The notes under the pieces were generated by a model. The model saw only the letters and a program-made list of their open reading frames with translations, was not told the origin of the DNA and did no database searches. A DNA stretch of 64,000 nt from Minisyncoccota bacterium (GTDB taxonomy: Bacteria > Patescibacteriota > Minisyncoccia > Phycocordibacterales > UBA5272): contig JAGOQU010000002.1 in assembly GCA_018063165.1 (NCBI GenBank), positions 3,048 through 67,047 on the forward strand, given 5' to 3'. A program made the translations under genes and the position numbers. Of the stretch, positions 1 to 64,000 are shown piece after piece (the first letter of the stretch is position 1; each line of letters starts with the position of its first letter).

Positions 1-2
1 TC

Positions 3-1205
3 TTGCCAAGCATGGGAATACTTTCCATAGCAGAATGCGCAAAAAAAGAAGGGGCATCTGCACTCTATGTCCCAAAAGGAAATGTAGCAGAAGCATCTCT
101 TATAGAAGGACTTACTGTGTATGGGTGTTCTACATTAAAAGAACTAGTTCTTCATCTTGGTGGCACAATAGAAAACGTTACAGATATTGTTACAATAGAA
201 CCAGAAAAACATACACCACTCACATACATACACCCTGATTCTTTTTTAGATTTTAAAGATGTAAGAGGTCAAGAAACAGCTAAAAGAGCTCTTGAAATAG
301 CTGCAGCAGGTGGACACAATATAGCGCTTTATGGACCACCAGGAACAGGTAAAACAATGCTAGCACGAGCATTTACTGGAATACTTCCACCACTTACACA
401 TGATCAAGCAATAGAAGTAACACGTATACATTCAATAACTCACACAAAAACTGCTGTTATTACACACCCACCTTTTAGATCACCACATCACACCTCTTCA
501 TACGTTTCACTTGTTGGAGGTGGAAGTAGTCCAAGGCCAGGCGAAGTAACACTAGCTCATCAAGGTGTTTTATTTCTTGATGAATTTCCTGAATTTGATA
601 AAAAAGTGATCGAGTCATTACGAGAACCTCTTGAAGAAGGTTCGATTACGGTTTCTAGAGCAAAAGGAACATTTCTTTTTCCGGCTTCATGTACATTAAT
701 TGCTTCAATGAATCCTTGTCCTTGTGGATATATGGGGAGCAAATTAAAAAGGTGTGTTTGTAAAGCAGGGGATATAGATAAATATGCCAGAAAATTATCT
801 GGTCCTATTATGGATAGAATAGACATTTGGGTACCAGTACTTCATATTGATTACGATACGTTGTCACATGCTCGTATAGGTGAAAAAAGTGACACAGTAA
901 GAACTCGTGTAGCTCAAGCGAGAACTTTTGCACAAAAAAGATTTACAGAAGCAGGGGATTCACATATAACAAAAAATAAAGATATGAAAGCAAAAGATAT
1001 CGATACATATATACAACTGTCCGAACAAACACTCGCTCTCATGAAAAAACTTTCCACATCATATACATTATCTCCACGAGCGTATCACAGAGTGCTTAGA
1101 CTTGCGAGAACTATTGCAGATTTAAGACAGGGAACACATATAAATGAAGCAGATATTCTAGAAGCATTTCAATATAGACCAAAACTATACCAAGATAGAA
1201 TATAA
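3..1205 (+). CDS. comM: YifB/ComM-family AAA+ ATPase (Mg-chelatase ChlI-like), 5' partial at window edge
   Basis: Walker A 'GPPGTGKTM', Walker B 'LFLDEFPEF', zinc-ribbon-like CPCG...C..C, C-terminal Mg-chelatase-like region; ORF is open at the window start. Confidence 0.8.
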   Translation: MPSMGILSIAECAKKEGASALYVPKGNVAEASLIEGLTVYGCSTLKELVLHLGGTIENVTDIVTIEPEKHTPLTYIHPDSFLDFKDVRGQETAKRALEIAAAGGHNIALYGPPGTGKTMLARAFTGILPPLTHDQAIEVTRIHSITHTKTAVITHPPFRSPHHTSSYVSLVGGGSSPRPGEVTLAHQGVLFLDEFPEFDKKVIESLREPLEEGSITVSRAKGTFLFPASCTLIASMNPCPCGYMGSKLKRCVCKAGDIDKYARKLSGPIMDRIDIWVPVLHIDYDTLSHARIGEKSDTVRTRVAQARTFAQKRFTEAGDSHITKNKDMKAKDIDTYIQLSEQTLALMKKLSTSYTLSPRAYHRVLRLARTIADLRQGTHINEADILEAFQYRPKLYQDRI

Positions 1206-1244
1206 ATACAAGCGTACCCTTACGGGTACGCTTGTATTTATTTT
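1204..1244. terminator. Bidirectional intrinsic terminator between convergent comM and the M23 peptidase
   Basis: Perfect hairpin aaatacaagcgtaccc-ttac-gggtacgcttgtattt flanked by A/T runs. Confidence 0.6.
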
Positions 1245-1262
1245 AATTAGTACACACAAACA

Positions 1263-2273
1263 TTAAAACGGATTCTTTGCTCCACGAACCTCAAAGTGAA
1301 GATGTGGACCTGTTGATCGCCCCGTGTTTCCAAGCTCTCCGATTTGTTCACCCTGATCTACTTGTTGTCCATTTTTTACCCCAACAGAACGAAGGTGGGC
1401 ATACACTGTCTGCACCCCATTATCATGACTTATAATTATCATGTTTCCGTATCCACCATTATATCCACCAACTTTTGCAACAATAACACGACCGGATGCA
1501 GATGCAAGTATTGGTGTTCCTGGTGTTGACGCTATATCTACTCCGTTATGACCATGAATACCTTGAGTTCTTCTTCCACCTACAACAGGTCTAATAAGGA
1601 AGCCGGATGGTGCTGAGTATGAATATGTATTAAGTATTTTTGTTTTAACAACACCATTTTTACTTGTAGTTGTTTTTTGAGGTTGTGCAACCATAGCTAT
1701 TTCACCATCAGGAATAAGCAATGTATCTCCTACCGCCAAATCAGTACCTTCTGTAACACCATTAAATTTAGCAATATCTTCTTTGTCTGCTTTATATTTT
1801 TTTGCCAACGAGACAATACTATCACCCTTTTTTATAGTATGTTTAATTCCAGTCATCGGTAAAATAACAAGAACATCTCCAGGAGAAATACGTTCTGACT
1901 TCATGTCATTTGCCCACATAATTGTATTTTTTGAAACATTAAAAAGTTTTGCTACGGTAACTAACGTATCTCCTTTTTTAACCTCATATACACTAATTGT
2001 ATCTGAAACAGGGAAATCTATATCTTCAGTAGAAATACGAAGAGAGCCTGTTGTCGCTTGCATCATATCTAAGTCATCAGATGAGCTTTCTCCTTCAAAG
2101 ATGGTAGAAGCTTCAACTACAGTAGGTTTAAACACATTCATTGTCTGAGAACTAACAGATTCTACATCTTCTTCTATTTCTTCTTTTACAAAAATAGCTT
2201 TTACTTTGTCGGTAAAAGCAGAAAGAGCTCCAGCATGCGCCTGTGCTGAAGAAAGAAAGAAAACACTACACAT
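1263..2273 (-). CDS. M23-family metallopeptidase with two LysM domains and an N-terminal signal peptide
   Basis: M23 motifs 'HNGVDIAS...G' and 'GNTGRSTGPHLHFEV'; LysM-like 'YEVKKGDTLVTVAKLFNV' and 'HTIKKGDSIVSLAKKY'; N-terminal hydrophobic signal. Confidence 0.8.
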   Translation of the reverse strand: MCSVFFLSSAQAHAGALSAFTDKVKAIFVKEEIEEDVESVSSQTMNVFKPTVVEASTIFEGESSSDDLDMMQATTGSLRISTEDIDFPVSDTISVYEVKKGDTLVTVAKLFNVSKNTIMWANDMKSERISPGDVLVILPMTGIKHTIKKGDSIVSLAKKYKADKEDIAKFNGVTEGTDLAVGDTLLIPDGEIAMVAQPQKTTTSKNGVVKTKILNTYSYSAPSGFLIRPVVGGRRTQGIHGHNGVDIASTPGTPILASASGRVIVAKVGGYNGGYGNMIIISHDNGVQTVYAHLRSVGVKNGQQVDQGEQIGELGNTGRSTGPHLHFEVRGAKNPF

Positions 2274-2528
2274 AAGGAAAGCTGTATATGACGTTACAAA
2301 TAAACGTTTGTTTATATCTACTACTATAAAGAAGGGTATATATTAAAAATCTATTACGATGAGAACCATTTGTAATAAATTCAGATTCCCCGTGGAAAAA
2401 CCACTGGGGAGGTACTAGATAAGTATAGCAAAAAATAGTCCTAAAAACAACAAAAAGTCTTCAAAAATACTGTGGAGAAGTCTCTTAAAAGTCCTTTTAA
2501 ATAAAGTATACTGAAATTACGTTACTTT

Positions 2529-4295
2529 ATGGGTCAACCAATTATTTCCTATTCAAAAAAAGGCTACATTTCGCCTTACAATAATCTCAGTAATGAGCTT
2601 GAAAATGGTACAAAACCTAATAATATTGGCACTTTTTCTCCTTCACAACCAAAAAAAGCTACATATAACTCTTGGACAGAAGCTTACAAAGATGCACATT
2701 TGAACTATGAAAACACACTTAAAAACAACAGAACCGGTAATAAATCTGTAGGAAAAGGTGAAATAGGACAAACAAAAGGTGTTTCTCCTGATATTGATCC
2801 AACAGGTATTGCAAATGTTACAAAATTACGACAAATGGGTTTTACTCCTGAGCAGATTATTACCTACACTAAACTTATTAAGTTTAATAGTGACAGCGTA
2901 CAGGATTTTCTAAAAAATGAAGAAGATAACACATACGTAGAAAAACCAACTGTAGAAAATGTAACAAAAACAGGGTATACAGCAAAACTTGAGCAAAAAA
3001 AAGAGGATACCTCCAAATCTGTTTCTTTTGCTCAAAAATATCGCGATCATGCAATGAAAATTGCCACAAGAACAACAAAAACTGAAAACACACAAAACAA
3101 AAAAGAAGAAGAAACACTTCAAAAAGTAAAGGAATTTATTCCAGAAAATACACCTAGGCCACCTACAAATAAAATACTTCGCGGTAAAAGTACTTCAAAT
3201 ACAACAAACAAAAAAGTTATACAGGAACCTATTGCAATAAATAAAAACAAAACAGAAGAAATTAAAACAACAGACATCCCTAATCCAGAACTAACCTCAA
3301 CTTCATTAGATACTATTTCAACTAATGAAAACATACTTTTACAAAAAGTAGTAACTCCTGTTGTAACAATAGACACAATAAAAGAAGGTGTTAGTACAGA
3401 AGAAACAATACATTCTTCAGGAACTACAGAGAATGTAGAAATTCCTACTTCAGAAAAAATCGATAAAAACCCTTTAACTATTTCACTTAATAACCAAGAA
3501 GAAGTACCTAAACCTGCAACAAATCCATTCTTAAGAAGAATGTTTACTGAGATAAGAGATACAAAAAATCCTATATCACAATCACAAGCTGAAGAATCAC
3601 CTACAGTAAAACCAATTTCTGCACCTGAAGAAACTAAGACAGCGGTAGTTGAAGTCGGTACATCACCACTCAACACTGAAAAAGTGACCGTGCTTACTCC
3701 AAACTTAATAGAACAAACAGTAGGTCAAGAAACAAGGGAGGGGAAAGTTGCCATTGTTCTTGACGTTCTTGTCAAACAAAGACTAAATAATAGCGCGGCT
3801 ATGTCTGGACCTTCAGCTACCAGTGTAAAGATTGAAGATACAACAACTACAATTCTAGAACATGTCGCACATAAAGAAACAATAACTTGGAAAGACTCTT
3901 TACGAGGTAATGAGATGACACTTTCAATTGTTGAAGATTTACAACCATCTATAGAAAAAGATTTTATAACGAAATACGTTCCCTCATATGTAGATCCAAA
4001 CAATCCTTCTTCTTGGGCTTCTATTTCTAACTTTAGTATCTACGAAATTATTCACGGTGCTGAAGCTGTCTACGGACTTAGTGATCAATCACGATCAGAA
4101 ATTAGTCATCTCATAAAACATCTTGGAGCAATAGACCAAGCTACAGATATGTCACAAGATACAAAAAAATATGGAAATGATGGTTTTGCAACATATGAAG
4201 ACTATATACTAAGTAATCAAAAAATGACTATACACGATTATTATAATGAAGTACGTAGTAGGATAGCGTCAGCAGAAAAGAAAGAACATAATTAA
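2529..4295 (+). CDS. Hypothetical protein, 588 aa, Thr/Lys/Glu/Asn-rich low-complexity, no transmembrane segment
   Basis: Long ORF with a strongly biased composition (TTKTENTQNKKEEE, TSTSLDTISTNE); no recognisable catalytic motif. Confidence 0.45.
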   Translation: MGQPIISYSKKGYISPYNNLSNELENGTKPNNIGTFSPSQPKKATYNSWTEAYKDAHLNYENTLKNNRTGNKSVGKGEIGQTKGVSPDIDPTGIANVTKLRQMGFTPEQIITYTKLIKFNSDSVQDFLKNEEDNTYVEKPTVENVTKTGYTAKLEQKKEDTSKSVSFAQKYRDHAMKIATRTTKTENTQNKKEEETLQKVKEFIPENTPRPPTNKILRGKSTSNTTNKKVIQEPIAINKNKTEEIKTTDIPNPELTSTSLDTISTNENILLQKVVTPVVTIDTIKEGVSTEETIHSSGTTENVEIPTSEKIDKNPLTISLNNQEEVPKPATNPFLRRMFTEIRDTKNPISQSQAEESPTVKPISAPEETKTAVVEVGTSPLNTEKVTVLTPNLIEQTVGQETREGKVAIVLDVLVKQRLNNSAAMSGPSATSVKIEDTTTTILEHVAHKETITWKDSLRGNEMTLSIVEDLQPSIEKDFITKYVPSYVDPNNPSSWASISNFSIYEIIHGAEAVYGLSDQSRSEISHLIKHLGAIDQATDMSQDTKKYGNDGFATYEDYILSNQKMTIHDYYNEVRSRIASAEKKEHN

Positions 4296-4304
4296 TTCTT
4301 ATAT

Positions 4305-4601
4305 ATGGATTTTACAAAACTTTACAATGATTTACCAAAAGATTTCAATCTTATAAATCTAAACAATGAAGAGAAAGAAGAGATGCTTTTTGAAATTTCA
4401 AAAACTATACAAAAGCAATTCCTGCTTGATGTATATGATCTTCTTGGTAAAGATAAGTTTGATGCGCTTCAAGCATCAGCTCAAATGGGGGATGAATTTT
4501 ATATCACAACACTTAAACATTTACTTCCAAGCTATGAAGAAGTGTTTGTTACTGCACGAATGAAAATAGTAACAGCGTTTAATAAAAATATAGCATCTTA
4601 A
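4305..4601 (+). CDS. Hypothetical small protein (98 aa)
   Basis: ORF immediately downstream of the previous gene, followed by terminator hairpin aaagggcgaaacc-gaa-ggtttcgcccttttt at 4627-4657. Confidence 0.35.
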   Translation: MDFTKLYNDLPKDFNLINLNNEEKEEMLFEISKTIQKQFLLDVYDLLGKDKFDALQASAQMGDEFYITTLKHLLPSYEEVFVTARMKIVTAFNKNIAS

Positions 4602-4626
4602 ATACATACACTGTTATATATGTGGA

Positions 4627-4657
4627 AAAGGGCGAAACCGAAGGTTTCGCCCTTTTT
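4627..4657 (+). terminator. Intrinsic terminator
   Basis: GC-rich perfect hairpin followed by a T-run. Confidence 0.6.
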
Positions 4658-4710
4658 AATCACACACACCTCACACATATGAATGTATTAGATCTGCTAT
4701 ACTACATGCC

Positions 4711-6645
4711 ATGTCACACGCACATCTCAATGAAAAACAACAAGAAGCTGTTCTTTGCACCGAAGGTCCTCTTCTTATTATTGCAGGAGCTGGTGCAGGA
4801 AAAACAAAAACAATAACTGAAAGAATTGTTGAAATAATTAAAAAAGGAACAGATCCAAGATCAATACTTGCTGTAACATTTACCAACAAAGCAGCAAAAG
4901 AAATGCGTGAACGTATTATAGGTAGATTAGAAGAGGAACATATTATAGAAAAAGAAAATCCGTACCACCCAACACCTGTTATCAAAACATTCCACTCACT
5001 TGGTCTTATGATGCTTTCAGAATACGGCGAACGAATGGGGTTACTTCGTCATCCAACCATACTTGATTCATCTGATTCACTTTCAATTATAAAAAAAGCT
5101 GTCGAACAATTAGGAATAGATCCAAAAGTTAATGACCCTTCAAAAATAAGAAGTATTATAAGTAGAGAAAAAGGTGATTTCGTAAACCAGCAGGCATACA
5201 AACAAAAAGTAGCAACAGCACAAATGGATATAGTTGCTTCTGTATGGCATCTTTATGATGAAGAATTAAAACGACAAAAAGCAGTAGACTTTGACGACCT
5301 CATAGTTCGTGCTGTACACATGCTTGAAGAACATACTGACATACGCAAACAGTATCAAGAGCGTTTCGTATATGTTCATGTTGATGAATACCAAGATACA
5401 AATGGCGCACAATATGCTTTTGTAAAATTACTTGTTAATGAAAAAAATAATAATATTTGTGCGGTTGGTGATACAGACCAAAACATTTATAGCTGGAGAG
5501 GGGCAAACATTCGTAACATTATGAATTTTGAAAAAGATTTTCCAGGAACAAAAACCATACTCCTTGAAGAAAATTACAGATCAACGGGAAATATTCTTTC
5601 TCTAGCAAATACTGCGATTAAAAAAAATACAGTACGACAAGATAAAAATCTTTTTACTTCACAAGGAGTGGGGGACAAAATAGACGTCGTTCCGTGTTGG
5701 GATGAAGGTAGTGAGTCAGAATGGCTTGCAGAAAGATGTAAAACACTTATTCAAGAAGGACAGGATCCAAAAAATATAGCAGTATTATATCGTGCCAACT
5801 TTCAATCAAGAATTTTAGAAGAGGCTTTTATTAGAGCAAATGTTACATACAATTTACTTGGTACAAAATTCTTTGAACGTAAAGAAATAAAAGACGTTAT
5901 GAGTTATCTTCGTTCTGCGGTTAATAGGCTATCTCAAGCAGATCTAAGACGCGTATTTGAAACACCAAAAAGAGGTATAGGGAAAGTAACTGTGGCAAAA
6001 ATTTTTGCAGGGGAGGACATACCAACAAGTGCAAAACTAAAGATTCAAAAAGTGTATGACTTTTTAGATATGATTATGCTAAAACTAGAAACAGAACCAC
6101 TCTCACATGTAATACAGATGATTATTGTAGACAGTGGTATGGAAAAAGAAATGCTTGAAGGTTCAAGCGAAGACAAAGAACGACTCGAGAACGCACGAGA
6201 GCTTGTATCCCTCACACTTTCATACGATCATACAGAAGGAATCAATATACTTACAACATTCCTAGAAGAAACATCACTTCAATCAGATCAAGACAATGAT
6301 ACGAAAGAAAAAAACGGCGTAAGACTTATGACAATACATGCAAGTAAAGGACTTGAATTTGATCATGTGTTTGTGGTTGGACTAGAACAAGATCTTTTCC
6401 CACACAAAAATATAGGTAACCGTAAACGAAGCAAAGAAGAGGAAGAGGAGGAGAGGAGACTTTTTTATGTTGCTGTTACACGTGCCAGAAAGCATCTCTA
6501 TTTAAGTTACGCAGAATTACGTACTATCTTTGGACAAAAACAAATTAATGCTCCAAGTGAATTTTTAGAAGATGTACCCGAAGAGTCAAAAGAATTACAC
6601 GACTTATATTATAAACAAAACGGTGGAAGTATCGTATATATTTAA
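4711..6645 (+). CDS. pcrA: ATP-dependent DNA helicase, UvrD/PcrA family
   Basis: Motif I 'AGAGAGKTKTITERI', 'VDEYQDTN', 'TIHASKGLEFDHVFV', 'YVAVTRAR', spread over a UvrD-like length. Confidence 0.85.
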   Translation: MSHAHLNEKQQEAVLCTEGPLLIIAGAGAGKTKTITERIVEIIKKGTDPRSILAVTFTNKAAKEMRERIIGRLEEEHIIEKENPYHPTPVIKTFHSLGLMMLSEYGERMGLLRHPTILDSSDSLSIIKKAVEQLGIDPKVNDPSKIRSIISREKGDFVNQQAYKQKVATAQMDIVASVWHLYDEELKRQKAVDFDDLIVRAVHMLEEHTDIRKQYQERFVYVHVDEYQDTNGAQYAFVKLLVNEKNNNICAVGDTDQNIYSWRGANIRNIMNFEKDFPGTKTILLEENYRSTGNILSLANTAIKKNTVRQDKNLFTSQGVGDKIDVVPCWDEGSESEWLAERCKTLIQEGQDPKNIAVLYRANFQSRILEEAFIRANVTYNLLGTKFFERKEIKDVMSYLRSAVNRLSQADLRRVFETPKRGIGKVTVAKIFAGEDIPTSAKLKIQKVYDFLDMIMLKLETEPLSHVIQMIIVDSGMEKEMLEGSSEDKERLENARELVSLTLSYDHTEGINILTTFLEETSLQSDQDNDTKEKNGVRLMTIHASKGLEFDHVFVVGLEQDLFPHKNIGNRKRSKEEEEEERRLFYVAVTRARKHLYLSYAELRTIFGQKQINAPSEFLEDVPEESKELHDLYYKQNGGSIVYI

Positions 6646-6699
6646 AATAACAAGATAACAGATATTGATTTTTGTCAATATATATGCTATATTTACTAT

Positions 6700-7530
6700 A
6701 TGATATATCGTGCACCAAAAAAATCTCTCGGTCAAAACTTTCTTACTTCTATTCCTGCACGTATCGCTATAGTTAATGCCGGCAATCTAACAAAAGAAGA
6801 TACAGTTCTTGAAATAGGACCAGGAAGAGGATTCCTCACTAAAGGACTTTTAGAATCTGGTGCACGTGTACTAGCTCTTGAAAAAGATAGAGAGTTAATT
6901 CCTATACTTTCCGAAACTTTTTCAAAAGAAATACAAACAGGACAATTAACACTCGTAGAAGGTGATGTGCTCACTTTTTCTCTCGAAGAATATGTTTCTA
7001 GTCTACAAACAACCTCTAAGATTACAGCAAAAAACTACAAACTTATAGCAAATATTCCTTATTATATAACAGGAGCAATACTGTCAAAATATCTTTCTAG
7101 TACATGTCAGCCATCTCACATGGTTGTTCTTATTCAAAAAGAGGTTGCTGAACGTATTGTGGCACGAGACAAAAAAGAATCTATTCTTTCTCTTGCTGTA
7201 AAAGCATACGGTGATCCAAAAATTGTATATCGTGTTAACAAAGGTAGTTTTAATCCGATTCCATCAGTAGATAGCGCTGTACTTTCTATAGAAAATATTT
7301 CACGTATTAATTTTATAAACAAAACACATGAAGAAACTTTTTTTACACTTGTAAAAGCTGGCTTTGCACATAAAAGAAAATTTACCATTTCCAATATACG
7401 CCAAACATTTCCACATATTGATTGTATATCACTCTTTAATGAATATTCTCTTTCAGAAAAAATCCGTTCTGAAGATATATCTCTTGCTGTATGGCTTTCT
7501 TTATCGAAAAAAATAGCAACTATCCAATAG
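6700..7530 (+). CDS. rsmA: 16S rRNA (adenine1518/1519-N6)-dimethyltransferase RsmA/KsgA
   Basis: 'LGQNFL', SAM motif 'VLEIGPGRGFLT', 'NIPY' motif. Confidence 0.85.
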   Translation: MIYRAPKKSLGQNFLTSIPARIAIVNAGNLTKEDTVLEIGPGRGFLTKGLLESGARVLALEKDRELIPILSETFSKEIQTGQLTLVEGDVLTFSLEEYVSSLQTTSKITAKNYKLIANIPYYITGAILSKYLSSTCQPSHMVVLIQKEVAERIVARDKKESILSLAVKAYGDPKIVYRVNKGSFNPIPSVDSAVLSIENISRINFINKTHEETFFTLVKAGFAHKRKFTISNIRQTFPHIDCISLFNEYSLSEKIRSEDISLAVWLSLSKKIATIQ

Positions 7531-8431
7531 TTCTTCTGTGTAATGAACCACGTTTCCACACAACACCTTCAAGATGATAATGATTAAACGCAAGCATGAT
7601 TCCTATAACAACGAAAAAGAATGAGTGTGATAGTTGCAGTAAAAAAGATACAGTAATAGCAAACACTGGTAAAAATATGTATATATAGTTAGTTGGTATT
7701 CTAAAAAAAGAATATAGTACATTATCTCCATATTTTTTTTGATACAACATATCATGTGTACAATAAATACAAAATGCTGACACGTCGTGAATGAAACGAA
7801 TCATAATAATTCCAATAAGAGGGTACCCCATATACACCGCTATTGAAGCAAAAATAATCGCAATACTAGTACTTCGAGGATAACTTTTATCTCTAAAAAG
7901 ATACAAACTGCTTACAGTAAATACAGTAAGAAAAAGTATTCCTATACTTTTTAATATATAAGCTATGGAAGGATATATAAAAACACCCGATTCTCCACCT
8001 ACAGAAAGAGCTACGGATACCACAGCAAGCGTTCCTACAACACTCCAAAGTAAATACATTCTGGTGTGTTTTGTATATTTTTTACAAATACCAAGCTGTT
8101 GAGAGGCAACATGATACATTGTGTACACTACAAAAAAATAAATGAGGAGTGATGGTAAAAAAAGGATAAACAATAAAAATATTCCACTTGTAAAAAGAAG
8201 GCTTTTTTTGATTTCTTTAGCATAATACGTTATATATTCTTTATTACAATATGCAACATAGGACGCGACTATATGTGGCAATCCAGCCAAAATATAATAC
8301 CAAGCAATTTCATTAAATGTTTTTGGCATTATATGTTTAAACACCCCATGTAAGATAAAAAAATCTACAAGAACAACACCAAACACAGTAATAGCAATCA
8401 TATTAACCAACTTTAATTGTTGTTCTGGCAT
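7520..8431 (-). CDS. Polytopic membrane protein, unknown function
   Basis: 303-aa ORF with about 8 hydrophobic helices. Confidence 0.45.
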   Translation of the reverse strand: MPEQQLKLVNMIAITVFGVVLVDFFILHGVFKHIMPKTFNEIAWYYILAGLPHIVASYVAYCNKEYITYYAKEIKKSLLFTSGIFLLFILFLPSLLIYFFVVYTMYHVASQQLGICKKYTKHTRMYLLWSVVGTLAVVSVALSVGGESGVFIYPSIAYILKSIGILFLTVFTVSSLYLFRDKSYPRSTSIAIIFASIAVYMGYPLIGIIMIRFIHDVSAFCIYCTHDMLYQKKYGDNVLYSFFRIPTNYIYIFLPVFAITVSFLLQLSHSFFFVVIGIMLAFNHYHLEGVVWKRGSLHRRTIG

Positions 8432-8478
8432 ATATAGTTAAAAATATACTAAAAAATCATGATAAACTTGCTCTATAC

Positions 8479-9891
8479 ATGGTAGCAACAATTTTTGAAT
8501 ATAGCTATACAATACTAACTTTTTTTGGTGTTTGGTATACAGTACGAAAAACAATACATATAGATCACTCTCTCAAAAAAAAGATTTTTTCTTGGATACT
8601 ATTTGGATTTGTGTTCAATCTATACAGTCTTTCTTGGGTGTATACCGTGTATCCTGTTCTTTGGATGAAAGAGGGGGTATTACAATTATTAAGCATCACC
8701 ACCTTACTCACACTAAGTGCTTTTACTGCAAGTGTATCTTTTGGTGTTGTTGGTTATGCTATTCATAAACATTCAAAAGAATTACTAAAACCTTTTATTT
8801 TTGCCCTCTCTCTTGTTGTTGCAGAAATAGGAAGATCGTTATTATTATCAGCACTCTATTATGGTAGTGGATCGACTATAGGACTACACTGGACAGCTGG
8901 AACTATTGGTAATGCACTTTCTACAACACCTTTTATAGAATATGCATATTTTGGTGGTACCTTTATGTTAACGGGCGTATTAGGATACATTGTGTATTGT
9001 TTTCTTTCCATAAAAAATATACAGCAATATTACAAACATATTCTTACATTATCTATACTTCTTATAGGTATTCATTATTTACTTCCTGTACATGGACCAG
9101 AAAAGCCTATCTCTGTTGCTGTTATAACAACAAATTTTACCCACAACAGCACTATATCAAAAGAATATATTGATTTATTTTTTAAAGATCAAACAAAAAC
9201 ACTCACAACAATGACACAAAGTCTTATATCTTCTTCTCCAGACATTATTGTATATCCAGAAGACACAAGATACATAGAACATCTAAGCAAAAAAGAGAAA
9301 GCTAATCTTTTTTCTCTTTTTAAAGATACAATTTTTGTAGATAGTACAACATATAAAAAACAGGCAGGTTTATCTGTATATACATTACTTTATTCACCGT
9401 CACAAGAAAAAACCCCCGGGAGAGGTAAAAAGTTTCTTATGCTTTTCAATGAATATATTCCTGTTTTTTTTAACAAATTATTTACTATGTTTATTCATGC
9501 ATATGATTTTGAAAAATATAAAGAACAACATTCATATGAAATAGGTACAGGGAAACAAAGTATTTCTTTGAACGGTATACGTATCGGCACTATTATATGT
9601 TCTGAGATTTTATCTTTTAAAACAATGTCTTCACTTCTAGAAGAAAAGCCAGATATTCTTATCTATCAATCACATTTAAGTGTTTTTCATAACAATCCTT
9701 GGTTTGTTATGCATATGAGATCTTTTACAAAAATAACTTCGGCATATATGAGAACACCTCTTATAGGTAGCTCAAACGGATCTCCTTCTTTTGTTGTTTC
9801 TCCATACGGATCTATAGTTAACACAGATAGTACAGGTTTTAATACATCACTTTATAAAGTATCAAAAGAAGGGATTTATCTCATTAAATAG
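8479..9891 (+). CDS. Apolipoprotein N-acyltransferase (Lnt)-like: N-terminal polytopic region plus C-terminal CN-hydrolase-like domain
   Basis: Multiple N-terminal transmembrane helices; C-terminal region with 'PEDTRYIEH' (Glu), 'IGTIICSEIL' (Cys) reminiscent of the nitrilase E-K-C triad. Confidence 0.4.
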   Translation: MVATIFEYSYTILTFFGVWYTVRKTIHIDHSLKKKIFSWILFGFVFNLYSLSWVYTVYPVLWMKEGVLQLLSITTLLTLSAFTASVSFGVVGYAIHKHSKELLKPFIFALSLVVAEIGRSLLLSALYYGSGSTIGLHWTAGTIGNALSTTPFIEYAYFGGTFMLTGVLGYIVYCFLSIKNIQQYYKHILTLSILLIGIHYLLPVHGPEKPISVAVITTNFTHNSTISKEYIDLFFKDQTKTLTTMTQSLISSSPDIIVYPEDTRYIEHLSKKEKANLFSLFKDTIFVDSTTYKKQAGLSVYTLLYSPSQEKTPGRGKKFLMLFNEYIPVFFNKLFTMFIHAYDFEKYKEQHSYEIGTGKQSISLNGIRIGTIICSEILSFKTMSSLLEEKPDILIYQSHLSVFHNNPWFVMHMRSFTKITSAYMRTPLIGSSNGSPSFVVSPYGSIVNTDSTGFNTSLYKVSKEGIYLIK

Positions 9892-9937
9892 GGGACAAGT
9901 ATGCACCTTCATCTTTTTATACGTTATACTATACATC

Positions 9938-10861
9938 ATGGAAACAGAACACAAAAAAATACACGAGGCGTTTCTTGTCCTTTTTTTTATTATTTTTTTA
10001 GTTGGTATTAGTTTATTCTTACCCGCAAAATGGTTTGGGGTAAAAACAAAATCATACACACCACTAGATTTACAAAAAATATCGAAACCAAAGAATCTAA
10101 ACGAAGACTCAGACAACAACGGTATTCCCGATTGGAGAGATTTAGCACTTTCAACATTAAGCACTTCAACAAAAAATACCTTAGCCTCTCAAAAAGTTGA
10201 CCCTTTGATAAAGCAAAGATTAGAAGATCCTAAGAATATAACTGCTTCTTTTTCAAAAAATATGTATATAAATTCTTCATATGTACAAAAAAATGGCAAT
10301 ATCACTGAAGAAGAAAAGAAAAAAATTATTGCCGAAACTATGAAGCAAGAGATATCCAAAATAGTTATACAAGAATATAAAGTTAACGATCTTATAATAA
10401 CTAGTTCAGATTCCATTGAATCCAAAAAAAAGTATGGTAACGCGCTAGGTTCTCTCATAAAAAAAGCAACAGTTTATGAAATAGGAGGAGGCGATGTAGA
10501 GATTTTAAAAGTATATATAGAAAAAAAAGATACATCTCTATTACAAAACTTTACTGATAAAAAAGAGAATCTTGAAGGTCTTATTAAAACAATGCTAACA
10601 ATTCCTGTACCATATTCTGCAATTCCGTATCATTTGCTTGCTCTTAATAGAATTTCTGAATACAAAACAATACTCGAAGGTTTTGAGACAACTGATTCTG
10701 ATCCAGTTCGTTCGACGATTGCATTTAACATGTATTATCCAAATATCAAAGGACTATTTTTTGCTCTTAATAACATGAGAGACTACTTTAATATAGAAAA
10801 TGTTATCTTTAAAGAAAGTGAAGCTGGTTATGTTTTTACTTCAGGGTATACTATACAATAA
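9938..10861 (+). CDS. Bitopic membrane protein (single N-terminal TM + extracytoplasmic domain), possibly a VirB8/ConB-like T4SS component
   Basis: N-terminal TM 'LVLFFIIFLVGISLFL'; position at the head of the T4SS-like cluster; no sequence motif confirms VirB8. Confidence 0.35.
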   Translation: METEHKKIHEAFLVLFFIIFLVGISLFLPAKWFGVKTKSYTPLDLQKISKPKNLNEDSDNNGIPDWRDLALSTLSTSTKNTLASQKVDPLIKQRLEDPKNITASFSKNMYINSSYVQKNGNITEEEKKKIIAETMKQEISKIVIQEYKVNDLIITSSDSIESKKKYGNALGSLIKKATVYEIGGGDVEILKVYIEKKDTSLLQNFTDKKENLEGLIKTMLTIPVPYSAIPYHLLALNRISEYKTILEGFETTDSDPVRSTIAFNMYYPNIKGLFFALNNMRDYFNIENVIFKESEAGYVFTSGYTIQ

Positions 10862-10871
10862 TTACACTATT

Positions 10872-12563
10872 ATGAAAAAAACTTTTTTTGTTATCTTATC
10901 AATATACATTTCAGTAATTTCTTTGCACAATACAACATATGCAGCTAACCAGGTAGCAGGAGCTCTAGAACCTACTCAAATAATGAACAATGTTGAACTT
11001 GGTATTATTGATTTTGCTACTGTTGACCAACTTATACAAGACACACTCCTTACCCGCAAAACAGTTATTTTAGATGTAATAGAAGCTGGGCTTATATCTT
11101 ATGCACAACAAACAGCTATTGAAGAGATTGTAGCGTGGGCTAATGGTGGTTTCAATGAGAGTGACTCACTTATTGTTTCTAATCCTGAAAAATACATATT
11201 AGGAGAAGGTAGAAAGATAGTCATGAAAAACTTACAAGATATCCCTACTGGCACAGCATTTGGTGATAGTATTTTTAGTGCTATTTTAAATAATTCAAAA
11301 GAAGTGAGCACAGCTAGTCAATTAAAAGAACTTAGTAATTCTCCTTATTTAGCAACACTACAAAAAAATACATGTGATGGTGATACTATTCTAGATATGG
11401 CTCAAAAAGCGGCAGAGTCTGAAGGAGGGTCAGAAGAGGAGATACGTGCAAACTATGACGAGTTTCATGCTAATTATTTTGACTCTTTTTGTAACAATAA
11501 TCCAAACGAAGACCCTAGCACAGCATCTAATCTAGAAGAACTTGCCAAGTATGACTCTTCTGTTTCCGGTTGGGATGGTTGGCTTATTTCAATAAACGAC
11601 AACAAATTCACACGAACACAAGAAGCTTTAAAAATAGTAGAAAACGACAAACAAAAAAAAGAGACATTCGCTACAAAAGAATTATATGATGGCCTAGGTA
11701 CACTTAGTCAAAAAGGGTGTGCAGATGATGTGACCGATATGGCTGAATGTCTTAACCCTATTATTCTTAATCCAGGAAAAGTAGTGCAAGATACTCTTTC
11801 TGCGGCAGCAAATGCACAATTAGAAAGAATTAGTAACTTAACTGGTGCAGATGGTATAGCTGCTCTTATTACAGAATTTATAACAAGCTCCCTAAAAGAA
11901 GGTCTCAATAAAACAATACAAAACAACTTACACTCATCAAATGATGAAGAGACAATAGGTTCTACAGCTCCTCCTACACAAGATTTTTTGAATAACACAG
12001 AAAAGAAAGAACAGATCACTGCACCTATATTAAAACAACTAAATTTTATACTAACAGTACTTACTGATTTAGAAAAAATAGATAATGATTTTTTATCTAG
12101 TATGATTAGTTATGAAAATCGTATACAAGACGGAAGAACTTGCTTCAACACACTTGTTATTGATTATCCATTATTAGCCAATACTACTGATGTTGTTAAT
12201 GCATACGCTTTTTATACAGAAAGACAAGGGAGGGTGGACACTGTCCGAACAGAGGCAACTAATGAAAAAATAAAAATAGGAGAAGCGAGAAGTCTTGTAA
12301 CAGAAACCCAACTAAAAATAGCGTCAACAAACTCATCCCAAGAATTAACCAATATATATAAAGAATACTCTAATGCCTATGAAGATGGAGGATATCCAAC
12401 AAATCAAATCTTAGCAAGAAGAAAAGGTGACTATCAGCAAGCTCAATCAAATGTAAGATTAGATACAGCAACATCACCTTCAGAAGGGGACATGATATTA
12501 CACGAAAAAAAGTGTAAATCATTACGATCTTCTCAGGAGCAAGGTAATGGGGGTAGTAGATAA
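10872..12563 (+). CDS. Secreted protein with signal peptide, unknown function (T4SS-cluster associated)
   Basis: Start chosen at 'MKKTFFVILSIYISVISLHNTTYAANQ' (signal peptide); the six-frame ORF extends upstream to 10800. Confidence 0.45.
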   Translation: MKKTFFVILSIYISVISLHNTTYAANQVAGALEPTQIMNNVELGIIDFATVDQLIQDTLLTRKTVILDVIEAGLISYAQQTAIEEIVAWANGGFNESDSLIVSNPEKYILGEGRKIVMKNLQDIPTGTAFGDSIFSAILNNSKEVSTASQLKELSNSPYLATLQKNTCDGDTILDMAQKAAESEGGSEEEIRANYDEFHANYFDSFCNNNPNEDPSTASNLEELAKYDSSVSGWDGWLISINDNKFTRTQEALKIVENDKQKKETFATKELYDGLGTLSQKGCADDVTDMAECLNPIILNPGKVVQDTLSAAANAQLERISNLTGADGIAALITEFITSSLKEGLNKTIQNNLHSSNDEETIGSTAPPTQDFLNNTEKKEQITAPILKQLNFILTVLTDLEKIDNDFLSSMISYENRIQDGRTCFNTLVIDYPLLANTTDVVNAYAFYTERQGRVDTVRTEATNEKIKIGEARSLVTETQLKIASTNSSQELTNIYKEYSNAYEDGGYPTNQILARRKGDYQQAQSNVRLDTATSPSEGDMILHEKKCKSLRSSQEQGNGGSR

Positions 12564-12629
12564 ATAACAACTTTTATAATTTCTTATATTCCCACTTCAT
12601 TCTTGTCTTAGTCGTGATACACTAAGAAC

Positions 12630-15188
12630 ATGAAACATACGTGGTTTTTTGGTACCCAAGTATCTATAGTAAAGTCTATCGCTTCACTAATATTCTTTTG
12701 TAGTATTATTGTTGGTTTTTTGTCTCCTGTTAAAACATCAGCTCAAACATATACAGATGGTCAACTTATATATTTAAAAGCTTATGTTGAATGTGCTAAT
12801 AGACTTGGTCCAAAATTAGCTGATCCAGCTCACGCAAATGATGATGATGTTAAACGATGTAAAATGAATCAACAGAGTGCAGGTGGGAATACCACAGCAA
12901 CAACAGACGAACTAAGAGCTGTTATTAACCAAGCTTTAACTAACGGAGATGCTGCACGCGATGAGGCAAGAAAAGTACAACAAAACGCAAGTAAATGTTC
13001 TAATATAATAACAACTTTTACAGAATGTATTGATGCTGGTTTTGCTTGGATTGTCAAACATACCTTACTTGCAATAGCAGGATGGTTACTATGGCTCACA
13101 GGAACCATGATGAACTATGCTATTGATATAGGTATACTTCAATTTTCTAAATGGGCACCTGACGCACTCTATCCTATATGGATAATTATACGTCAAATAG
13201 TTTCTCTATTTGTTGTCTTTGCAGGACTTTTTCTTGGTTTCATGTATATCATTAATAAAGGAGATGAATTCAAAAAATATATTCCTTGGGTTGTTATTTT
13301 TGCTCTTTTTGTCAATTTTTCATACCCTATTACACGTGCACTTATAGATGTATCTAATGTTATATCTTTAAATATTTATACTAGTGCTGTAGGGTCAAAC
13401 GCTCTTACTGGAAGCACTTCAATAACAGGAGAACAAACTCCTGGCGCTATCATAAGAAATAAACTAGGTCTTCAAGGTCTAGTTGATTATGCTATTAACG
13501 GTGCAAAAGAAGGCGAAGGTGTTTTAAATAAAATAGACAACACACCTTCAGCGCTTCTTGCTGTTATTTTTATTGCGTATGCTGCATGGATATTTTTTAA
13601 AGTTACCATGCTTCTTGTATCAAGAACAGCTGTACTAGTCTTCCTTATTATTGCTTCTCCTGTACTACTTGTTGATACTGTTATACCGAAACTAGGCCCA
13701 ACAGCAGCAAAACTACGTGAAATGTTCTTTCAGCAACTTTTCCTTGGACCTATTTTTACTATTATGCTTGCTATAACACTCAAATTTCTTGATGTATTTA
13801 AATCATCAGGGGCTCTTGGTGGTAGTGCGACTTTGGATACTATGTCATCTGGAACAGGATCGTCTACTATTGTAATGTTCTTCAATCTCCTAATGATGCT
13901 TGTCATGCTCAAAATAATGATAAATGTAACAGAATCAACGTCAGGAAGTGTAGGGAAGGCAATTTCTGGCGCTGTAGGCACAGTTGGGGGCTTTGCTCTT
14001 GGTGCTGCAACAGGAGGAGCTGGTCTTATAGGTCGCGCAACCATAGGAAGAGCTGCTGCAAAACTAGGGGGTAGCAAGTGGATGCAAAATAGACAAGGTG
14101 GTTTCGTAGGAAGACAGCTTGCAAATATGACAGACTCTGTTGCAAAGAGTAGTTTTGATGGACGTAATTCAAGTATAGTCCAAAGTGGAGCAAAAAGAAT
14201 GGGGCTTAGTTTAGGAATGGGAAGCAAGATGAACTATGAAATGATGCAAGAAAACAGAGCAAAAAATCTAAAAGCACATCTTGAACGAACAGGGACATAC
14301 CAACGAGACACCAAAGATGAGAACGGAATACTACGAAGAAAAGGAGATGTAGACAATAGTACAGAGTCTATAGAAGCACGTAAAAGAATTATAGAAAATT
14401 CTGGTGGTTCAAAATTCTTGTCATCAGAAGCAAATAAAGAGGCTTTAAAAAGAGACTTAGAGAAAGCTAATGTACAGTTAAGCAGGTCACAAGATGAAAA
14501 AATTGTTACGGACATAAATAATATGTCTACAGAAAACAGAGATGCTTTTGAAAAAAATATTTCTAAATATACATCTGATCCAACAATTACATCAGAGATG
14601 AAAGCTAAAATACAAAAAGCCAGAATAAATAAAATTGTTACTGATTATAAAAAACTAGAAAGAGAAGTTGATAAAGATGCATTCAGAAGAATGTATGGAT
14701 CAGAACCTTCTGATGCTGATGTTAAAGATAAGCTAGATGGTGCAGATGTTTCAAAAGCTGAAGAAACCTACAACAGTTTTGATTTGAATACAGAAAAAGG
14801 GAAAGCTGATAAAAGAGCATTTGTTGAAAAATCTACTCAGGGAGGGGTGGATGCTAATATACGCGTAAAAATAATTAACCTTGAATCTGAAAATGCTCTC
14901 AAAAAATATAAAGAAGCTGGCGGAGACAAAACATCAGCTGGAGAAAAAATATTCACTGAAGCTACTTCTGATGTCAGAGCAAAAATTACTGAATACAATA
15001 ATAATATACTAGAACAAAAAGCTAATCAACGTAACGAGAAAAAAGTTATCAACAAAGATTTGGCTGAGGCGATTGTTACTGAATTACAAAAAAATAAACA
15101 AGACCAAACACAACAAGGAGACCAAGAAGAAGAAAAAACATCTAGCAGCGCTAAAGAAAAAGAATTTAGCTGGGACTCTTTTGTATAA
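12630..15188 (+). CDS. VirB6/TrbL/ConG-like large polytopic T4SS channel protein (852 aa)
   Basis: Signal peptide, then 6 or more hydrophobic helices, a Gly-rich segment (GAVGTVGGFALGAATGGAGLIGRATIGRAAAKLGG), and a charged coiled-coil-like C-terminus. The size and architecture are those of ICEBs1 ConG / VirB6, inferred from architecture only. Confidence 0.5.
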   Translation: MKHTWFFGTQVSIVKSIASLIFFCSIIVGFLSPVKTSAQTYTDGQLIYLKAYVECANRLGPKLADPAHANDDDVKRCKMNQQSAGGNTTATTDELRAVINQALTNGDAARDEARKVQQNASKCSNIITTFTECIDAGFAWIVKHTLLAIAGWLLWLTGTMMNYAIDIGILQFSKWAPDALYPIWIIIRQIVSLFVVFAGLFLGFMYIINKGDEFKKYIPWVVIFALFVNFSYPITRALIDVSNVISLNIYTSAVGSNALTGSTSITGEQTPGAIIRNKLGLQGLVDYAINGAKEGEGVLNKIDNTPSALLAVIFIAYAAWIFFKVTMLLVSRTAVLVFLIIASPVLLVDTVIPKLGPTAAKLREMFFQQLFLGPIFTIMLAITLKFLDVFKSSGALGGSATLDTMSSGTGSSTIVMFFNLLMMLVMLKIMINVTESTSGSVGKAISGAVGTVGGFALGAATGGAGLIGRATIGRAAAKLGGSKWMQNRQGGFVGRQLANMTDSVAKSSFDGRNSSIVQSGAKRMGLSLGMGSKMNYEMMQENRAKNLKAHLERTGTYQRDTKDENGILRRKGDVDNSTESIEARKRIIENSGGSKFLSSEANKEALKRDLEKANVQLSRSQDEKIVTDINNMSTENRDAFEKNISKYTSDPTITSEMKAKIQKARINKIVTDYKKLEREVDKDAFRRMYGSEPSDADVKDKLDGADVSKAEETYNSFDLNTEKGKADKRAFVEKSTQGGVDANIRVKIINLESENALKKYKEAGGDKTSAGEKIFTEATSDVRAKITEYNNNILEQKANQRNEKKVINKDLAEAIVTELQKNKQDQTQQGDQEEEKTSSSAKEKEFSWDSFV

Positions 15189-15200
15189 TAGAAGACATAT

Positions 15201-15944
15201 ATGAACCCAACATATCTCGCACAAAACAGAAAAGAACTCTTCGAATCTTCACCTGAAGGTATAAAAAAACTTATTAAAGGTGGGGAATTACAAAAAACAG
15301 CTACATTTCTTGGAGAAAAACATAAACTTCCTATTGGTATGTATGGAAGACTTTCAAATATTATTTCTTTTGTTCTTGTAGGTGCATTACCAACAGAGTA
15401 TGTAGTAACCGCTCTTACAGATGCTATTTCTCTTACAGAAGAAGAGGCGACAGCACTAGCACAAGACCTAGAAACAGGAATATTTGAAAAGGCGAGAATG
15501 ATTACACTAGGAAAAGAAGTTAAAGAAACAACAACACTTGAATTCAAAGGACCACGTTCTCCTGATGAACTAAGAAAAGAAATAATGGATACCACTAAAC
15601 GTGAATCAGCTCTTGTTATACCTCAAACATCCGGTATTCCAAAGAAACCAACAGCAGTAACACCAGGGTCACGATCTCAACTTCTTGAACAATTGCAAAT
15701 TTTAAGTTCTATTCCAAACGATGAAGAGGTAACAGATAGACTAAAAAAAATACAAGAACAAATCAATTCAATAAAAAAAGTTGAGGAAGATAATTCTCTA
15801 CAATCAAATATAGCGCTTAAAAGTTTTATGTTTGGGGACAAAGGAAAAGAAACTGTTCCGGCTATAAAAAAAACAGCTACATATAGTGTTGCTCCTACGA
15901 GATACAACCTTGATCCTTACAGAGAAGTTCCAGAAGAAGAATAG
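15201..15944 (+). CDS. Hypothetical protein (247 aa) within the T4SS-like cluster
   Basis: ORF between the ConG-like and PrgI-like genes; one hydrophobic segment. Confidence 0.4.
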   Translation: MNPTYLAQNRKELFESSPEGIKKLIKGGELQKTATFLGEKHKLPIGMYGRLSNIISFVLVGALPTEYVVTALTDAISLTEEEATALAQDLETGIFEKARMITLGKEVKETTTLEFKGPRSPDELRKEIMDTTKRESALVIPQTSGIPKKPTAVTPGSRSQLLEQLQILSSIPNDEEVTDRLKKIQEQINSIKKVEEDNSLQSNIALKSFMFGDKGKETVPAIKKTATYSVAPTRYNLDPYREVPEEE

Positions 15945-16004
15945 TGTTTTTAAGTTACATTTTCTCTCTATACGTACAAAGAAAGTATCTGCTATACTAT
16001 CTAT

Positions 16005-16439
16005 ATGCAATTTCGAGTACCACAATTTATTGACATGGAAGATAAAATTATTGGACCTCTTACACTTAAACAGTTTGGTTATGTTGTAGGAGCAGGTGGT
16101 GTATCTTTTATTATATGGACTTTTATTCCTATTAAAATACTTGCCATTCTTCTTATTATTCCTATAGCAGGACTTTTTCTTGCTCTTGCTTTCGTTAAAC
16201 ACAACAATAGATCTTTTGGAGAATTTCTTGAAAACGCTTTTGCTTACTACACAAATCCAAAAGTATATACATGGAAACAACCAACACCAGAAGTAAATAC
16301 AAATGAAGCAAATATAGACAAAATAGTTTCTGACACGACAAAACAAATGATTATTTCAAAAACAGACAGAGACAGAATACATGATCTTTCTCTTGGCCTT
16401 GATGTACTTGATAACAATATTCCAAAAGAAGAAAAATAA
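16005..16439 (+). CDS. PrgI/ConD/VirB3-like small membrane protein
   Basis: 144 aa with two adjacent TM helices ('GYVVGAGGVSFIIWTFIPIKILAILLIIPIAGLFLALAFV'), immediately upstream of the VirB4-like ATPase as in Gram-positive conjugation loci. Confidence 0.5.
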   Translation: MQFRVPQFIDMEDKIIGPLTLKQFGYVVGAGGVSFIIWTFIPIKILAILLIIPIAGLFLALAFVKHNNRSFGEFLENAFAYYTNPKVYTWKQPTPEVNTNEANIDKIVSDTTKQMIISKTDRDRIHDLSLGLDVLDNNIPKEEK

Positions 16440-16520
16440 ATACACGCACTTCTAATCTATAACTATCAATAAACACTTTTCACCATTGGAGATACACATT
16501 TCTGTTGTATACTGAGCTAT

Positions 16521-17156
16521 ATGGCAAAAGGTATAGCAACTCAAGAATTCGTACCAATAGAAAGAGTAAGGGATGGTATTATCACTTTAAAAACAGGTGA
16601 GCTTCGTGCCGTTCTCATCACCAATTCTCTTAATCTTGCTCTTAAAAGTGAAGACGAGCAACAAGCTATACTTCTTCAGTTTCAAACATTTCTTAACTCA
16701 CTTGATTTTAATATAGAATTTTTTGTTGAATCAAGAAGACTTAATATCAAACCTTATATTGATATCCTTCAAGCAAGAAGTAAAGAAATAAAAGAAGATC
16801 TTCTAAAAATACAAATACATGAGTACATTGGTTTTATTACCAAATTCACAGAAGAAAGTAACATCATGACAAAACATTTCTTTATTACTATTCCGTATTT
16901 TCAATCAGAACAAACGTCTTCAAATGCTTCATTGTTACCTTTTGGTTCATCTTCGTCTAGTAAAAAAAATGAAGAAACAAATTTTGAAGCATCACGTATA
17001 CAATTAGAGCAAAGAATTTCTACTGTTGTTATGGGGCTTGCACGTTTCGGTCTTCGTGCTCAAAAATTAGGAACAGAAGAAGTTGTTGAACTTTTTTATA
17101 AATTATTTAATCCGAGTGAGCAAAATAGAAAAGCTCCACCAATAACACAACAATAA
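16521..17156 (+). CDS. VirB4/ConE-like ATPase, N-terminal fragment (211 aa), separated from the rest by a stop plus frame change
   Basis: 'VPIERVRDGIITLKTGELRAVLITNSLNLALKSEDEQQAILLQFQTFLNSLDFNIEF' matches the conserved N-terminal segment of Gram-positive VirB4 proteins (Tn916 Orf16/ConE type). Confidence 0.55.
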   Translation: MAKGIATQEFVPIERVRDGIITLKTGELRAVLITNSLNLALKSEDEQQAILLQFQTFLNSLDFNIEFFVESRRLNIKPYIDILQARSKEIKEDLLKIQIHEYIGFITKFTEESNIMTKHFFITIPYFQSEQTSSNASLLPFGSSSSSKKNEETNFEASRIQLEQRISTVVMGLARFGLRAQKLGTEEVVELFYKLFNPSEQNRKAPPITQQ

Positions 17157-17160
17157 CATT

Positions 17161-18984
17161 ATGGGAATTTTTGATTTTTTAAACGCCAACAAAAAAACAG
17201 ATAAACCTGTTGTTTCTCCTGTATTACCAGAACAGGTATATAAAATTGCAGAAATGCAACTAAAAGATGTTATAGCTCCAAGTGCTCTTGGTATCACTTC
17301 AAACGGTCTTAATCTTGGTACAGTTGTTGTTCGTTCTTATTTTGTTATATCATATCCACGTTATCTTACAGACAATTGGCTTTCTCCTATTATTAACCTT
17401 GATAAAGTTTTTAATGTTTCAATACACGTATCTCCACTTAACACCAGTGACGTCATGAAAACGTTTCAAAGAAAAGTTGCAGAAGTTGAAAGTCAGATTA
17501 TTACACGAGAAGAAGAGGGGAAAGTAAGAGACCCTGCTCTTGATGTAGCTTTTGAAGATCTTGAAGATCTTCGTGATGGTCTTATTCAGGCTCAAGAAAA
17601 AATGTTTGAAGTGTCTCTTTATATTTCTTTGTATGGAGAAAATGAAGAGGAGTTAGATAAAGTGGAAAATGAAATGAAAAACATACTTGAAAGTCGTCTT
17701 GTATATATCAAACCAGCTACATATCAACAAGATGTAGGTTTTCTTTCTACACTTCCATTAGGACAAGACAAGCTTGCAATAAAAAATAAAATAAACACAT
17801 CTCCTCTTTCTTCATTTTTCCCTTTTGTTTCTTCTGACCTTTCTTCAGATAAAGGTATTTTATATGGTCTTAATAGACATAACGGTAGTCTTATTCTATT
17901 TGATCGTTTTTCTTTAGAGAATTACAACTCTATCGTGTTTGCAAAATCTGGCTCTGGAAAAAGTTATTTAACAAAATTAGAAATACTACGAACACTCATG
18001 TTCGATACGGAGGTGATCATTATAGATCCAGAACGAGAATATGAATTCCTTGCAGAATCTGTAGGTGGTAGATATTTTGATATTTCTCTTACAAGTGATC
18101 ATCATATTAATCCTTTTGATCTTCCTAATCCAACTGCTGACGAATCTCCTTCTGAAGTTCTTCGTTCAAATATAGTTAATTTAGTTGGACTTTTTCGTGT
18201 TATGCTTGGAGGCCTTAGTCCAGAAGAAGATGCTATCGTTGACCAAGCTATCACCGAAACATATGCACTTAAAGATATAAATGGTGATTCTGATTTTACA
18301 AAACTAGAACCACCACTTCTTTCTGATTTTGAAATGGTATTAGGTGGTATAGATGGATCAGAAGATTTAATACAAAGACTTTCAAAATATACAAGGGGGA
18401 CATGGTCTGGTTTTATCAACAAACCTTCTAATGTTGATATCAATAAAAAACTCGTATGTTTTTCTATACGTGACATGGAAGATGAATTAAAAGCAGTGGC
18501 AATGTATATCATTACTCACTACATTTGGAATTCTGTACGTAAAAATATTAAAAAAAGACTTCTTGTTGTTGATGAAGCATGGATAATGATGAAAAACGAC
18601 GACACTGCATCGTTCTTATTTGGTCTTGCAAAACGTGGAAGAAAATACTATTTAGGTCTTGCTACTATTACGCAAGATGTTGGTGACTTCCTAAAATCAC
18701 CATATGGTCTACCTATTATTACGAACTCATCCATACAAATGCTTTTGAAGCAATCTCCTTCGTCTATCGATGTTATACAAAAAACATTCAACTTAACAGA
18801 TGAAGAGAAGTTTTTACTTCTTGAATCTGGTGTAGGTGAGGGGATATTCTTTGCAGGACTTAAACACGTAGCCATAAAAGTGGTTGCTTCATACACAGAA
18901 GATCAAATCATCACAAGTGACCCGTCTCAGCTTCTCAAAATAAAACAAATGAAGGATGAATTAGCAGAATCAAAAGGTTTATGA
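17161..18984 (+). CDS. VirB4/ConE/TraC-family T4SS ATPase, ATPase portion (607 aa)
   Basis: Walker A 'FAKSGSGKSYL', Walker B 'LLVVDEAWIMM', 'LATITQDV' motif; stop TGA overlaps the next gene's ATG. Confidence 0.8.
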   Translation: MGIFDFLNANKKTDKPVVSPVLPEQVYKIAEMQLKDVIAPSALGITSNGLNLGTVVVRSYFVISYPRYLTDNWLSPIINLDKVFNVSIHVSPLNTSDVMKTFQRKVAEVESQIITREEEGKVRDPALDVAFEDLEDLRDGLIQAQEKMFEVSLYISLYGENEEELDKVENEMKNILESRLVYIKPATYQQDVGFLSTLPLGQDKLAIKNKINTSPLSSFFPFVSSDLSSDKGILYGLNRHNGSLILFDRFSLENYNSIVFAKSGSGKSYLTKLEILRTLMFDTEVIIIDPEREYEFLAESVGGRYFDISLTSDHHINPFDLPNPTADESPSEVLRSNIVNLVGLFRVMLGGLSPEEDAIVDQAITETYALKDINGDSDFTKLEPPLLSDFEMVLGGIDGSEDLIQRLSKYTRGTWSGFINKPSNVDINKKLVCFSIRDMEDELKAVAMYIITHYIWNSVRKNIKKRLLVVDEAWIMMKNDDTASFLFGLAKRGRKYYLGLATITQDVGDFLKSPYGLPIITNSSIQMLLKQSPSSIDVIQKTFNLTDEEKFLLLESGVGEGIFFAGLKHVAIKVVASYTEDQIITSDPSQLLKIKQMKDELAESKGL

Positions 18985-19961
18985 AAATTTTTACACAAAA
19001 AATATATATTCTTTTTTCTCTACTATATGCTATATTCACAATTCATACTGCATATGCAGAACCTCAGGTAAGTTTAAGTCTTATCCCTAAAAACCCCGTA
19101 CCGTATTCTCCTCTTCTTTTACGTGTTTCAAGTTATTCTTTTGACGTAAATACTGCGATGATAACATGGAAATCGAATAATCAAATACTTGAATCAGGGT
19201 TGGGAAAAACTGAATTCACCTTACAAACAGGTGGAGTAGGGGAAGAATCTATTATCAATGTTGTTGTAGAAACAAAAACAGGAATTAGGGTAGAAAAAAG
19301 AATAAAAATTATCCCTGAATCTGTATCTCTTATATACGAAACACCAGAAAGTTATACCCCTCTTTTTTATGAAGGTCTTTCTTTACCAGGAGAACAAGCT
19401 ACTATTCGATTTACAGCATTGCCGTATATGAGTGATGGGGGATCAATCATATCACCAGAAAAAATATCTTTTTCGTGGTATGTAAATGATACTTTAGTTA
19501 AAAAAAATTCTGGTATAAGTAAACAATCTGCAATGATTCCTCTTGATATGTTAACTGAATATACTTCTGTAAAAGTAGTAGCTCGTTCAGAAAATGGTTC
19601 AGTTGCAGAAAAAACAATAAAAATATACCCACACAAAATAACACCACTTTTTTATACCCATGACGAAATACTAGGTACCGCTTATAATCAAGCATATACA
19701 AAACGACTCCAAACAACTAAAGATTTTACTATTTCTTTTGAACCATATTATCTTTCTAGTAAAAACAATACTTCTTATGATGTGGTAACTGTTTGGACAA
19801 TGGATGGTCTTCCTATTACACCACTTGGAGGAAGATTATTATCAATGAAACCAAAAGAAAATAGTTACGGATCAAAAACCCTCTCTGTTACTGTTTCAAA
19901 TACAAAAAAACGTCTACAAAAAGTAACATCGAGTATCGCTCTTATTTTTGATACTCGCTGA
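18981..19961 (+). CDS. Secreted protein with signal peptide, unknown function
   Basis: 'MKIFTQKIYILFSLLYAIFTIHTAYAEPQ' signal peptide; translationally coupled to the VirB4 gene. Confidence 0.45.
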   Translation: MKIFTQKIYILFSLLYAIFTIHTAYAEPQVSLSLIPKNPVPYSPLLLRVSSYSFDVNTAMITWKSNNQILESGLGKTEFTLQTGGVGEESIINVVVETKTGIRVEKRIKIIPESVSLIYETPESYTPLFYEGLSLPGEQATIRFTALPYMSDGGSIISPEKISFSWYVNDTLVKKNSGISKQSAMIPLDMLTEYTSVKVVARSENGSVAEKTIKIYPHKITPLFYTHDEILGTAYNQAYTKRLQTTKDFTISFEPYYLSSKNNTSYDVVTVWTMDGLPITPLGGRLLSMKPKENSYGSKTLSVTVSNTKKRLQKVTSSIALIFDTR

Positions 19962-19992
19962 GTATCTATTATTTGATATACTCTTTAGTATA

Positions 19993-20841
19993 ATGGCTCA
20001 ACCAATATCATACACAGCATTAGAAAGTGATTTTATACGATCAGTTGGAGCTGAAGCACCAACATTCTCAGATGGAACATCTCCAAGTTTTTTTACATCA
20101 TCATCTTTTTTATACGCACTCTTTTTTGTTGTTATTGTTGTAGCTGCATCATATAGATATGCACTTGCTGGTATGCTTCGTATACAAGCTACAGAAGAGG
20201 GGATACGAAAATCAAAAGAAGAGTTTACAAGAGTTACTTATGGATTACTTGGTGTATTTGGTTTATGGCTTATTTTAGCTACTGTTAATAAAGACATGCT
20301 TACTGGTGATGTTGGTCTTGGTGCTTTAAAGAGTACTATAACAAGTGCTGGTGGAGGGTATATTCCGGGGCAGACGCCGGTGACACCACCTGTTACACCA
20401 CCAAATGATCCAGAAACACCTACCGATTCAGAAAACATAAATAGAGTAAGATTAGTTACTGTTGGTATAACTGTTAATAAACCAGCTTGTGTTGGAGCAA
20501 ATACAAGTTGTACAAACCTGGCCAGAATAGATGAATCTATTCTGGTAATGCTTGAAAAATTAGCAAAAGAATGTTCTTCTTGTAAAGGAGAATTAATGGT
20601 AACAGGAGGTACAGAACCTGGACACAGCGCAACATCTAATCATACAAAAGGTAAAGCTGTTGATCTTAGTTTTAAAGAATCTCTTCTAACTTTTCTTAAA
20701 AAGAATGGAGAAAATGTTGGTAATAACACTCGATGTAATACAAAATATAAATGGGGTGGATATGTATTTTGGGATGAAGAACAAGGGTGTGATAGTGTTG
20801 GTGGTGTAAGACATTTTCATATATCTCTTACAGGAAGATAA
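19993..20841 (+). CDS. Membrane-anchored peptidoglycan hydrolase: two-TM module + Pro/Thr linker + M15 (VanY-like) peptidase domain
   Basis: Start taken at 'MAQPISY' (six-frame ORF begins at 19948); TM helices 'FLYALFFVVIVVAASY' and 'TYGLLGVFGLWLILATV'; M15 motifs 'SNHTKGKAVDLS' (SxHxxGxAxD) and C-terminal 'VRHFHIS'. Confidence 0.55.
   Translation: MAQPISYTALESDFIRSVGAEAPTFSDGTSPSFFTSSSFLYALFFVVIVVAASYRYALAGMLRIQATEEGIRKSKEEFTRVTYGLLGVFGLWLILATVNKDMLTGDVGLGALKSTITSAGGGYIPGQTPVTPPVTPPNDPETPTDSENINRVRLVTVGITVNKPACVGANTSCTNLARIDESILVMLEKLAKECSSCKGELMVTGGTEPGHSATSNHTKGKAVDLSFKESLLTFLKKNGENVGNNTRCNTKYKWGGYVFWDEEQGCDSVGGVRHFHISLTGR
20088..20388 (+). repeat. Copy 1 of a ~300-bp near-identical (~98%) direct repeat encoding the shared membrane module
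   Basis: Aligned by eye to 22279..22578; only a few substitutions (e.g. tatacgcac/tatatgcac, gttattgtt/gttatcgtt). Confidence 0.85.
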
Positions 20842-20904
20842 TTTATAGAAATAATAATCTTAATACAATATATTCTATAAAATATCTCTGCTATACTATA
20901 CTAT

Positions 20905-22191
20905 ATGAATCGTCGATTACTTTTTGCTGTAGCTTTTACACTTTTATTCGCTGTTTGTGTTATTATTTGGTTTTTTGTGTATGCAACACCTCGAACTGAA
21001 ACAACATTAGGAAAACCAGTAGATCCTTTTGCTATAAAAGAATTACCTAAAAAATTTCAATTTCTAAAATCAGAAGGTGAGATCCCTGTATCAACATCAA
21101 CAACAGAAATGACATTTGCAAAACCAGAAATACTTACACAAATCTGGAATAGACCAACAACAGGACAAACATTCATAGAAAAATCAATAGTACAAGAAAT
21201 ACAAGCAACAACAACAAAAGGAACAACAACTATTTCTATTAAAAAATTAATACAAGCTACATCAACAACACTTATGTTTGTTGATAGAATAACTGGCTAT
21301 ATATATGGATACAATAGAGAAAGCACAAAAATATACCAAATAAGTAACAGTACTATTCCTGGTATATACGATGCGTATATTTTTAATAATGGAAAACAAA
21401 TACTTTTTAGATACGAAGATACCGATACTAATACCATTGTAACAGAACTTGCCACTATACCTTCTGTTGGTGAAAAAGAAGAACCAAAATCTCTTGAAAA
21501 TAGAAAATTCCTACCAGAAGGGGTAACATCTATTGCGCTTAATTCAAAAAAAACACTTGCTTCATATCTAGTTACAAGTAACGAAGGATCTTCTATATAC
21601 ACAATAAGACCATCTACTACAGATTTTATAGCAAGTAGTCCTCATACATCTTGGAAATTATCATATAGTGGAGATGCACTCTTTGCAACAACCAAACCAT
21701 CAGCATATGTAGAAGGATATACAGTGAAAATTCCATCATTTGAATTTATTATAGGAAACAAAACAGGTTTAGAAAGTAACCCTTCAGAAAAAGGGACTTT
21801 TATATCTAGTATGTGGTCAAACACAGGATTAAAAACTTTTCTTTCATTAAATGGAAATCAAAAAGTTCTTGATATAAAAACATTATCTTCTAAATGTGCT
21901 TGGGGACAAAAAGAATTCCTTGTGTGTGCTGTTCCAAAAACACTTACAAAAAGTGTTGAAGGATTACCTGACGATTGGTTCCAAGGAAGATTTTTCTTTG
22001 ATGACTCTTTTGTAACAGTAGATACAATCACTGGTGAGATTTTACCCTTATATACTTTTGATACAACAGAAAAAGGTATCTTTGATGTAATTAATATCTC
22101 TTTATCAAAAGACAATTCTATGGTTACTTTTTTGAGAAAACAAGACTACACATTATGGTTGCTTGATACTAATCTTTTTAATGCAGAATAA
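20905..22191 (+). CDS. N-terminally anchored membrane protein (428 aa), unknown function
   Basis: N-terminal TM 'LLFAVAFTLLFAVCVIIWFFVYA', Thr-rich extracytoplasmic region. Confidence 0.45.
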   Translation: MNRRLLFAVAFTLLFAVCVIIWFFVYATPRTETTLGKPVDPFAIKELPKKFQFLKSEGEIPVSTSTTEMTFAKPEILTQIWNRPTTGQTFIEKSIVQEIQATTTKGTTTISIKKLIQATSTTLMFVDRITGYIYGYNRESTKIYQISNSTIPGIYDAYIFNNGKQILFRYEDTDTNTIVTELATIPSVGEKEEPKSLENRKFLPEGVTSIALNSKKTLASYLVTSNEGSSIYTIRPSTTDFIASSPHTSWKLSYSGDALFATTKPSAYVEGYTVKIPSFEFIIGNKTGLESNPSEKGTFISSMWSNTGLKTFLSLNGNQKVLDIKTLSSKCAWGQKEFLVCAVPKTLTKSVEGLPDDWFQGRFFFDDSFVTVDTITGEILPLYTFDTTEKGIFDVINISLSKDNSMVTFLRKQDYTLWLLDTNLFNAE

Positions 22192-22195
22192 AAAT

Positions 22196-23203
22196 ATGGA
22201 CTATCAAGCTCTTGAACCAACAATTTCTTCAAGTATAGGAGTAGAACCTGTTTCGTTTAATAATAATTCAAATGTTTCATTTTTTACATCATCATCTTTT
22301 TTATATGCACTCTTTTTTGTTGTTATCGTTGTAGCTGCATCATATAGATATGCACTTGCTGGTATGCTTCGTATACAAGCTACAGAAGAGGGGATACGAA
22401 AATCAAAAGAAGAATTTACAAGAGTTACTTATGGATTACTTGGTGTATTTGGTTTATGGCTTATTTTAGCTACTGTTAATAAAGACATGCTTACTGGTGA
22501 TGTTGGTCTTGGTGCGTTAAAGAGTACTATAACAAGTGCTGGTGGTGGGTATATTCCGGGGCAGACGCCGGTGACACCTCCTACAACAAACCCAACAACA
22601 CCACAAAACACTGAAAAATGTTTATCAGAAAATGAAACAAAATCAGCTCTTTCTTCTTCTGTAGGTATTTGTGGAAATACACGATGTACTACATTTGTTG
22701 GTTGCAATTATAAACAATATGATTCTATTATTATAGAAGAGGCAAAACGTGCAAATATAAACCCAAATCTTATTAGAGTTATTATGTGTAAAGAATCAAG
22801 AGGAAAAAAGGATGTTCAAAATAGTAAAAATAACAACGGTACTTATGATTGTGGTTTAATGCAAATAAATCAAAATAAACCTTGTGATGAAGCTTCATAC
22901 AATGTTACCAACAACATAAGAGCTGGCGCTACTTTAATAAAATCAAAATTATCAGCAGTGAGTGGGGGTGTTACATATCCAGGTATACCAGTTGAAGCTA
23001 AAATGTTTGCTTCATATGCATGTTGTGGTGGTGGAATAAATCCAAATTCAGAAAGTAACGATTGTACAACATCCAGTGGATACCCTTTCACTCCACCAAA
23101 ATGGGCTTGTCCAAAAAATCCTGGACCAACTAATGCTAATATGTGTTTTGTTCGACAAGATGTATGTGGAGCACTTGCTTGCCTTAAAGAATTAGACAGC
23201 TAA
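22196..23203 (+). CDS. Membrane-anchored lytic transglycosylase: same two-TM module as 19993..20841 + Pro/Thr linker + SLT domain
   Basis: Start taken at 'MDYQALEP'; N-terminal ~100 aa nearly identical to 19993..20841; SLT motifs 'IMCKESRG...', 'YDCGLMQIN'. Confidence 0.6.
   Translation: MDYQALEPTISSSIGVEPVSFNNNSNVSFFTSSSFLYALFFVVIVVAASYRYALAGMLRIQATEEGIRKSKEEFTRVTYGLLGVFGLWLILATVNKDMLTGDVGLGALKSTITSAGGGYIPGQTPVTPPTTNPTTPQNTEKCLSENETKSALSSSVGICGNTRCTTFVGCNYKQYDSIIIEEAKRANINPNLIRVIMCKESRGKKDVQNSKNNNGTYDCGLMQINQNKPCDEASYNVTNNIRAGATLIKSKLSAVSGGVTYPGIPVEAKMFASYACCGGGINPNSESNDCTTSSGYPFTPPKWACPKNPGPTNANMCFVRQDVCGALACLKELDS
22279..22578 (+). repeat. Copy 2 of the ~300-bp direct repeat
   Basis: See copy 1. 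It also creates identical spurious reverse-strand ORFs (20238..20438, 22429..22707). Confidence 0.85.
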
Positions 23204-23941
23204 TTATGCGTGTTTAATTTTATCTGGATGAAGATGAGCTGTTACATGTTTCATATATACATCTTGTAAATATCCAATTACATTACTTACCAACCAATAA
23301 AGACCAAGAGCAGAAGGAAGAGCAAATGCAGAAGCACCAATTATAACAGGAAGAATATACAATAATTGTATTTTCATAGATTTCATAAACTGATCTTGAA
23401 ATGTTTGTTCATCTGATCCTTTCTTTGTACCCATATCAACAGTTTGACGACGAGCAAGTGCATATGATGAAAATCCTGTTAGAACAGCTATTACTATATT
23501 ACCTTTTTCCGTTACATCAAATAACCCAAATGCAAGTGTGTGTAATGTTTCAGGAAAACTAACAAAAGAATATAGAGAAAGAGGGTCAGCTTGTAACCCT
23601 TTTGAAAAAACAAAGTATAAAGCAAAGAAAATAGGAATCTGAAGAATAACAGTAAACAAACTAGCAAAAGGATTAACTTTTTCTCGTTTATACATTTCTA
23701 TCATCATTTTTGAAGCTTCTTGTGGTTTTGTTTTTTGAAGTTCTTTAATTTTATTCATTTCTGGTTCAAGACGCTTCATTGCATACTGAGTTCTGAGCGC
23801 AGAAAGATTAAGAGGTAAAAGAAAAAATTTAACAATAAGCGTTACTATAACAATAGCTGTTCCTATATCATGAAGAGGGACAACAGTAAGAACAACAACA
23901 AGGAGGTTATAAATTGGTTCGTAAAATAATGTATGAAACAT
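23204..23941 (-). CDS. yidC: Membrane protein insertase YidC (short Gram-positive/CPR form)
   Basis: Conserved position next to rnpA; polytopic, with 'FFLLPLNLSALRTQYAMKRLEPEMNKIKE...'. Confidence 0.8.
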   Translation of the reverse strand: MFHTLFYEPIYNLLVVVLTVVPLHDIGTAIVIVTLIVKFFLLPLNLSALRTQYAMKRLEPEMNKIKELQKTKPQEASKMMIEMYKREKVNPFASLFTVILQIPIFFALYFVFSKGLQADPLSLYSFVSFPETLHTLAFGLFDVTEKGNIVIAVLTGFSSYALARRQTVDMGTKKGSDEQTFQDQFMKSMKIQLLYILPVIIGASAFALPSALGLYWLVSNVIGYLQDVYMKHVTAHLHPDKIKHA

Positions 23942-23958
23942 AAAAAATATAATTATAG

Positions 23959-24279
23959 TTATAGTGTAGCAAATGCTAGTTTAATTTCATTAGATATTTG
24001 TGTGTAAGAAGTAGAAAGTATTGTAATTTTTGGATATATAACAACTATATAGTTTTTTTCTGGTATATACATCTTTAAAGCATGATACACTTTTCTCTTA
24101 ATCCTATTTCTTTCCACCGCTTTTTTAATACGTTTTTTTGCAATAACACATGAAAAACGAGATAGAGTAGTGTTTGGTGTATATAAAGCAGCAACATCAA
24201 CAAAAGAACCACGAAATATAATCCGTGGTTTAATTCCTTTAAAATCATCTTTTGTAAGTCTTTTTGGTTTTGGAAGCAT
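23959..24279 (-). CDS. rnpA: Ribonuclease P protein component
   Basis: Basic ~106 aa; 'RNRIKRKVYHALK'; position between rpmH and yidC. Confidence 0.8.
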   Translation of the reverse strand: MLPKPKRLTKDDFKGIKPRIIFRGSFVDVAALYTPNTTLSRFSCVIAKKRIKKAVERNRIKRKVYHALKMYIPEKNYIVVIYPKITILSTSYTQISNEIKLAFATL

Positions 24280-24330
24280 ATATAAACACTTTATCTATTC
24301 TTATCTAAAATAAAAGAATAGATTTTTTAT

Positions 24331-24465
24331 CTATATAGAAAGCTTTTTACGGCCCATACTTCTACGACGTGAAATAACTCTACGTCCATCTTTTGTTGAC
24401 ATACGAACGAGAAAACCATGAGTTGTTGATCTTTTCTTTCTTTTTGGGTTATATGTTATTGACAT
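24331..24465 (-). CDS. rpmH: 50S ribosomal protein L34
   Basis: '[44 protein letters not shown]' (44 aa); the six-frame ORF extends upstream to 24531, but the internal Met gives canonical L34. Confidence 0.85.
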
Positions 24466-24660
24466 GGGAAGTATTCTACACGAAACTGTCAATAAAATCA
24501 ACTTTAAAAATAGATACTTTACTAGATACACATCACATCAAAAAATACATAAGATTACGATAATAAATAAAGAAAAAACAGTGTATACAGTTTAATATCT
24601 ATTATGCGTCATTTTGTCAAGTTGTAGAATATAAAGACACGTGTATACTAACAAGTATTT

Positions 24661-25998
24661 ATGGACTATCAACAACTTTGGAACAGTGCTTTATCCCAAA
24701 TTGAGATAGAACTCTCAAGAGTTAACTTTAATACTTGGTTCAAGAATACACGTATTATAGATTATAAAGACGGGGAAGTTACTATCGGTGTTCCTAACGA
24801 ATTTGTTAAAGACTGGCTCAATCAAAAATATCATAAATTTATACTTCGTATATTACGAACAATACACGAAAGCGTTCGTTCTGTTGTGTTTACAGTAGTA
24901 AAACCAGAAACATTACAAAAGAAAGCTCAAAACATAACAATAACAGGTCAAACCCTTCCTCTTCAAGATTTATATGTCAATAAAGATGATGGTCTTAATC
25001 CACGTTACACTTTTGAAACATTTATTGTTGGTTCTTTTAACGAAGTAGCATACGCTTGCTCTCAAGCTGTTATCAATAACCTTGGTATTGTCTATAATCC
25101 TCTTTTTGTATATGGAAATACAGGTCTTGGAAAGACACATATGATGCAAGCAATAGGGAATACTGTAAAGAAAAAATATCCAGACAGAAAAGTATTTTAC
25201 ACGTCACTTGAAAAGTTTTACATGGACTATGTAAATGCTACAAATCTTAACAAGATTAATAGTTTTAAAGAAAAATACAGAAAGTATGATGTCTTTATTA
25301 TGGACGATATTCAATTTATTAATGGAAAAGAAAGAACACAAGATGAACTCTTCCATCTCTTTAATTCTCTTTATGAAATGAATAAGCAGATTATCTTCTC
25401 CTCAGATAAACATCCAAACCTCATTGTTGGCCTAGAAGACCGTCTACGTTCACGATTTAACCAAGGAATGATAGTTGATGTAAACATCCCTCAAGTAGAG
25501 TCAAGGCTCGCAATTTTACAATCAAAAGCAAAAGAGTACAGAGAGAAAATCCCTCAAGAAGTTCTTCAATATATAGCAGAAACAATACAAGGAAATATTC
25601 GAGAACTAGAAGGGGTAATGACGTCAGTACTTGGATATATACAAATTAAACAACAAGCAATAACTCTTCTTGATGTTAAAAACCTTCTTAAAAATAGTGT
25701 ACGAGCAAAAAAGAGTATATCTATTCCTGAAATAGTAAAAATGATTGCTGATTATTATCATATTCCTGATGTGTATATTTATAACAAAACAAGACGAAAA
25801 GATGTTGTAAAACCAAGACAAATTGTCATGTATGTACTTCGTGAAGATTTTGATATTTCGTATCCAATGATAGGTGACAGATTAGGTGGACGTGACCACA
25901 CAACAGTAATACATTCATACGAAAAAATAAAAGGTATGTTAAAAGATAACCCACAACTATCACGTGAAGTTGAAGATATACGAGCAATGCTACTTTAA
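24661..25998 (+). CDS. dnaA: Chromosomal replication initiator DnaA
   Basis: AAA+ 'GNTGLGKTHMMQAIGN', Walker B 'VFIMDDIQF', C-terminal DNA-binding helix-turn-helix 'VMYVLREDFDISYPMIGDRLGGRDHTTVIHSYEKI'. Confidence 0.9.
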   Translation: MDYQQLWNSALSQIEIELSRVNFNTWFKNTRIIDYKDGEVTIGVPNEFVKDWLNQKYHKFILRILRTIHESVRSVVFTVVKPETLQKKAQNITITGQTLPLQDLYVNKDDGLNPRYTFETFIVGSFNEVAYACSQAVINNLGIVYNPLFVYGNTGLGKTHMMQAIGNTVKKKYPDRKVFYTSLEKFYMDYVNATNLNKINSFKEKYRKYDVFIMDDIQFINGKERTQDELFHLFNSLYEMNKQIIFSSDKHPNLIVGLEDRLRSRFNQGMIVDVNIPQVESRLAILQSKAKEYREKIPQEVLQYIAETIQGNIRELEGVMTSVLGYIQIKQQAITLLDVKNLLKNSVRAKKSISIPEIVKMIADYYHIPDVYIYNKTRRKDVVKPRQIVMYVLREDFDISYPMIGDRLGGRDHTTVIHSYEKIKGMLKDNPQLSREVEDIRAMLL

Positions 25999-26010
25999 TT
26001 ACATATAATA

Positions 26011-26041
26011 AAAAAATAGATACAAAAGTATCTATTTTTTA
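26011..26041 (+). terminator. Intrinsic terminator after dnaA
   Basis: aaaaaaatagatac-aaaa-gtatctattttttt. Confidence 0.5.
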
Positions 26042-26281
26042 ATAATTAATACACGCTGTGAATAACTCTGTGGATATAGTTATAACAACATAGTGATAAC
26101 ATACCACTATTTCAACACTCATATATCTTCTAGTGAATGTTATACCCAAAATCTGTACGAGAATAATTCATATAATTAAAATAACTTTCTTTAAAAGATG
26201 TTGTTATATAATAGTAAAAAATGTTTCCCACAGTATGCACAGACCTATACTTAATATTATATTTTATATATACTAGTAACT
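26042..26281. promoter_or_regulatory. Candidate oriC / DnaA-box region between dnaA and dnaN
   Basis: AT-rich ~240 bp with DnaA-box-like 9-mers one mismatch from TGTGGATAA: 'tgtgaataa' (~26058) and 'tgtggatat' (~26070). 'tttcccaca' (~26222) is a weaker match. Confidence 0.45.
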
Positions 26282-27373
26282 ATGAAATTCGAATGCAAAG
26301 GAGATGTATTTATTAAAGCAGTACAACAAGTGTCACGTGCACGTAGTAAAGTTATGTCTTCAAATTATCTTCAAGACATACATTTAGAATTAGATACTCA
26401 TTTATTAACATTACGAGCAACTAATTTAGAATTATTTTGTGAAAAGAGTATTCCTGTAAAAGGTCTTATGAATGGTTCTTGTTTATTACAAGGTGAAACA
26501 TTACTTAGAATTATTTCAACATTTCAATCAAAAGATGTAACTCTTAGTTGTGAAATTATAGATGGAGTTTTTTCTATTACAACAGAGAAAGGGGTTATAG
26601 AAATAAAAACAACTCCATATGAAGATTTTCCTACGTTACCAAAACAAGGAATAACTATAGGAACTCTTTCAAAAGAAAATATAACAATGCTTCTTAGGGA
26701 AGTTTCTTTTTGCGCTGCAACAACTGAAATCAAACCAGAAATATCTTCTGTATATGTATACACAAAAGATGATTATATTTTTTCTGTTTCAACTGATTCA
26801 TATAGGTTAGCAGAAAAGAAAATACCTAACGATAATGAGATAGAGTGTTCTTTACTTATTCCACAAAAACATATAGCAGAAATACTTCAAATAATAAACG
26901 AAGAGACACAAGATCTTGTTTTGTCTGTTAACGAAAGCATACTTTCTATTTCTTCGTCTAATTTAACATTATCCATACATACAATTACAGGGCAGTTCCC
27001 AGATTACACTCAACTTTTTCCAAAAGAATTTACAACAACTGTAGAAATTTCAAAAGAAGAACTTTCAAAAGCTCTTACTCTTACTACGTTTTTTAATGAA
27101 AAATATTCTCAAGTGGAATGTATTTTTACTGATTCAAAATGTACACTTCACAGTAAAAATGAAGCTGTTGGTCAAGTTACTCACACTATTAATGCTACTA
27201 AAAAAGGTGACGATATAGAGATGAAATATAATAATAAATATTTCTTAGATGTTTTTTCTCATATAGAAGGAGATACTCTTACGTGTATGTTTTCTACACC
27301 AAATCGTCCTATGTTTATACGTGGTGTTAAAGATATATCATTTACATATCTTTTAATGCCTTTAAATAGATAA
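26282..27373 (+). CDS. dnaN: DNA polymerase III beta sliding clamp
   Basis: Position immediately after dnaA; ~363 aa, three-domain-length clamp-like ORF. Confidence 0.8.
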   Translation: MKFECKGDVFIKAVQQVSRARSKVMSSNYLQDIHLELDTHLLTLRATNLELFCEKSIPVKGLMNGSCLLQGETLLRIISTFQSKDVTLSCEIIDGVFSITTEKGVIEIKTTPYEDFPTLPKQGITIGTLSKENITMLLREVSFCAATTEIKPEISSVYVYTKDDYIFSVSTDSYRLAEKKIPNDNEIECSLLIPQKHIAEILQIINEETQDLVLSVNESILSISSSNLTLSIHTITGQFPDYTQLFPKEFTTTVEISKEELSKALTLTTFFNEKYSQVECIFTDSKCTLHSKNEAVGQVTHTINATKKGDDIEMKYNNKYFLDVFSHIEGDTLTCMFSTPNRPMFIRGVKDISFTYLLMPLNR

Positions 27374-27405
27374 TTGTTTATAGATGGTAAATAATAGACG
27401 ATAGT

Positions 27406-27444
27406 AAAAAAATGATTCGCTTTGCGAATCATTTTTTGCTTTTT
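27406..27444 (+). terminator. Intrinsic terminator after dnaN
   Basis: aaaaaatgattcgc-ttt-gcgaatcatttttt + T-run. Confidence 0.6.
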
Positions 27445-27472
27445 AGTACTATACGTTATAAGCTTTTAAAGT

Positions 27473-27706
27473 ATGGATGAATCATTTTTTTTAAAGTACT
27501 CTCTTCAAATAAAAAAACAAAAAGATTCTAAAGAAGAGGTTTTGTTATTGATTAAAGAAAAAACAGGAATTCTTTTAGATGACAGTATGATAACTCTTTT
27601 GAAAAAAAATATTACATTTTCTGTTTCTTCTGTTATAAAACAAAAATTATTTCAAAAAGATGTCTCAGGTATACTTAAAGAAAATGGATATACTATTAAA
27701 TTGTAA
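27473..27706 (+). CDS. Hypothetical small protein (77 aa)
   Basis: Short ORF followed by terminator hairpin 27721-27760 (aaaatcgtagct-aag-agctacgatttt). Confidence 0.3.
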   Translation: MDESFFLKYSLQIKKQKDSKEEVLLLIKEKTGILLDDSMITLLKKNITFSVSSVIKQKLFQKDVSGILKENGYTIKL

Positions 27707-27765
27707 TAAATATATTAAGTAAAAATCGTAGCTAAGAGCTACGATTTTATTTATTTTTTTACAGT

Positions 27766-29952
27766 TTAATTAACTGTCGTTGTTGCTATTTCTACTCCTC
27801 CCTCATGTATTAATAACCCTTCTTGATGTGATACATTTTCACATGGTAGAGAATTTTTACTAAGCCAGTTTTGTATTCCTGTTTCCCATAATTCATACTG
27901 AGAATCATTTGTTGGGTTATTTGGATACCCATTATTTGGATTATCTTTTATAACAGAAGTAAGTATTGTGTGAATTCCTTCAGGTGAGCAGTATACACCG
28001 CGTAAAATTGGCTTAGGTGAGGTGTTTGGTAACGGATCAGGGAAATACTCAATAGATGATGTTCCTAGTGCTGTAGCCATAGCTTTATGCCAAATAGGAG
28101 CAAGTACAAGTCCAGCCACCTTTTTATTAATAGGTGAATTATCATTATTACCTCCCCACATACCGATAACTATAGATGGTGTATATCCAATAACCCATAC
28201 ATCTTTGTAATCATTTGTTGTTCCTGTTTTTGAAGCAACAGGTCTTTCACCAAAAAAAAGTGGTGAATTAGCTCCGTATGCAGGTATTTTAGCTTTTTGA
28301 TCAGATAAAACACTGGAAATAAGAGCAGTTACTGATTCTGATAGAACTTCTTTTTCATTTGGTGTAAATTTTTCAATAATTGTGTTATCTCTGTCTCGTA
28401 TTTCTAGTATTCCTTGAGGTTTATGATAAATACCATTATCTGCAAAAACACCATACGCATTTGTTAATTCAAGAAGAGTAATTTCTCCTCCACCTAAAAC
28501 CATAGATAGACCGTAACGTGATGGATCTTTAATAGTAGAAAGTCCCATAGCTTGAGAAAGGTTTACTGCATTTTGTAGTCCTGTTAAATACAGTAATTTT
28601 ACAGCAGGAATATTAAGAGATTGAGCGAGTGCATTACGAAGTGATATTGGTCCACGGAATAGTCCGTCATAATTTTCTGGCATGTAACATACTGATTCAG
28701 ACACACCTTGTCTTATTGGGTTTCCATATGCATCACATAATGTACTGAATTGTGTAGGTACATCAAATAAAACTGTTTCAGGTGTGTATCCAAGAGCAAA
28801 AGCAGCAGCGTATACAATCGGTTTAATAGATGAACCTGGTTGACGTGAAGCTGTTGTGATATTAAATTGTCCAGGTATTTCCGTATCAAAAAAATCACGA
28901 GATCCAACCATTGCAATAATTTGTCCTGTTTTCGGATCACTTGCTACAAGTGCAGCATTTCTTGCTTTAAACTTCTTTTCATTTTCAAGAGCTCCTTCTT
29001 TTACTATGGTTTCTAATTTATTTTGTAAGTCGTAATCGATAGTTGTTATAACTTTTAACCCTCCATTTTGTACAACATCTTCACCATATTTATTTTCAAG
29101 ATATTCACGTATATACATAACAAAATGAAGAGCTTTTCCACTATTTGATGCATCCCTTTCAAAAATAACACGTTCCTCTTGAGCTTGTTTCTTTTCTTGA
29201 TTTGTTATATATCCAAGTTCAAACATTCTTTGAAGCACTAAATTTTTTCTTTTTTCGAGTGCATCTGTATGTTTTCCAAAAGGGGAATAATATGTTGGTG
29301 ATTGAGGTAGTGCTGCTAGATACGCTGCTTCTGTTAAAGTAACATCTTTTGCGTGTTTGTTAAAATATGTAAGAGATGCTTCTTCAACACCATAAATAGT
29401 TCCTCCATAAGGACTTTCATTAAGATATATTTGAAGTATTGTATCTTTTGGTAATTCTTTGTCTAATTTAATTGAAAGAATAATTTCTTTAATTTTTCTT
29501 GTTATTGTTTTTTCTCGAGTAAGAAGGGCATTTTTTACAACCTGTTGATCAATAGTTGACCCTCCTTGGGTGTATCCTCCACTTGTAATATTTGCAATAA
29601 CAGCACGAAGAAAAGATGTTGGTCTAAAACCATAGTGTTCATAAAAATGAGCATCTTCTATTGATATAGTTGCTTGCTGTATATATGTACTCATTTCTGC
29701 AATAGGAACTTCTGTTCTTTTTATATTGTCGTGAATATTGTAAAGCACTATTTTTCCTGTTCTGTCGTATATTTTTGTAGAATTAGCAATATATCTATTT
29801 TCAAAATTATTAAAATCTGGGAGTTGTATTGTAGAAATCCAAACAGTAACAAGAGCAAAAGCTACAACAGCAAGAGAAATAAGTATTAAAAACAGTTCTT
29901 TTAAAAGTCTTCTTTTGAGACGTTTCTGTGGTGTACTATGATGTGTACTCAT
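27766..29952 (-). CDS. Class A penicillin-binding protein (bifunctional glycosyltransferase/transpeptidase, PBP1A)
   Basis: N-terminal TM; GT51 motifs 'IEDAHFYEHYGF', 'GGSTIDQQVVKN'; transpeptidase 'SGSSIKP' (SxxK) and 'KTGTTN' (KTG). Confidence 0.85.
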   Translation of the reverse strand: MSTHHSTPQKRLKRRLLKELFLILISLAVVAFALVTVWISTIQLPDFNNFENRYIANSTKIYDRTGKIVLYNIHDNIKRTEVPIAEMSTYIQQATISIEDAHFYEHYGFRPTSFLRAVIANITSGGYTQGGSTIDQQVVKNALLTREKTITRKIKEIILSIKLDKELPKDTILQIYLNESPYGGTIYGVEEASLTYFNKHAKDVTLTEAAYLAALPQSPTYYSPFGKHTDALEKRKNLVLQRMFELGYITNQEKKQAQEERVIFERDASNSGKALHFVMYIREYLENKYGEDVVQNGGLKVITTIDYDLQNKLETIVKEGALENEKKFKARNAALVASDPKTGQIIAMVGSRDFFDTEIPGQFNITTASRQPGSSIKPIVYAAAFALGYTPETVLFDVPTQFSTLCDAYGNPIRQGVSESVCYMPENYDGLFRGPISLRNALAQSLNIPAVKLLYLTGLQNAVNLSQAMGLSTIKDPSRYGLSMVLGGGEITLLELTNAYGVFADNGIYHKPQGILEIRDRDNTIIEKFTPNEKEVLSESVTALISSVLSDQKAKIPAYGANSPLFFGERPVASKTGTTNDYKDVWVIGYTPSIVIGMWGGNNDNSPINKKVAGLVLAPIWHKAMATALGTSSIEYFPDPLPNTSPKPILRGVYCSPEGIHTILTSVIKDNPNNGYPNNPTNDSQYELWETGIQNWLSKNSLPCENVSHQEGLLIHEGGVEIATTTVN

Positions 29953-30005
29953 ATGTATAATGGTATCACACTACTTAAATAAATCGATGGTATATGGTAG
30001 TATAA

Positions 30006-31205
30006 ATGTATATGGATAAAATCATTACTGATGAAAAAAAGATTGACGAATTACTTTCTCGTGGTGTTGAAGATATTATTGTTAAAGATGATTTAAAAGC
30101 AGCACTGCTTTCTGGAAGACAACTTAGAATTAAATTTGGTATTGATCCAACAGGAGCAAAAATACATATAGGAAGAGCTGTTCCTCTCCGTAAACTTAGA
30201 GAGTTTCAAAAGTTAGGACATCAAATTGTTCTTATTATAGGTGATTTTACTGCGCAAGTTGGGGATGCTTCTGATAAAACAGAAAAACGTCCAATGATTA
30301 CTCGTGCGGAGATTGATGAAAATTTAAAAGATTATAAAAGTCAGATTGCAAAAATACTTGATATTACAAAAACAGAATTTGTATATAATAATGATTGGTT
30401 ATCTAAATTAACTTTTGGGGAACTTACAACACTTGCTGAATGTTTTTCTGTACAACAAATGCTTGCTCGTAGAAATTTTAAAGATAGATATGAAAATGGT
30501 ACAGAAATTTCTCTTAGAGAGTTTTTATATCCAATTATGCAAGGGTATGATTCTGTAGCTGTAAAAGCAGATGTTGAAGTTGGTGGTTTTGATCAATTAT
30601 TTAATCTCAAAGCTGGTCGTATTATTCAAGAATATTATGGAATGCCAAAACAAAGCATAGTAACATTTCAAATGGTTGAAGGTACAGACGGTAGAAAAAT
30701 GTCTACATCGTGGGGGAATATAATTACTATAGTAGATGAACCGTTTGATATGTTTGGAAAAATTATGTCAGTGCACGATGATTTACTTATTAAATATTTT
30801 ATTCTTTGTACTGATGTTTCTCTTGAGGATATACAAAACATGGAAATAGAATTAAAGAATGGTGTAAATCCTAAAGATATAAAAATGCGACTTGCAACAG
30901 AATTTGTAACAATGTATCACACAGAAAAAGATGCATCACTTGCAAAAAATTCTTGGATAGAAACGTTTTCAAAAGGAGGTCTTCCAGAAAATATACAAGA
31001 AGTATCTGTTGATAAAGAAAAAGAAATTGTAGATATTCTTTTAGAAGAAGGAATAGTTGCTTCAAAAACAGAATGGAGAAGACTTGTTGATGATAAGGCT
31101 GTGAGTGATCAAGATGGTGTACATATTACCGATGTAAAAGAAAAAGTAAGAAATGTAACTCTTAAAATAGGGAAGAAAAGATTTATAAAAATAGTTGTCA
31201 TATAA
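30006..31205 (+). CDS. tyrS: Tyrosine--tRNA ligase with C-terminal S4-like domain
   Basis: Class I 'HIGR' (HIGH-like) within 'GIDPTGAKIHIGRAV', 'KMSTS' (KMSKS), C-terminal S4-like 'WRRLVDDKAVSDQDGVHITD'. TrpRS not fully excluded. Confidence 0.65.
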   Translation: MYMDKIITDEKKIDELLSRGVEDIIVKDDLKAALLSGRQLRIKFGIDPTGAKIHIGRAVPLRKLREFQKLGHQIVLIIGDFTAQVGDASDKTEKRPMITRAEIDENLKDYKSQIAKILDITKTEFVYNNDWLSKLTFGELTTLAECFSVQQMLARRNFKDRYENGTEISLREFLYPIMQGYDSVAVKADVEVGGFDQLFNLKAGRIIQEYYGMPKQSIVTFQMVEGTDGRKMSTSWGNIITIVDEPFDMFGKIMSVHDDLLIKYFILCTDVSLEDIQNMEIELKNGVNPKDIKMRLATEFVTMYHTEKDASLAKNSWIETFSKGGLPENIQEVSVDKEKEIVDILLEEGIVASKTEWRRLVDDKAVSDQDGVHITDVKEKVRNVTLKIGKKRFIKIVVI

Positions 31206-31222
31206 CAATATAAATACTATAT

Positions 31223-31254
31223 AAAAAAACGAAAACATTGTTTTCGTTTTTTTA
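31223..31254 (+). terminator. Intrinsic terminator after tyrS
   Basis: aacgaaaaca-t-tgttttcgtt + T-run. Confidence 0.6.
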
Positions 31255-31275
31255 TTTATATAGTTTGATGTACTA

Positions 31276-31458
31276 TTACCAGTATCCTTCGTCATTCGCT
31301 TGGAAGGCGATATCTATTTCATCTGGCTCTTCATCTTCTTCTGTGAATATTTCTATTTCTTCGTCAATGATAATCTCCTCTTCAAAAACAGCATCAAGTG
31401 CATCAGGGTTAATATCACCTAATTTTGTTTCGTCTTTTGGTTCTTCTTCTATTAGCAT
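31276..31458 (-). CDS. Possible small highly acidic protein (60 aa)
   Basis: 'MLIEEEPKDETKLGDINPDALDAVFEEEIIIDEEIEIFTEEDEEPDEIDIAFQANDEGYW'; may be non-coding. Confidence 0.2.
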   Translation of the reverse strand: MLIEEEPKDETKLGDINPDALDAVFEEEIIIDEEIEIFTEEDEEPDEIDIAFQANDEGYW

Positions 31459-31536
31459 ATTATAAGCAAAATACCGTTAATGTATGAAAAGATACCATCT
31501 ATTTAGAATATACGCAAGTGGAAATACACAATAACA

Positions 31537-32049
31537 TTATAAAGTTGTGTTCCAAGAATTACTTTTTCTATGAGCACTATGGGTAAGAGCTATTGCAATT
31601 GCATCTATTTCATCATCAAGAATGCCTATTTTTAAAGGTTTTCCTAATATTTTTGGAACCATAAGAGCTATATCATCTTTTGTTGCTTTACCGTATCCTG
31701 TTACCGCTAATTTTATTTGTGGCGGTGAATATTCATGTATCTTTACGTCATGAATATGTGAAAGATATATACAAATACCACGAACTTCAGCTACTGTAAT
31801 GATTGTTTTTTGATTGGTTGTAAAAAAAAGTGTTTCTATTGCAAGTTCATGAGGTTTATATTTTTTAAGAATTTTTGTGAGTTCTTCTCCTATTTCTGCA
31901 AGTCTTACTTCAAAACTTTCTTTTTTAGACGTTGTTATACATTGTGAATGTATTAAAACTTCTTTGTTTCCTTCTTTATCCAAAATGCAAATACCAAGTC
32001 TGTCAAAACCAGGGTCAATACCAAGAATGCGAATAGGGGTGTTATTCAT
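31537..32049 (-). CDS. ruvC: Holliday junction resolvase RuvC
   Basis: 'IRILGIDPGFDRLGICIL', 'ELAIETLFF' catalytic Asp/Glu pattern; start taken at MNNTPIR. Confidence 0.8.
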   Translation of the reverse strand: MNNTPIRILGIDPGFDRLGICILDKEGNKEVLIHSQCITTSKKESFEVRLAEIGEELTKILKKYKPHELAIETLFFTTNQKTIITVAEVRGICIYLSHIHDVKIHEYSPPQIKLAVTGYGKATKDDIALMVPKILGKPLKIGILDDEIDAIAIALTHSAHRKSNSWNTTL

Positions 32050-32112
32050 GATGTGTAGTATAACAAATTTTTTTATTGACAAAAAGCATATTATGATGTA
32101 GATTTATGAACG

Positions 32113-32664
32113 TTGTTCATTACAATAGAAATGGAGAAATATATGCGTAGTTTAGTTGAGTTTTTCTTTTTAGTTGATGTCTTTATTACAAATACTCTTC
32201 AAAAATTTTGTTGGTGGACAGATAAAAAATATGGTAAAGATAATGTTTGGTGGTCAAAAATAACAATAGCTATTTTTTTTCCAACAACAGAAACAATTGC
32301 ATCTTATTTTTTTTGGCCAAATGAAAATAATACGTCAATGGGTGCTGTTTTTATTACCTTCTTTTTATTTGCATGGATTATTTCATATTTTTTTTATTTT
32401 TTCTCATCTTCAACAAGATCAATAGTTGAAAACGCAAAAGAAATCCCAAACAAAAATAAGACAGATTTCTTTGTTCTTGTTTTTAAAGGAAGTATATTGT
32501 TTGCGTCTATATTTTTTTCTGTATTCCCTATGGTAGGTTTACTAAATCCTAATAGTACAACAGCTTTTGTTTTCCCATTTTTTCTATCAGCAGAGTTAGT
32601 TCTCTATTTTCTTTGTACAGAGATTAGGCCTACTATTAAAACATGTTGGGTTGTAAAAAAATAA
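32113..32664 (+). CDS. Polytopic membrane protein, unknown
   Basis: 183 aa, 4-5 hydrophobic helices; terminator hairpin at 32707-32746. Confidence 0.4.
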   Translation: MFITIEMEKYMRSLVEFFFLVDVFITNTLQKFCWWTDKKYGKDNVWWSKITIAIFFPTTETIASYFFWPNENNTSMGAVFITFFLFAWIISYFFYFFSSSTRSIVENAKEIPNKNKTDFFVLVFKGSILFASIFFSVFPMVGLLNPNSTTAFVFPFFLSAELVLYFLCTEIRPTIKTCWVVKK

Positions 32665-32751
32665 AAGGTTACAGTTTGTACCTCAAAAAAACTGAATGCT
32701 GTAAATAAAAACAGCAACAATATATAGCATTTGTTGCTGTTTTTTTGATCC

Positions 32752-33735
32752 TTATTTTTTGAAATAGTGTATTGCTTTTTCTGTAGCTTTTCTACCTCGT
32801 GGTGTGCGTTCTATCATTCCTATTTGTAGAAGATATGGTTCAGTAACGTCCGCTATAGTTGCTTCTTCTTCACCTGTAGCTGCAGCAAGAGTGCTTATAC
32901 CAACAGGTCCACCATGAAACACATTAACAAGCGATTCAAGAACCATTCTTTCAGAAATACCTATACCAAATTCATCTATTTCAAGGAGTGATAAAGATGT
33001 GTCTATTACTTCTCTATCAATAAGTGCTTTATGCACCTGAGCATAATCTCGAGCTCGTTTTAAATAATAATTTGCAATACGTGGTGTGAATCGTGAACGT
33101 TTTGCTATCTCAAGTGCTGCATCGTGCGGGATTGATATACCTAATACTGTTGCACTATTTTTAACAATAGTTGCTATTTCGTCTTCATTATAATATTGAA
33201 GTCTATATGTTCCACCAGAAAAGCGTGATCTAAGTGGGCTTGAAAGAAGAGATATACGTGTTGTTGCTCCTATAAGAGTAAAAGGTGGTAAGTCTAATTG
33301 TATTGTTCTTGCAGATGGTCCTTTACCGATTACGATATCAAGTTTTCCTGATTCCATTGCTGGGTAGAGTACTTCTTCTATCATTTTGTTTAAACGATGT
33401 ATTTCATCGATAAAAAGAATATCACCAGGGGAGAGGTTGGTTAATATTGCAGCAAGATCACCGACTTTCATAATAGCTGGTCCTGAAGAAAGTTTTAAAT
33501 TAGCATTTAATTCTTTTGCTATAAGATGGGCTAGAGTAGTTTTTCCAAGTCCTGGCGGACCATACAATAGTATGTGTTCAGGAGGTGTATTACGCTCCTT
33601 TGCAGCGGTAAGAAGTATATGTAAATTCTTTTTAATAACTTCTTGACCTATATAATCAGAAAATTTTTCAGGTCTAAGAGTACTGTCTAAATGGCGTGTT
33701 TCTTCAAGGGTAATAATTGGGTCGTGTGCTTGCAT
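32752..33735 (-). CDS. ruvB: Holliday junction branch-migration helicase RuvB
   Basis: 'LLYGPPGLGKTTLAHLIAKEL', 'ILFIDEIHRLN', winged-helix C-terminus. Confidence 0.9.
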   Translation of the reverse strand: MQAHDPIITLEETRHLDSTLRPEKFSDYIGQEVIKKNLHILLTAAKERNTPPEHILLYGPPGLGKTTLAHLIAKELNANLKLSSGPAIMKVGDLAAILTNLSPGDILFIDEIHRLNKMIEEVLYPAMESGKLDIVIGKGPSARTIQLDLPPFTLIGATTRISLLSSPLRSRFSGGTYRLQYYNEDEIATIVKNSATVLGISIPHDAALEIAKRSRFTPRIANYYLKRARDYAQVHKALIDREVIDTSLSLLEIDEFGIGISERMVLESLVNVFHGGPVGISTLAAATGEEEATIADVTEPYLLQIGMIERTPRGRKATEKAIHYFKK

Positions 33736-34089
33736 AATAAGGGTCTTTAGGAAATATTTGACAAAAGTTTTTTATGTGATATAATTGATATAGTTTATAC
33801 AGATTTTGTCAATACGCTTTATCTGTATAACTATTTGTCAGAACGTATATATCTCTAAACAATCGGGATTTATCTCATATTCTAAGTCGAAGGACAGTCT
33901 GGTTATACTTGTTATATACTGTGCTTATCCTTACGGAGGAATATTCTTCACCAAGGGGTTGCTTAGAGGTATATGTGTTTTTGCGAATATAATAAACGTT
34001 TGTAATATATAGACCTTTTAAAGGGTCTATATTTTTTTATAGTAAGAATATTACTTACTATAAATATACAGAATACTAAAAAAGTATTA

Positions 34090-35793
34090 CTATAGTTCTG
34101 CGTACAAATCAACCGCACGAGAAACTTCTTCAAAAGATGTTAATCCTTCTAACACTTTTAGTATAGCATCTTCACGTAAGCTTGGTATTCCTTGATTTTT
34201 TGAAGCATTTACAATTTCTCGTTCGCTTGGATTTGTAATTAATATGGTTTCTATTGCAGAATTCATAACAACAGCTTCAAAAATACCAATACGACCACTA
34301 TATCCTGTACCTCCACAATGTTCACATCCTACAGCATGAAAAATAGTGTAATTAGTTTTAGGAACATGTGAAAGCATTGATTCTTCTTTTTTTGATATTT
34401 TCATGTCACCTAATATATTAGTGATAACCCTTGATTCTTTTTCATTTGTTTCATATACAGCTTTACATTCATTACATAACTTTCTTACAAGTCGTTGTGC
34501 GATGGCAAGAGAGAGGGCACTTGCAATCACTTTTGCATTAACGCCTAAATCAATAAGTCGAGGTATAGTTCCTGCGGCTGTATTTGTGTGCAGTGTTGAA
34601 AATACAAGGTGACCAGTAAGAGCAGCATTGATTGCTACTTTTGCAGTGTCTTCATCTCGTATTTCTCCAACCATGATTACGTCAGGATCTTGTCGTAACG
34701 CAGCACGTAACCCTGATACGAACGTATACCCTTTTTTAATATCAACTTGTGTCTGTGTGATACCTTCAAGATGATATTCTATTGGGTCTTCTATGGTTAT
34801 TATTTTAATTTCTTCTGAATAAGTAGTGTGAAGAAATGCATAGAGGGTGGTAGTTTTTCCACTTCCTGTAGGGCCTGTTGTTAAAATAACTCCATTTGGT
34901 TTACCGAGTGCATAATCGATAGTTTCGCGTAATTTTTTTGGAAATGCTATTTTACTCAAATCTGTTACTGCATTTCTTGGATCAAGTAATCTCATAACAA
35001 AATTCTCACCATAATTACCAGGAATAATAGATACACGTATATCAACCTCTGCTTCACCTAAATTAATACTAAATCTACCATCTTGTGCGTTTGCACTAGT
35101 AGAAAGTTTTAATCCACTTAATAATTTAAATCTACTTGTAATATTTTTAAGATCGTTAAAATCAATAAATGCAATATCTTCAAGAATACCATTTAAACGA
35201 TATCGTACACGCACCTTTTTTTCTTCAGGTTCTATGTGTATATCACTTGCATTAAATTTTAATGCACCAGCCATAATTAATTCTATGATACGTGTTGTTT
35301 TGTAGAGTATTGCTGATTTAGTTAACTCATCAAAAACATTTGTGAGTTGTTCTACATTAGAAAACCGGCTCATAAGTGTTGTCATTTTTTCTGGTGTAAG
35401 CTCAAGCATTCCATTTTCAACTTTTTGCCCAGCATGTAAATCTGCATAACGTGAATACACATGTTGAAGCGATGCATGAGAACACATAAAAAGAAGTATT
35501 TCGTAATGTTGTTCTTCTAGTGGTTTAACAATACTTTCTAGCTTTTCATTTTCAGGAGAAAGTGTAGCAATATATAGTTTTTTACCAACGGTTTTAAAAG
35601 CAGCAACACCTGCCCCTCTTGATTCTTCCTCTTTAAGTAAAAGCATTGCATCTGGTTCTGGTGCTATTCCACGAAGATCAATATAAGGGAGATTATATTT
35701 ATCAGAGAGTATTTTTACTAATGATTCCTCTTCCTCCTTTCGTAAATCTTCAAGTTCTAGTTTTTGTTTTTCGTCATTAAAAATAATCGTCAT
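34090..35793 (-). CDS. Type IV pilus assembly / type II secretion ATPase, PilB/GspE family
   Basis: Walker A 'GPTGSGKTTTLYA', 'VIMVGEIRD', His-box, tetracysteine 'CNECK...CEHCGGTGY'; start taken at MTIIFNDEKQ (the ORF extends to 35850). Confidence 0.8.
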   Translation of the reverse strand: MTIIFNDEKQKLELEDLRKEEEESLVKILSDKYNLPYIDLRGIAPEPDAMLLLKEEESRGAGVAAFKTVGKKLYIATLSPENEKLESIVKPLEEQHYEILLFMCSHASLQHVYSRYADLHAGQKVENGMLELTPEKMTTLMSRFSNVEQLTNVFDELTKSAILYKTTRIIELIMAGALKFNASDIHIEPEEKKVRVRYRLNGILEDIAFIDFNDLKNITSRFKLLSGLKLSTSANAQDGRFSINLGEAEVDIRVSIIPGNYGENFVMRLLDPRNAVTDLSKIAFPKKLRETIDYALGKPNGVILTTGPTGSGKTTTLYAFLHTTYSEEIKIITIEDPIEYHLEGITQTQVDIKKGYTFVSGLRAALRQDPDVIMVGEIRDEDTAKVAINAALTGHLVFSTLHTNTAAGTIPRLIDLGVNAKVIASALSLAIAQRLVRKLCNECKAVYETNEKESRVITNILGDMKISKKEESMLSHVPKTNYTIFHAVGCEHCGGTGYSGRIGIFEAVVMNSAIETILITNPSEREIVNASKNQGIPSLREDAILKVLEGLTSFEEVSRAVDLYAEL

Positions 35794-35856
35794 ACTAGTA
35801 GTATATAAGGCATATGACGAAGGTGATAGTGGATAGGGGTTTAAAAACAAATAAAA

Positions 35857-37119
35857 TCAAGAAAGTCTTTTTTGTAATTCTTCACGAGTTACCGTCGCGT
35901 CGTCCCATATTTCCTTTGTTCCAGAAGGTCCCATAATATAAGGATCTGTTCCTTTACCTGTAATAAGTATAGTATCACCAGTTTTTGCAAGAGAGATAGC
36001 GTGTGCTATAGCTTGTCTTCTGTCGACTATGATATGTGGTGTATGTGTAGTAACTCCAGAAGCAACTTCATTGATTATTTTAAGAGGGTCTTCATCATAA
36101 GGGTCTTCGTTAGTAATAATAATTTCATTACAATACTCATCTGCTATTTTTCCAAGTACAGGTCTTTTCCACCCATCACGTCCACCACCAGTAGAACCAA
36201 GTACTGCTATTTTTCTAGATGAATCGAATGTTTCATATAGTTTTCGAAGTGAATCATCTGTATGTGCGTAATCAACAATAACTGTAAAATCTTGACCACA
36301 TTCTATTTTTTCAACTCTTCCACGTATAAGAGAAAGTGACTCGATACCTTTTTTTGATTCATTGATACTTAAACCAAGTTCTTGAGCGAGTGATAATGCA
36401 GCAAGTGCGTTTGATATATTGAATTTTCCAGGAAGAGGTATAACTATAATATTTCCTTTGTAATCAATAATACTTGAATCACTTGTTTCAGAAATAATGC
36501 GAACATGTTTAAGAGAATAACCAATATTTTTTTCTATAGGTTGGGTAAGAAATGAATATGCGTGTTCGTTATCAATATTTGCAATAGAAAGGCGTATAGG
36601 TTTTTTACTCTTTGAAAGATGTTTAACAAGACGAAGCTTTGCCTTTTTATATTTTTCAAAAGAACCATGACTTTCTATATGTTCTGGAGATAAATTAGTA
36701 AAAATAAGAGCATCCATCTCAACACCAGTATGACGGAAAAAGCGAGCACCTTCTGAAGTCATTTCAATAATTGCATATTCGCAACCAGCATCTACTGCGT
36801 CACGAAGAAATTTTTGTGTAAAAAATCTCCCTGGCATTGTCATTTTAAATTTATTTGGACGAGTAGTGTCTCCAACTTTAAAACGTATTGTTGAAAGTAT
36901 CGCTGTTTTCTTTCCCGCACCTTCAAGTGCTGCGCTTACGAATTCTGTGGTAGACGATTTTCCTTTTGTTCCTGTGATACCTATAACATAGATATGTCTT
37001 GATGGTTTACGATAAATAATAGTACCCAATAAAGCAAGGGTAAAATGATAATACGGTTGAAGTGCTTTATAGACTTTTCTCGGTATTATCTTTTCTGTTG
37101 TGCGTAGTATTTTTTCCAT
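35857..37119 (-). CDS. Mur ligase family protein (MurE/MurT-like, short N-terminus)
   Basis: 'GITGTKGKSSTTE' P-loop, 'EMTSEGARFFR', 'FTNLSPEHIESHGSFEKYKKAK'. Confidence 0.6.
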   Translation of the reverse strand: MEKILRTTEKIIPRKVYKALQPYYHFTLALLGTIIYRKPSRHIYVIGITGTKGKSSTTEFVSAALEGAGKKTAILSTIRFKVGDTTRPNKFKMTMPGRFFTQKFLRDAVDAGCEYAIIEMTSEGARFFRHTGVEMDALIFTNLSPEHIESHGSFEKYKKAKLRLVKHLSKSKKPIRLSIANIDNEHAYSFLTQPIEKNIGYSLKHVRIISETSDSSIIDYKGNIIVIPLPGKFNISNALAALSLAQELGLSINESKKGIESLSLIRGRVEKIECGQDFTVIVDYAHTDDSLRKLYETFDSSRKIAVLGSTGGGRDGWKRPVLGKIADEYCNEIIITNEDPYDEDPLKIINEVASGVTTHTPHIIVDRRQAIAHAISLAKTGDTILITGKGTDPYIMGPSGTKEIWDDATVTREELQKRLS

Positions 37120-37120
37120 G

Positions 37121-37681
37121 TTATTGAAGTTGTTGTAATGCTTCTTTAATAAGTGTGCTTGTTGTTTTTCCTTCAGTGTGTAATTCTTTTATTGCATGTT
37201 GAATTTCTTTTGCAGAATAACCTAGTGTTTCTAGTGCTAGTTTTACTTCAAAAGTAGAGTCATCCTCTTCTTCTCCAAGAAGATGAGATAATTTTCCTTT
37301 TAATTCAATAATTATTTTTTCTGCAGTTTTTTTACCTACACCTGGTGTACTTGAAAGTGCTCCTGCGTCTCCATTTTCTACAGCATGAGCTATAGAAGAC
37401 GGAGAATGAACAGAAAGCATAGAGAGTGCACTTTTTGGTCCTATACCAGAAACACTTGTTAATTTTTCAAATAAAAATAAGTCGTGCTCATCTTTAAAAC
37501 CAAATAACGTTATTTGATCTTCTCGTACATGTGTATGTATATGAATTGAAAGCTCTTCATTTACAGAAAGAGAGAGTAATAAGGGGAGTGGTGCAAGTAT
37601 TTTGTAGCCAACACCACCTACGTCTAATAGTAGTATATTTTCTTTAACTATGAGCACTTTACCGCGAAGAAATCCAATCAT
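37121..37681 (-). CDS. ruvA: Holliday junction DNA helicase RuvA
   Basis: 'MIGFLRGKV', HhH 'VSGIGPKSALSMLS' and 'TPGVGKKTAEKII'. Confidence 0.8.
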   Translation of the reverse strand: MIGFLRGKVLIVKENILLLDVGGVGYKILAPLPLLLSLSVNEELSIHIHTHVREDQITLFGFKDEHDLFLFEKLTSVSGIGPKSALSMLSVHSPSSIAHAVENGDAGALSSTPGVGKKTAEKIIIELKGKLSHLLGEEEDDSTFEVKLALETLGYSAKEIQHAIKELHTEGKTTSTLIKEALQQLQ

Positions 37682-37688
37682 AAATATA

Positions 37689-38051
37689 TTAAAAAGAAAG
37701 AGCTATATAAAGAACTAATCCAATAAAAACAATAACGGAAGCAAATATTATTATACTAAAAAAAGAAAGTGTGTTTTTTACTAGATTAGAATTAACTTCT
37801 TGATTAGTATCTTGAAATTTTTTATTAATAATTTTTGAAGCTATTATTATAGGTATAATTGTTATAAAAAAGAATATTTCAAAAAGGTAAGATAAAAAGT
37901 CAAATATAGTTGTATTTTCATTTCCTGGTTTAATAAAACCATTCTTGAAAAGAATATCAAATATAGGAAAAACAGAAATTCCTCCAATAATCATTATTAG
38001 TATAAAACTAGAATAAAGTAAGTTTTTTCTTTTTTGTTGTTTGTTTTCCAT
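37689..38051 (-). CDS. Small membrane protein (120 aa)
   Basis: 3-4 hydrophobic helices. Confidence 0.35.
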   Translation of the reverse strand: MENKQQKRKNLLYSSFILIMIIGGISVFPIFDILFKNGFIKPGNENTTIFDFLSYLFEIFFFITIIPIIIASKIINKKFQDTNQEVNSNLVKNTLSFFSIIIFASVIVFIGLVLYIALSF

Positions 38052-38339
38052 ATTTAATTATTAATATAAAGTATATCATTATTTATAGTGATAGTATTAG
38101 TATTTAGAGTCTATTTTTGTCAGGATTATGTTTCTTATATAAAGTTTTTTTATTATTAGGTTATTAATATAAAGGGTTTTTATGAATAATTTATTTTATG
38201 ATTTGTTTTAAACTATAAGTTTAGGTGTTTTAGGGGTTAGTATAAAATCTTCATTAAAGAAATTTTAAAATCTTTTATAGAATATTACCCTTGAAAAGAG
38301 TCTTCTGTTGTGGTATAGTGATACACACAAATAAAAGAT

Positions 38340-38609
38340 ATGGCAATTACAAAAAATGCAAAAAGAGGAGTACGTGTAAGCGAAAGAAAGAGAGTTGTTA
38401 ATGACAAACTTCGTCGCACACTAAAAGAAGCAGTAAAAACCGTTCGTAAGGACGTTATTGCAAAAGATAAAAAAGCTACAAAAACTGATTTATCTCTAGC
38501 TTTTAAAGCTCTTGATAAAGCAGCAAAGCGTGGAACAATAAAGAAGGGTACAGCTGACCGTAAGAAGTCACGTTTAGCTAAAGCTGTAGCAAAACTAGAC
38601 ACGAAGTAG
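38340..38609 (+). CDS. rpsT: 30S ribosomal protein S20
   Basis: Basic 89 aa, 'KNAKRGVRVSERKRVVNDKLRRTLKEAVK...'. Confidence 0.85.
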   Translation: MAITKNAKRGVRVSERKRVVNDKLRRTLKEAVKTVRKDVIAKDKKATKTDLSLAFKALDKAAKRGTIKKGTADRKKSRLAKAVAKLDTK

Positions 38610-38642
38610 TTTAAAAACACCACATAGTTGTGTGGTGAGTAT

Positions 38643-38714
38643 GCTCTCGTAGTTCAATGGATAGAATTCAAGTTTGCGGTACTTGCGATGCAGGTTCGAT
38701 TCCTGCCGAGAGCA
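38643..38714 (+). tRNA. tRNA, manual fold gives anticodon GCG (Arg); identity needs tRNAscan confirmation
   Basis: Acceptor GCTCTCG/CGAGAGC, anticodon stem CAAGT/ACTTG with loop TTGCGGT, T-arm CAGGTTCGATTCCTG. Confidence 0.65.
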
Positions 38715-38758
38715 CAAATACAAAACAACGACACCAAAGTGTCGTTGTTTTGTATTTG
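38715..38758 (+). terminator. Long perfect hairpin immediately 3' of the tRNA
   Basis: caaatacaaaacaacgacac-caaa-gtgtcgttgttttgtatttg (20-bp stem). Confidence 0.6.
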
Positions 38759-38856
38759 TGATCGAGAGAAAGCCAACTACTTGGCTTTCGTGTAAGAATC
38801 GAATAGGGGTCGAGGAGTCTCCTGTTTTATGTATTCATAAAACGAGACGAGGTGAC

Positions 38857-38872
38857 CGATTCCTGCCGAGAG
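38857..38872 (+). repeat. Direct copy of the tRNA 3' end (cgattcctgccgagag), ~160 bp downstream of the original at 38697..38712
   Basis: 16/16 nt identity; the similarity extends into the following 'acaaatacaaa'. Confidence 0.75.
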
Positions 38873-38909
38873 ACAAAATACAAATAACTTACTTTTAACA
38901 GTAGGGGTT

Positions 38910-39509
38910 TTAATCGTTGTTTTTCTTTGAATTATTTTCTTTCTGATCAATGTACCTTCTGAGTAGGAAGCTTCCAGTTTTGCCAAGTATATTAATTCCT
39001 CCGATGATTACTATTGCAGTAGCAATAATACCAAACTCATAACGTTTAACTTTACCGAGTATTTCTTCTAATAAATCACCAAACATATATCCTGCTCCAC
39101 CTACAACAATAACCCATACAATGGCAGCCAAAAAATTCCAAAATATAAACTTTTTAACCGGTAATGATGACATACCTAATCCAAAAGGAATTACGTGTCT
39201 AAACCCATACATGAACCGTAAAGCAAAAGCTGTTACTTCTGGTTTTGCATGGATAACTTTAAGTGGCTTACCCATATATTTTCTAAACCATTCATATTTA
39301 TGCATGAGTTTGTGACCTTTGTATCTTCCAAGTAAAAACCATGCCATATCACCGGTTACAGCACCTAAAAATGCAGCTATAAAAAGAGGTGTGATGGATA
39401 AGTAACCTTCGTATACAGCAAATCCTCCTAGAATAAGAACGCTTTCACCTTCAAATATTGAAACAAAAAAAACAGCAAGATATCCATATGTGATAATAAG
39501 TTGAATCAT
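38910..39509 (-). CDS. DedA/SNARE-associated family membrane protein
   Basis: 'VFFVSIFEGESVLILGGFAV' DedA signature, ~200 aa polytopic. Confidence 0.65.
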   Translation of the reverse strand: MIQLIITYGYLAVFFVSIFEGESVLILGGFAVYEGYLSITPLFIAAFLGAVTGDMAWFLLGRYKGHKLMHKYEWFRKYMGKPLKVIHAKPEVTAFALRFMYGFRHVIPFGLGMSSLPVKKFIFWNFLAAIVWVIVVGGAGYMFGDLLEEILGKVKRYEFGIIATAIVIIGGINILGKTGSFLLRRYIDQKENNSKKNND

Positions 39510-39542
39510 ATTAAGTGAGGTGATTTTATAAACATAATTATA

Positions 39543-41984
39543 TTAACTATTTTCAGTAGAATGTAAGTAAGGAATTTTCTTACTTAATATCTTCTTGTAT
39601 ACATAATCAGCAATTAAAATAATAAAACCAAGAAGAATGAGAGTAAAGACCAGTATGAGGTCTAAATCTGTTGTATGAAGAAGTCTATTTCCAATAGGTG
39701 AATAAATACTGCCAATCAAGACCAACGCTTCGAAACATACTGCAAATGTGATAAACATATTACTAAAAATAGAATATGTATTTATTGTGTCATAATTTTT
39801 TCTTACATTGAAAGCATGGAGCCAGATACCAACAGAAAAAAGAAGAATAAGTGCGGTTCTAACTTCTTCAATTGGTATACGATTTTTAAGAACAAACATA
39901 ACTGAAATAGAGATAAAACCTAATGTTAAACCAGAAACAAGAATTCTGTATATATCGTAACGATTAAGAAGTCCTCCTTTATACCGTTTAAATGTATATG
40001 ACGCATATTTTTCTTCAGGATTTTCTGTTGCTATTGCTACGTCAAGTAATCCCGCTGTAACAAAGTTAAGCCATAAAATCTGAACAGGTAAAAGTGGAAG
40101 TGGTTGATTAAGAATTGATGAACCTATAATTAAAACAAGAACACCTGAAGCTGAAGTCATTAAAAATACAAGTGCTTTTCTTATGTTTTCTGCAACTGTT
40201 CGTGCTTGAAAAATTGCTAGAACAATATCTGAAAAGTCATCATTGAGAAGTACAAGATCTGATGCTTCACGAGCCACGTCTGTCCCAGATTTACCCATAG
40301 ATATTCCAATGTCTGCAAGCGATAGAGCTGGGCCATCATTAACACCATCACCTGTCATTGCGACAACTTCACCTTTTTCTTGAAGTAATGAAACAATCCT
40401 TTCTTTGTTTGATGGTGTTACACGTGCAATAACTTTAATTAATTCTATTTTATTTTTAATTTCCTCATCAGTAAAATTATCTAATTCTTGTCCTGTAAGA
40501 CAAATATCTTGTTCTGAACTAAGAATACCAACCTCATGAGCTACATGCTTTGCTGTGAGAATGTTGTCACCAGTCATCATGATGATCTTAATACCTGTTT
40601 TTTTACAGTTAGATATTGATTCTTTTACTTCTTCTCGTATTTTATCTTCAAAAATAACAAGAGAAAGAGGTAATACATTTTCTGTTGAAAATTCCTCTTG
40701 TTCGTCTAGTAATTTGAATCCAACAAAAAGAACTCTGTATCCTTCTTTTGCATATTTATCAACACCTGGATGGTTAATTTTAAATACTTCACTTGCACCT
40801 TTATAGAGATGTAAAAACTTCCCATTATAACTGTATTCTTTCGCATTAAATTTAGACTCACTTGTAAAAGGTCTTTCTTTAGTTTCTTTATAAATAAATT
40901 CTTTAGATAAGAAAGACTCCATGACAATTTCAAGGACATCACCATTTTTTTTACCAGCTATATTTTTAATATCAAGACTGTGATAAATAAGTGAATCTTT
41001 TTCTTCTTGAGAAAAAGTTGATGTGTCTATATATATAATTTCTTTAACAGAAACATCACCATAGGTAAGTGTTCCTGTTTTGTCAGTACAAATGGTAGAA
41101 ACAGATGCGAGTGTTGCACCTGAAGGAAGATTGCGTAACAGTGCACGTGCCTTACTAATTTGGAGAGCTCCAATAGAAAGAACAACAGTAATGACAATTG
41201 GTAGGCCTTCTGGAATAACAGCTACACCCATTGCAGCGATTGTTTTTATGGTTGTTATAAATGATAAATCTCTATACATTGCAATAAGGAAAAAGATTAA
41301 AGAAGACACACCTAAAACAATAAGAAGAGTGAAAGAGAAAGAAGATATTTTCTTTTGAAGTTCAAGTATTTTATTTTTGTTTTTATCCATGTCTAATGCA
41401 AGTGTTCCAATCATTGTACTGTGTCCAACTTTTTCTACTTTTATAAATCCTTTTCCTGATACAACAACTGTACTTTTATATACAATTTCATCTTTATTTT
41501 CTTTAATAACAGGAAGCGATTCACCGTTAATACTACTCTCGTTAATTCCAAGATAATCTGAAGATATAACAATACCGTCTGCAGGAACAACATCTCCAGG
41601 TTCAAGATATACAACATCATCAACAGTTATATCAGAAGTGTGAACAGAAGTAAGTTTACCGTCCCGAATAACTTTTGTTTTTGGTTGAGAAAGTTTTTTG
41701 AGGGCAGACACAGCATTGTTTGCTCTATATTCTTGTATTGTTCCAACAAGAGCGTTAACAACAAGGACGCTAAAAATAACAATAGCATCCGTGTATTCTT
41801 TAGTTATTGTTGATATTAAAGCAACAAATAAAAGAATATAAACAAAAGGACTTTTAAACTGTTTTAAAAAAAGAATAAAAATAGTCTCTTTATTTTTTTC
41901 ATGGAGAGTGTTTTTACCATATAGACTTAGATTTTCTGAAGCTTCTTTTTGGGAAAGTCCAGATAGTTGAATTTCCTTTTGCAT
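39543..41984 (-). CDS. P-type cation-transporting ATPase (type II, Ca2+/Mg2+-like)
   Basis: 'CTDKTGTLT' phosphorylation motif, 'MTGDN', 'TGDGVNDGPAL', 10 TM arrangement. Confidence 0.85.
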   Translation of the reverse strand: MQKEIQLSGLSQKEASENLSLYGKNTLHEKNKETIFILFLKQFKSPFVYILLFVALISTITKEYTDAIVIFSVLVVNALVGTIQEYRANNAVSALKKLSQPKTKVIRDGKLTSVHTSDITVDDVVYLEPGDVVPADGIVISSDYLGINESSINGESLPVIKENKDEIVYKSTVVVSGKGFIKVEKVGHSTMIGTLALDMDKNKNKILELQKKISSFSFTLLIVLGVSSLIFFLIAMYRDLSFITTIKTIAAMGVAVIPEGLPIVITVVLSIGALQISKARALLRNLPSGATLASVSTICTDKTGTLTYGDVSVKEIIYIDTSTFSQEEKDSLIYHSLDIKNIAGKKNGDVLEIVMESFLSKEFIYKETKERPFTSESKFNAKEYSYNGKFLHLYKGASEVFKINHPGVDKYAKEGYRVLFVGFKLLDEQEEFSTENVLPLSLVIFEDKIREEVKESISNCKKTGIKIIMMTGDNILTAKHVAHEVGILSSEQDICLTGQELDNFTDEEIKNKIELIKVIARVTPSNKERIVSLLQEKGEVVAMTGDGVNDGPALSLADIGISMGKSGTDVAREASDLVLLNDDFSDIVLAIFQARTVAENIRKALVFLMTSASGVLVLIIGSSILNQPLPLLPVQILWLNFVTAGLLDVAIATENPEEKYASYTFKRYKGGLLNRYDIYRILVSGLTLGFISISVMFVLKNRIPIEEVRTALILLFSVGIWLHAFNVRKNYDTINTYSIFSNMFITFAVCFEALVLIGSIYSPIGNRLLHTTDLDLILVFTLILLGFIILIADYVYKKILSKKIPYLHSTENS

Positions 41985-42082
41985 AATAGAGAATATTTTA
42001 ATTATAGCAAAGAAAAGAAATTCTTATTTGTTATTTTTTAAGTAATGTACTTATCTGTTTTATTTAAGTAAAATTAAAACGA

Positions 42083-43211
42083 CTAACGGATAGCATTTTG
42101 AAGTATGGATTTTATTTGTTCGTTTACTAGTTCTGGATCTAATAATTTTCTTAACGCATTTATTTGTTTCGGTAAAATAGATTGACCGCATAATTCTTTG
42201 ATTCTTTCCGTAACAAGTGGAATATCTTTAAAAGATATTACCATATTAGATAATCCTACTTTATTTAGAATTTCAGAACACCCCATTGTTTCACTTACTA
42301 AAACAGGAATACCAAGACATACTGCTTCCATAGGAACATTACCAAAAGTTTCAAAATGAGAAGGGGATATTATCAAACCTTGGGATAAATAAAACCTCTT
42401 AATTCCTAATGTGTCCATTGGAGGTAATACAGTGACTGTTTTTGGTATTTTTTTCTCTATATTCGATACAAAAAAAACATTCATGGTCCCATTTTTGCTG
42501 TAAAAGTTTTTTATGGATTTCAAAAAAAGTATCAAAATTTTTAATGTAGGTATATCTTCCAACTCCAGCAATTCTTCTGGAAACACTAAAATCAACAGAA
42601 ACATCACTAAGAAAATCTTTATTTACAGCATTCGGTATAACGTATGTTTTTGCGGTTAAATGTTTATGAAATAATTCCTCAACAGTAGTCTTACATATTT
42701 TTGAAGGAAATATTATTTTTTTTGCTCTTTTAATAATACTTAACTCCATTAGATAAAAAAGTTTTCTATCTTTTTCTTTATAATGTTCAACTTCTTTTGT
42801 CAGGATTCCTGAGTACCAAAGAACGATAGGAATACCAGCTTTTTTGGCTGCGACAGAAAGTATCCAAGGAATGTAATAGGTGCCACTAATAAGAAATACA
42901 TCAGGTTTTGTTTCTTTTAAAATTAAATATACATCATTAATAACATCAGAAAAATAAGATTCTAAATCTTTTAAAATATTTGATGAATCAAGTGCTTCTT
43001 TTAAATTATAATTATGAATATTAATAATATTATGATCAAACAGAGCTGGGTTAAGCTGTCTAAAAATTACTGGTCCTTTCATAACACGTCGAGCATTTAT
43101 TTCAATTGCCACTGTTTGAATGTCTTGACCATAAATATGTTTAATAAAACTAAGATTAGAAGCCGTAATTCCTCCAAGAAACTCGCGAGAAACATTGATA
43201 GCAATTTTCAT
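42083..43211 (-). pseudogene. Family-1 glycosyltransferase split by a frameshift (N-terminal ORF 42399..43211, C-terminal ORF 42083..42607)
   Basis: C-terminal ORF carries the GT1 motif 'SHFETFGNVPMEAVCLGIPVLV'; the two ORFs overlap by ~209 nt in different frames. Confidence 0.5.
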
Positions 43212-43325
43212 AATAACTATAATTCTACCATTTTTAAACTATTTATTATAGAAATTTTATGAGATATTAGAACCTAAAGTACAAATACAAAAATGACACC
43301 ATGTAGTGTCATTTTTGTATTTTGA

Positions 43326-43620
43326 GTTATAAAGACTACTTATTGAGTGGTAACAAAAGTACCATTTAGATTCCAAATACTTACATTACCTTGTAAATCA
43401 GTAGCTACTATAACATAGTAATACTGAGTATTAGGAGAAAGGTTGTTTATAATAACTTGTTGTGATTGACGTGCAACTGAATCATTTGTAACAGAATAAC
43501 CATTTTTTGAACCAAAACCTACTTAGTTAATATCTCCTTCATTCATAGTTATTAGTCCTGAATTATAAAATACTTTTGCGGAAGCTAGTCATTTGTATTC
43601 CATGTAAAAGTAACAGCGGT
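43326..43620 (-). pseudogene. Remnant of a fibronectin-type-III-like domain protein gene
   Basis: Reverse-strand translation reads '...NNLSPNTQYYYVIVATDLQGNVSIWNLNGTFVTTQ*' but the region has in-frame stops upstream, and no ORF of 60 aa or more is present. Confidence 0.3.
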
Positions 43621-43689
43621 ATTTCTTACATATCTAGTTACATTAAAATTTGAAAGAATTTTCCTCTATTTTTCGTATATACTAGTGGT

Positions 43690-44256
43690 GTGCTTCATAT
43701 AACAACTCTCACAGATGAAGAATTGGCAAAACAAAGTGTTTTAGACACACTGTGTTTTGGTGAGCTTGTTGAAAGATATGATACTGTTTTACTTCGTTAT
43801 GTGATGAGACGTTCTCATGCTACAAAAGAAGATGCTGAAGATATAGTTCAAAATAGTTTTATTAAAATGTATCGTAACATTAATGATTTTGATCCTTCTT
43901 TAAAATTTTCTTCATGGGCATATCGTATTACTCATAATGAGCTTATTGACTGGTATCGTAAACAAAAAAGTAGACCGCAGATAAGTATTTCTAGTGGAGA
44001 TGAGGATGTTTTTTCTTCTATTGCAGGGGATATAAATATAGAAAAAGAAGCAATAGAACAAGAAACAAAAAAAGAAATTAAAAAAGTGGTAGAAACATTA
44101 GATCCAAAATATCAAGAAGTAGTCATGTTACGTTTTTTTGAAGAAAAAAGTTATGACGAAATAGCAGATATTTTACAAATTCCATCCGGTACAGTTGCTA
44201 TACGATTATCACGTGCAAAAAAGATTTTAGAAGAAAGTTTACAACCTTATTCATAA
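43690..44256 (+). CDS. ECF-type RNA polymerase sigma-70 family factor
   Basis: Region 2 'DIVQNSFIKMYRNINDFDP...FSSWAYRITHNELIDWYRKQ', region 4 'VVMLRFFEEKSYDEIADILQIPSGTVAIRLSRAKKIL'. Confidence 0.8.
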   Translation: MLHITTLTDEELAKQSVLDTLCFGELVERYDTVLLRYVMRRSHATKEDAEDIVQNSFIKMYRNINDFDPSLKFSSWAYRITHNELIDWYRKQKSRPQISISSGDEDVFSSIAGDINIEKEAIEQETKKEIKKVVETLDPKYQEVVMLRFFEEKSYDEIADILQIPSGTVAIRLSRAKKILEESLQPYS

Positions 44257-44263
44257 AATATAT

Positions 44264-45103
44264 ATGAATACAAAGATTTCACAAACAATTTTACATAAAA
44301 TAGAGAAAGAAAATATTAAACCAAAAGCAAGATGGTATTTTGTGCTTGAACATGGAATACTCTGGGTTCCAGGTATTCTTGTTACATTACTCGGAGCTGT
44401 TGCTGTAGCAGGTATAGTATATGCAGTAATGCATTCTGGTTGGGAATATAATGAATTTGTATATAAAACAAAAGTAGATTTTTTAATTGCTACTACTCCA
44501 TTTTTATGGGTGATTTCTTTTGCCCTTTTTAACTCTCTTATTGTTAAAGCTTTACGTACTACTCATTTGGGGTACAGGATGTCTGCTAAAAAAATAATTA
44601 TAGGAAGCTTTACTACAAGTATTATTCTTGGATGTTCTGTATATGTATTTGATGAAAAGTTTGAAGTAGATAGTCTTATACGTTATCCTGTACATATAAG
44701 AGAAAAAGGTGTTTGGTCTTCTCCGGAACAAGGAAGAATGTCTGGTATAGTAGAAAAGAAATATGAAAAAGCTTTACTTGTAAGAGATTTTGAAAATAGA
44801 CTTTGGATTGTTGATATGTCTGGTTTTGGTTCAACAACATTTCCTTTTGTAGAAGAAGGAAAAAGTATACGAGTTCTTGGTACAACTACAGAAAATGTAT
44901 CAATAAATACTGACGTTAATAAAGAATATTCTTTTGTTGCATGTGCTCTATTTCCTTGGGAAATAGGAGGTAGAATGCATAAGCAGATACCACCTAAAGG
45001 TGAATTTAATAAACCAAAATTTCGTTTAAATAATCAAAACCCAGATTGTGAAAGTATTTTAGAAGAAATGAAAGGAAAAGTAAGAATGAGTGAAAGAAAG
45101 TAA
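44264..45103 (+). CDS. Membrane protein, candidate anti-sigma factor (by position only)
   Basis: Immediately downstream of the ECF sigma gene; several TM helices. Confidence 0.35.
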   Translation: MNTKISQTILHKIEKENIKPKARWYFVLEHGILWVPGILVTLLGAVAVAGIVYAVMHSGWEYNEFVYKTKVDFLIATTPFLWVISFALFNSLIVKALRTTHLGYRMSAKKIIIGSFTTSIILGCSVYVFDEKFEVDSLIRYPVHIREKGVWSSPEQGRMSGIVEKKYEKALLVRDFENRLWIVDMSGFGSTTFPFVEEGKSIRVLGTTTENVSINTDVNKEYSFVACALFPWEIGGRMHKQIPPKGEFNKPKFRLNNQNPDCESILEEMKGKVRMSERK

Positions 45104-45190
45104 AAGATGTCTTCGTAGTACTAGATGTTAACAGGGAGGCAGATTATGAATGATGTTAACATTTATTAACTATAATTCTACACACTCAAT

Positions 45191-45862
45191 ATGAAATCAA
45201 AACGTAAACATTTTCTCGCTTTATCACTCGCAAGTATTGGAGCTATTGGTGCATTTGCTTCGGTAAGTGCTGCATCGATACAATCAGGTTTAACAAATAA
45301 AGACAGAGACGAAGTAAGAACAGCTATTAAGCAGGCTGTAACAGCAGGTGACTATCAGGCATATCTTGCAACCACTAAAGAATATAAAATTGGTGTACCT
45401 GTTTTAACAGAATCTCAATTTTCAGTAATGGTGCAAGCACATAAACTTAGAGCATTAGGTGATAATGCAGGTGCAAAAAAATTACTAGATGATGCAAAAA
45501 TAACACCACCACAATCAAAAGAAGGAAATGGTGGAATGGGTTCAAAGCTTGGAAAAAGAAAAGATATGACAGCTTTTACAGATACACAGAAAACAGTAAT
45601 GAGACAAGCTCTTCTATTAAGAAAGGAGGGTAAAACAACAGAAGCAGATACTCTCCTTAAAAATGCTGGAATAAATACTCCTTTTCATAAAGGAGGAAAA
45701 GGAGGAGAAGGAATGAAAACATTTATGAGTGGTTTAACTGATACTCAGAAAGCGATAATGGATCAAGCTCACACACTTATGGAAAACGGAAAGAAAGATG
45801 AAGCTAGTGTTCTTATAAAAAATGCAGGCATAACACTTCCTCTTAGATCACAACTACAATAA
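45191..45862 (+). CDS. Secreted protein with internal tandem repeats
   Basis: Signal peptide; repeated units '...TDTQK.VM.QA..L...GK..EA..LLKNAGI.TP'. Confidence 0.45.
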   Translation: MKSKRKHFLALSLASIGAIGAFASVSAASIQSGLTNKDRDEVRTAIKQAVTAGDYQAYLATTKEYKIGVPVLTESQFSVMVQAHKLRALGDNAGAKKLLDDAKITPPQSKEGNGGMGSKLGKRKDMTAFTDTQKTVMRQALLLRKEGKTTEADTLLKNAGINTPFHKGGKGGEGMKTFMSGLTDTQKAIMDQAHTLMENGKKDEASVLIKNAGITLPLRSQLQ

Positions 45863-45907
45863 CATACATACATTAAATTGTATTTGTTCATATAGTATTT
45901 CTATCTT

Positions 45908-45941
45908 AAAAAAATACCAGTCATAACGACTGGTATTTTTA
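45908..45941. terminator. Bidirectional terminator hairpin
   Basis: aaaaataccagtc-ataa-cgactggtattttt. Confidence 0.55.
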
Positions 45942-46499
45942 TTATGTAAACATTTTCGTAAGTTCCGTGAGACATTCTGGTAGCTTTGTAAAACCAGCAC
46001 TACCGTTTAAATGTTTACCTTCATGAATAACAACCAAATCACAGTGTAATTTTTCTGCCAAGAATCCAGCATTTTGAATTGGTACAACAGGATCATCATC
46101 ACCATGAATAATTGCAAATCTAGATACTTTTGTATTTATTACATCAAAATTAATTGGTGTATTAAGAAAATGAGTAACTTTTTCATTTGTTGTTTTTTCA
46201 GCTGGACCAGACACAAGCACAGCTCCTTTAATGTGTATACCTTCTTTCATGGTTTCAAGATATTTAAGAATAGTAGGTACGCCAAGACTATGTCCAACCA
46301 AAAATAGTTCATCTTCTTGATTACGTTCTACATGTCTTTCTATTTCTTCAATCCATTCTGATAAAACAGGTGCCCCATGTTTTGGCATTGAAAGTGCACA
46401 TGCATAGACATCAATTTTTTGTAGTTCACTCATAAGCCAAGGTCTCCATCCACCATTAGGTGTTCCTTCTAGTCCATGAATAATAAATACTTTTTTCAT
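45942..46499 (-). CDS. Alpha/beta hydrolase, YdeN/RBBP9-like serine hydrolase
   Basis: 'VFIIHGLEG', nucleophile elbow 'LVGHSLGV', ~185 aa. Confidence 0.6.
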   Translation of the reverse strand: MKKVFIIHGLEGTPNGGWRPWLMSELQKIDVYACALSMPKHGAPVLSEWIEEIERHVERNQEDELFLVGHSLGVPTILKYLETMKEGIHIKGAVLVSGPAEKTTNEKVTHFLNTPINFDVINTKVSRFAIIHGDDDPVVPIQNAGFLAEKLHCDLVVIHEGKHLNGSAGFTKLPECLTELTKMFT

Positions 46500-46513
46500 A
46501 TTAGGGTAGTATT

Positions 46514-46777
46514 TTAAATTAAGCTAATTAAGAATACCCCAACAACTAAAACTAACAACCACATAAAAATAGTATTTTCAAATTTTAATAAGAGTAAACC
46601 CCAAAAATAAAACAAAATGGAGGATATTAAAGAACTAATAACAATAGCCAGAAAACTTTTTTTAGAAGAAAGGCTTGTTACTATAGATAAGATAAAAAAG
46701 AAAAAAGAAAGATATCTAACACCTTTCTCATCATGAATAAATTTCATAATAGCACCCATAAAAATAAGTAAAAACAT
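46514..46777 (-). CDS. Small membrane protein (87 aa)
   Basis: Three hydrophobic helices. Confidence 0.3.
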   Translation of the reverse strand: MFLLIFMGAIMKFIHDEKGVRYLSFFFFILSIVTSLSSKKSFLAIVISSLISSILFYFWGLLLLKFENTIFMWLLVLVVGVFLISLI

Positions 46778-46898
46778 GATTTTAAAATTAAGTTACAAGA
46801 ATTTTTAAATAAGTAGTTTAATTGTAACATGAATCATTTTTAATAAGAGATACTAAATTTGTAGAAAATGTAGCATTATTATTTGTTGTAAAAATGTG

Positions 46899-47045
46899 AG
46901 ATTCGATTACAAAAGCAATCACTTCGTTCGAGAAGTTTTCGCATTTGTTCAAGTCCAAGACATAACCTTGCTAGGTTAGAACCGAATCTGCTGATTCGCC
47001 TATTCGAATCTCACACGAAAGTGACGCAGGTCACTTGCTTTCTAC
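46899..47045. repeat. tRNA-T-arm-derived palindromic repeat and GCAG-loop hairpin module
   Basis: Inverted copies 'gtgagattcga' (46899) and 'tcgaatctcac' (47003), which match the T-arm of nearby tRNAs. Internal segment 'caagtccaagacataacc...' homologous to 56128-56225 with compensatory changes. Hairpin aagtgac-gcag-gtcactt. Confidence 0.6.
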
Positions 47046-47177
47046 TTCTTCACTGTCAAAATAAAAATAGAGTAAGAAGCTCTGTTTTTATTTTGATGCA
47101 GGCACTGTGGGACGAAATTGGAATATTGCTATACATGAATAACACACCATAAAAACTTATCATTGTTTATATATAAA

Positions 47178-47798
47178 TTAAAGAAGTCTAGATATTGTAT
47201 TATAAATACTAGTTTCTATAACATCTATAATATTTCGCCTCAAAGATTTTTTCTTCTTTAATACATCAAAAATGATATGAATTCTTGTTTCATTACTTCT
47301 GTTTTCAACGTGATGCATTTTTTTATTATCAAACCACCAGAGTTCTCCAGTGTTATAGATTTGATTCTCACTTCCACAAAAATTAATACTGTTGTTTGTT
47401 TTTAAAACAAGATGATACCTGTCTCTTGTAAGGTAGTATGAGCCTTCATCTATATGTGGCTTAACATTAGAATTACCATCTAATGTGACTATCATCACTC
47501 GTTCAAGTTGACCACCAAGTTCCTTTTCAAAAATTTTTAATAGACTAATTGTTTTTGTAAAATATGGAGCATTTTGTGGAACAGTAATTATATTCCCTGA
47601 ATTTCTATAATATTCTACAGTATTATCTTTTCTATTAATCTTATGCTCCCTTAAACTAACATGTTTTGTGTTCTCGTGATATGAAATATTTTTTGAGCGA
47701 ACATTACTCCATGTGTTTTTTTCTAGAAAATTAGAAAGTTCTAAGAGTGTCGTGGATACGTCTACATCCTTTTTTATTAATTTAAAATTTTGTTTCAT
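47178..47798 (-). CDS. Aspartyl/asparaginyl beta-hydroxylase-like 2OG-Fe(II) oxygenase (cupin fold)
   Basis: 'KPHIDEG' (HxD) and downstream 'HHVEN' His; length and spacing fit the Asp_Arg_Hydrox family. Confidence 0.45.
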   Translation of the reverse strand: MKQNFKLIKKDVDVSTTLLELSNFLEKNTWSNVRSKNISYHENTKHVSLREHKINRKDNTVEYYRNSGNIITVPQNAPYFTKTISLLKIFEKELGGQLERVMIVTLDGNSNVKPHIDEGSYYLTRDRYHLVLKTNNSINFCGSENQIYNTGELWWFDNKKMHHVENRSNETRIHIIFDVLKKKKSLRRNIIDVIETSIYNTISRLL

Positions 47799-47825
47799 TT
47801 TATAATTCTAGTGTATACTTATTGT

Positions 47826-47957
47826 ATGAATGATACCACTAAAAATAGAACTAAAAAAATACTGATTTACTTATTGTACGCAGTTTTATCGTGCTTCTAT
47901 TTTTTTCTTGGTTATGGATTTGTAGGCAGTATGATGGGTATTGGACAAGGTGATTAA
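47826..47957 (+). CDS. Possible small TM peptide (43 aa)
   Basis: 'MNDTTKNRTKKILIYLLYAVLSCFYFFLGYGFVGSMMGIGQGD'; below the ORF-track threshold, speculative. Confidence 0.2.
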   Translation: MNDTTKNRTKKILIYLLYAVLSCFYFFLGYGFVGSMMGIGQGD

Positions 47958-47962
47958 ACACT

Positions 47963-48121
47963 ATGATTAAAAATGCTCTTAAATTTATAGGCGTTAACGT
48001 TATTCTACTCGTTGTCTTTTTCTTATTAGGTGGACTCTCAGCTTTTTTAGTGTTGCAAAAACAAATTATTCACCAAAAGATACTAGTGACTCCACTCACA
48101 TCAACCAGCACTACTGATTAA
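47963..48121 (+). CDS. Possible small TM peptide (52 aa)
   Basis: 'MIKNALKFIGVNVILLVVFFLLGGLSAFLVLQKQ...'; speculative. Confidence 0.2.
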   Translation: MIKNALKFIGVNVILLVVFFLLGGLSAFLVLQKQIIHQKILVTPLTSTSTTD

Positions 48122-48202
48122 ACAAAATAACCACCGATTTTGGTGGTTATTTCTATGTGTGTTGCGGAGGCATATTCATAGTCGCGAGTACGTTCCTGAA
48201 TT
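48121..48202 (+). repeat. Repeat R1 copy A (hairpin aaataaccacc-gatttt-ggtggttattt + ~50 nt), followed by a ~95-bp insertion absent from copy B
   Basis: Aligned by eye to 50961..51040, with 3-4 substitutions over ~80 bp. Confidence 0.8.
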
Positions 48203-48299
48203 AGCAAATTCATGTCTTAGACCGATTTCTTAGATTGTAATCAATCTTCAATTAGCAAATTGACCTATCGGGTTTGAAATCGCAATCTTGTGGACTCCT
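48203..48299 (+). mobile_element. ~95-bp insertion/MITE-like element interrupting R1 copy A
   Basis: Copy B reads 'gtacgctccttgaaatgcactgcgcaaa' contiguously. Copy A has 'gtacgttcct|gaattagcaaatt...gtggac|tccttgaaatgcactgcgcaaa', with internal duplicated 'aattagcaaatt' and possible 'tcct' target duplication. Confidence 0.5.
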
Positions 48300-48387
48300 T
48301 GAAATGCACTGCGCAAATTATAGTCGCTCGATTACGAACTCCTTAATTTGTGGGGACTTTGGGACGAAGTTGGAATTTTAATTAATC

Positions 48388-48933
48388 TTAAACAAATCTA
48401 ACTCTTTTAGCTTCTTCCAAAAGAAACAATGTCCTTCTTGTTATAAAACTATCCTTTTGATTTTTAAGACATCTTATGGCTTCTTCTAAAGATAGCCATA
48501 CAACAGTAAGACCATCATGAACATCCTCTTTTGTAAACTGGGGGTTATTTTTTTCTCCATCAACATCAGCAGTAAAGCAATAGTTGAACTGAACCCTTCT
48601 TTTATTGAACTCATTACCAATTCCTCGTTCTTCTATAGTTCCTAATTCTTGAATATTTTTAATCTTACAACCGGTTTCTTCTAACGCTTCACGAATAAGA
48701 GCATCTTCAATTAGTTCACCTTCATCAATTCCACCACCGATTATAGAATATCTAAATGTATCATTGCCTTCATTAACAGCCCCTAATGCAACATTTCCTT
48801 CTGTATCAAAAATAACAATGCGAGTAGTTCTACGAGACTTTAGATATTCACTTTCTGGTGTTATTTCATTATTTGGATAAATATCTCTTTCTATTAAAGT
48901 TAAAATGGTTTTCATGTTATTTTTTAAATTCAC
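48388..48933 (-). CDS. NUDIX hydrolase
   Basis: NUDIX box 'GGGIDEGELIEDALIREALEETGCKI'. Confidence 0.8.
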   Translation of the reverse strand: MNLKNNMKTILTLIERDIYPNNEITPESEYLKSRRTTRIVIFDTEGNVALGAVNEGNDTFRYSIIGGGIDEGELIEDALIREALEETGCKIKNIQELGTIEERGIGNEFNKRRVQFNYCFTADVDGEKNNPQFTKEDVHDGLTVVWLSLEEAIRCLKNQKDSFITRRTLFLLEEAKRVRFV

Positions 48934-49447
48934 TCTTTAATTTACTATATATTAAGACGTCATAATATTTATTACCAATCTTCTTATCATCTCTTAATGT
49001 TCCTTCATATATAAACCCATTCTTTTCTGCTAATTTCTTAGATCTTTCATTATAAGAATATGTGCCATACTGCAATCTGTGTAATTTAAATTTTGTAAAA
49101 GCTGTTTTACATAAAAAATTTAACGCTTCTGACCCATAACCATTACCCCAAAATTCTTCCTTAATAGATAATGAAATCTTTGCGCTATTATTTTTCTTAT
49201 CAAATCTGTTTATGCTACATCTACCAATATATTCTTTATTTTTATTGAGAATTAAAAAAGTTGCTCTATTACCAATCTTTTCTTCTTTAATAATCTTTTT
49301 ATGATCTTCTAGATATTTTTTAAAAGTTAAATAATCAAATTCCTTCTTTAAAGTTCCGGATGAAAAATATATAACATTTTCTTCAAGGTTATCAAAACAT
49401 AATCTTGCATCTTTTAATTCTAATGGCTTAAAAGTTAATTTATACAT
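48917..49447 (-). CDS. GNAT-family N-acetyltransferase (RimJ/RimL-like)
   Basis: 'EEFWGNGYGSEALNFLCKTAF' acetyl-CoA binding motif; overlaps the NUDIX gene by 17 nt, suggesting an operon. Confidence 0.75.
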   Translation of the reverse strand: MYKLTFKPLELKDARLCFDNLEENVIYFSSGTLKKEFDYLTFKKYLEDHKKIIKEEKIGNRATFLILNKNKEYIGRCSINRFDKKNNSAKISLSIKEEFWGNGYGSEALNFLCKTAFTKFKLHRLQYGTYSYNERSKKLAEKNGFIYEGTLRDDKKIGNKYYDVLIYSKLKSEFKK

Positions 49448-49470
49448 AATTTTTTATTTTATACTAAAAA

Positions 49471-50013
49471 TTAAATCTCAATAATATACTTTTTATGCAA
49501 AACGATAGGCAAACCACTCTTAGACGCCTTGTCTATCGTGTCTTGAGTTCCTGTACTGTTATTAACTTGAAAAGCATACACTTCATCTGAGATCTTTACT
49601 TCCTCATCATGACGGTCATTATAATGATCTTGTGTGATAATATCATTTGGCATTTCAGATAAAGATTCAGGATTAGCATCTTTTATTTTTTGAAGAAGCT
49701 TTTCAAGGTTATTAACATTTTCTGTAGTAATTGGTGCTATTGTCCAATTAGTGTGATAGTCATACACATAACTCTTAAACATTGCTGGAATAATAACTTT
49801 TAATCGTGAAGCATCAGGATATAGCCTCATTGCTTCATCCATAGCAAAGTAATCCACCCCTGTAGCTCCACCTGTTACGATTCCATCGCCACGAGAAAGT
49901 ACTTCCCGAGTTGCTTCACGAACATCATTCTCAACTTCTTGATTTGTAAGTTTCCAAGTTCCTGTAAATAGTATCCATTTCATAGTTACTATTTTAACAT
50001 GGTATGGGTTCAT
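49471..50013 (-). CDS. SLOG/DprA-LOG-like Rossmann-fold nucleotide-binding protein
   Basis: 'VTGGATGVDYFAMDEA' glycine-rich motif reminiscent of DprA/LOG/YpsA (SLOG) families; assignment tentative. Confidence 0.35.
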   Translation of the reverse strand: MNPYHVKIVTMKWILFTGTWKLTNQEVENDVREATREVLSRGDGIVTGGATGVDYFAMDEAMRLYPDASRLKVIIPAMFKSYVYDYHTNWTIAPITTENVNNLEKLLQKIKDANPESLSEMPNDIITQDHYNDRHDEEVKISDEVYAFQVNNSTGTQDTIDKASKSGLPIVLHKKYIIEI

Positions 50014-50195
50014 TGTATAAAATTTTTCTGTAAATGACTGCCCCGTTTAAACTACATGTTTATATGCAATATATAAATGAAAATTGAAAATTGTATTGGA
50101 GCAACACATAATTTTCTAGATTGAAAACTACTCTTTAGTTTCTTGTTTGAGTTAAAATAAAAACAAAAACCGCTAACGCAGTTTTTGCGTAGCGG

Positions 50196-50489
50196 TTATT
50201 TAAGCCGTTCAATGGGGATGTTCACGTCATTGAGACACGCAACGGATACACCAGCAGTAACAAGGGTGTTAGGTGGGTAAAGTTTGAATGTTCCAAGAGA
50301 CCGACGAATCAACCTTTCAAGGTCCTGTGTTTGACCTTCGATAAAAACATTGGAAATGTGCTCAAGCGTAGGTGTCGAGATTTCTGAGGTCTCTTTTTTT
50401 ACGTACCGTAAATAAGAATCAGGGTTTTTGGTATCAAGAACCGTAGATATTTTAGCAATACATAATTGCCGTTTCTCTCTATCCTTCAT
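50196..50489 (-). CDS. Hypothetical protein (97 aa), second gene of a two-gene pair
   Basis: ORF; terminator hairpin overlapping the stop (50168-50198). Confidence 0.35.
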   Translation of the reverse strand: MKDREKRQLCIAKISTVLDTKNPDSYLRYVKKETSEISTPTLEHISNVFIEGQTQDLERLIRRSLGTFKLYPPNTLVTAGVSVACLNDVNIPIERLK

Positions 50490-50510
50490 TAGACGCTCCT
50501 AAGTTGAGAA

Positions 50511-50735
50511 TTATTTACTTGTATTTCGATATGAACCACCACGATAGCGGTTGTAACGTTTTGCATAGTAGGGAACTTTGGTTGTTTCGACTCTGCAACA
50601 CATTTGCTGAGGAACGAAAATTTTAGAAATTTGACCAAGAAGTTTTTCCTCCTGAATTGAATTGAATTCCTCAAAATCTGAGGATAAGTAAGCAGCTACA
50701 GTTGGGGTATGGCTGACAACAGTAAGAGTACACAC
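50511..50735 (-). CDS. Hypothetical small basic protein (74 aa), first gene of the pair
   Basis: ORF 22 nt upstream of the previous gene; C-terminus Arg/Tyr-rich. Confidence 0.3.
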   Translation of the reverse strand: MCTLTVVSHTPTVAAYLSSDFEEFNSIQEEKLLGQISKIFVPQQMCCRVETTKVPYYAKRYNRYRGGSYRNTSK

Positions 50736-50960
50736 CTTTTTATTTCCTTAAGTTAAAAGAGCCACTTCCTGAAAGAGATTTTTAGTATCTTTAAGGATGT
50801 TACAAGTATACACGAAATACATATTTTGTCAAGTATCACCATTGACGACTTGTAAATTAAGTGTTTTCGTGTTAGTGTCCTCTGTAATGGATAAAAACCA
50901 TTAAAAACTCATATTCATTCTGTAAGAACAGAACTGAGAAACAATACAAGTACCGAGAAA

Positions 50961-51040
50961 TAACCACCGATTTTGGTGGTTATTTTTATGTGTGTTGCGG
51001 AGGCATATTCATAGTCGCGAGTACGCTCCTTGAAATGCAC
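50961..51040 (+). repeat. Repeat R1 copy B
   Basis: See copy A; together they bracket ~2.8 kb. Confidence 0.8.
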
Positions 51041-51079
51041 TGCGCAAAATATGTCTTTTGTTTACAAAAGACTATTTTG

Positions 51080-51170
51080 CGGAGAATGTGAGATTCGAAC
51101 TCACGGGCCTAATAAAAGGCCGACGGTTTAGTAAACCGTTGATTTAAGCCACTCATCCAATTCTCCTGTA
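51080..51170 (-). tRNA. Type-II (long variable arm) Ser-like tRNA with atypical anticodon arm; manual fold gives anticodon ACU
   Basis: Minus-strand fold: acceptor GGAGAAT/ATTCTCC, T-arm GTGAGTTCGAATCTCAC, variable arm CGGCCTTTTATTAGGCCCG, anticodon arm ACGGT-TTACTAA-ACCGT that is part of a perfect palindrome ACGGTTTA-C-TAAACCGT. Confidence 0.5.
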
Positions 51171-51224
51171 CAAGCAATAATACCAAAATAAATAGCTTTA
51201 GTCACTGTTTTATAAAAAAACTTT

Positions 51225-51572
51225 TTATTTTGAAAGTGTGCCTATTCTGAGTTCTTGTAATAAAGATTGAGCTTCTCCTTTTGTGTGTTTTCTTTCACTT
51301 GTAAACATGGTGGTTGCATCATGTCCACAACCACGAAGTATTTCTGGGTTATGTTTTCCAGAAGCTATGAAAGATGTTGCATCGATAACAGAAGAATCTA
51401 TCGCTATCCAACAATCTTCTTTTGTAGCATGTTTTGCTACTTCTTCTAAGGTAAAGGTTTTGTTGTTTGTTGTTGTATTTGTAGTAACAGTAGTTGTTTG
51501 TTTTCTTAGTGTAAAAAACATAGTAATACTAATAATGATTACAATAAGTATAACGAGCATTGTTTTATTCAT
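51225..51572 (-). CDS. Membrane-anchored cytochrome b5-like domain protein (HPGG replaced by GKHNPE)
   Basis: 'TLEEVAKHATKEDCWIAIDSSVIDATSFI...GCGHDATTMFTSERKH...LLQELRIGTL' follows the cyt-b5 domain pattern; N-terminal TM. Confidence 0.45.
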   Translation of the reverse strand: MNKTMLVILIVIIISITMFFTLRKQTTTVTTNTTTNNKTFTLEEVAKHATKEDCWIAIDSSVIDATSFIASGKHNPEILRGCGHDATTMFTSERKHTKGEAQSLLQELRIGTLSK

Positions 51573-51678
51573 ATACTGGAGTATACGAATAGTTTGTTAT
51601 TTTTCTTTCATATACTATATATAAAGTAAATATAGTATATAATGGTGTGTAACTTATTAGATATAGTATTTAAAATGT

Positions 51679-52686
51679 ATGAATAAACATAAAATTCTAG
51701 CCATAATAATGGCAGGGGGTATAGCTTTAACAGGAATATATGTTTCTTTTGCTGAAGAAAATGACGAACTTTCTTTTGATTTAAAGTTTGGACAAAGGGG
51801 AACACAAATTACTAAACTTCAAGATTTTCTTATAGAAAAGGGATATCTTAACACAAATTCTACAGGGTATTTTGGAAGAATGACTGCAAACGCCGTAGCT
51901 CGTTATCAAAAAGAAAATAACTTAGATTCTGTTGGTCGTGTCGGCCCACTTACACGTAAAGCTATGAATAAAGACATGCGAACTTTAAAAGAATTTAAGA
52001 AAAAAGGAGATGACCACTCTACACAAAATTCTCTTGATGTAGATGGTGTATATTCAGGAACACTTCCTTGTGCATCATGTTCTGGAATAGAGACAACACT
52101 TGAACTTAACAAAGGAACGTACACTCTTGTTGAAAAGTATCTAAAGAGTGACACTCTTGTATCTACTACAACAGGTTCGTTTACTTGGAAAGATAAAAAT
52201 GTAATCCAATTAACCGGTATAGCAACCGGAACACGATCGGTAATGTATAAAGTTGGTGAAAATACAATAACACAGCTTAATATGGATGGTAATATGGTTA
52301 CAGGAGAAACTGCTCCTTTCTATACGTTAAAGAAAGTTGTTGCGACAGGGTATTTTGTTGAAGATAAGAAGTGGAAAATGGTAGAACTTGAAGGAAAACC
52401 AATAACTGGTTCTGTTGAGACGTATTACATAGTGCTTCACTCAAAAGAGAAAAGATTAGAAACAAAAGCGGGATGTAATCAAATGGGTGGTATGTATACA
52501 TTAGATGGATATAGATTCAAAACATCAGGAGTATTTTCTACAATGATGGCATGTGAGAATATGAATGATGAGCAAGCATTTTCAAAAGTATTAGAACTTG
52601 CTGATAACATTTCATATTCTGAAACTAACCTATCTTTCAACAAAGCTAGAATGGCTCCACTTGCGAGATTTGAACTAGTGAAGTAA
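51679..52686 (+). CDS. Peptidoglycan-binding domain + NlpE-N-like + META/HslJ-like domain protein
   Basis: PG_binding_1 pattern 'GTQITKLQDFLIEKGYLN...GYFGRMTANAVARYQKENNLDSVGRVGPLT'; 'LPCASCSGIETTLEL' NlpE-like. Confidence 0.55.
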   Translation: MNKHKILAIIMAGGIALTGIYVSFAEENDELSFDLKFGQRGTQITKLQDFLIEKGYLNTNSTGYFGRMTANAVARYQKENNLDSVGRVGPLTRKAMNKDMRTLKEFKKKGDDHSTQNSLDVDGVYSGTLPCASCSGIETTLELNKGTYTLVEKYLKSDTLVSTTTGSFTWKDKNVIQLTGIATGTRSVMYKVGENTITQLNMDGNMVTGETAPFYTLKKVVATGYFVEDKKWKMVELEGKPITGSVETYYIVLHSKEKRLETKAGCNQMGGMYTLDGYRFKTSGVFSTMMACENMNDEQAFSKVLELADNISYSETNLSFNKARMAPLARFELVK

Positions 52687-52708
52687 TTTGAAGTTTCTTG
52701 TTTAAAAG

Positions 52709-52740
52709 AAAAACAGAGCTTGAATGCTCTGTTTTTCTTT
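52709..52740 (+). terminator. Terminator hairpin
   Basis: aaaaacagagc-ttgaat-gctctgttttt. Confidence 0.55.
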
Positions 52741-52745
52741 TGATG

Positions 52746-52832
52746 CGGAGGAGGTGAGATTCGAACTCACGGTCCGATTACTCAGACTCCTGTTTTCAAG
52801 ACAGGTGCAATCGACCACTCTGCCACTCCTCC
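52746..52832 (-). tRNA. tRNA-Ser (anticodon TGA), type II
   Basis: Minus-strand fold: GGAGGAGTGGCAGAGTGG..., anticodon arm CCTGT-CTTGAAA-ACAGG, long variable arm, T-arm GTGAGTTCGAATCTCAC. Confidence 0.75.
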
Positions 52833-52919
52833 ATATTATTATCGATTGATACCTATTCTAACATACATATTTTGTTTTTTAAAGGTATCACTATATACTA
52901 GTATGATTACAATAAATAT

Positions 52920-53978
52920 ATGCAAAAAGAAGTACATACTACTACATTGCTTAGTGTCATAAAATATAAATATGCCCCATTTTTTATAATAGTACTATCT
53001 GGTATTATTTTTGGTGCCGGATATATAACATCTTCTTTAATTACTGAAGATAAATACCAAGATTTTTTGAGTAATTTTAAGAACATCCGTGAAGATACAT
53101 CAAAATATACGTTTATTAACCCACTCGTTGGTAACATAAGTGCACCAGCGACAGATGTTGGTATATATACAGATATTAAAGAAGATATAGATTCTTATTT
53201 GGAAAAACAAAAGAAAAAAGGTGAATTGTTTAATTATTCTTTTTATTTTAGAGATTTGAATTCTGGTCTTTGGTTTGGTTCTAACGAATTAGAATCTTTT
53301 TTTCCTGCTAGTTTATTTAAATTACCTATTGCTCTTGCAGCATACAAACAAACAGAAGATAAGCCTGGTTTCATTAATACAATGGTTGTATATACAGAGG
53401 ATATAGCAAAAAGAAATGAGGTAGTACAAATAAATGCAGTGAGTACTCTTACTATAGGGAAAGCATATTCAATAGAGTATCTAATAGAAAGAATGTTAAT
53501 TGACTCTGATAACGGAGCAAAAGATTTAATACTTTCTGTTCTTGATATGAAATATTTTGATGATCTTTTTCAGACTGTATCTTTTGTTGATTATAATACA
53601 GATAATAAGTATTCACTTTCTTCTTGTAAATATTCTTTGTTTCTAAGAGTTCTTTATGGGTCATCGTATGTTAATGAAACACATTCAGAACTTATTATGT
53701 CTTTACTAACTAAAAGTGAATATAAAGATGGTTTGGTAGGAGGTATACCAGGTTCTGTTAAGGTAGCTCATAAGTTTGGTACGTATCAGTTTGATGAAGA
53801 GGAAAAAGGTGTAACAGTTTCTTCAAGACAGTTACATGATTGTGGTGTTGTGTACCATTTAGAAAATCCATATGTTATTTGTTTCATGACAAAAGGAAAA
53901 GATCTTGAAACGTTACAAAAAATAATTGGACATATTTCTTCCTTAGTATATCAATATCAATCAGAAGGAGATCATTAA
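52920..53978 (+). CDS. Beta-lactamase class A-like / penicillin-binding serine hydrolase fold protein
   Basis: 'ASLFK' (SxxK), 'DSDN' (SDN), 'HKFGT' (K[T/F]G); N-terminal TM. Confidence 0.55.
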   Translation: MQKEVHTTTLLSVIKYKYAPFFIIVLSGIIFGAGYITSSLITEDKYQDFLSNFKNIREDTSKYTFINPLVGNISAPATDVGIYTDIKEDIDSYLEKQKKKGELFNYSFYFRDLNSGLWFGSNELESFFPASLFKLPIALAAYKQTEDKPGFINTMVVYTEDIAKRNEVVQINAVSTLTIGKAYSIEYLIERMLIDSDNGAKDLILSVLDMKYFDDLFQTVSFVDYNTDNKYSLSSCKYSLFLRVLYGSSYVNETHSELIMSLLTKSEYKDGLVGGIPGSVKVAHKFGTYQFDEEEKGVTVSSRQLHDCGVVYHLENPYVICFMTKGKDLETLQKIIGHISSLVYQYQSEGDH

Positions 53979-53986
53979 ATATATAT

Positions 53987-54448
53987 ATGAAATATCTTGG
54001 TTTAGATTTTGGTTCTAAAAAAGTTGGATTTGCTCAGTCAGATGATGAAGGAAGACTTGCTTTTCCTCTCATGATTGCACCAAATGATACTTCTTTGTTA
54101 AAAGATACACTTGAACTTATTCGTGAAATGAAGTTTTCTGTTGTTGTAATAGGGGAGAGTGTTGATGGTAATGGAACATTAAATCCAATAGCAAAAGAAG
54201 CTAGAGCTTTTGGTGCAAAAATTGAAAATGGAATAGATGTTATTGTAAAATTTGAAAAGGAGTGGTATTCGACAGTGGAAGCTCGTAAACAACCTGGTAA
54301 TGAAGGTAATCATGAAGTTGACGATCAAGCCGCTGCTATTGTTCTTCAAAGATATCTTGATAAGATTAACGGTCCACAAATATCTGAAGAAACATTTGGT
54401 GATGAAGAAGATTTGGATGAAGTAGAACAAACTTCTGATTCTTGGTAA
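53987..54448 (+). CDS. ruvX: YqgF/RuvX-like Holliday-junction-resolvase-family nuclease
   Basis: 'YLGLDFGSKKVGFAQSDDEGRLAFPL', 'VVVIGESVDGNG' RNase H-fold pattern. Confidence 0.7.
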   Translation: MKYLGLDFGSKKVGFAQSDDEGRLAFPLMIAPNDTSLLKDTLELIREMKFSVVVIGESVDGNGTLNPIAKEARAFGAKIENGIDVIVKFEKEWYSTVEARKQPGNEGNHEVDDQAAAIVLQRYLDKINGPQISEETFGDEEDLDEVEQTSDSW

Positions 54449-54458
54449 TATAGTATAT

Positions 54459-54839
54459 ATGGATAATAAAGATACACAAGATAATAAAAGCGTTGTTAAT
54501 GAAACAGAAAAAGAATATATAACTATTGATGATTTTGTAAAAATTGATATCAGAGTAGGGGAGGTGCTTTCTGTTTCTGTTGTTGAAGGTGCTGATAAAT
54601 TATATATTCTTTCTGTTGATTTAGGTGAAGAAAAACCAAGACAAATCCTTTCAGGTATTAGAGAATTTATAGAGAGTGTAGACCTTGTTGGAAAACAGTT
54701 TCCATTTATTACAAATTTAGCACCTCGTATGTTAAGGGGGCATGAATCACAAGGGATGATATTAGCAGGAAGTGACGAACATGGTTTAGCTCTTTTTAAT
54801 CCTTCTAAAACACTTAAAAACGGAACAAGACTTAGATAG
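54459..54839 (+). CDS. tRNA-binding (EMAP/Myf/CsaA-like) domain protein
   Basis: 'DFVKIDIRVGEVLSV...KLYILSVDLGEE..RQILSGI...FITNLAPRMLRGHESQGMILA'. Confidence 0.7.
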   Translation: MDNKDTQDNKSVVNETEKEYITIDDFVKIDIRVGEVLSVSVVEGADKLYILSVDLGEEKPRQILSGIREFIESVDLVGKQFPFITNLAPRMLRGHESQGMILAGSDEHGLALFNPSKTLKNGTRLR

Positions 54840-54869
54840 AAAACAAAAAAAGATTAAAAATCTTTATTT

Positions 54870-55469
54870 TTGATATGGTATGATTACACTATGATACAAA
54901 AGTTAGTTTCTTGGACAGAGGCATTCGCTAAACACAAACACAATGAATTATATTTATTTGCTGTAGCTTTTACAGAATCTTCTTTTTTTCTTATACCTCC
55001 TGATGTTCTTATTATAGCCATTCTTTCACATGGTATAAAAGTTTCTTGGCTTCGTATAGCGTCTATTTCAACCGTTGGATCAGTTCTGGGAGGTATTTTT
55101 GGATACTTAATAGGAAGTTTTTTTTATACACATATAGGAGAACCTGTCGTTGTTATGTATGGTCTTCAGGAAGAAGTGCTGTATGTTGGTGAACAGTTCA
55201 AAAAAAATGCTTTCCTTTCTATTTTAGTAGCTGCTTTTACTCCTATTCCTTATAAAGTCTTCACTATTTCTGCTGGTCTTTTTTCACTTAATTTATTTAC
55301 ATTTATTGGTGCGTCAATTGTTGGTCGTGGTGCTCGTTTTTTTCTGGTAGCTTTTTTAGCAGATAGATACGGAGAGAAAACAAAAGAGTTTATAGTAAAA
55401 AAATTTGATGCTGTCTTTTTTGTTATAGGTATATTAATTCTTTTTTTACTTTATTTTGTTAATAAGTAG
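54870..55469 (+). CDS. DedA/YqaA-family membrane protein
   Basis: 'LFAVAFTESSFFLIPPDVLIIAIL'. Confidence 0.6.
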   Translation: MIWYDYTMIQKLVSWTEAFAKHKHNELYLFAVAFTESSFFLIPPDVLIIAILSHGIKVSWLRIASISTVGSVLGGIFGYLIGSFFYTHIGEPVVVMYGLQEEVLYVGEQFKKNAFLSILVAAFTPIPYKVFTISAGLFSLNLFTFIGASIVGRGARFFLVAFLADRYGEKTKEFIVKKFDAVFFVIGILILFLLYFVNK

Positions 55470-55483
55470 AGTATACTTTCTAT

Positions 55484-55717
55484 ATGAATCACCACATATG
55501 TATACATGATGAATATAGTACTTTTGATGGAGAGTTTGTACCTATTGGAAAACAACTTATTGAAAAAGATATAACGCAAGCTATTAATGAAGTGCTTGAT
55601 ATGATTGTTCACAAAATTGGAAAAGGGAATGTGGTTGTTTGTGGAAAAGGTGATGCAAAAAGAATGTTAGGTAGAAAACTCGAAGATAGATTAGGGAGAA
55701 AAGTGGAGTACGAATAA
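55484..55717 (+). CDS. Hypothetical small protein (77 aa)
   Basis: ORF only. Confidence 0.3.
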   Translation: MNHHICIHDEYSTFDGEFVPIGKQLIEKDITQAINEVLDMIVHKIGKGNVVVCGKGDAKRMLGRKLEDRLGRKVEYE

Positions 55718-55754
55718 AACAAAATACGTTTTATTTAAATAGTTTTTTGTAGAT

Positions 55755-55772
55755 GTGCCCTCGCGTGGAATC
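55755..55772 (+). repeat. Direct copy of the tRNA-Arg(TCT) 3' end (gtgccctcgcgtggaatc), ~145 bp beyond the gene
   Basis: 18/18 nt identical to 55919..55936. Confidence 0.75.
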
Positions 55773-55869
55773 TGTCACAAATCTGCCTCGCTTTGCTCGA
55801 AGCAGATTCGCGATCCCGTATTCGCTTCCACCGTAAGTGACGAAGGTCACTTACTTTCTGTTGACATTG

Positions 55870-55917
55870 TTAATATAAAAAGTACCCACTGATTACAGTC
55901 GGTACTTTTTATATTAA
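55870..55917. terminator. Long perfect hairpin adjacent to the tRNA-Arg(TCT) 3' end
   Basis: ttaatataaaaagtacc-(14 nt)-ggtactttttatattaa. Confidence 0.55.
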
Positions 55918-55919
55918 TG

Positions 55920-55991
55920 TGCCCTCGCGTGGAATCGAACCACGAATAACGGCTTAGAAGTCCGCAGTTATATCCATTTAACTACAAGGGC
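55920..55991 (-). tRNA. tRNA, manual fold gives anticodon TCT (Arg); weak 27:43/31:39 pairs
   Basis: Minus-strand: GCCCTTG-TA-GTTA...TAAC-T-GCGGA-CTTCTAA-GCCGT-...CGTGGTTCGATTCCACG-CGAGGGC-A. Confidence 0.6.
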
Positions 55992-56127
55992 GTAAAGCAC
56001 AGTATATATACTATCAGAAATTTTAAAAAGAGGCGAGAAGTATAGTAAGTACACCTTGTTGTTTTATCGGAATCGGTCACGTAAACAATTTTTGATTACA
56101 AAAAATAGAAGTCTACCCTTGATTCCA

Positions 56128-56225
56128 AGTCCAAGACATAACTTTACTAAGTTAGAATTGAACTTGCTAGTTCTCCGCATTCGAATCCTCACGTACGACA
56201 CGCAGGTGTCGTACTTATTTCCCAC
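56128..56225. repeat. Structured repeat module homologous to 46951-47045
   Basis: Shared 'caagtccaagacataac'; three consecutive hairpins with compensatory changes relative to the 46.9-kb copy (aacc..ggtt vs aact..agtt; gaatc-tgct-gattc vs gaact-tgct-agttc; N9-gcag-N9'). Confidence 0.6.
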
Positions 56226-56274
56226 TAAAATACAAAAACAGAATCATTTGATTCTGTTTTTGTATTTTAGTGGG
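56221..56274. terminator. 26-bp perfect hairpin overlapping the tRNA-Val 3' end
   Basis: cccactaaaatacaaaaacagaatca-tt-tgattctgtttttgtattttagtggg. Confidence 0.6.
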
Positions 56275-56343
56275 AAATAGAGGATTCGAACCTCTGACCT
56301 TCGCTGTGTAAAAGCGCTGCTCTACCAACTGAGCTAATCTCCC
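56271..56343 (-). tRNA. tRNA-Val (anticodon TAC)
   Basis: Minus-strand: GGGAGATTAGCTCAGTTGGTAGAGC..., loop TTTACAC, T-arm GAGGTTCGAATCCTC. Confidence 0.7.
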
Positions 56344-56439
56344 TTATGAATATAATACTATCACATCTTTGTATATTTACACAAGTCATCTAAGATGTTC
56401 TTATTAGTAAAAAAGTCATGTTTCTGCTAGTATGGTCTT

Positions 56440-57174
56440 ATGAAATTCCCAATTCTTTTTGAGAACAAGCACGCTGTTATTATTAATAAGCCAGCGGGTA
56501 TTATTGTGCATCCAGATGAAAGACAAGAAGAATACACTGTTGCAGAATGGGTGAAAGAAACCTACGGTGCTTTAGGGGTTGGTGAAATTGGTAGAGAAGG
56601 TGTTGTGCATAGACTAGATAGAAACACCACAGGTGTACTTGTGTTGGCAAAAGATAATATTGCATACACAACATTTAAAAAACAATTTAGAGATCATACA
56701 GCCCGCAAAGTATACAGAGCTATTGTAGAAGGACATATTAGACATGACACAGGAATGATTAGTCTTCCTATAGCGCGAGCTAAAAGTGATTTTCGTAAAA
56801 GAACAACGGTAGATATGTTTTCACAAGATCAACGAGGAGAAGAAAGAGATGCAATTACACGATATAAAGTTCTTGAGAGGGTAACAGCTTCAAATGGTCA
56901 ACATTATTCTTATGTTGAATGTTATCCTTTAACTGGCCGAACACATCAAATAAGGGCGCATTTTCGAGGTATTCGTCATCCTATTATAGGAGATGATCTC
57001 TATGGGTCTTTTAAGGGCAAAGATATGGCTCCTAGATCTATGCTTCATGCTTATTCTATTACAATAGACATTCCAAATGAGAACGAAGGTAAAACTAATG
57101 AAACAATTCTTGCAGAAATTCCTAAAGATTTTAAAGATACCTTAAAAGCTCTTACTTTTAGTTTCAAATCCTAA
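56440..57174 (+). CDS. RluA-family pseudouridine synthase
   Basis: Catalytic 'HRLDRNTTGVLVLAKD'. Confidence 0.85.
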   Translation: MKFPILFENKHAVIINKPAGIIVHPDERQEEYTVAEWVKETYGALGVGEIGREGVVHRLDRNTTGVLVLAKDNIAYTTFKKQFRDHTARKVYRAIVEGHIRHDTGMISLPIARAKSDFRKRTTVDMFSQDQRGEERDAITRYKVLERVTASNGQHYSYVECYPLTGRTHQIRAHFRGIRHPIIGDDLYGSFKGKDMAPRSMLHAYSITIDIPNENEGKTNETILAEIPKDFKDTLKALTFSFKS

Positions 57175-57279
57175 AAAATCAATAAAATCTGTATTTTGAA
57201 GATAGTTTCATAGGGAATAGTTTAAATCTCTTGCGAAATATCATTTTTTATGATATTATCTCTCTACTAAGATATTTCT

Positions 57280-57708
57280 ATGAAAACAACGATTACTTTT
57301 ACACCAGTTGATATTGAAGCCCGCAAATCATTAGATTTTTCATCTGGTGATGTTGTTCGTGTATGGAACAAGATTAAAGAAGCTGATGGAAAGACACGTC
57401 TTCAGGCTTTTGAAGGTATGGTTCTTGCTCGTAAGCATGGTACAGAAATAGGGGCCACATTTACTATTCGTCGTGTTGCTTCAGGTGTTGGGGTTGAACG
57501 TGTATTTCCACTTTTTGGTGTAATGATTGATAAAATAGAAATTGTTCGTCGTGCTCGTACACGTCGTAGTAAACTTTACTATGTTCGCGACAAAGCTCTT
57601 CGTGATGTACGTCGTAAGCTTAAGAAAGATACTCGTGTTGTTAAGAAAGGAAGTACAACAACAATGGAGGCTGTTGTAGAAGAAATTTCAGAAGAAGTAA
57701 CAGCATAA
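57280..57708 (+). CDS. rplS: 50S ribosomal protein L19
   Basis: 'FSSGDVVRVWNKIKEADGKTRLQAFEGMVLARKHGTEIGATFTIRRVASGVGVERVFPL'. Confidence 0.85.
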   Translation: MKTTITFTPVDIEARKSLDFSSGDVVRVWNKIKEADGKTRLQAFEGMVLARKHGTEIGATFTIRRVASGVGVERVFPLFGVMIDKIEIVRRARTRRSKLYYVRDKALRDVRRKLKKDTRVVKKGSTTTMEAVVEEISEEVTA

Positions 57709-57710
57709 TA

Positions 57711-57747
57711 AAAAAACCTCAATCAGAAACGATTGAGGTTTTTTTTA
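57711..57747 (+). terminator. Intrinsic terminator after rplS
   Basis: aaacctcaatc-agaaac-gattgaggttt + T-run. Confidence 0.6.
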
Positions 57748-57919
57748 TTTTGTTTGATTTACTAGATGAGCTAATAATATCGGGAATTGGTCATCAAATA
57801 TACATAATACGAAATAGGAGGACTTGATCACAAAGTCTATTTTGATTACAAAAATATAGGACTTTGCGATCCCTACTCAAGTCCATATAAAAGTGATAGA
57901 AGAACTAACAATATCGGGA

Positions 57920-57992
57920 CTTGGTCACCTCGTCTCGTTTCAGGATTATCTGAAACAGTAGACTCCTCGACCCCTATTCAAGTCCTCACGCA
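57920..57992. repeat. Structured repeat module, inverted homolog of 38795-38856
   Basis: Reverse complement reads 'gaataggggtcgaggagtctactg-tttcag..ctgaaa-cgagacgaggtgacc' versus 38801 'gaataggggtcgaggagtctcctg-ttttatg..cataaaa-cgagacgaggtgacc' (the hairpin stem differs, with compensatory changes). Confidence 0.6.
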
Positions 57993-58014
57993 TGACACGC
58001 AGGTGTCATGCTTC

Positions 58015-58074
58015 CTGGGCACCAATGTAAAAAAGCAACATCATTTGATGTTGCTTTTTTACATTGGTGCCCAG
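58015..58074. terminator. 29-bp perfect hairpin incorporating the tRNA-Leu 3' end
   Basis: ctgggcaccaatgtaaaaaagcaacatca-tt-tgatgttgcttttttacattggtgcccag. Confidence 0.6.
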
Positions 58075-58151
58075 GAGAGGACTTGAACCTCCATGCCGTT
58101 GCCAGCGCTACCACCTCAAGGTAGTGCGTCTACCAGTTTCGCCACCTGGGC
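58065..58151 (-). tRNA. tRNA-Leu (anticodon GAG), type II, with genomically encoded CCA
   Basis: Minus-strand: GCCCAGGTGGCGAAACTGGTAGACGCA-CTACC-TTGAGGT-GGTAG-variable arm-GGAGGTTCAAGTCCTCT-CCTGGGC-A-CCA. Confidence 0.7.
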
Positions 58152-58243
58152 ATATATACTTTTTCTCCTTCGTGAGGTACTTAAAATACTACCATAAAAA
58201 CAAGAAAAATAAAATGGCTTCATTTAAGAAGCCATTTAACTAC

Positions 58244-58693
58244 TTAATACAAATCTTTGAAAGTGACTTTGTATAAAAGCATTGTTTTTTCACCTAAGTG
58301 AAGAATTTTAAGAGAACCGTATTCATTTTTAAAATGAATATACGGTATAAGCGCAAATGTTAATAATTTGTATTTTTCTTGCGATTCAAGATAATAACTG
58401 ATCAATTCATCAGGTTGCATGAACATGGGTTTACCGGAATTACTGAGATTAATTGCCGTATCTTTTTCAGAAAAATTTCTTTTTTGTAATGCTGTTAAAG
58501 CAAAACCCGAAGAAATAGAATATTCTACTTGTTGATATGGTTTATCATGAAAAGAATATGAATAGTTTTTTTCTGTTTGTTTTTCGATAAGCGAATAGTC
58601 TATGTAAAGACTGTTTTCGGCAAAAACGAGTGCTGGGTTTATGGTAAGAATTACAGAAAAAATAACAAAAAAGAGGGATCTGAATACTTGCAT
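58244..58693 (-). CDS. Secreted hypothetical protein (149 aa)
   Basis: Signal peptide 'MQVFRSLFFVIFSVILTINPALVFA'. Confidence 0.4.
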   Translation of the reverse strand: MQVFRSLFFVIFSVILTINPALVFAENSLYIDYSLIEKQTEKNYSYSFHDKPYQQVEYSISSGFALTALQKRNFSEKDTAINLSNSGKPMFMQPDELISYYLESQEKYKLLTFALIPYIHFKNEYGSLKILHLGEKTMLLYKVTFKDLY

Positions 58694-58959
58694 TATGTAT
58701 CTCCTTTTGTGGTGGTTGTGATATTTAAAAAGAACAGAACTTTATACTAGCACTTTGCTTAGTATAAAGCACTCTTCAAAAAAATAGAAATATGTGTTAG
58801 AGTAAAGACCTGATTCTGTGGTCCACACATGGAATTAGCGTTTCCTAATCCTTCTATTTAGAAGTGTATTATTTGTTAGGAATTTAGATGAGATTTTACT
58901 TCCTGTGTTTTGTGTAATGAAAGTAAATTCTCACTCAGAATATAACTGAGAATTAAGAT

Positions 58960-59032
58960 GGTGCCTATAGTGTAATGGTTAGCACTAGGGTTTGTGGAAC
59001 CCTCAGTTCGGGTTCAAATCCCGATAGGCACA
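58960..59032 (+). tRNA. tRNA-His (anticodon GTG) with extra 5' G
   Basis: G-GTGCCTA...anticodon arm AGGGT-TTGTGGA-ACCCT, T-arm CGGGTTCAAATCCCG, acceptor TAGGCAC-A. Confidence 0.7.
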
Positions 59033-59080
59033 CACGTGAAAAAAGACAGCTTTGGCTGTCTTTTTTCGTGTGTGCCTATC
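59023..59080 (+). terminator. Long hairpin incorporating the tRNA-His 3' end
   Basis: gataggcacacacgtgaaaaaagacagc-tttg-gctgtcttttttcgtgtgtgcctatc. Confidence 0.55.
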
Positions 59081-59398
59081 GAGTAACAAAACCAAAGTTT
59101 TGTTGCGTGGATTTGAAGCGAAAAAGTGGCTACGAAATAACTACAAAGAAAAGCTGAACCCCTGACTTTTCTTTGTAATTATTTTGTCACTTTTTCTGGG
59201 GGTCGAGGAGCAATGTTTTTATTGAGCACAAAATGTGAAAAGAGAAACATGTGCGAGGTGACCAAATCCCGATTGAATTTTACACCAGAAACCTCCTTAT
59301 CAAAAAAAAGGGTTTAGTTCTCACATTTTGGTACCCTTTAGAGAATTACAGAGGAGATTGGAACTGTACAATAATTTTATTCTGAGTATAATAAAATC
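59033..59398 (+). repeat. Cassette-array structured repeat unit U1 (between tRNA-His and the cupin gene)
   Basis: Contains the inverted tRNA-His 3' copy 'gtgtgcctatc...ggatttgaa', the 'ctacgaaa' box, a covarying hairpin, the 'tgggggtcgagg...gaggtgaccaaatcccgat' module and a promoter-like box at 59341-59392. Confidence 0.6.
59341..59392 (+). promoter_or_regulatory. Conserved promoter-like box upstream of the cupin gene
   Basis: 'gagaattacagaggagattggaactgtacaat', shared with 62206-62238; -35-like ttacag, -10-like tacaat; second 'tataat' at 59387. Confidence 0.4.
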
Positions 59399-59785
59399 AT
59401 GAAAGGATATATTATAAATATTGAAGAAGAGACATTAAAAAATACAGATTATAGACGTGTTTTATATACAAGTAAACACAGCCAGCTTGTACTCATGTGT
59501 GTTATGCCGGGTGATGAAATTGGTGAAGAGATCCATCACTTAGATCAATTTATTCGTTTTGAAGAAGGTGAAGGAAAAGTTATTTTTGATGGTGTCGAAT
59601 ATGGTGTTTCTGCTGATATGGCTGTTGTTATTCCACAAGGTATGAAACATAATGTTATAAATACGAGCACTGTACCACTTAAACTTTACAGCATTTACTC
59701 TCCACCTGAGCATAAAGATGGCATAGTTGAAAAAACAAAAGCAGACGAAGTTGAAGAACATTTTGATGGAGTGACTACAGAGTAA
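59399..59785 (+). CDS. Cupin-domain protein (128 aa)
   Basis: 'PGDEIGEEIHHLDQFIRFEEGEGKV...AVVIPQGMKHNVINTS' two-motif cupin pattern. Confidence 0.7.
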   Translation: MKGYIINIEEETLKNTDYRRVLYTSKHSQLVLMCVMPGDEIGEEIHHLDQFIRFEEGEGKVIFDGVEYGVSADMAVVIPQGMKHNVINTSTVPLKLYSIYSPPEHKDGIVEKTKADEVEEHFDGVTTE

Positions 59786-60105
59786 AGTAATTTATATTCT
59801 TATTATCTGAGTTCTAACCTCATCTACGACAGTACACACGTGAAAATAGACGGCTTCGGCCGTCTATTTTCGTGTGTGCCTATCAGTAATAATGTCCAAA
59901 CATTGTTACGTGGGATTTGAACGAAACGTCGGTCTACGAAAATGAGATGTAAAAATTGGGTGCAGTATTTTTAGATTTCATTTTTGTCGACGTTTCCCGG
60001 GGTCGAGACTTTGAGACTTTGTTTGAGTCGCAAGACGAAAAAGAAAGTCCAAAGTGGTGACCAAATATCCCGATAGGCATACTAAAGGTGTATACTTGAT
60101 TTATA
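59786..60105 (+). repeat. Cassette-array structured repeat unit U2
   Basis: Box A 'tgagttctaacctcatctacgacagtacac' (59808-59837), hairpin H1, 'gtgtgcctatcag', H2 'taataatgtccaaacattgtta', 'gggatttgaacgaaacgtcggtctacgaaa', H3, 'cccggggtcgag', H4, 'ggtgaccaaatatcccgataggca'. Confidence 0.65.
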
Positions 60106-60398
60106 TGAAAACTTTAAAAACATTTATAATTGTTTCTATTCTTACACTTGGGATGACCACATCAGTTTTTGCGGCTTGGTGGAACCCTTTTACGTGGTTT
60201 CAAAAGAAAGTTGTACCAACACAACAAGTAAAACAAAATACAGTACCGATAAATTTAACCAAAGAGGTAGCGTCAAGTACTAATATTTTAACTAAAAATT
60301 CCAACGCCCAAGTTAAGCAGGCATTTAATTTAAAAAAATTTGGAATATCTTTTGAGTACCCAAATAGTATCTTAGATATAAATATAAAGCCGAACTAA
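60106..60398 (+). CDS. Small secreted/anchored protein with conserved 'AAWWNPFTWFQKKV' N-terminal motif
   Basis: Start taken at 'MKTLKTFIIVSILTLG' (the ORF track begins at 60054 inside the repeat); paralogous N-terminus to 61141..61962. Confidence 0.45.
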
Positions 60399-60440
60399 CT
60401 TCCACTTCAGGGTGATGAGAGTGGATTATCAGAAAGTGTT

Positions 60441-60857
60441 TTGATTACGGAGAATACTATCTCTAGCCCGAGCGAAGGAAATATTAAATATGGAAATAAT
60501 TTTACTTTAGGGGTAAATATTACCATGAGTGGAGATATTGAGTTTGCTAAAAAATCTACCGAAATGAAAAGAATAGTCATTGATAACCCTAATCTAGAGG
60601 TATATTTAACGTTAGAAAATCCTGAAATAAATAACAGAGTTATCTACCACATTTATGACACTAAGAGAAACTGGCATATGTACATTACCTCTAGTTACAG
60701 TATTGATAATACTAAATTGTCGTCAGATCAAATTTCCTATACAAGAAATGTTTATAAAGAATCCATTAAATCAATATTACCAATTATAAATAGTATTAAA
60801 AATACCAATAATGTTGTATATCCTATTGGTACCAAGCTTAAAGCCGGAGGGGTTTAG
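60441..60857 (+). CDS. Hypothetical protein (138 aa)
   Basis: ORF only. Confidence 0.4.
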   Translation: MITENTISSPSEGNIKYGNNFTLGVNITMSGDIEFAKKSTEMKRIVIDNPNLEVYLTLENPEINNRVIYHIYDTKRNWHMYITSSYSIDNTKLSSDQISYTRNVYKESIKSILPIINSIKNTNNVVYPIGTKLKAGGV

Positions 60858-61140
60858 AATTTAAACTACAACAATAGATGTGAGTATTGTGCGGGTTGTT
60901 TTTCATTTGGTATGCCTATCAGTAATAATGTCCAAACATTGTTACGTGGGATTTGAACGAAACGTCGGTCTACGAAATTATTATTCAAAAATTGAGTGCA
61001 GTATTTTTGAATAATATTTTTGTCACTTTTTCTGGAGGGCGAGGAGCAATGTTTTTATTGAGCACTAAGTACGAAAAGAAAAACATATGCGAGGTGACCA
61101 AATCATAAATGAGTTATTTAAAATGGTATACTGTATCAAT
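60858..61140 (+). repeat. Cassette-array structured repeat unit U3 (5'-truncated: box A and the left arm of H1 missing)
   Basis: 'ttttcatttggtatgcctatcagtaataatgtccaaacattgttacgtgggatttgaacgaaacgtcggtctacgaaa', then covarying hairpin aattattattcaaaaa...tttttgaataatattt, 'ggagggcgaggagcaatg...gaggtgaccaaat'. Confidence 0.6.
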
Positions 61141-61962
61141 ATGAAAATAATAAAAACATTCACCATTATTTCTGTTCTCACCATCGGTATTACTCAATCA
61201 GCTTTTGCTTTATGGTGGAACCCATTTACGTGGTTTCAGAAGAAGGTGATATCAGTACAGCAAGTGCAACAAAATAACACAAATACTCATGTTCAGAATG
61301 TTTCGAGTACATTAAATGAATCTCTCTCTACAGATAATACAAGACCAGATAATGAAGTTAGTTTTAAAATTATCAAATGTAATCCAAAAACATATGATGA
61401 AAATTATTTCATTAAAGAAAAACCTTGCGTATCTGATGTTAATTCTATTGATAAAGAAAGAGAATTTAAAGCTTCAAAAATAATCAAAGAAATTGAACCA
61501 GAAGGATCGCCTTGGAGGGAGGGGGTGACGCTTTATGTTTCTGATGAGAGATATCAGTTGCTTAACGTCAACTTTGGTCCAAAAATTGGATATATAGTCG
61601 TTGATACTGTTAATAATAAAGTTTCAGATCGTTTAGTGTTTAGGGGCTCTGATTTTGTTCATAAGGATAATAAAAGAATTATTTTTACTTCAGGTCTTCG
61701 TTCTAATCCCTCAGTTTCATTAATGCAATATATATATGGAACAGAAAAACTTGTTACAATAAAGGATTCAGAAATAGTGGAACCAAAAACATATCTCGAT
61801 GGACAATCTTTAGAAACTGATAATGGAATAAAAGTTCTGGCATCATCTACTGATTCTATAACACTTGGTATCTATGATAAAAATGAAGCTATTAAAAAAC
61901 CAGAAATATATTGGGTGTCATATAAGCAAATAGGGACAAAAGTTATTGATTTGAATAAATAA
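61141..61962 (+). CDS. Secreted protein (274 aa), paralog of 60106..60398 at its N-terminus
   Basis: Start at 'MKIIKTFTIISVLTIGITQSAFALWWNPFTWFQKKV'. Confidence 0.5.
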   Translation: MKIIKTFTIISVLTIGITQSAFALWWNPFTWFQKKVISVQQVQQNNTNTHVQNVSSTLNESLSTDNTRPDNEVSFKIIKCNPKTYDENYFIKEKPCVSDVNSIDKEREFKASKIIKEIEPEGSPWREGVTLYVSDERYQLLNVNFGPKIGYIVVDTVNNKVSDRLVFRGSDFVHKDNKRIIFTSGLRSNPSVSLMQYIYGTEKLVTIKDSEIVEPKTYLDGQSLETDNGIKVLASSTDSITLGIYDKNEAIKKPEIYWVSYKQIGTKVIDLNK

Positions 61963-62244
61963 TTTGAGTTCTAATCCCGTCTACGACAGTACACAATTTT
62001 AACAAAAGACATAAACTAACAGTTTGTGTCTTTTGTTTTAAAAATTGTAGTGCCTATCGGGATTTGAACCGCGGACCGCAAGTTACGATCAGCAACTGAA
62101 GGTTTCGAGCCTAGCAAGGCGAGAGGCAAATCCCATTAAATGGTTTGAATAAAATCTCTTTATTAAACGGGGGGATTTTTAATCACAACTTTTACATACC
62201 TAATCGAGAATTACAAACGAGGTTGGAACTGGTATAATGTACTA
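61963..62244 (+). repeat. Cassette-array structured repeat unit U4
   Basis: Box A 'tgagttctaatcccgtctacgacagtacac', hairpin, then uninterrupted inverted tRNA-His 3' copy 'gtgcctatcgggatttgaacc' (21/21), and the promoter-like box 62206-62238. Confidence 0.6.
62206..62238 (+). promoter_or_regulatory. Promoter-like box upstream of the HIT gene
   Basis: -35 'ttacaa' (62211-62216), 16-nt spacer, extended -10 'tggtataat' (62230-62238). Confidence 0.45.
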
Positions 62245-62742
62245 ATGTCAAATTATGAAGCTACAACAAAAGAAGGTAAGTGTGTTTTTTGTGGAATAGT
62301 TACTGGAACGATTCCGGTTGCAGGTAAGTTTTGGGAGAATGATGAGTTTATGGCATTTTTAGCTATAGATCCAAATACAGAGGGTTTTACATGTGTAATA
62401 CCAAAAGAACATTATGGGAGTGATGTATTAAAAATGCCTGACGAGGTATTATCGAGATTTGTAATCGCTTCAAAAGAAGTTGTTCAATTACTAGAAAAAT
62501 ATTTTACAGATGTAGGTCGTGTTGGCCTTATGATGGAGGGGACAGGAATTGATCATGCTCATATCAAGTTAGCCCCATTTCATGGTACAGAAAATTTAAA
62601 GGATGGAGGTTGGCAACAATATCTAAGTGGTAAAGAATTTTGGTTTGATAAGTATGAAGGATGGATTTGTTCTGGCGGTGGGCCAAAAGCTGATCCAGAG
62701 AAATTAAAAATTCTTGCTGAGGGAATTAGAAAAGTTAGTTAG
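62245..62742 (+). CDS. HIT (histidine triad) family hydrolase
   Basis: 'CVFCGIV' zinc-like N-terminus and HIT motif 'GIDHAHIKL'. Confidence 0.7.
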   Translation: MSNYEATTKEGKCVFCGIVTGTIPVAGKFWENDEFMAFLAIDPNTEGFTCVIPKEHYGSDVLKMPDEVLSRFVIASKEVVQLLEKYFTDVGRVGLMMEGTGIDHAHIKLAPFHGTENLKDGGWQQYLSGKEFWFDKYEGWICSGGGPKADPEKLKILAEGIRKVS

Positions 62743-63047
62743 TTGAGTTCTAATCCCGTCTACGACAGTACACCAAATGTAAAATCGCCGTTTAGGCGAT
62801 TTTTCATTTGGTGTACCTATCAGTAATAATGTCTAAACATTGTTACGTGGGATTTGAACGAAACGTCGGTCTACGAAAATGAGATGTAAAAATTGGGTGC
62901 AGTATTTTTAGATTTCATTTTTGTCGACGTTTCCCGGGGTCGAGGTTAAGAGGTTTTGTTTGAATCCAGAGGACGAAAAAGAAAACCCTTAACGGTGACC
63001 AAATCCTGACGAACTTTTTTAAATAACAGATGGTATACTATTTAAAT
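62743..63047 (+). repeat. Cassette-array structured repeat unit U5
   Basis: Box A; H1 (different sequence from U2 but same flanks); ~110 bp identical to U2 (H2 through H3 to 'cccggggtcgag'); H4 with a compensatory stem (gttaagagg...cccttaac vs U2 actttg...caaagt); 'ggtgaccaaatcc'. Confidence 0.65.
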
Positions 63048-63953
63048 ATGAAAAAAATAATTTTATCAGTTTCTATACTTCTTTCTTGCTGTTTTAATCT
63101 TTATGCTGAAAATGCATCTACTACAGACAAGGAAAAAGTGATGGAAAAAATGGAAATATTTGATAAAGCAATCAATCAAGGGGATGTATCGAAAGTACAG
63201 TCACTTATTTCTTCTAGTAACACTAATTTACAAATAGCAGTTAAAGATAGAATTAGATATCCAATCAAGTTCAATTTTTACGTTAGTTCTGCTGATGAAG
63301 ATGTTCAAGCAATTAGTCCAAACGTATTTAAATATGTAGGAGCTTTCGATGCAAAAACAGACGAGATAGAAATAAAAAATTTCCCTGTTTATTTTACTTT
63401 TGAAAAAACAACAAATGGAGAATTTTTTATTGTTGATACTGACTTTGTTGATAAATTAAATTCAGGTCCAGGAGATGTTGTTAACGAAGTATTTTCACAA
63501 GCAAATATTCAAGATGTTGATAATTTTTTTAAAAATTCAAAACATTTTTTAGTTATTTTTATACTACTTATATTTTTTTGGCTCTTCATGTTTAATGATT
63601 GTCTAAAAAGAGATTTTGAAAATAAATGGCTATGGGTATTATCTTTTATAATAGGAAGTATAGCAACTGCATTTTTGTATTACTTCACAATTAAGAAAAA
63701 GGATATTGATCAAAATAGTTCAAGTAAACAAGATTTAAAAAATATTTCAAGTGAAGAAGGCTTAACAGTTAAGGAAAAAACAGTTTTAATATTTTTAAGT
63801 TTATTTATTCTTGGTTTACCTGGTGCTATTATGTACTATGTTTGGCGTAAAAAGTATCCAACAAAAGCAGAACAAGCAAAGCATATTTCGAGAGTAACGC
63901 TTTTCATTCTGTTTGTTATTTCTATTTTTATTCTAATAAAAATAAGCCCTTAG
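63048..63953 (+). CDS. Membrane protein with signal peptide and C-terminal TM helices (302 aa)
   Basis: Start at 'MKKIILSVSILLSCCFNLYA'; C-terminal hydrophobic helices. Confidence 0.45.
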   Translation: MKKIILSVSILLSCCFNLYAENASTTDKEKVMEKMEIFDKAINQGDVSKVQSLISSSNTNLQIAVKDRIRYPIKFNFYVSSADEDVQAISPNVFKYVGAFDAKTDEIEIKNFPVYFTFEKTTNGEFFIVDTDFVDKLNSGPGDVVNEVFSQANIQDVDNFFKNSKHFLVIFILLIFFWLFMFNDCLKRDFENKWLWVLSFIIGSIATAFLYYFTIKKKDIDQNSSSKQDLKNISSEEGLTVKEKTVLIFLSLFILGLPGAIMYYVWRKKYPTKAEQAKHISRVTLFILFVISIFILIKISP

Positions 63954-64000
63954 AGGAATTTAAGAAGATGAAGCTATCCCAATTCTAACCCCGTCCAAGA
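63954..64000 (+). repeat. Start of a further repeat unit (U6, truncated by the window end)
   Basis: 'ccaattctaaccccgtccaaga' resembles box A (ttctaa[ct]ccc[ga]tc). Confidence 0.4.

Follow-up and report, generated by a model that had tools for sequence, protein, structure and literature searches.

The window, i.e., the whole stretch of 64,000 nucleotides analysed here, derives from a Minisyncoccota bacterium and contains a tRNA-His(GUG) gene that anchors an array in which repeat units (U1 to U5) separate five accessory-gene cassettes (Table 1). The array spans from tRNA-His to ddl and is devoid of a recombinase gene; downstream of cassette 5 come an A motif, a terminator and finally ddl, as seen in locus L120. 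Positions 54-76 of tRNA-His are copied in U1-U5 in both inverted and direct orientation. U4 has a diverged form, in which a contiguous inverted copy GTGCCTATCGGGATTTGAA and the core GGTTTCGAG-hairpin-CGAGAGGC are followed by AAATCCC, and its region is 78% identical to a junction in the related locus L019. Term1 and Term2 are 90% identical to each other. The A motif, which resembles a tRNA 3' end, was considered as a crossover site and rejected, since it also occurs after ddl and after the next gene in the absence of any unit.

Table 1. Units, tRNA genes and cassettes of the window (bits are model scores)
Feature	Position	Strand	Evidence or remark
tRNA-Arg(GCG)	38643-38715		
Simple unit behind tRNA-Arg(GCG)	38759-38873	+	69 bits
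Minimal unit behind tRNA-Arg(UCU)	55753-55869	-	
tRNA-Arg(UCU)	55919-55991	-	
Diverged unit behind tRNA-Val(UAC)	56069-56224	-	12 bits
tRNA-Val(UAC)	56270-56343	-	
Second, degenerate tandem copy behind tRNA-Leu(GAG)	57817-57884	-	17 bits
Unit behind tRNA-Leu(GAG)	57917-58023	-	66 bits
tRNA-Leu(GAG)	58065-58151	-	
tRNA-His(GUG), array anchor	58961-59033	+	ARAGORN; Rfam tRNA 66.4 bits
Term1, bidirectional intrinsic terminator	59032-59071	+	A-run, GACAGC/GCTGTC stem, T6
Unit U1	59072-59285	+	Covariance model 71.6 bits
U1 inverted copy of tRNA-His 3' end	59072-59117	+	Split by P2
U1 P4/P5 module	59118-59196	+	
U1 P5 hairpin	59138-59191		
U1 core	59198-59263	+	GGGGGTCGAG-P7-CGAGGTGACC
U1 direct repeat, decayed	59264-59285	+	AAATCCCGAT...
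Cassette 1	59323-59785	+	Promoter module and cupin gene (59399-59785); Pfam Cupin_2 3.5e-15
A motif, pseudo tRNA 3' end	59809-59837	+	GAGTTCTAAC...ACAGTACAC
Term2, ending cassette 1	59836-59875	+	
Unit U2	59876-60082	+	Covariance model 45.9 bits; inverted copy with P2
U2 P4/P5 module	59922-59996	+	
U2 P5 hairpin (U2/U5 version)	59942-59991		
U2 core	59999-60062	+	
U2 direct repeat	60063-60082	+	AAATATCCCGATAGGCATAC
Cassette 2	60108-60857	+	Secreted-protein gene, stop-interrupted (decaying)
Unit U3, mosaic	60912-61104	+	57.6 bits; P4 broken, core mutated (GGAGGGCGAG)
U3 P5 hairpin	60978-61027		
Cassette 3	61141-61962	+	Gene with signal peptide, function unassigned
A motif before U4	61966-61994	+	
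Terminator before U4	61995-62046	+	
Unit U4, fifth unit	62050-62134	+	Diverged core
Cassette 4	62245-62742	+	HIT-family gene; Pfam HIT 9.8e-7
A motif before U5	62745-62773	+	
Terminator before U5	62774-62810	+	
Unit U5	62813-63011	+	Covariance model 50.5 bits
Cassette 5, last of array	63048-63953	+	

Units are 115-215 nt long. Their parts, from left to right, are a terminator of the intrinsic type, tRNA positions 54-76 in inverted copy and often split by the hairpin P2, optional hairpin modules (P4/P5 and P8) with covarying stems and conserved loops, the invariant core GGGGTCG-P7-TGACC, and a direct repeat of tRNA positions 57-76 abutting the core. Each copy is placed between the intact tRNA and this repeat of about 20 bp, so that the flank following TGACC repeats the neighbouring tRNA starting at G57. 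The exact repeat is 20 nt in seven loci and 18-24 nt in seven more, ends abruptly, and takes in one to three locus-specific trailer bases at positions 74-76. Since its length is equal at more than eight different tRNA species, a duplication set by the mechanism is favoured. The direct repeat has often decayed, and the acceptor part of the inverted copy is absent or imperfect in many copies with a perfect direct repeat; no general trend was found for the inverted acceptor copy to be kept better than the direct repeat. Read on the tRNA-sense strand, the inverted copy is paired either with the direct repeat or with the real tRNA end, and a single strand is therefore predicted to fold into a branched rod. 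This predicted rod presents a double-stranded replica of the T-arm and acceptor end of the tRNA beside the core. A degenerate tandem tRNA duplicate was rejected as the origin of the units, the 5' arm being the reverse complement of the T-loop and trailer rather than tRNA 5' strands. That the 3' end of the adjacent tRNA forms the basis of every unit had been overlooked in the preliminary description of the locus.

That description had started from hairpins that change sequence while staying complementary, and all the hairpins it quoted exist. P5, the hairpin after CTACGAAA, has three different self-complementary stems, one each in U2/U5, U3 and U1; its loop TTGRGTGCAGTA is common to U2, U3 and U5, while that of U1 is CTGAACCCCTGA, just as described. 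P7, the stem between GTCGAG and GGTGACC, likewise differs in sequence among U1, U2 and U5 with pairing kept. The identical run reported as about 110 bp is exactly 110 bp (59898-60007 in U2 and 62835-62944 in U5), and the hairpins flanking it are completely different on both sides, including the terminator and P7. The mosaic pattern is real and extends to U3, with a U2-like 5' half, a U1-like 3' half and a P4 that no longer pairs. The RNA fold of U2 has a predicted energy of -84.1 kcal/mol (z = -9.7; 0/200 shuffles), and z is -9.0 with DNA parameters. The opposite strand folds at only -60.7 kcal/mol (z = -5.6), the sense strand thus being 23 kcal/mol more stable. H1 does differ completely between U2 and U5 as claimed, but it is an ordinary bidirectional intrinsic terminator (A-run, stem and T-run). 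A GC-containing stem with a T-run was found only at this first hairpin (Term1, Term2, Term4 and Term5), whereas P2, P4/P5 and P6/P7 on the sense strand lack this combination. The possibility that the hairpins are plain terminators with no conserved flanks is ruled out except for H1, and the flanks are conserved. A bidirectional terminator precedes every unit, and no promoter in front of the units was predicted above chance. The opposite strand of P2 scores terminator-like at two units.

Covariation is strong in four helices, and the unit structure is under selection. The window alone provides only three independent versions of P4/P5, and four metagenomic relatives were added for statistics; in this set 94.9% of the P4/P5 cells are paired, compared with 79.8% in shuffles (0/500) and 50-66% in slid controls, and both sides have changed in 8 of 17 pairs of P5 and 4 of 9 pairs of P4. 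The statistics of the other helices, computed on 18 relatives, gave 97.5% pairing with 6/9 double changes for P2, 95% with 8/13 for P7, and 82% with 6/8 for P3, the covariation score being 0.389 against 0.159 (0/500). The covariation test proposed earlier for a larger alignment is thus significant, for P4/P5 and for other helices. The earlier statement that structure, not sequence, is selected holds for the structure, but sequence is conserved too: the core P6 (GGGGTCG...TGACC) is invariant and shows no covariation, the loops CUGY, UACU and UUGRGUGCAGUA are conserved, and so is a purine-rich internal loop. The stems are almost purely Watson-Crick (155 Watson-Crick, 3 GT and 0 AC pairs in P2; 629 Watson-Crick and 17 GU pairs in P7). 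G-U pairs amount to only 2-3%, with 17 GU against 1 CA, and P6 has an invariant G-U. Many double changes are transversions, i.e., replacements of whole stems.

The core GGGGTCG-hairpin-TGACC recurs behind five of the seven tRNA genes of the window. The unit of tRNA-Arg(GCG) consists of P2, GAATCGAA and TAGGGGTCGAGGAG-P7-CGAGGTGACC followed by the repeat GATTCCTGCCGAGAG, that of tRNA-Val(UAC) ends with ...GTTTACGTGACC|GATTCC, and that of tRNA-Arg(UCU) has TACGGGATCG-stem-TGACA, behind which stands GATTCCACGCGAGGGCACAT, a perfect repeat of 20 nt. Beyond the window, the core was found in about 55 loci from many lineages of Patescibacteria (CPR) and in two Betaproteobacteria, always 50-320 nt downstream of a tRNA on the same strand, and its sequence is identical in CPR and Betaproteobacteria. 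Among the 38 low-GC core matches having any upstream same-strand tRNA within the fetched locus, 36 lie 49-322 nt from that tRNA, with 15 amino-acid specificities represented. All 81 inspected covariance-model matches are linked to a tRNA or lie in tRNA-anchored arrays, and no copy at a non-tRNA site was seen among them. All four tRNAs in L085 carry a unit, as do at least 27% of the unselected tRNA genes in the fetched loci by a strict test. This association with tRNA genes across the whole superphylum had also escaped the first reading of the sequence. Turnover of unit types and presence or absence at orthologous tRNAs were observed. The tRNA-His of L019 is 100% identical to that of the window, yet the block at 59034-59285 is absent there, giving a filled and an empty site; tRNA-Ser(UGA) is followed by a unit in L122, but its counterpart in the window lacks one. 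Tandem copies occur at tRNA-Leu of the window, where the distal copy has decayed, and in L019, L085, L043 and L099. Two copies in L053 are identical save for a compensated P7. Arrays of unrelated accessory genes bounded by units encode cupin and HIT proteins in the window, DUF1905, GNAT and DUF1761 proteins in L019, and a HAD protein in L053.

On another reading, the units would be regulatory hairpins of an ordinary type, such as terminators or insulators, or repeats akin to REP, with palindromes kept perfect by hairpin-templated repair and an incidental link to tRNA. The canonical terminators at H1 and the terminator-like opposite strand of P2 fit it. It is highly improbable given a core that is invariant yet not palindromic, loops that are conserved, an exact tRNA repeat of 20 nt, and a strictly kept orientation relative to the tRNA gene ahead in about 55 loci.

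The units look like a new kind of tRNA-targeted insertion/recombination element, or possibly a new RNA. The reading preferred here, with a probability of roughly 0.45, is that they are copies of a small, non-autonomous, structure-dependent insertion/recombination module that targets the T-loop and 3' end of tRNA genes. The folded single strand, most likely DNA as in the integron attC or CTX-phi attP hairpin, would be recognised by a recombinase or integrase encoded elsewhere, which would join it, at a constant offset of 20 bp, to the T-loop region of a tRNA gene. The tRNA would remain whole, and its former 3' end would be pushed downstream. The five-cassette array may have been built as the module was used repeatedly at tRNA-His with cargo made of promoter, gene and terminator, and the mosaics and swapped hairpins might be due to recombination between copies. 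Counted in favour of insertion are the tRNA linkage, the repeat length, the filled and empty sites, the tandem copies and cassette arrays, the mosaics, the terminator upstream without a promoter, and the nearly pure Watson-Crick stems. Against it count the missing linked recombinase or integrase, phage or plasmid copy, and excised or circular form, as well as the inverted copy, whose tRNA specificity no simple transposon could bring to tRNAs of 15 kinds, and its acceptor part being absent or imperfect in many perfect-repeat copies. RNA-like traits also speak against insertion: hairpins with invariant loops, the purine-rich internal loop, and the diverged core of U4 pairing via G-U. The identical core in CPR and Betaproteobacteria suits a conserved functional molecule as well as a recent transfer.

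The chief alternative, less likely than insertion, is a structured non-coding RNA accompanying tRNA genes. It would be a tRNA-like RNA of 100-200 nt made by read-through or by its own transcription, with an acceptor/T minihelix identical to the neighbouring tRNA, a GGGGUCG...UGACC domain replacing the T-loop, and P2 replacing the D and anticodon arms; through its antisense segment of 17-23 nt it could act on the cognate tRNA, for instance by guiding, by serving as a decoy or by taking part in processing. The modular architecture with covarying stems, invariant loops and purine-rich internal loop suggests such a molecule, as do the strict co-orientation with, and fixed position behind, the tRNA, the strand asymmetry (including the energy difference, the invariant G-U of P6 and the ratio of GU to CA), the high occupancy of tRNA genes in the window and L085, and the deep conservation across CPR phyla. 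An RNA is harder to reconcile with a strong bidirectional terminator always lying ahead and no predicted promoter, with turnover and presence/absence at orthologous tRNAs, with tandem decaying copies and often decayed repeats, with His-specific arms in units flanking unrelated cassettes, with the scarcity of G-U pairs, and with the lack of a matching Rfam family. In the Rfam 15 search that had been proposed earlier, only tRNAs passed (gathering threshold and E <= 5 on the region; gathering threshold on 12 related loci), and the best sub-threshold matches are chance hairpin matches. No model of small ribozymes, K-turn or box C/D matched. The hammerhead was rejected as well: the UGAG-stem-CGAA motifs are tandem G-A stem extensions, and CUGA is absent. 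A literature search, which included the core sequence as a text string, returned nothing relevant on the unit family.

It is unlikely that the unit encodes or acts as a programmable guide directing a trans-acting CPR enzyme to the cognate tRNA gene or tRNA. Here an invariant scaffold, GGGGUCG-P7-UGACC with accessory hairpins, would be flanked by antisense and sense copies of tRNA 54-76, and it may guide insertion at the T-loop/acceptor region with a 20-bp offset, or modification or cleavage of the tRNA. If true, this would be a guided system of a new type, working through RNA or ssDNA with a separate guide for each tRNA, and the capture of cassettes might be its work as well. TIGR-Tas, bridge RNA and omega-RNA were rejected as identities of the units on size, arrangement and gene neighbourhood.

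The enzyme assumed by the insertion reading was sought next to the units. The Pfam recombinase search took in the window, L019, L049, L053, L074, L082, L085, L120 and L126-L133. No recombinase, integrase, Cas1 or HUH gene lies beside the units among about 40 flanking or candidate ORFs scanned directly in the window and seven loci, and a linked recombinase is also absent from the precomputed Pfam labels on L120 and L126-L133. Phage_integrase gave no match in the window ORFs tested or in L019, L049, L074, L082, L085 and L120. The sole Y1_Tnp seen, in L130, is near a cupin homologue with no unit nearby. Viral scans and blastn against phages and plasmids were negative or gave chance matches, and no excised or circular form of the units was seen. 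A group II (IIC) intron, considered for insertion after terminators, was rejected because the unit lacks a domain V and is much too short. A tRNA identity block resembling attL/attR is present at the units, and they might be functionless leftovers, i.e., fused attL/attR arms of degraded integrase-borne tRNA islands. In its favour, tycheposons and other islands integrating at tRNA genes typically have partial tRNA repeats around their inserts and accrete in tandem, and the array likewise shows cassettes in series and A motifs as pseudo-tRNA 3' ends. Such scars would decay, whereas compensatory change here keeps the stems across phyla; the insert measures no more than 115-215 bp and its core is invariant, no integrase remnants were seen in the ORFs and loci scanned, and the att sites of integrases do not include an inverted copy. 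This origin is quite improbable.

Much of bacterial diversity belongs to the CPR/Patescibacteria, whose genomes are tiny, and to our knowledge little has been described on their gene gain. The frequency of the unit behind tRNAs in the fetched loci would place it among the most abundant CPR repeats. If it is a tRNA-anchored platform that captures and arranges accessory genes with no integrase linked to it, the integron would have a counterpart with a different site logic, that of a folded tRNA 3'-end replica and a 20-bp duplication sparing the tRNA. If it is an RNA instead, it would represent a new class of tRNA-specific companion RNA with one member per tRNA. Either way, the covariance model R1 is a searchable marker for gene-gain hot spots in CPR genomes, and the unit family is a defined substrate for finding the missing enzyme.

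Among known systems, the integron attC and the CTX-phi attP(+) sites resemble the units as strand-specific imperfect hairpins with covarying stems; the folded hairpin of the units is strand-specific with structure conserved over sequence, as in attC. A paired box, an internal unpaired spacer, a second bulged stem and a variable tip are shared, sites bound gene cassettes in one orientation, and the CTX-phi topology also has direct repeats at both ends, with a structured spacer standing between one of them and an inverted copy. The units are nevertheless not attC sites, although an attC-like substrate was among the identities suggested at first. The RYYYAAC/GTTRRRY (R/L) boxes are lacking, the hairpin bases being tRNA-derived sequence and GGGGTCG/TGACC, and neither the junction GGTGACC|GANTCC nor the T-loop GTTCGAA fits GTTRRRY. 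While attC sites are 57-141 nt long and lie beside intI and attI, the 115-215-nt units have several conserved loops and no IntI. Unlike in both systems, the paired box of the units copies the 3' end of a tRNA, cassettes bring their own promoters and terminators, and no recombinase was found. CTX-phi-type IMEX rebuild a dif-like site in their hairpin and integrate at dif, whereas the unit hairpin reconstitutes tRNA 54-76, which is not dif-like, and lies at tRNA genes. Casposons insert site-specifically at the tRNA 3' end with a fixed target duplication of 14-15 bp (PMC6977970). The units share with casposons and Cas1 a fixed-length duplication at this end (18-22 nt, mode 20, positions 57-76), and would share, with CRISPR spacers too, repeated insertion at the proximal repeat that pushes older copies outward. 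They differ in a repeat of about 20 bp starting in the T-loop (position 57), in ends without terminal inverted repeats, in the lack of Cas1 or PolB in the scanned neighbours, and in a tiny insert that carries an inverted target copy. In tRNA-integrating islands and tycheposons (tyrosine recombinases), the insert lies between the full tRNA and a partial repeat of it, cargo is arrayed in tandem behind one tRNA, and cargo-only satellites occur; the units share the layout and the tandem cargo arrays, but no integrase was found beside them, they possess an invariant structured core and inverted tRNA copy, and they lie behind many different tRNAs of one small genome. REP/REPIN sequences and other hairpin MITEs, which HUH (RAYT/Y1) transposases mobilise in trans, are similarly short, abundant, non-coding strand-specific hairpins without a gene of their own that show compensatory maintenance and adjoin terminators. 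REP/REPIN copies, however, are dispersed in intergenic regions and flank a single-copy RAYT gene; the units are distinguished by the strict tRNA target, the 20-bp duplication and the absence of a flanking RAYT or adjacent Y1_Tnp. The tRNA-like RNAs (the tRNA-like domain of tmRNA, YrlA and mascRNA) share the mimicry of an acceptor/T-stem minihelix, and guide RNAs with a scaffold and a variable segment of about 20 nt (omega-RNA, bridge RNA and tigRNA) share a conserved scaffold that abuts a target-derived segment of 17-20 nt, with sense and antisense target segments in one molecule. In the units, unlike these RNAs, another sequence takes the place of the T-loop, pairing occurs between the two target segments themselves, and no Rfam family matches; no TnpB, IscB, IS110 or Tas gene adjoins them, and tigRNAs, which are 36 nt long and occur in arrays (PMC12045711), are unlike the units.

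The region at 59786-63047 is part of an array that begins at tRNA-His (58961-59033) and holds five genes, all short and on one strand, with the repeat units U1-U5 standing between them. At the array terminus, cassette 5 is followed by the 'A' motif (a pseudo tRNA 3' end between cassette gene and terminator), a terminator and ddl. In the core of a unit, helix P6 pairs GGTC with GACC over a purine-rich internal loop. Through pairing between the inverted tRNA copy and the direct one, the strand takes the form of a branched rod. Folded as RNA, U2 reaches -84.1 kcal/mol (z = -9.7, 0 of 200 shuffles), and as DNA z = -9.0, and the opposite strand is less stable, at -60.7 kcal/mol. Judging by this asymmetry and by the small number of wobble pairs, the tRNA-sense strand is probably the one that folds. 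Among the units, U4 has diverged (GGTTTCGAG...CGAGAGGC), and U3 is mosaic, its 5' half resembling U2 and its 3' half U1, with the P4 pairing lost. Related loci (L007 435-455; L122, minus strand, after 6834; L123) have an extra small hairpin between TGACC and the tRNA repeat, found mainly behind tRNA-Arg genes, with a covarying stem and a constant UACU loop (GAAA-GCG-TACT-CGC-G versus ATG-TACT-CAT).

Parts of a unit, genes of the tRNA-His array and related features of the window
Feature	Position	Strand	Description
Unit part 1		+	intrinsic terminator, canonical and bidirectional (H1)
Unit part 2			GTGCCTATC, reverse complement of tRNA-His acceptor 3' strand
Unit part 3			hairpin P2
Unit part 4			GTGGGATTTGAA, reverse complement of T-stem 3' strand and T-loop
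Unit part 5 (optional)			stem P4 around CTACGAAA, hairpin P5, TTTGTC
Unit part 6 (core)			GGGGTCGAG, hairpin P7, GGTGACC
Unit part 7			AAATCCC(GATAGGCA), direct copy of tRNA-His 3' end
Array gene 1	59399-59785		cupin
Array gene 2	60054-60398, 60441-60857		secreted-protein gene, disrupted
Array gene 3			function not assigned
Array gene 4			HIT-family
Array gene 5			function not assigned
Unit behind tRNA-Arg(GCG)	38759-38873		
Unit behind tRNA-Leu	57917-58023	minus	second, decayed copy at 57817-57884
Unit behind tRNA-Val	56069-56224	minus	diverged
Unit behind tRNA-Arg(UCU)	55753-55869	minus	minimal core
(G/T)GAGTTCTAATCCCGTCTACGACAGTACAC motif	59809-59837, 61966-61994, 62745-62773, 63970-64000		also L120 6844, 7924, 8583
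Cassette promoter modules	59323-59366, 62188-62231; 61123-61153, 62229-62259, 63030-63060		repeated before cassette genes

All the sequences quoted in the preliminary description, which proposed selection on structure rather than sequence, are located in the window. The hairpin following CTACGAAA has three distinct stems, each self-complementary, with the 12-nt loop TTGRGTGCAGTA common to U2, U3 and U5, and the stem between GTCGAG and GGTGACC varies in sequence while keeping its pairing. The identity run of U2 and U5, estimated at about 110 bp, is exactly 110 bp (59898-60007 and 62835-62944), and the hairpins on either side of it are unrelated. The H1 hairpins are present as described, but they turn out to be terminators. 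The proposed covariation is borne out on larger alignments. In 18 simple units, 84% of cells are paired against 71% in shuffles (0 of 500 reaching it) and 35-45% in slid controls; P2 is 97.5% paired with both-side changes at 6 of 9 pairs, P7 95% (8 of 13) and the T-like stem P3 82% (6 of 8), and the acceptor-like stem P1 merely 57%. When metagenomes were scanned for the P5 loop, the P4/P5 module also turned up in units that follow tRNA-Arg(GCG) and Ser-type tRNAs; six distinct versions of the module are paired in 94.9% of cells versus 79.8% in shuffles (0 of 500), with both-side changes at 8 of 17 P5 pairs and 4 of 9 P4 pairs. The stems are nearly all Watson-Crick (P2: 155 Watson-Crick, 3 GT, 0 AC; 48 distinct P7 stems: 629, 17 GU, 1 CA), and P6 (GGGGTCG/TGACC) shows no variation, weak matches included. 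Conserved loops are CUGY in P2, UUGRGUGCAGUA in P5 and UACU in another optional hairpin after TGACC.

The units are linked to tRNA genes. Five of the seven tRNA genes of the window have a unit; besides tRNA-His, four bear simpler versions, in which the arms around the core match their own tRNA, not tRNA-His. An exact-pattern scan for the core in one genome per species gives 118 loci, about half of them high-GC chance matches within coding-like sequence. The low-GC loci, about 55, belong to Saccharibacteria, Gracilibacteria, Dojkabacteria (six copies within a single complete genome), Paceibacterota, Nomurabacteria, Kaiserbacteria and other Patescibacteria; two exact-pattern loci (L049, L074) are betaproteobacterial MAGs. 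Of the 38 low-GC loci with an upstream same-strand tRNA, 36 have the core 49-322 nt behind it; the tRNAs preceding the core represent 15 amino-acid specificities, and the sequence 3' of TGACC copies the upstream tRNA from position 57. R1, a covariance model of the core, finds 81 copies in the window and 51 loci, and all the copies inspected are tRNA-linked or lie within tRNA-anchored arrays. All four tRNAs of locus L085 and three of four in L082 have a unit, as do at least 10 of the 37 tRNAs not used for ascertainment, a lower bound under a strict criterion. No unit was found in phage and plasmid collections, and the window matches NCBI assembly GCA_020047435.1. One tRNA-Ser of the window (51079-51166) is predicted to have the anticodon ACT (A at position 34), unusual for bacteria, which recurs in a related metagenomic contig (L124 1889-1976); apparent unit remnants lie downstream of the window gene (TGCG..., ...CCTCCGCAAC). 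DnaN is encoded at 26282-27373 (Pfam) directly behind a 445-aa ORF (24661-25998), possibly dnaA, and the window may thus span the replication origin; units to the right of this putative origin occupy both strands and so have no obvious tie to replication direction.

The direct repeat, counted from G57 of the real tRNA against the sequence after TGACC, is exactly 20 nt in seven loci and 18, 19, 21, 22 or 24 nt in seven others. It ends abruptly and spans tRNA positions 57-76, of which 74-76 are locus-specific bases, CCA not being encoded. Its constant length over many tRNA species suggests a duplication whose length would be set by the mechanism. Other observations hint at gain or loss of units. 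Locus L019 is syntenic to the window at 55.2-59.4 kb with a 100% identical tRNA-His, yet it lacks U1 and the terminator preceding it, and its native trailer matches the sequence 3' of the window's decayed repeat; the unit behind tRNA-Ser(UGA) is present in L122 and absent in the window. Several tRNAs are followed by two tandem units, the distal one being decayed behind tRNA-Leu of the window. The tRNA-Leu(GAG) segment with its units (57817-58151) is inverted relative to L019 2943-3300, with type 1 and a remnant in the window, and a minimal core and type 2 in L019. The window, L019 and L053 each have arrays whose cargo genes are unrelated. In L053, two units 870 bp apart (489-622 and 1361-1494) are identical in terminators, arms, P2 and core, and between their distal P7 stems at least 8 positions have changed, all of them compensated. 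Here, as between U2 and U5, hairpins are swapped within repeats that are otherwise the same.

On the best-supported reading, to which we give a probability of roughly 45%, the units would be a non-autonomous insertion or recombination module aimed at the tRNA T-loop and 3' end. An enzyme encoded elsewhere would recognise the conserved strand-specific fold, with the folding strand acting as DNA, and the module would insert or recombine at the T-loop and 3' end; cassettes may be captured via the units. Anatomy, covariation, linkage to tRNA genes, constant repeat length and polymorphisms are observed, whereas the DNA form of the folding strand, the recombinase and the cassette capture are deduced. 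Three points count against the insertion module: no recombinase-type enzyme was found among the ORFs scanned in the window and in the fetched loci, the inverted copy is tRNA-specific, and numerous conserved loops look RNA-like. Its main rival, a structured RNA linked to tRNA genes, is somewhat less likely, weakened by the terminator preceding every unit, by the lack of a promoter prediction before units, and by unit turnover; a search of Rfam 15, proposed in the preliminary description, matched no family to the unit. The chance that the family is a guide-type system, new in kind, is small but real.

The cassettes present several features of their own. Cassette 2 is broken by a stop codon. Over its first 158 nt it shares 75% identity with the beginning of cassette 3 (60054-60857 versus 61087-61276; a common signal peptide). 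The neighbouring U3 is degenerate, as are its A motif and terminator, and this section of the array is therefore in decay. The cupin protein of cassette 1 is identical to a database protein labelled Candidatus Pacebacteria; cupins of 72-85% identity occur across many classes of Patescibacteria (CPR) in a different neighbourhood each (L126 1319-1834, L129, L130, L132). In L126 and L127 tRNA-Ile(UAU) precedes the cupin gene at a distance of 55 nt; the promoter is the same, and there is no unit. In L130 an IS200-like Y1_Tnp gene is 3 kb from the cupin gene. The cassette promoters have an extended -10 box (TGGTATACT / TGGTATAAT) merely 7-10 nt ahead of the ATG, which suggests that the mRNAs may be leaderless or nearly so. 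The motif (G/T)GAGTTCTAATCCCGTCTACGACAGTACAC resembles a degenerate tRNA 3' end beginning in the T-loop; it lies between stop codon and terminator in six neighbouring genes, among them ddl and the next gene, both without a following unit. Arrays behind tRNA-Ser (L053, L124) have a Ser-like equivalent. The motif could be what remains of a partial-tRNA att site, or else a 3'-UTR element.

The units share single features with each of attC, Xer-type IMEX, casposons and REPINs. The preliminary description suggested attC-like substrates, and the unit rod with its internal unpaired spacer and variable tip is indeed reminiscent of attC, but the units have neither attC boxes nor IntI. They are set apart from Xer-type IMEX by the lack of dif, from REPINs by the lack of RAYT and of dispersal, and from casposons by the lack of terminal inverted repeats and Cas1. 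A fixed duplication at the tRNA 3' end, 20 bp in the units, recalls the 14-15 bp target duplication of casposons (PMC6977970). As in integrated CTX-phi, direct repeats stand at both ends, and a structured spacer lies between the inverted copy and the distal repeat. Since the units share these individual features and fall outside attC, IMEX, casposons, REPINs and the Rfam families by their defining traits, the family is filed as a new variant among structure-dependent, site-specific insertion elements.
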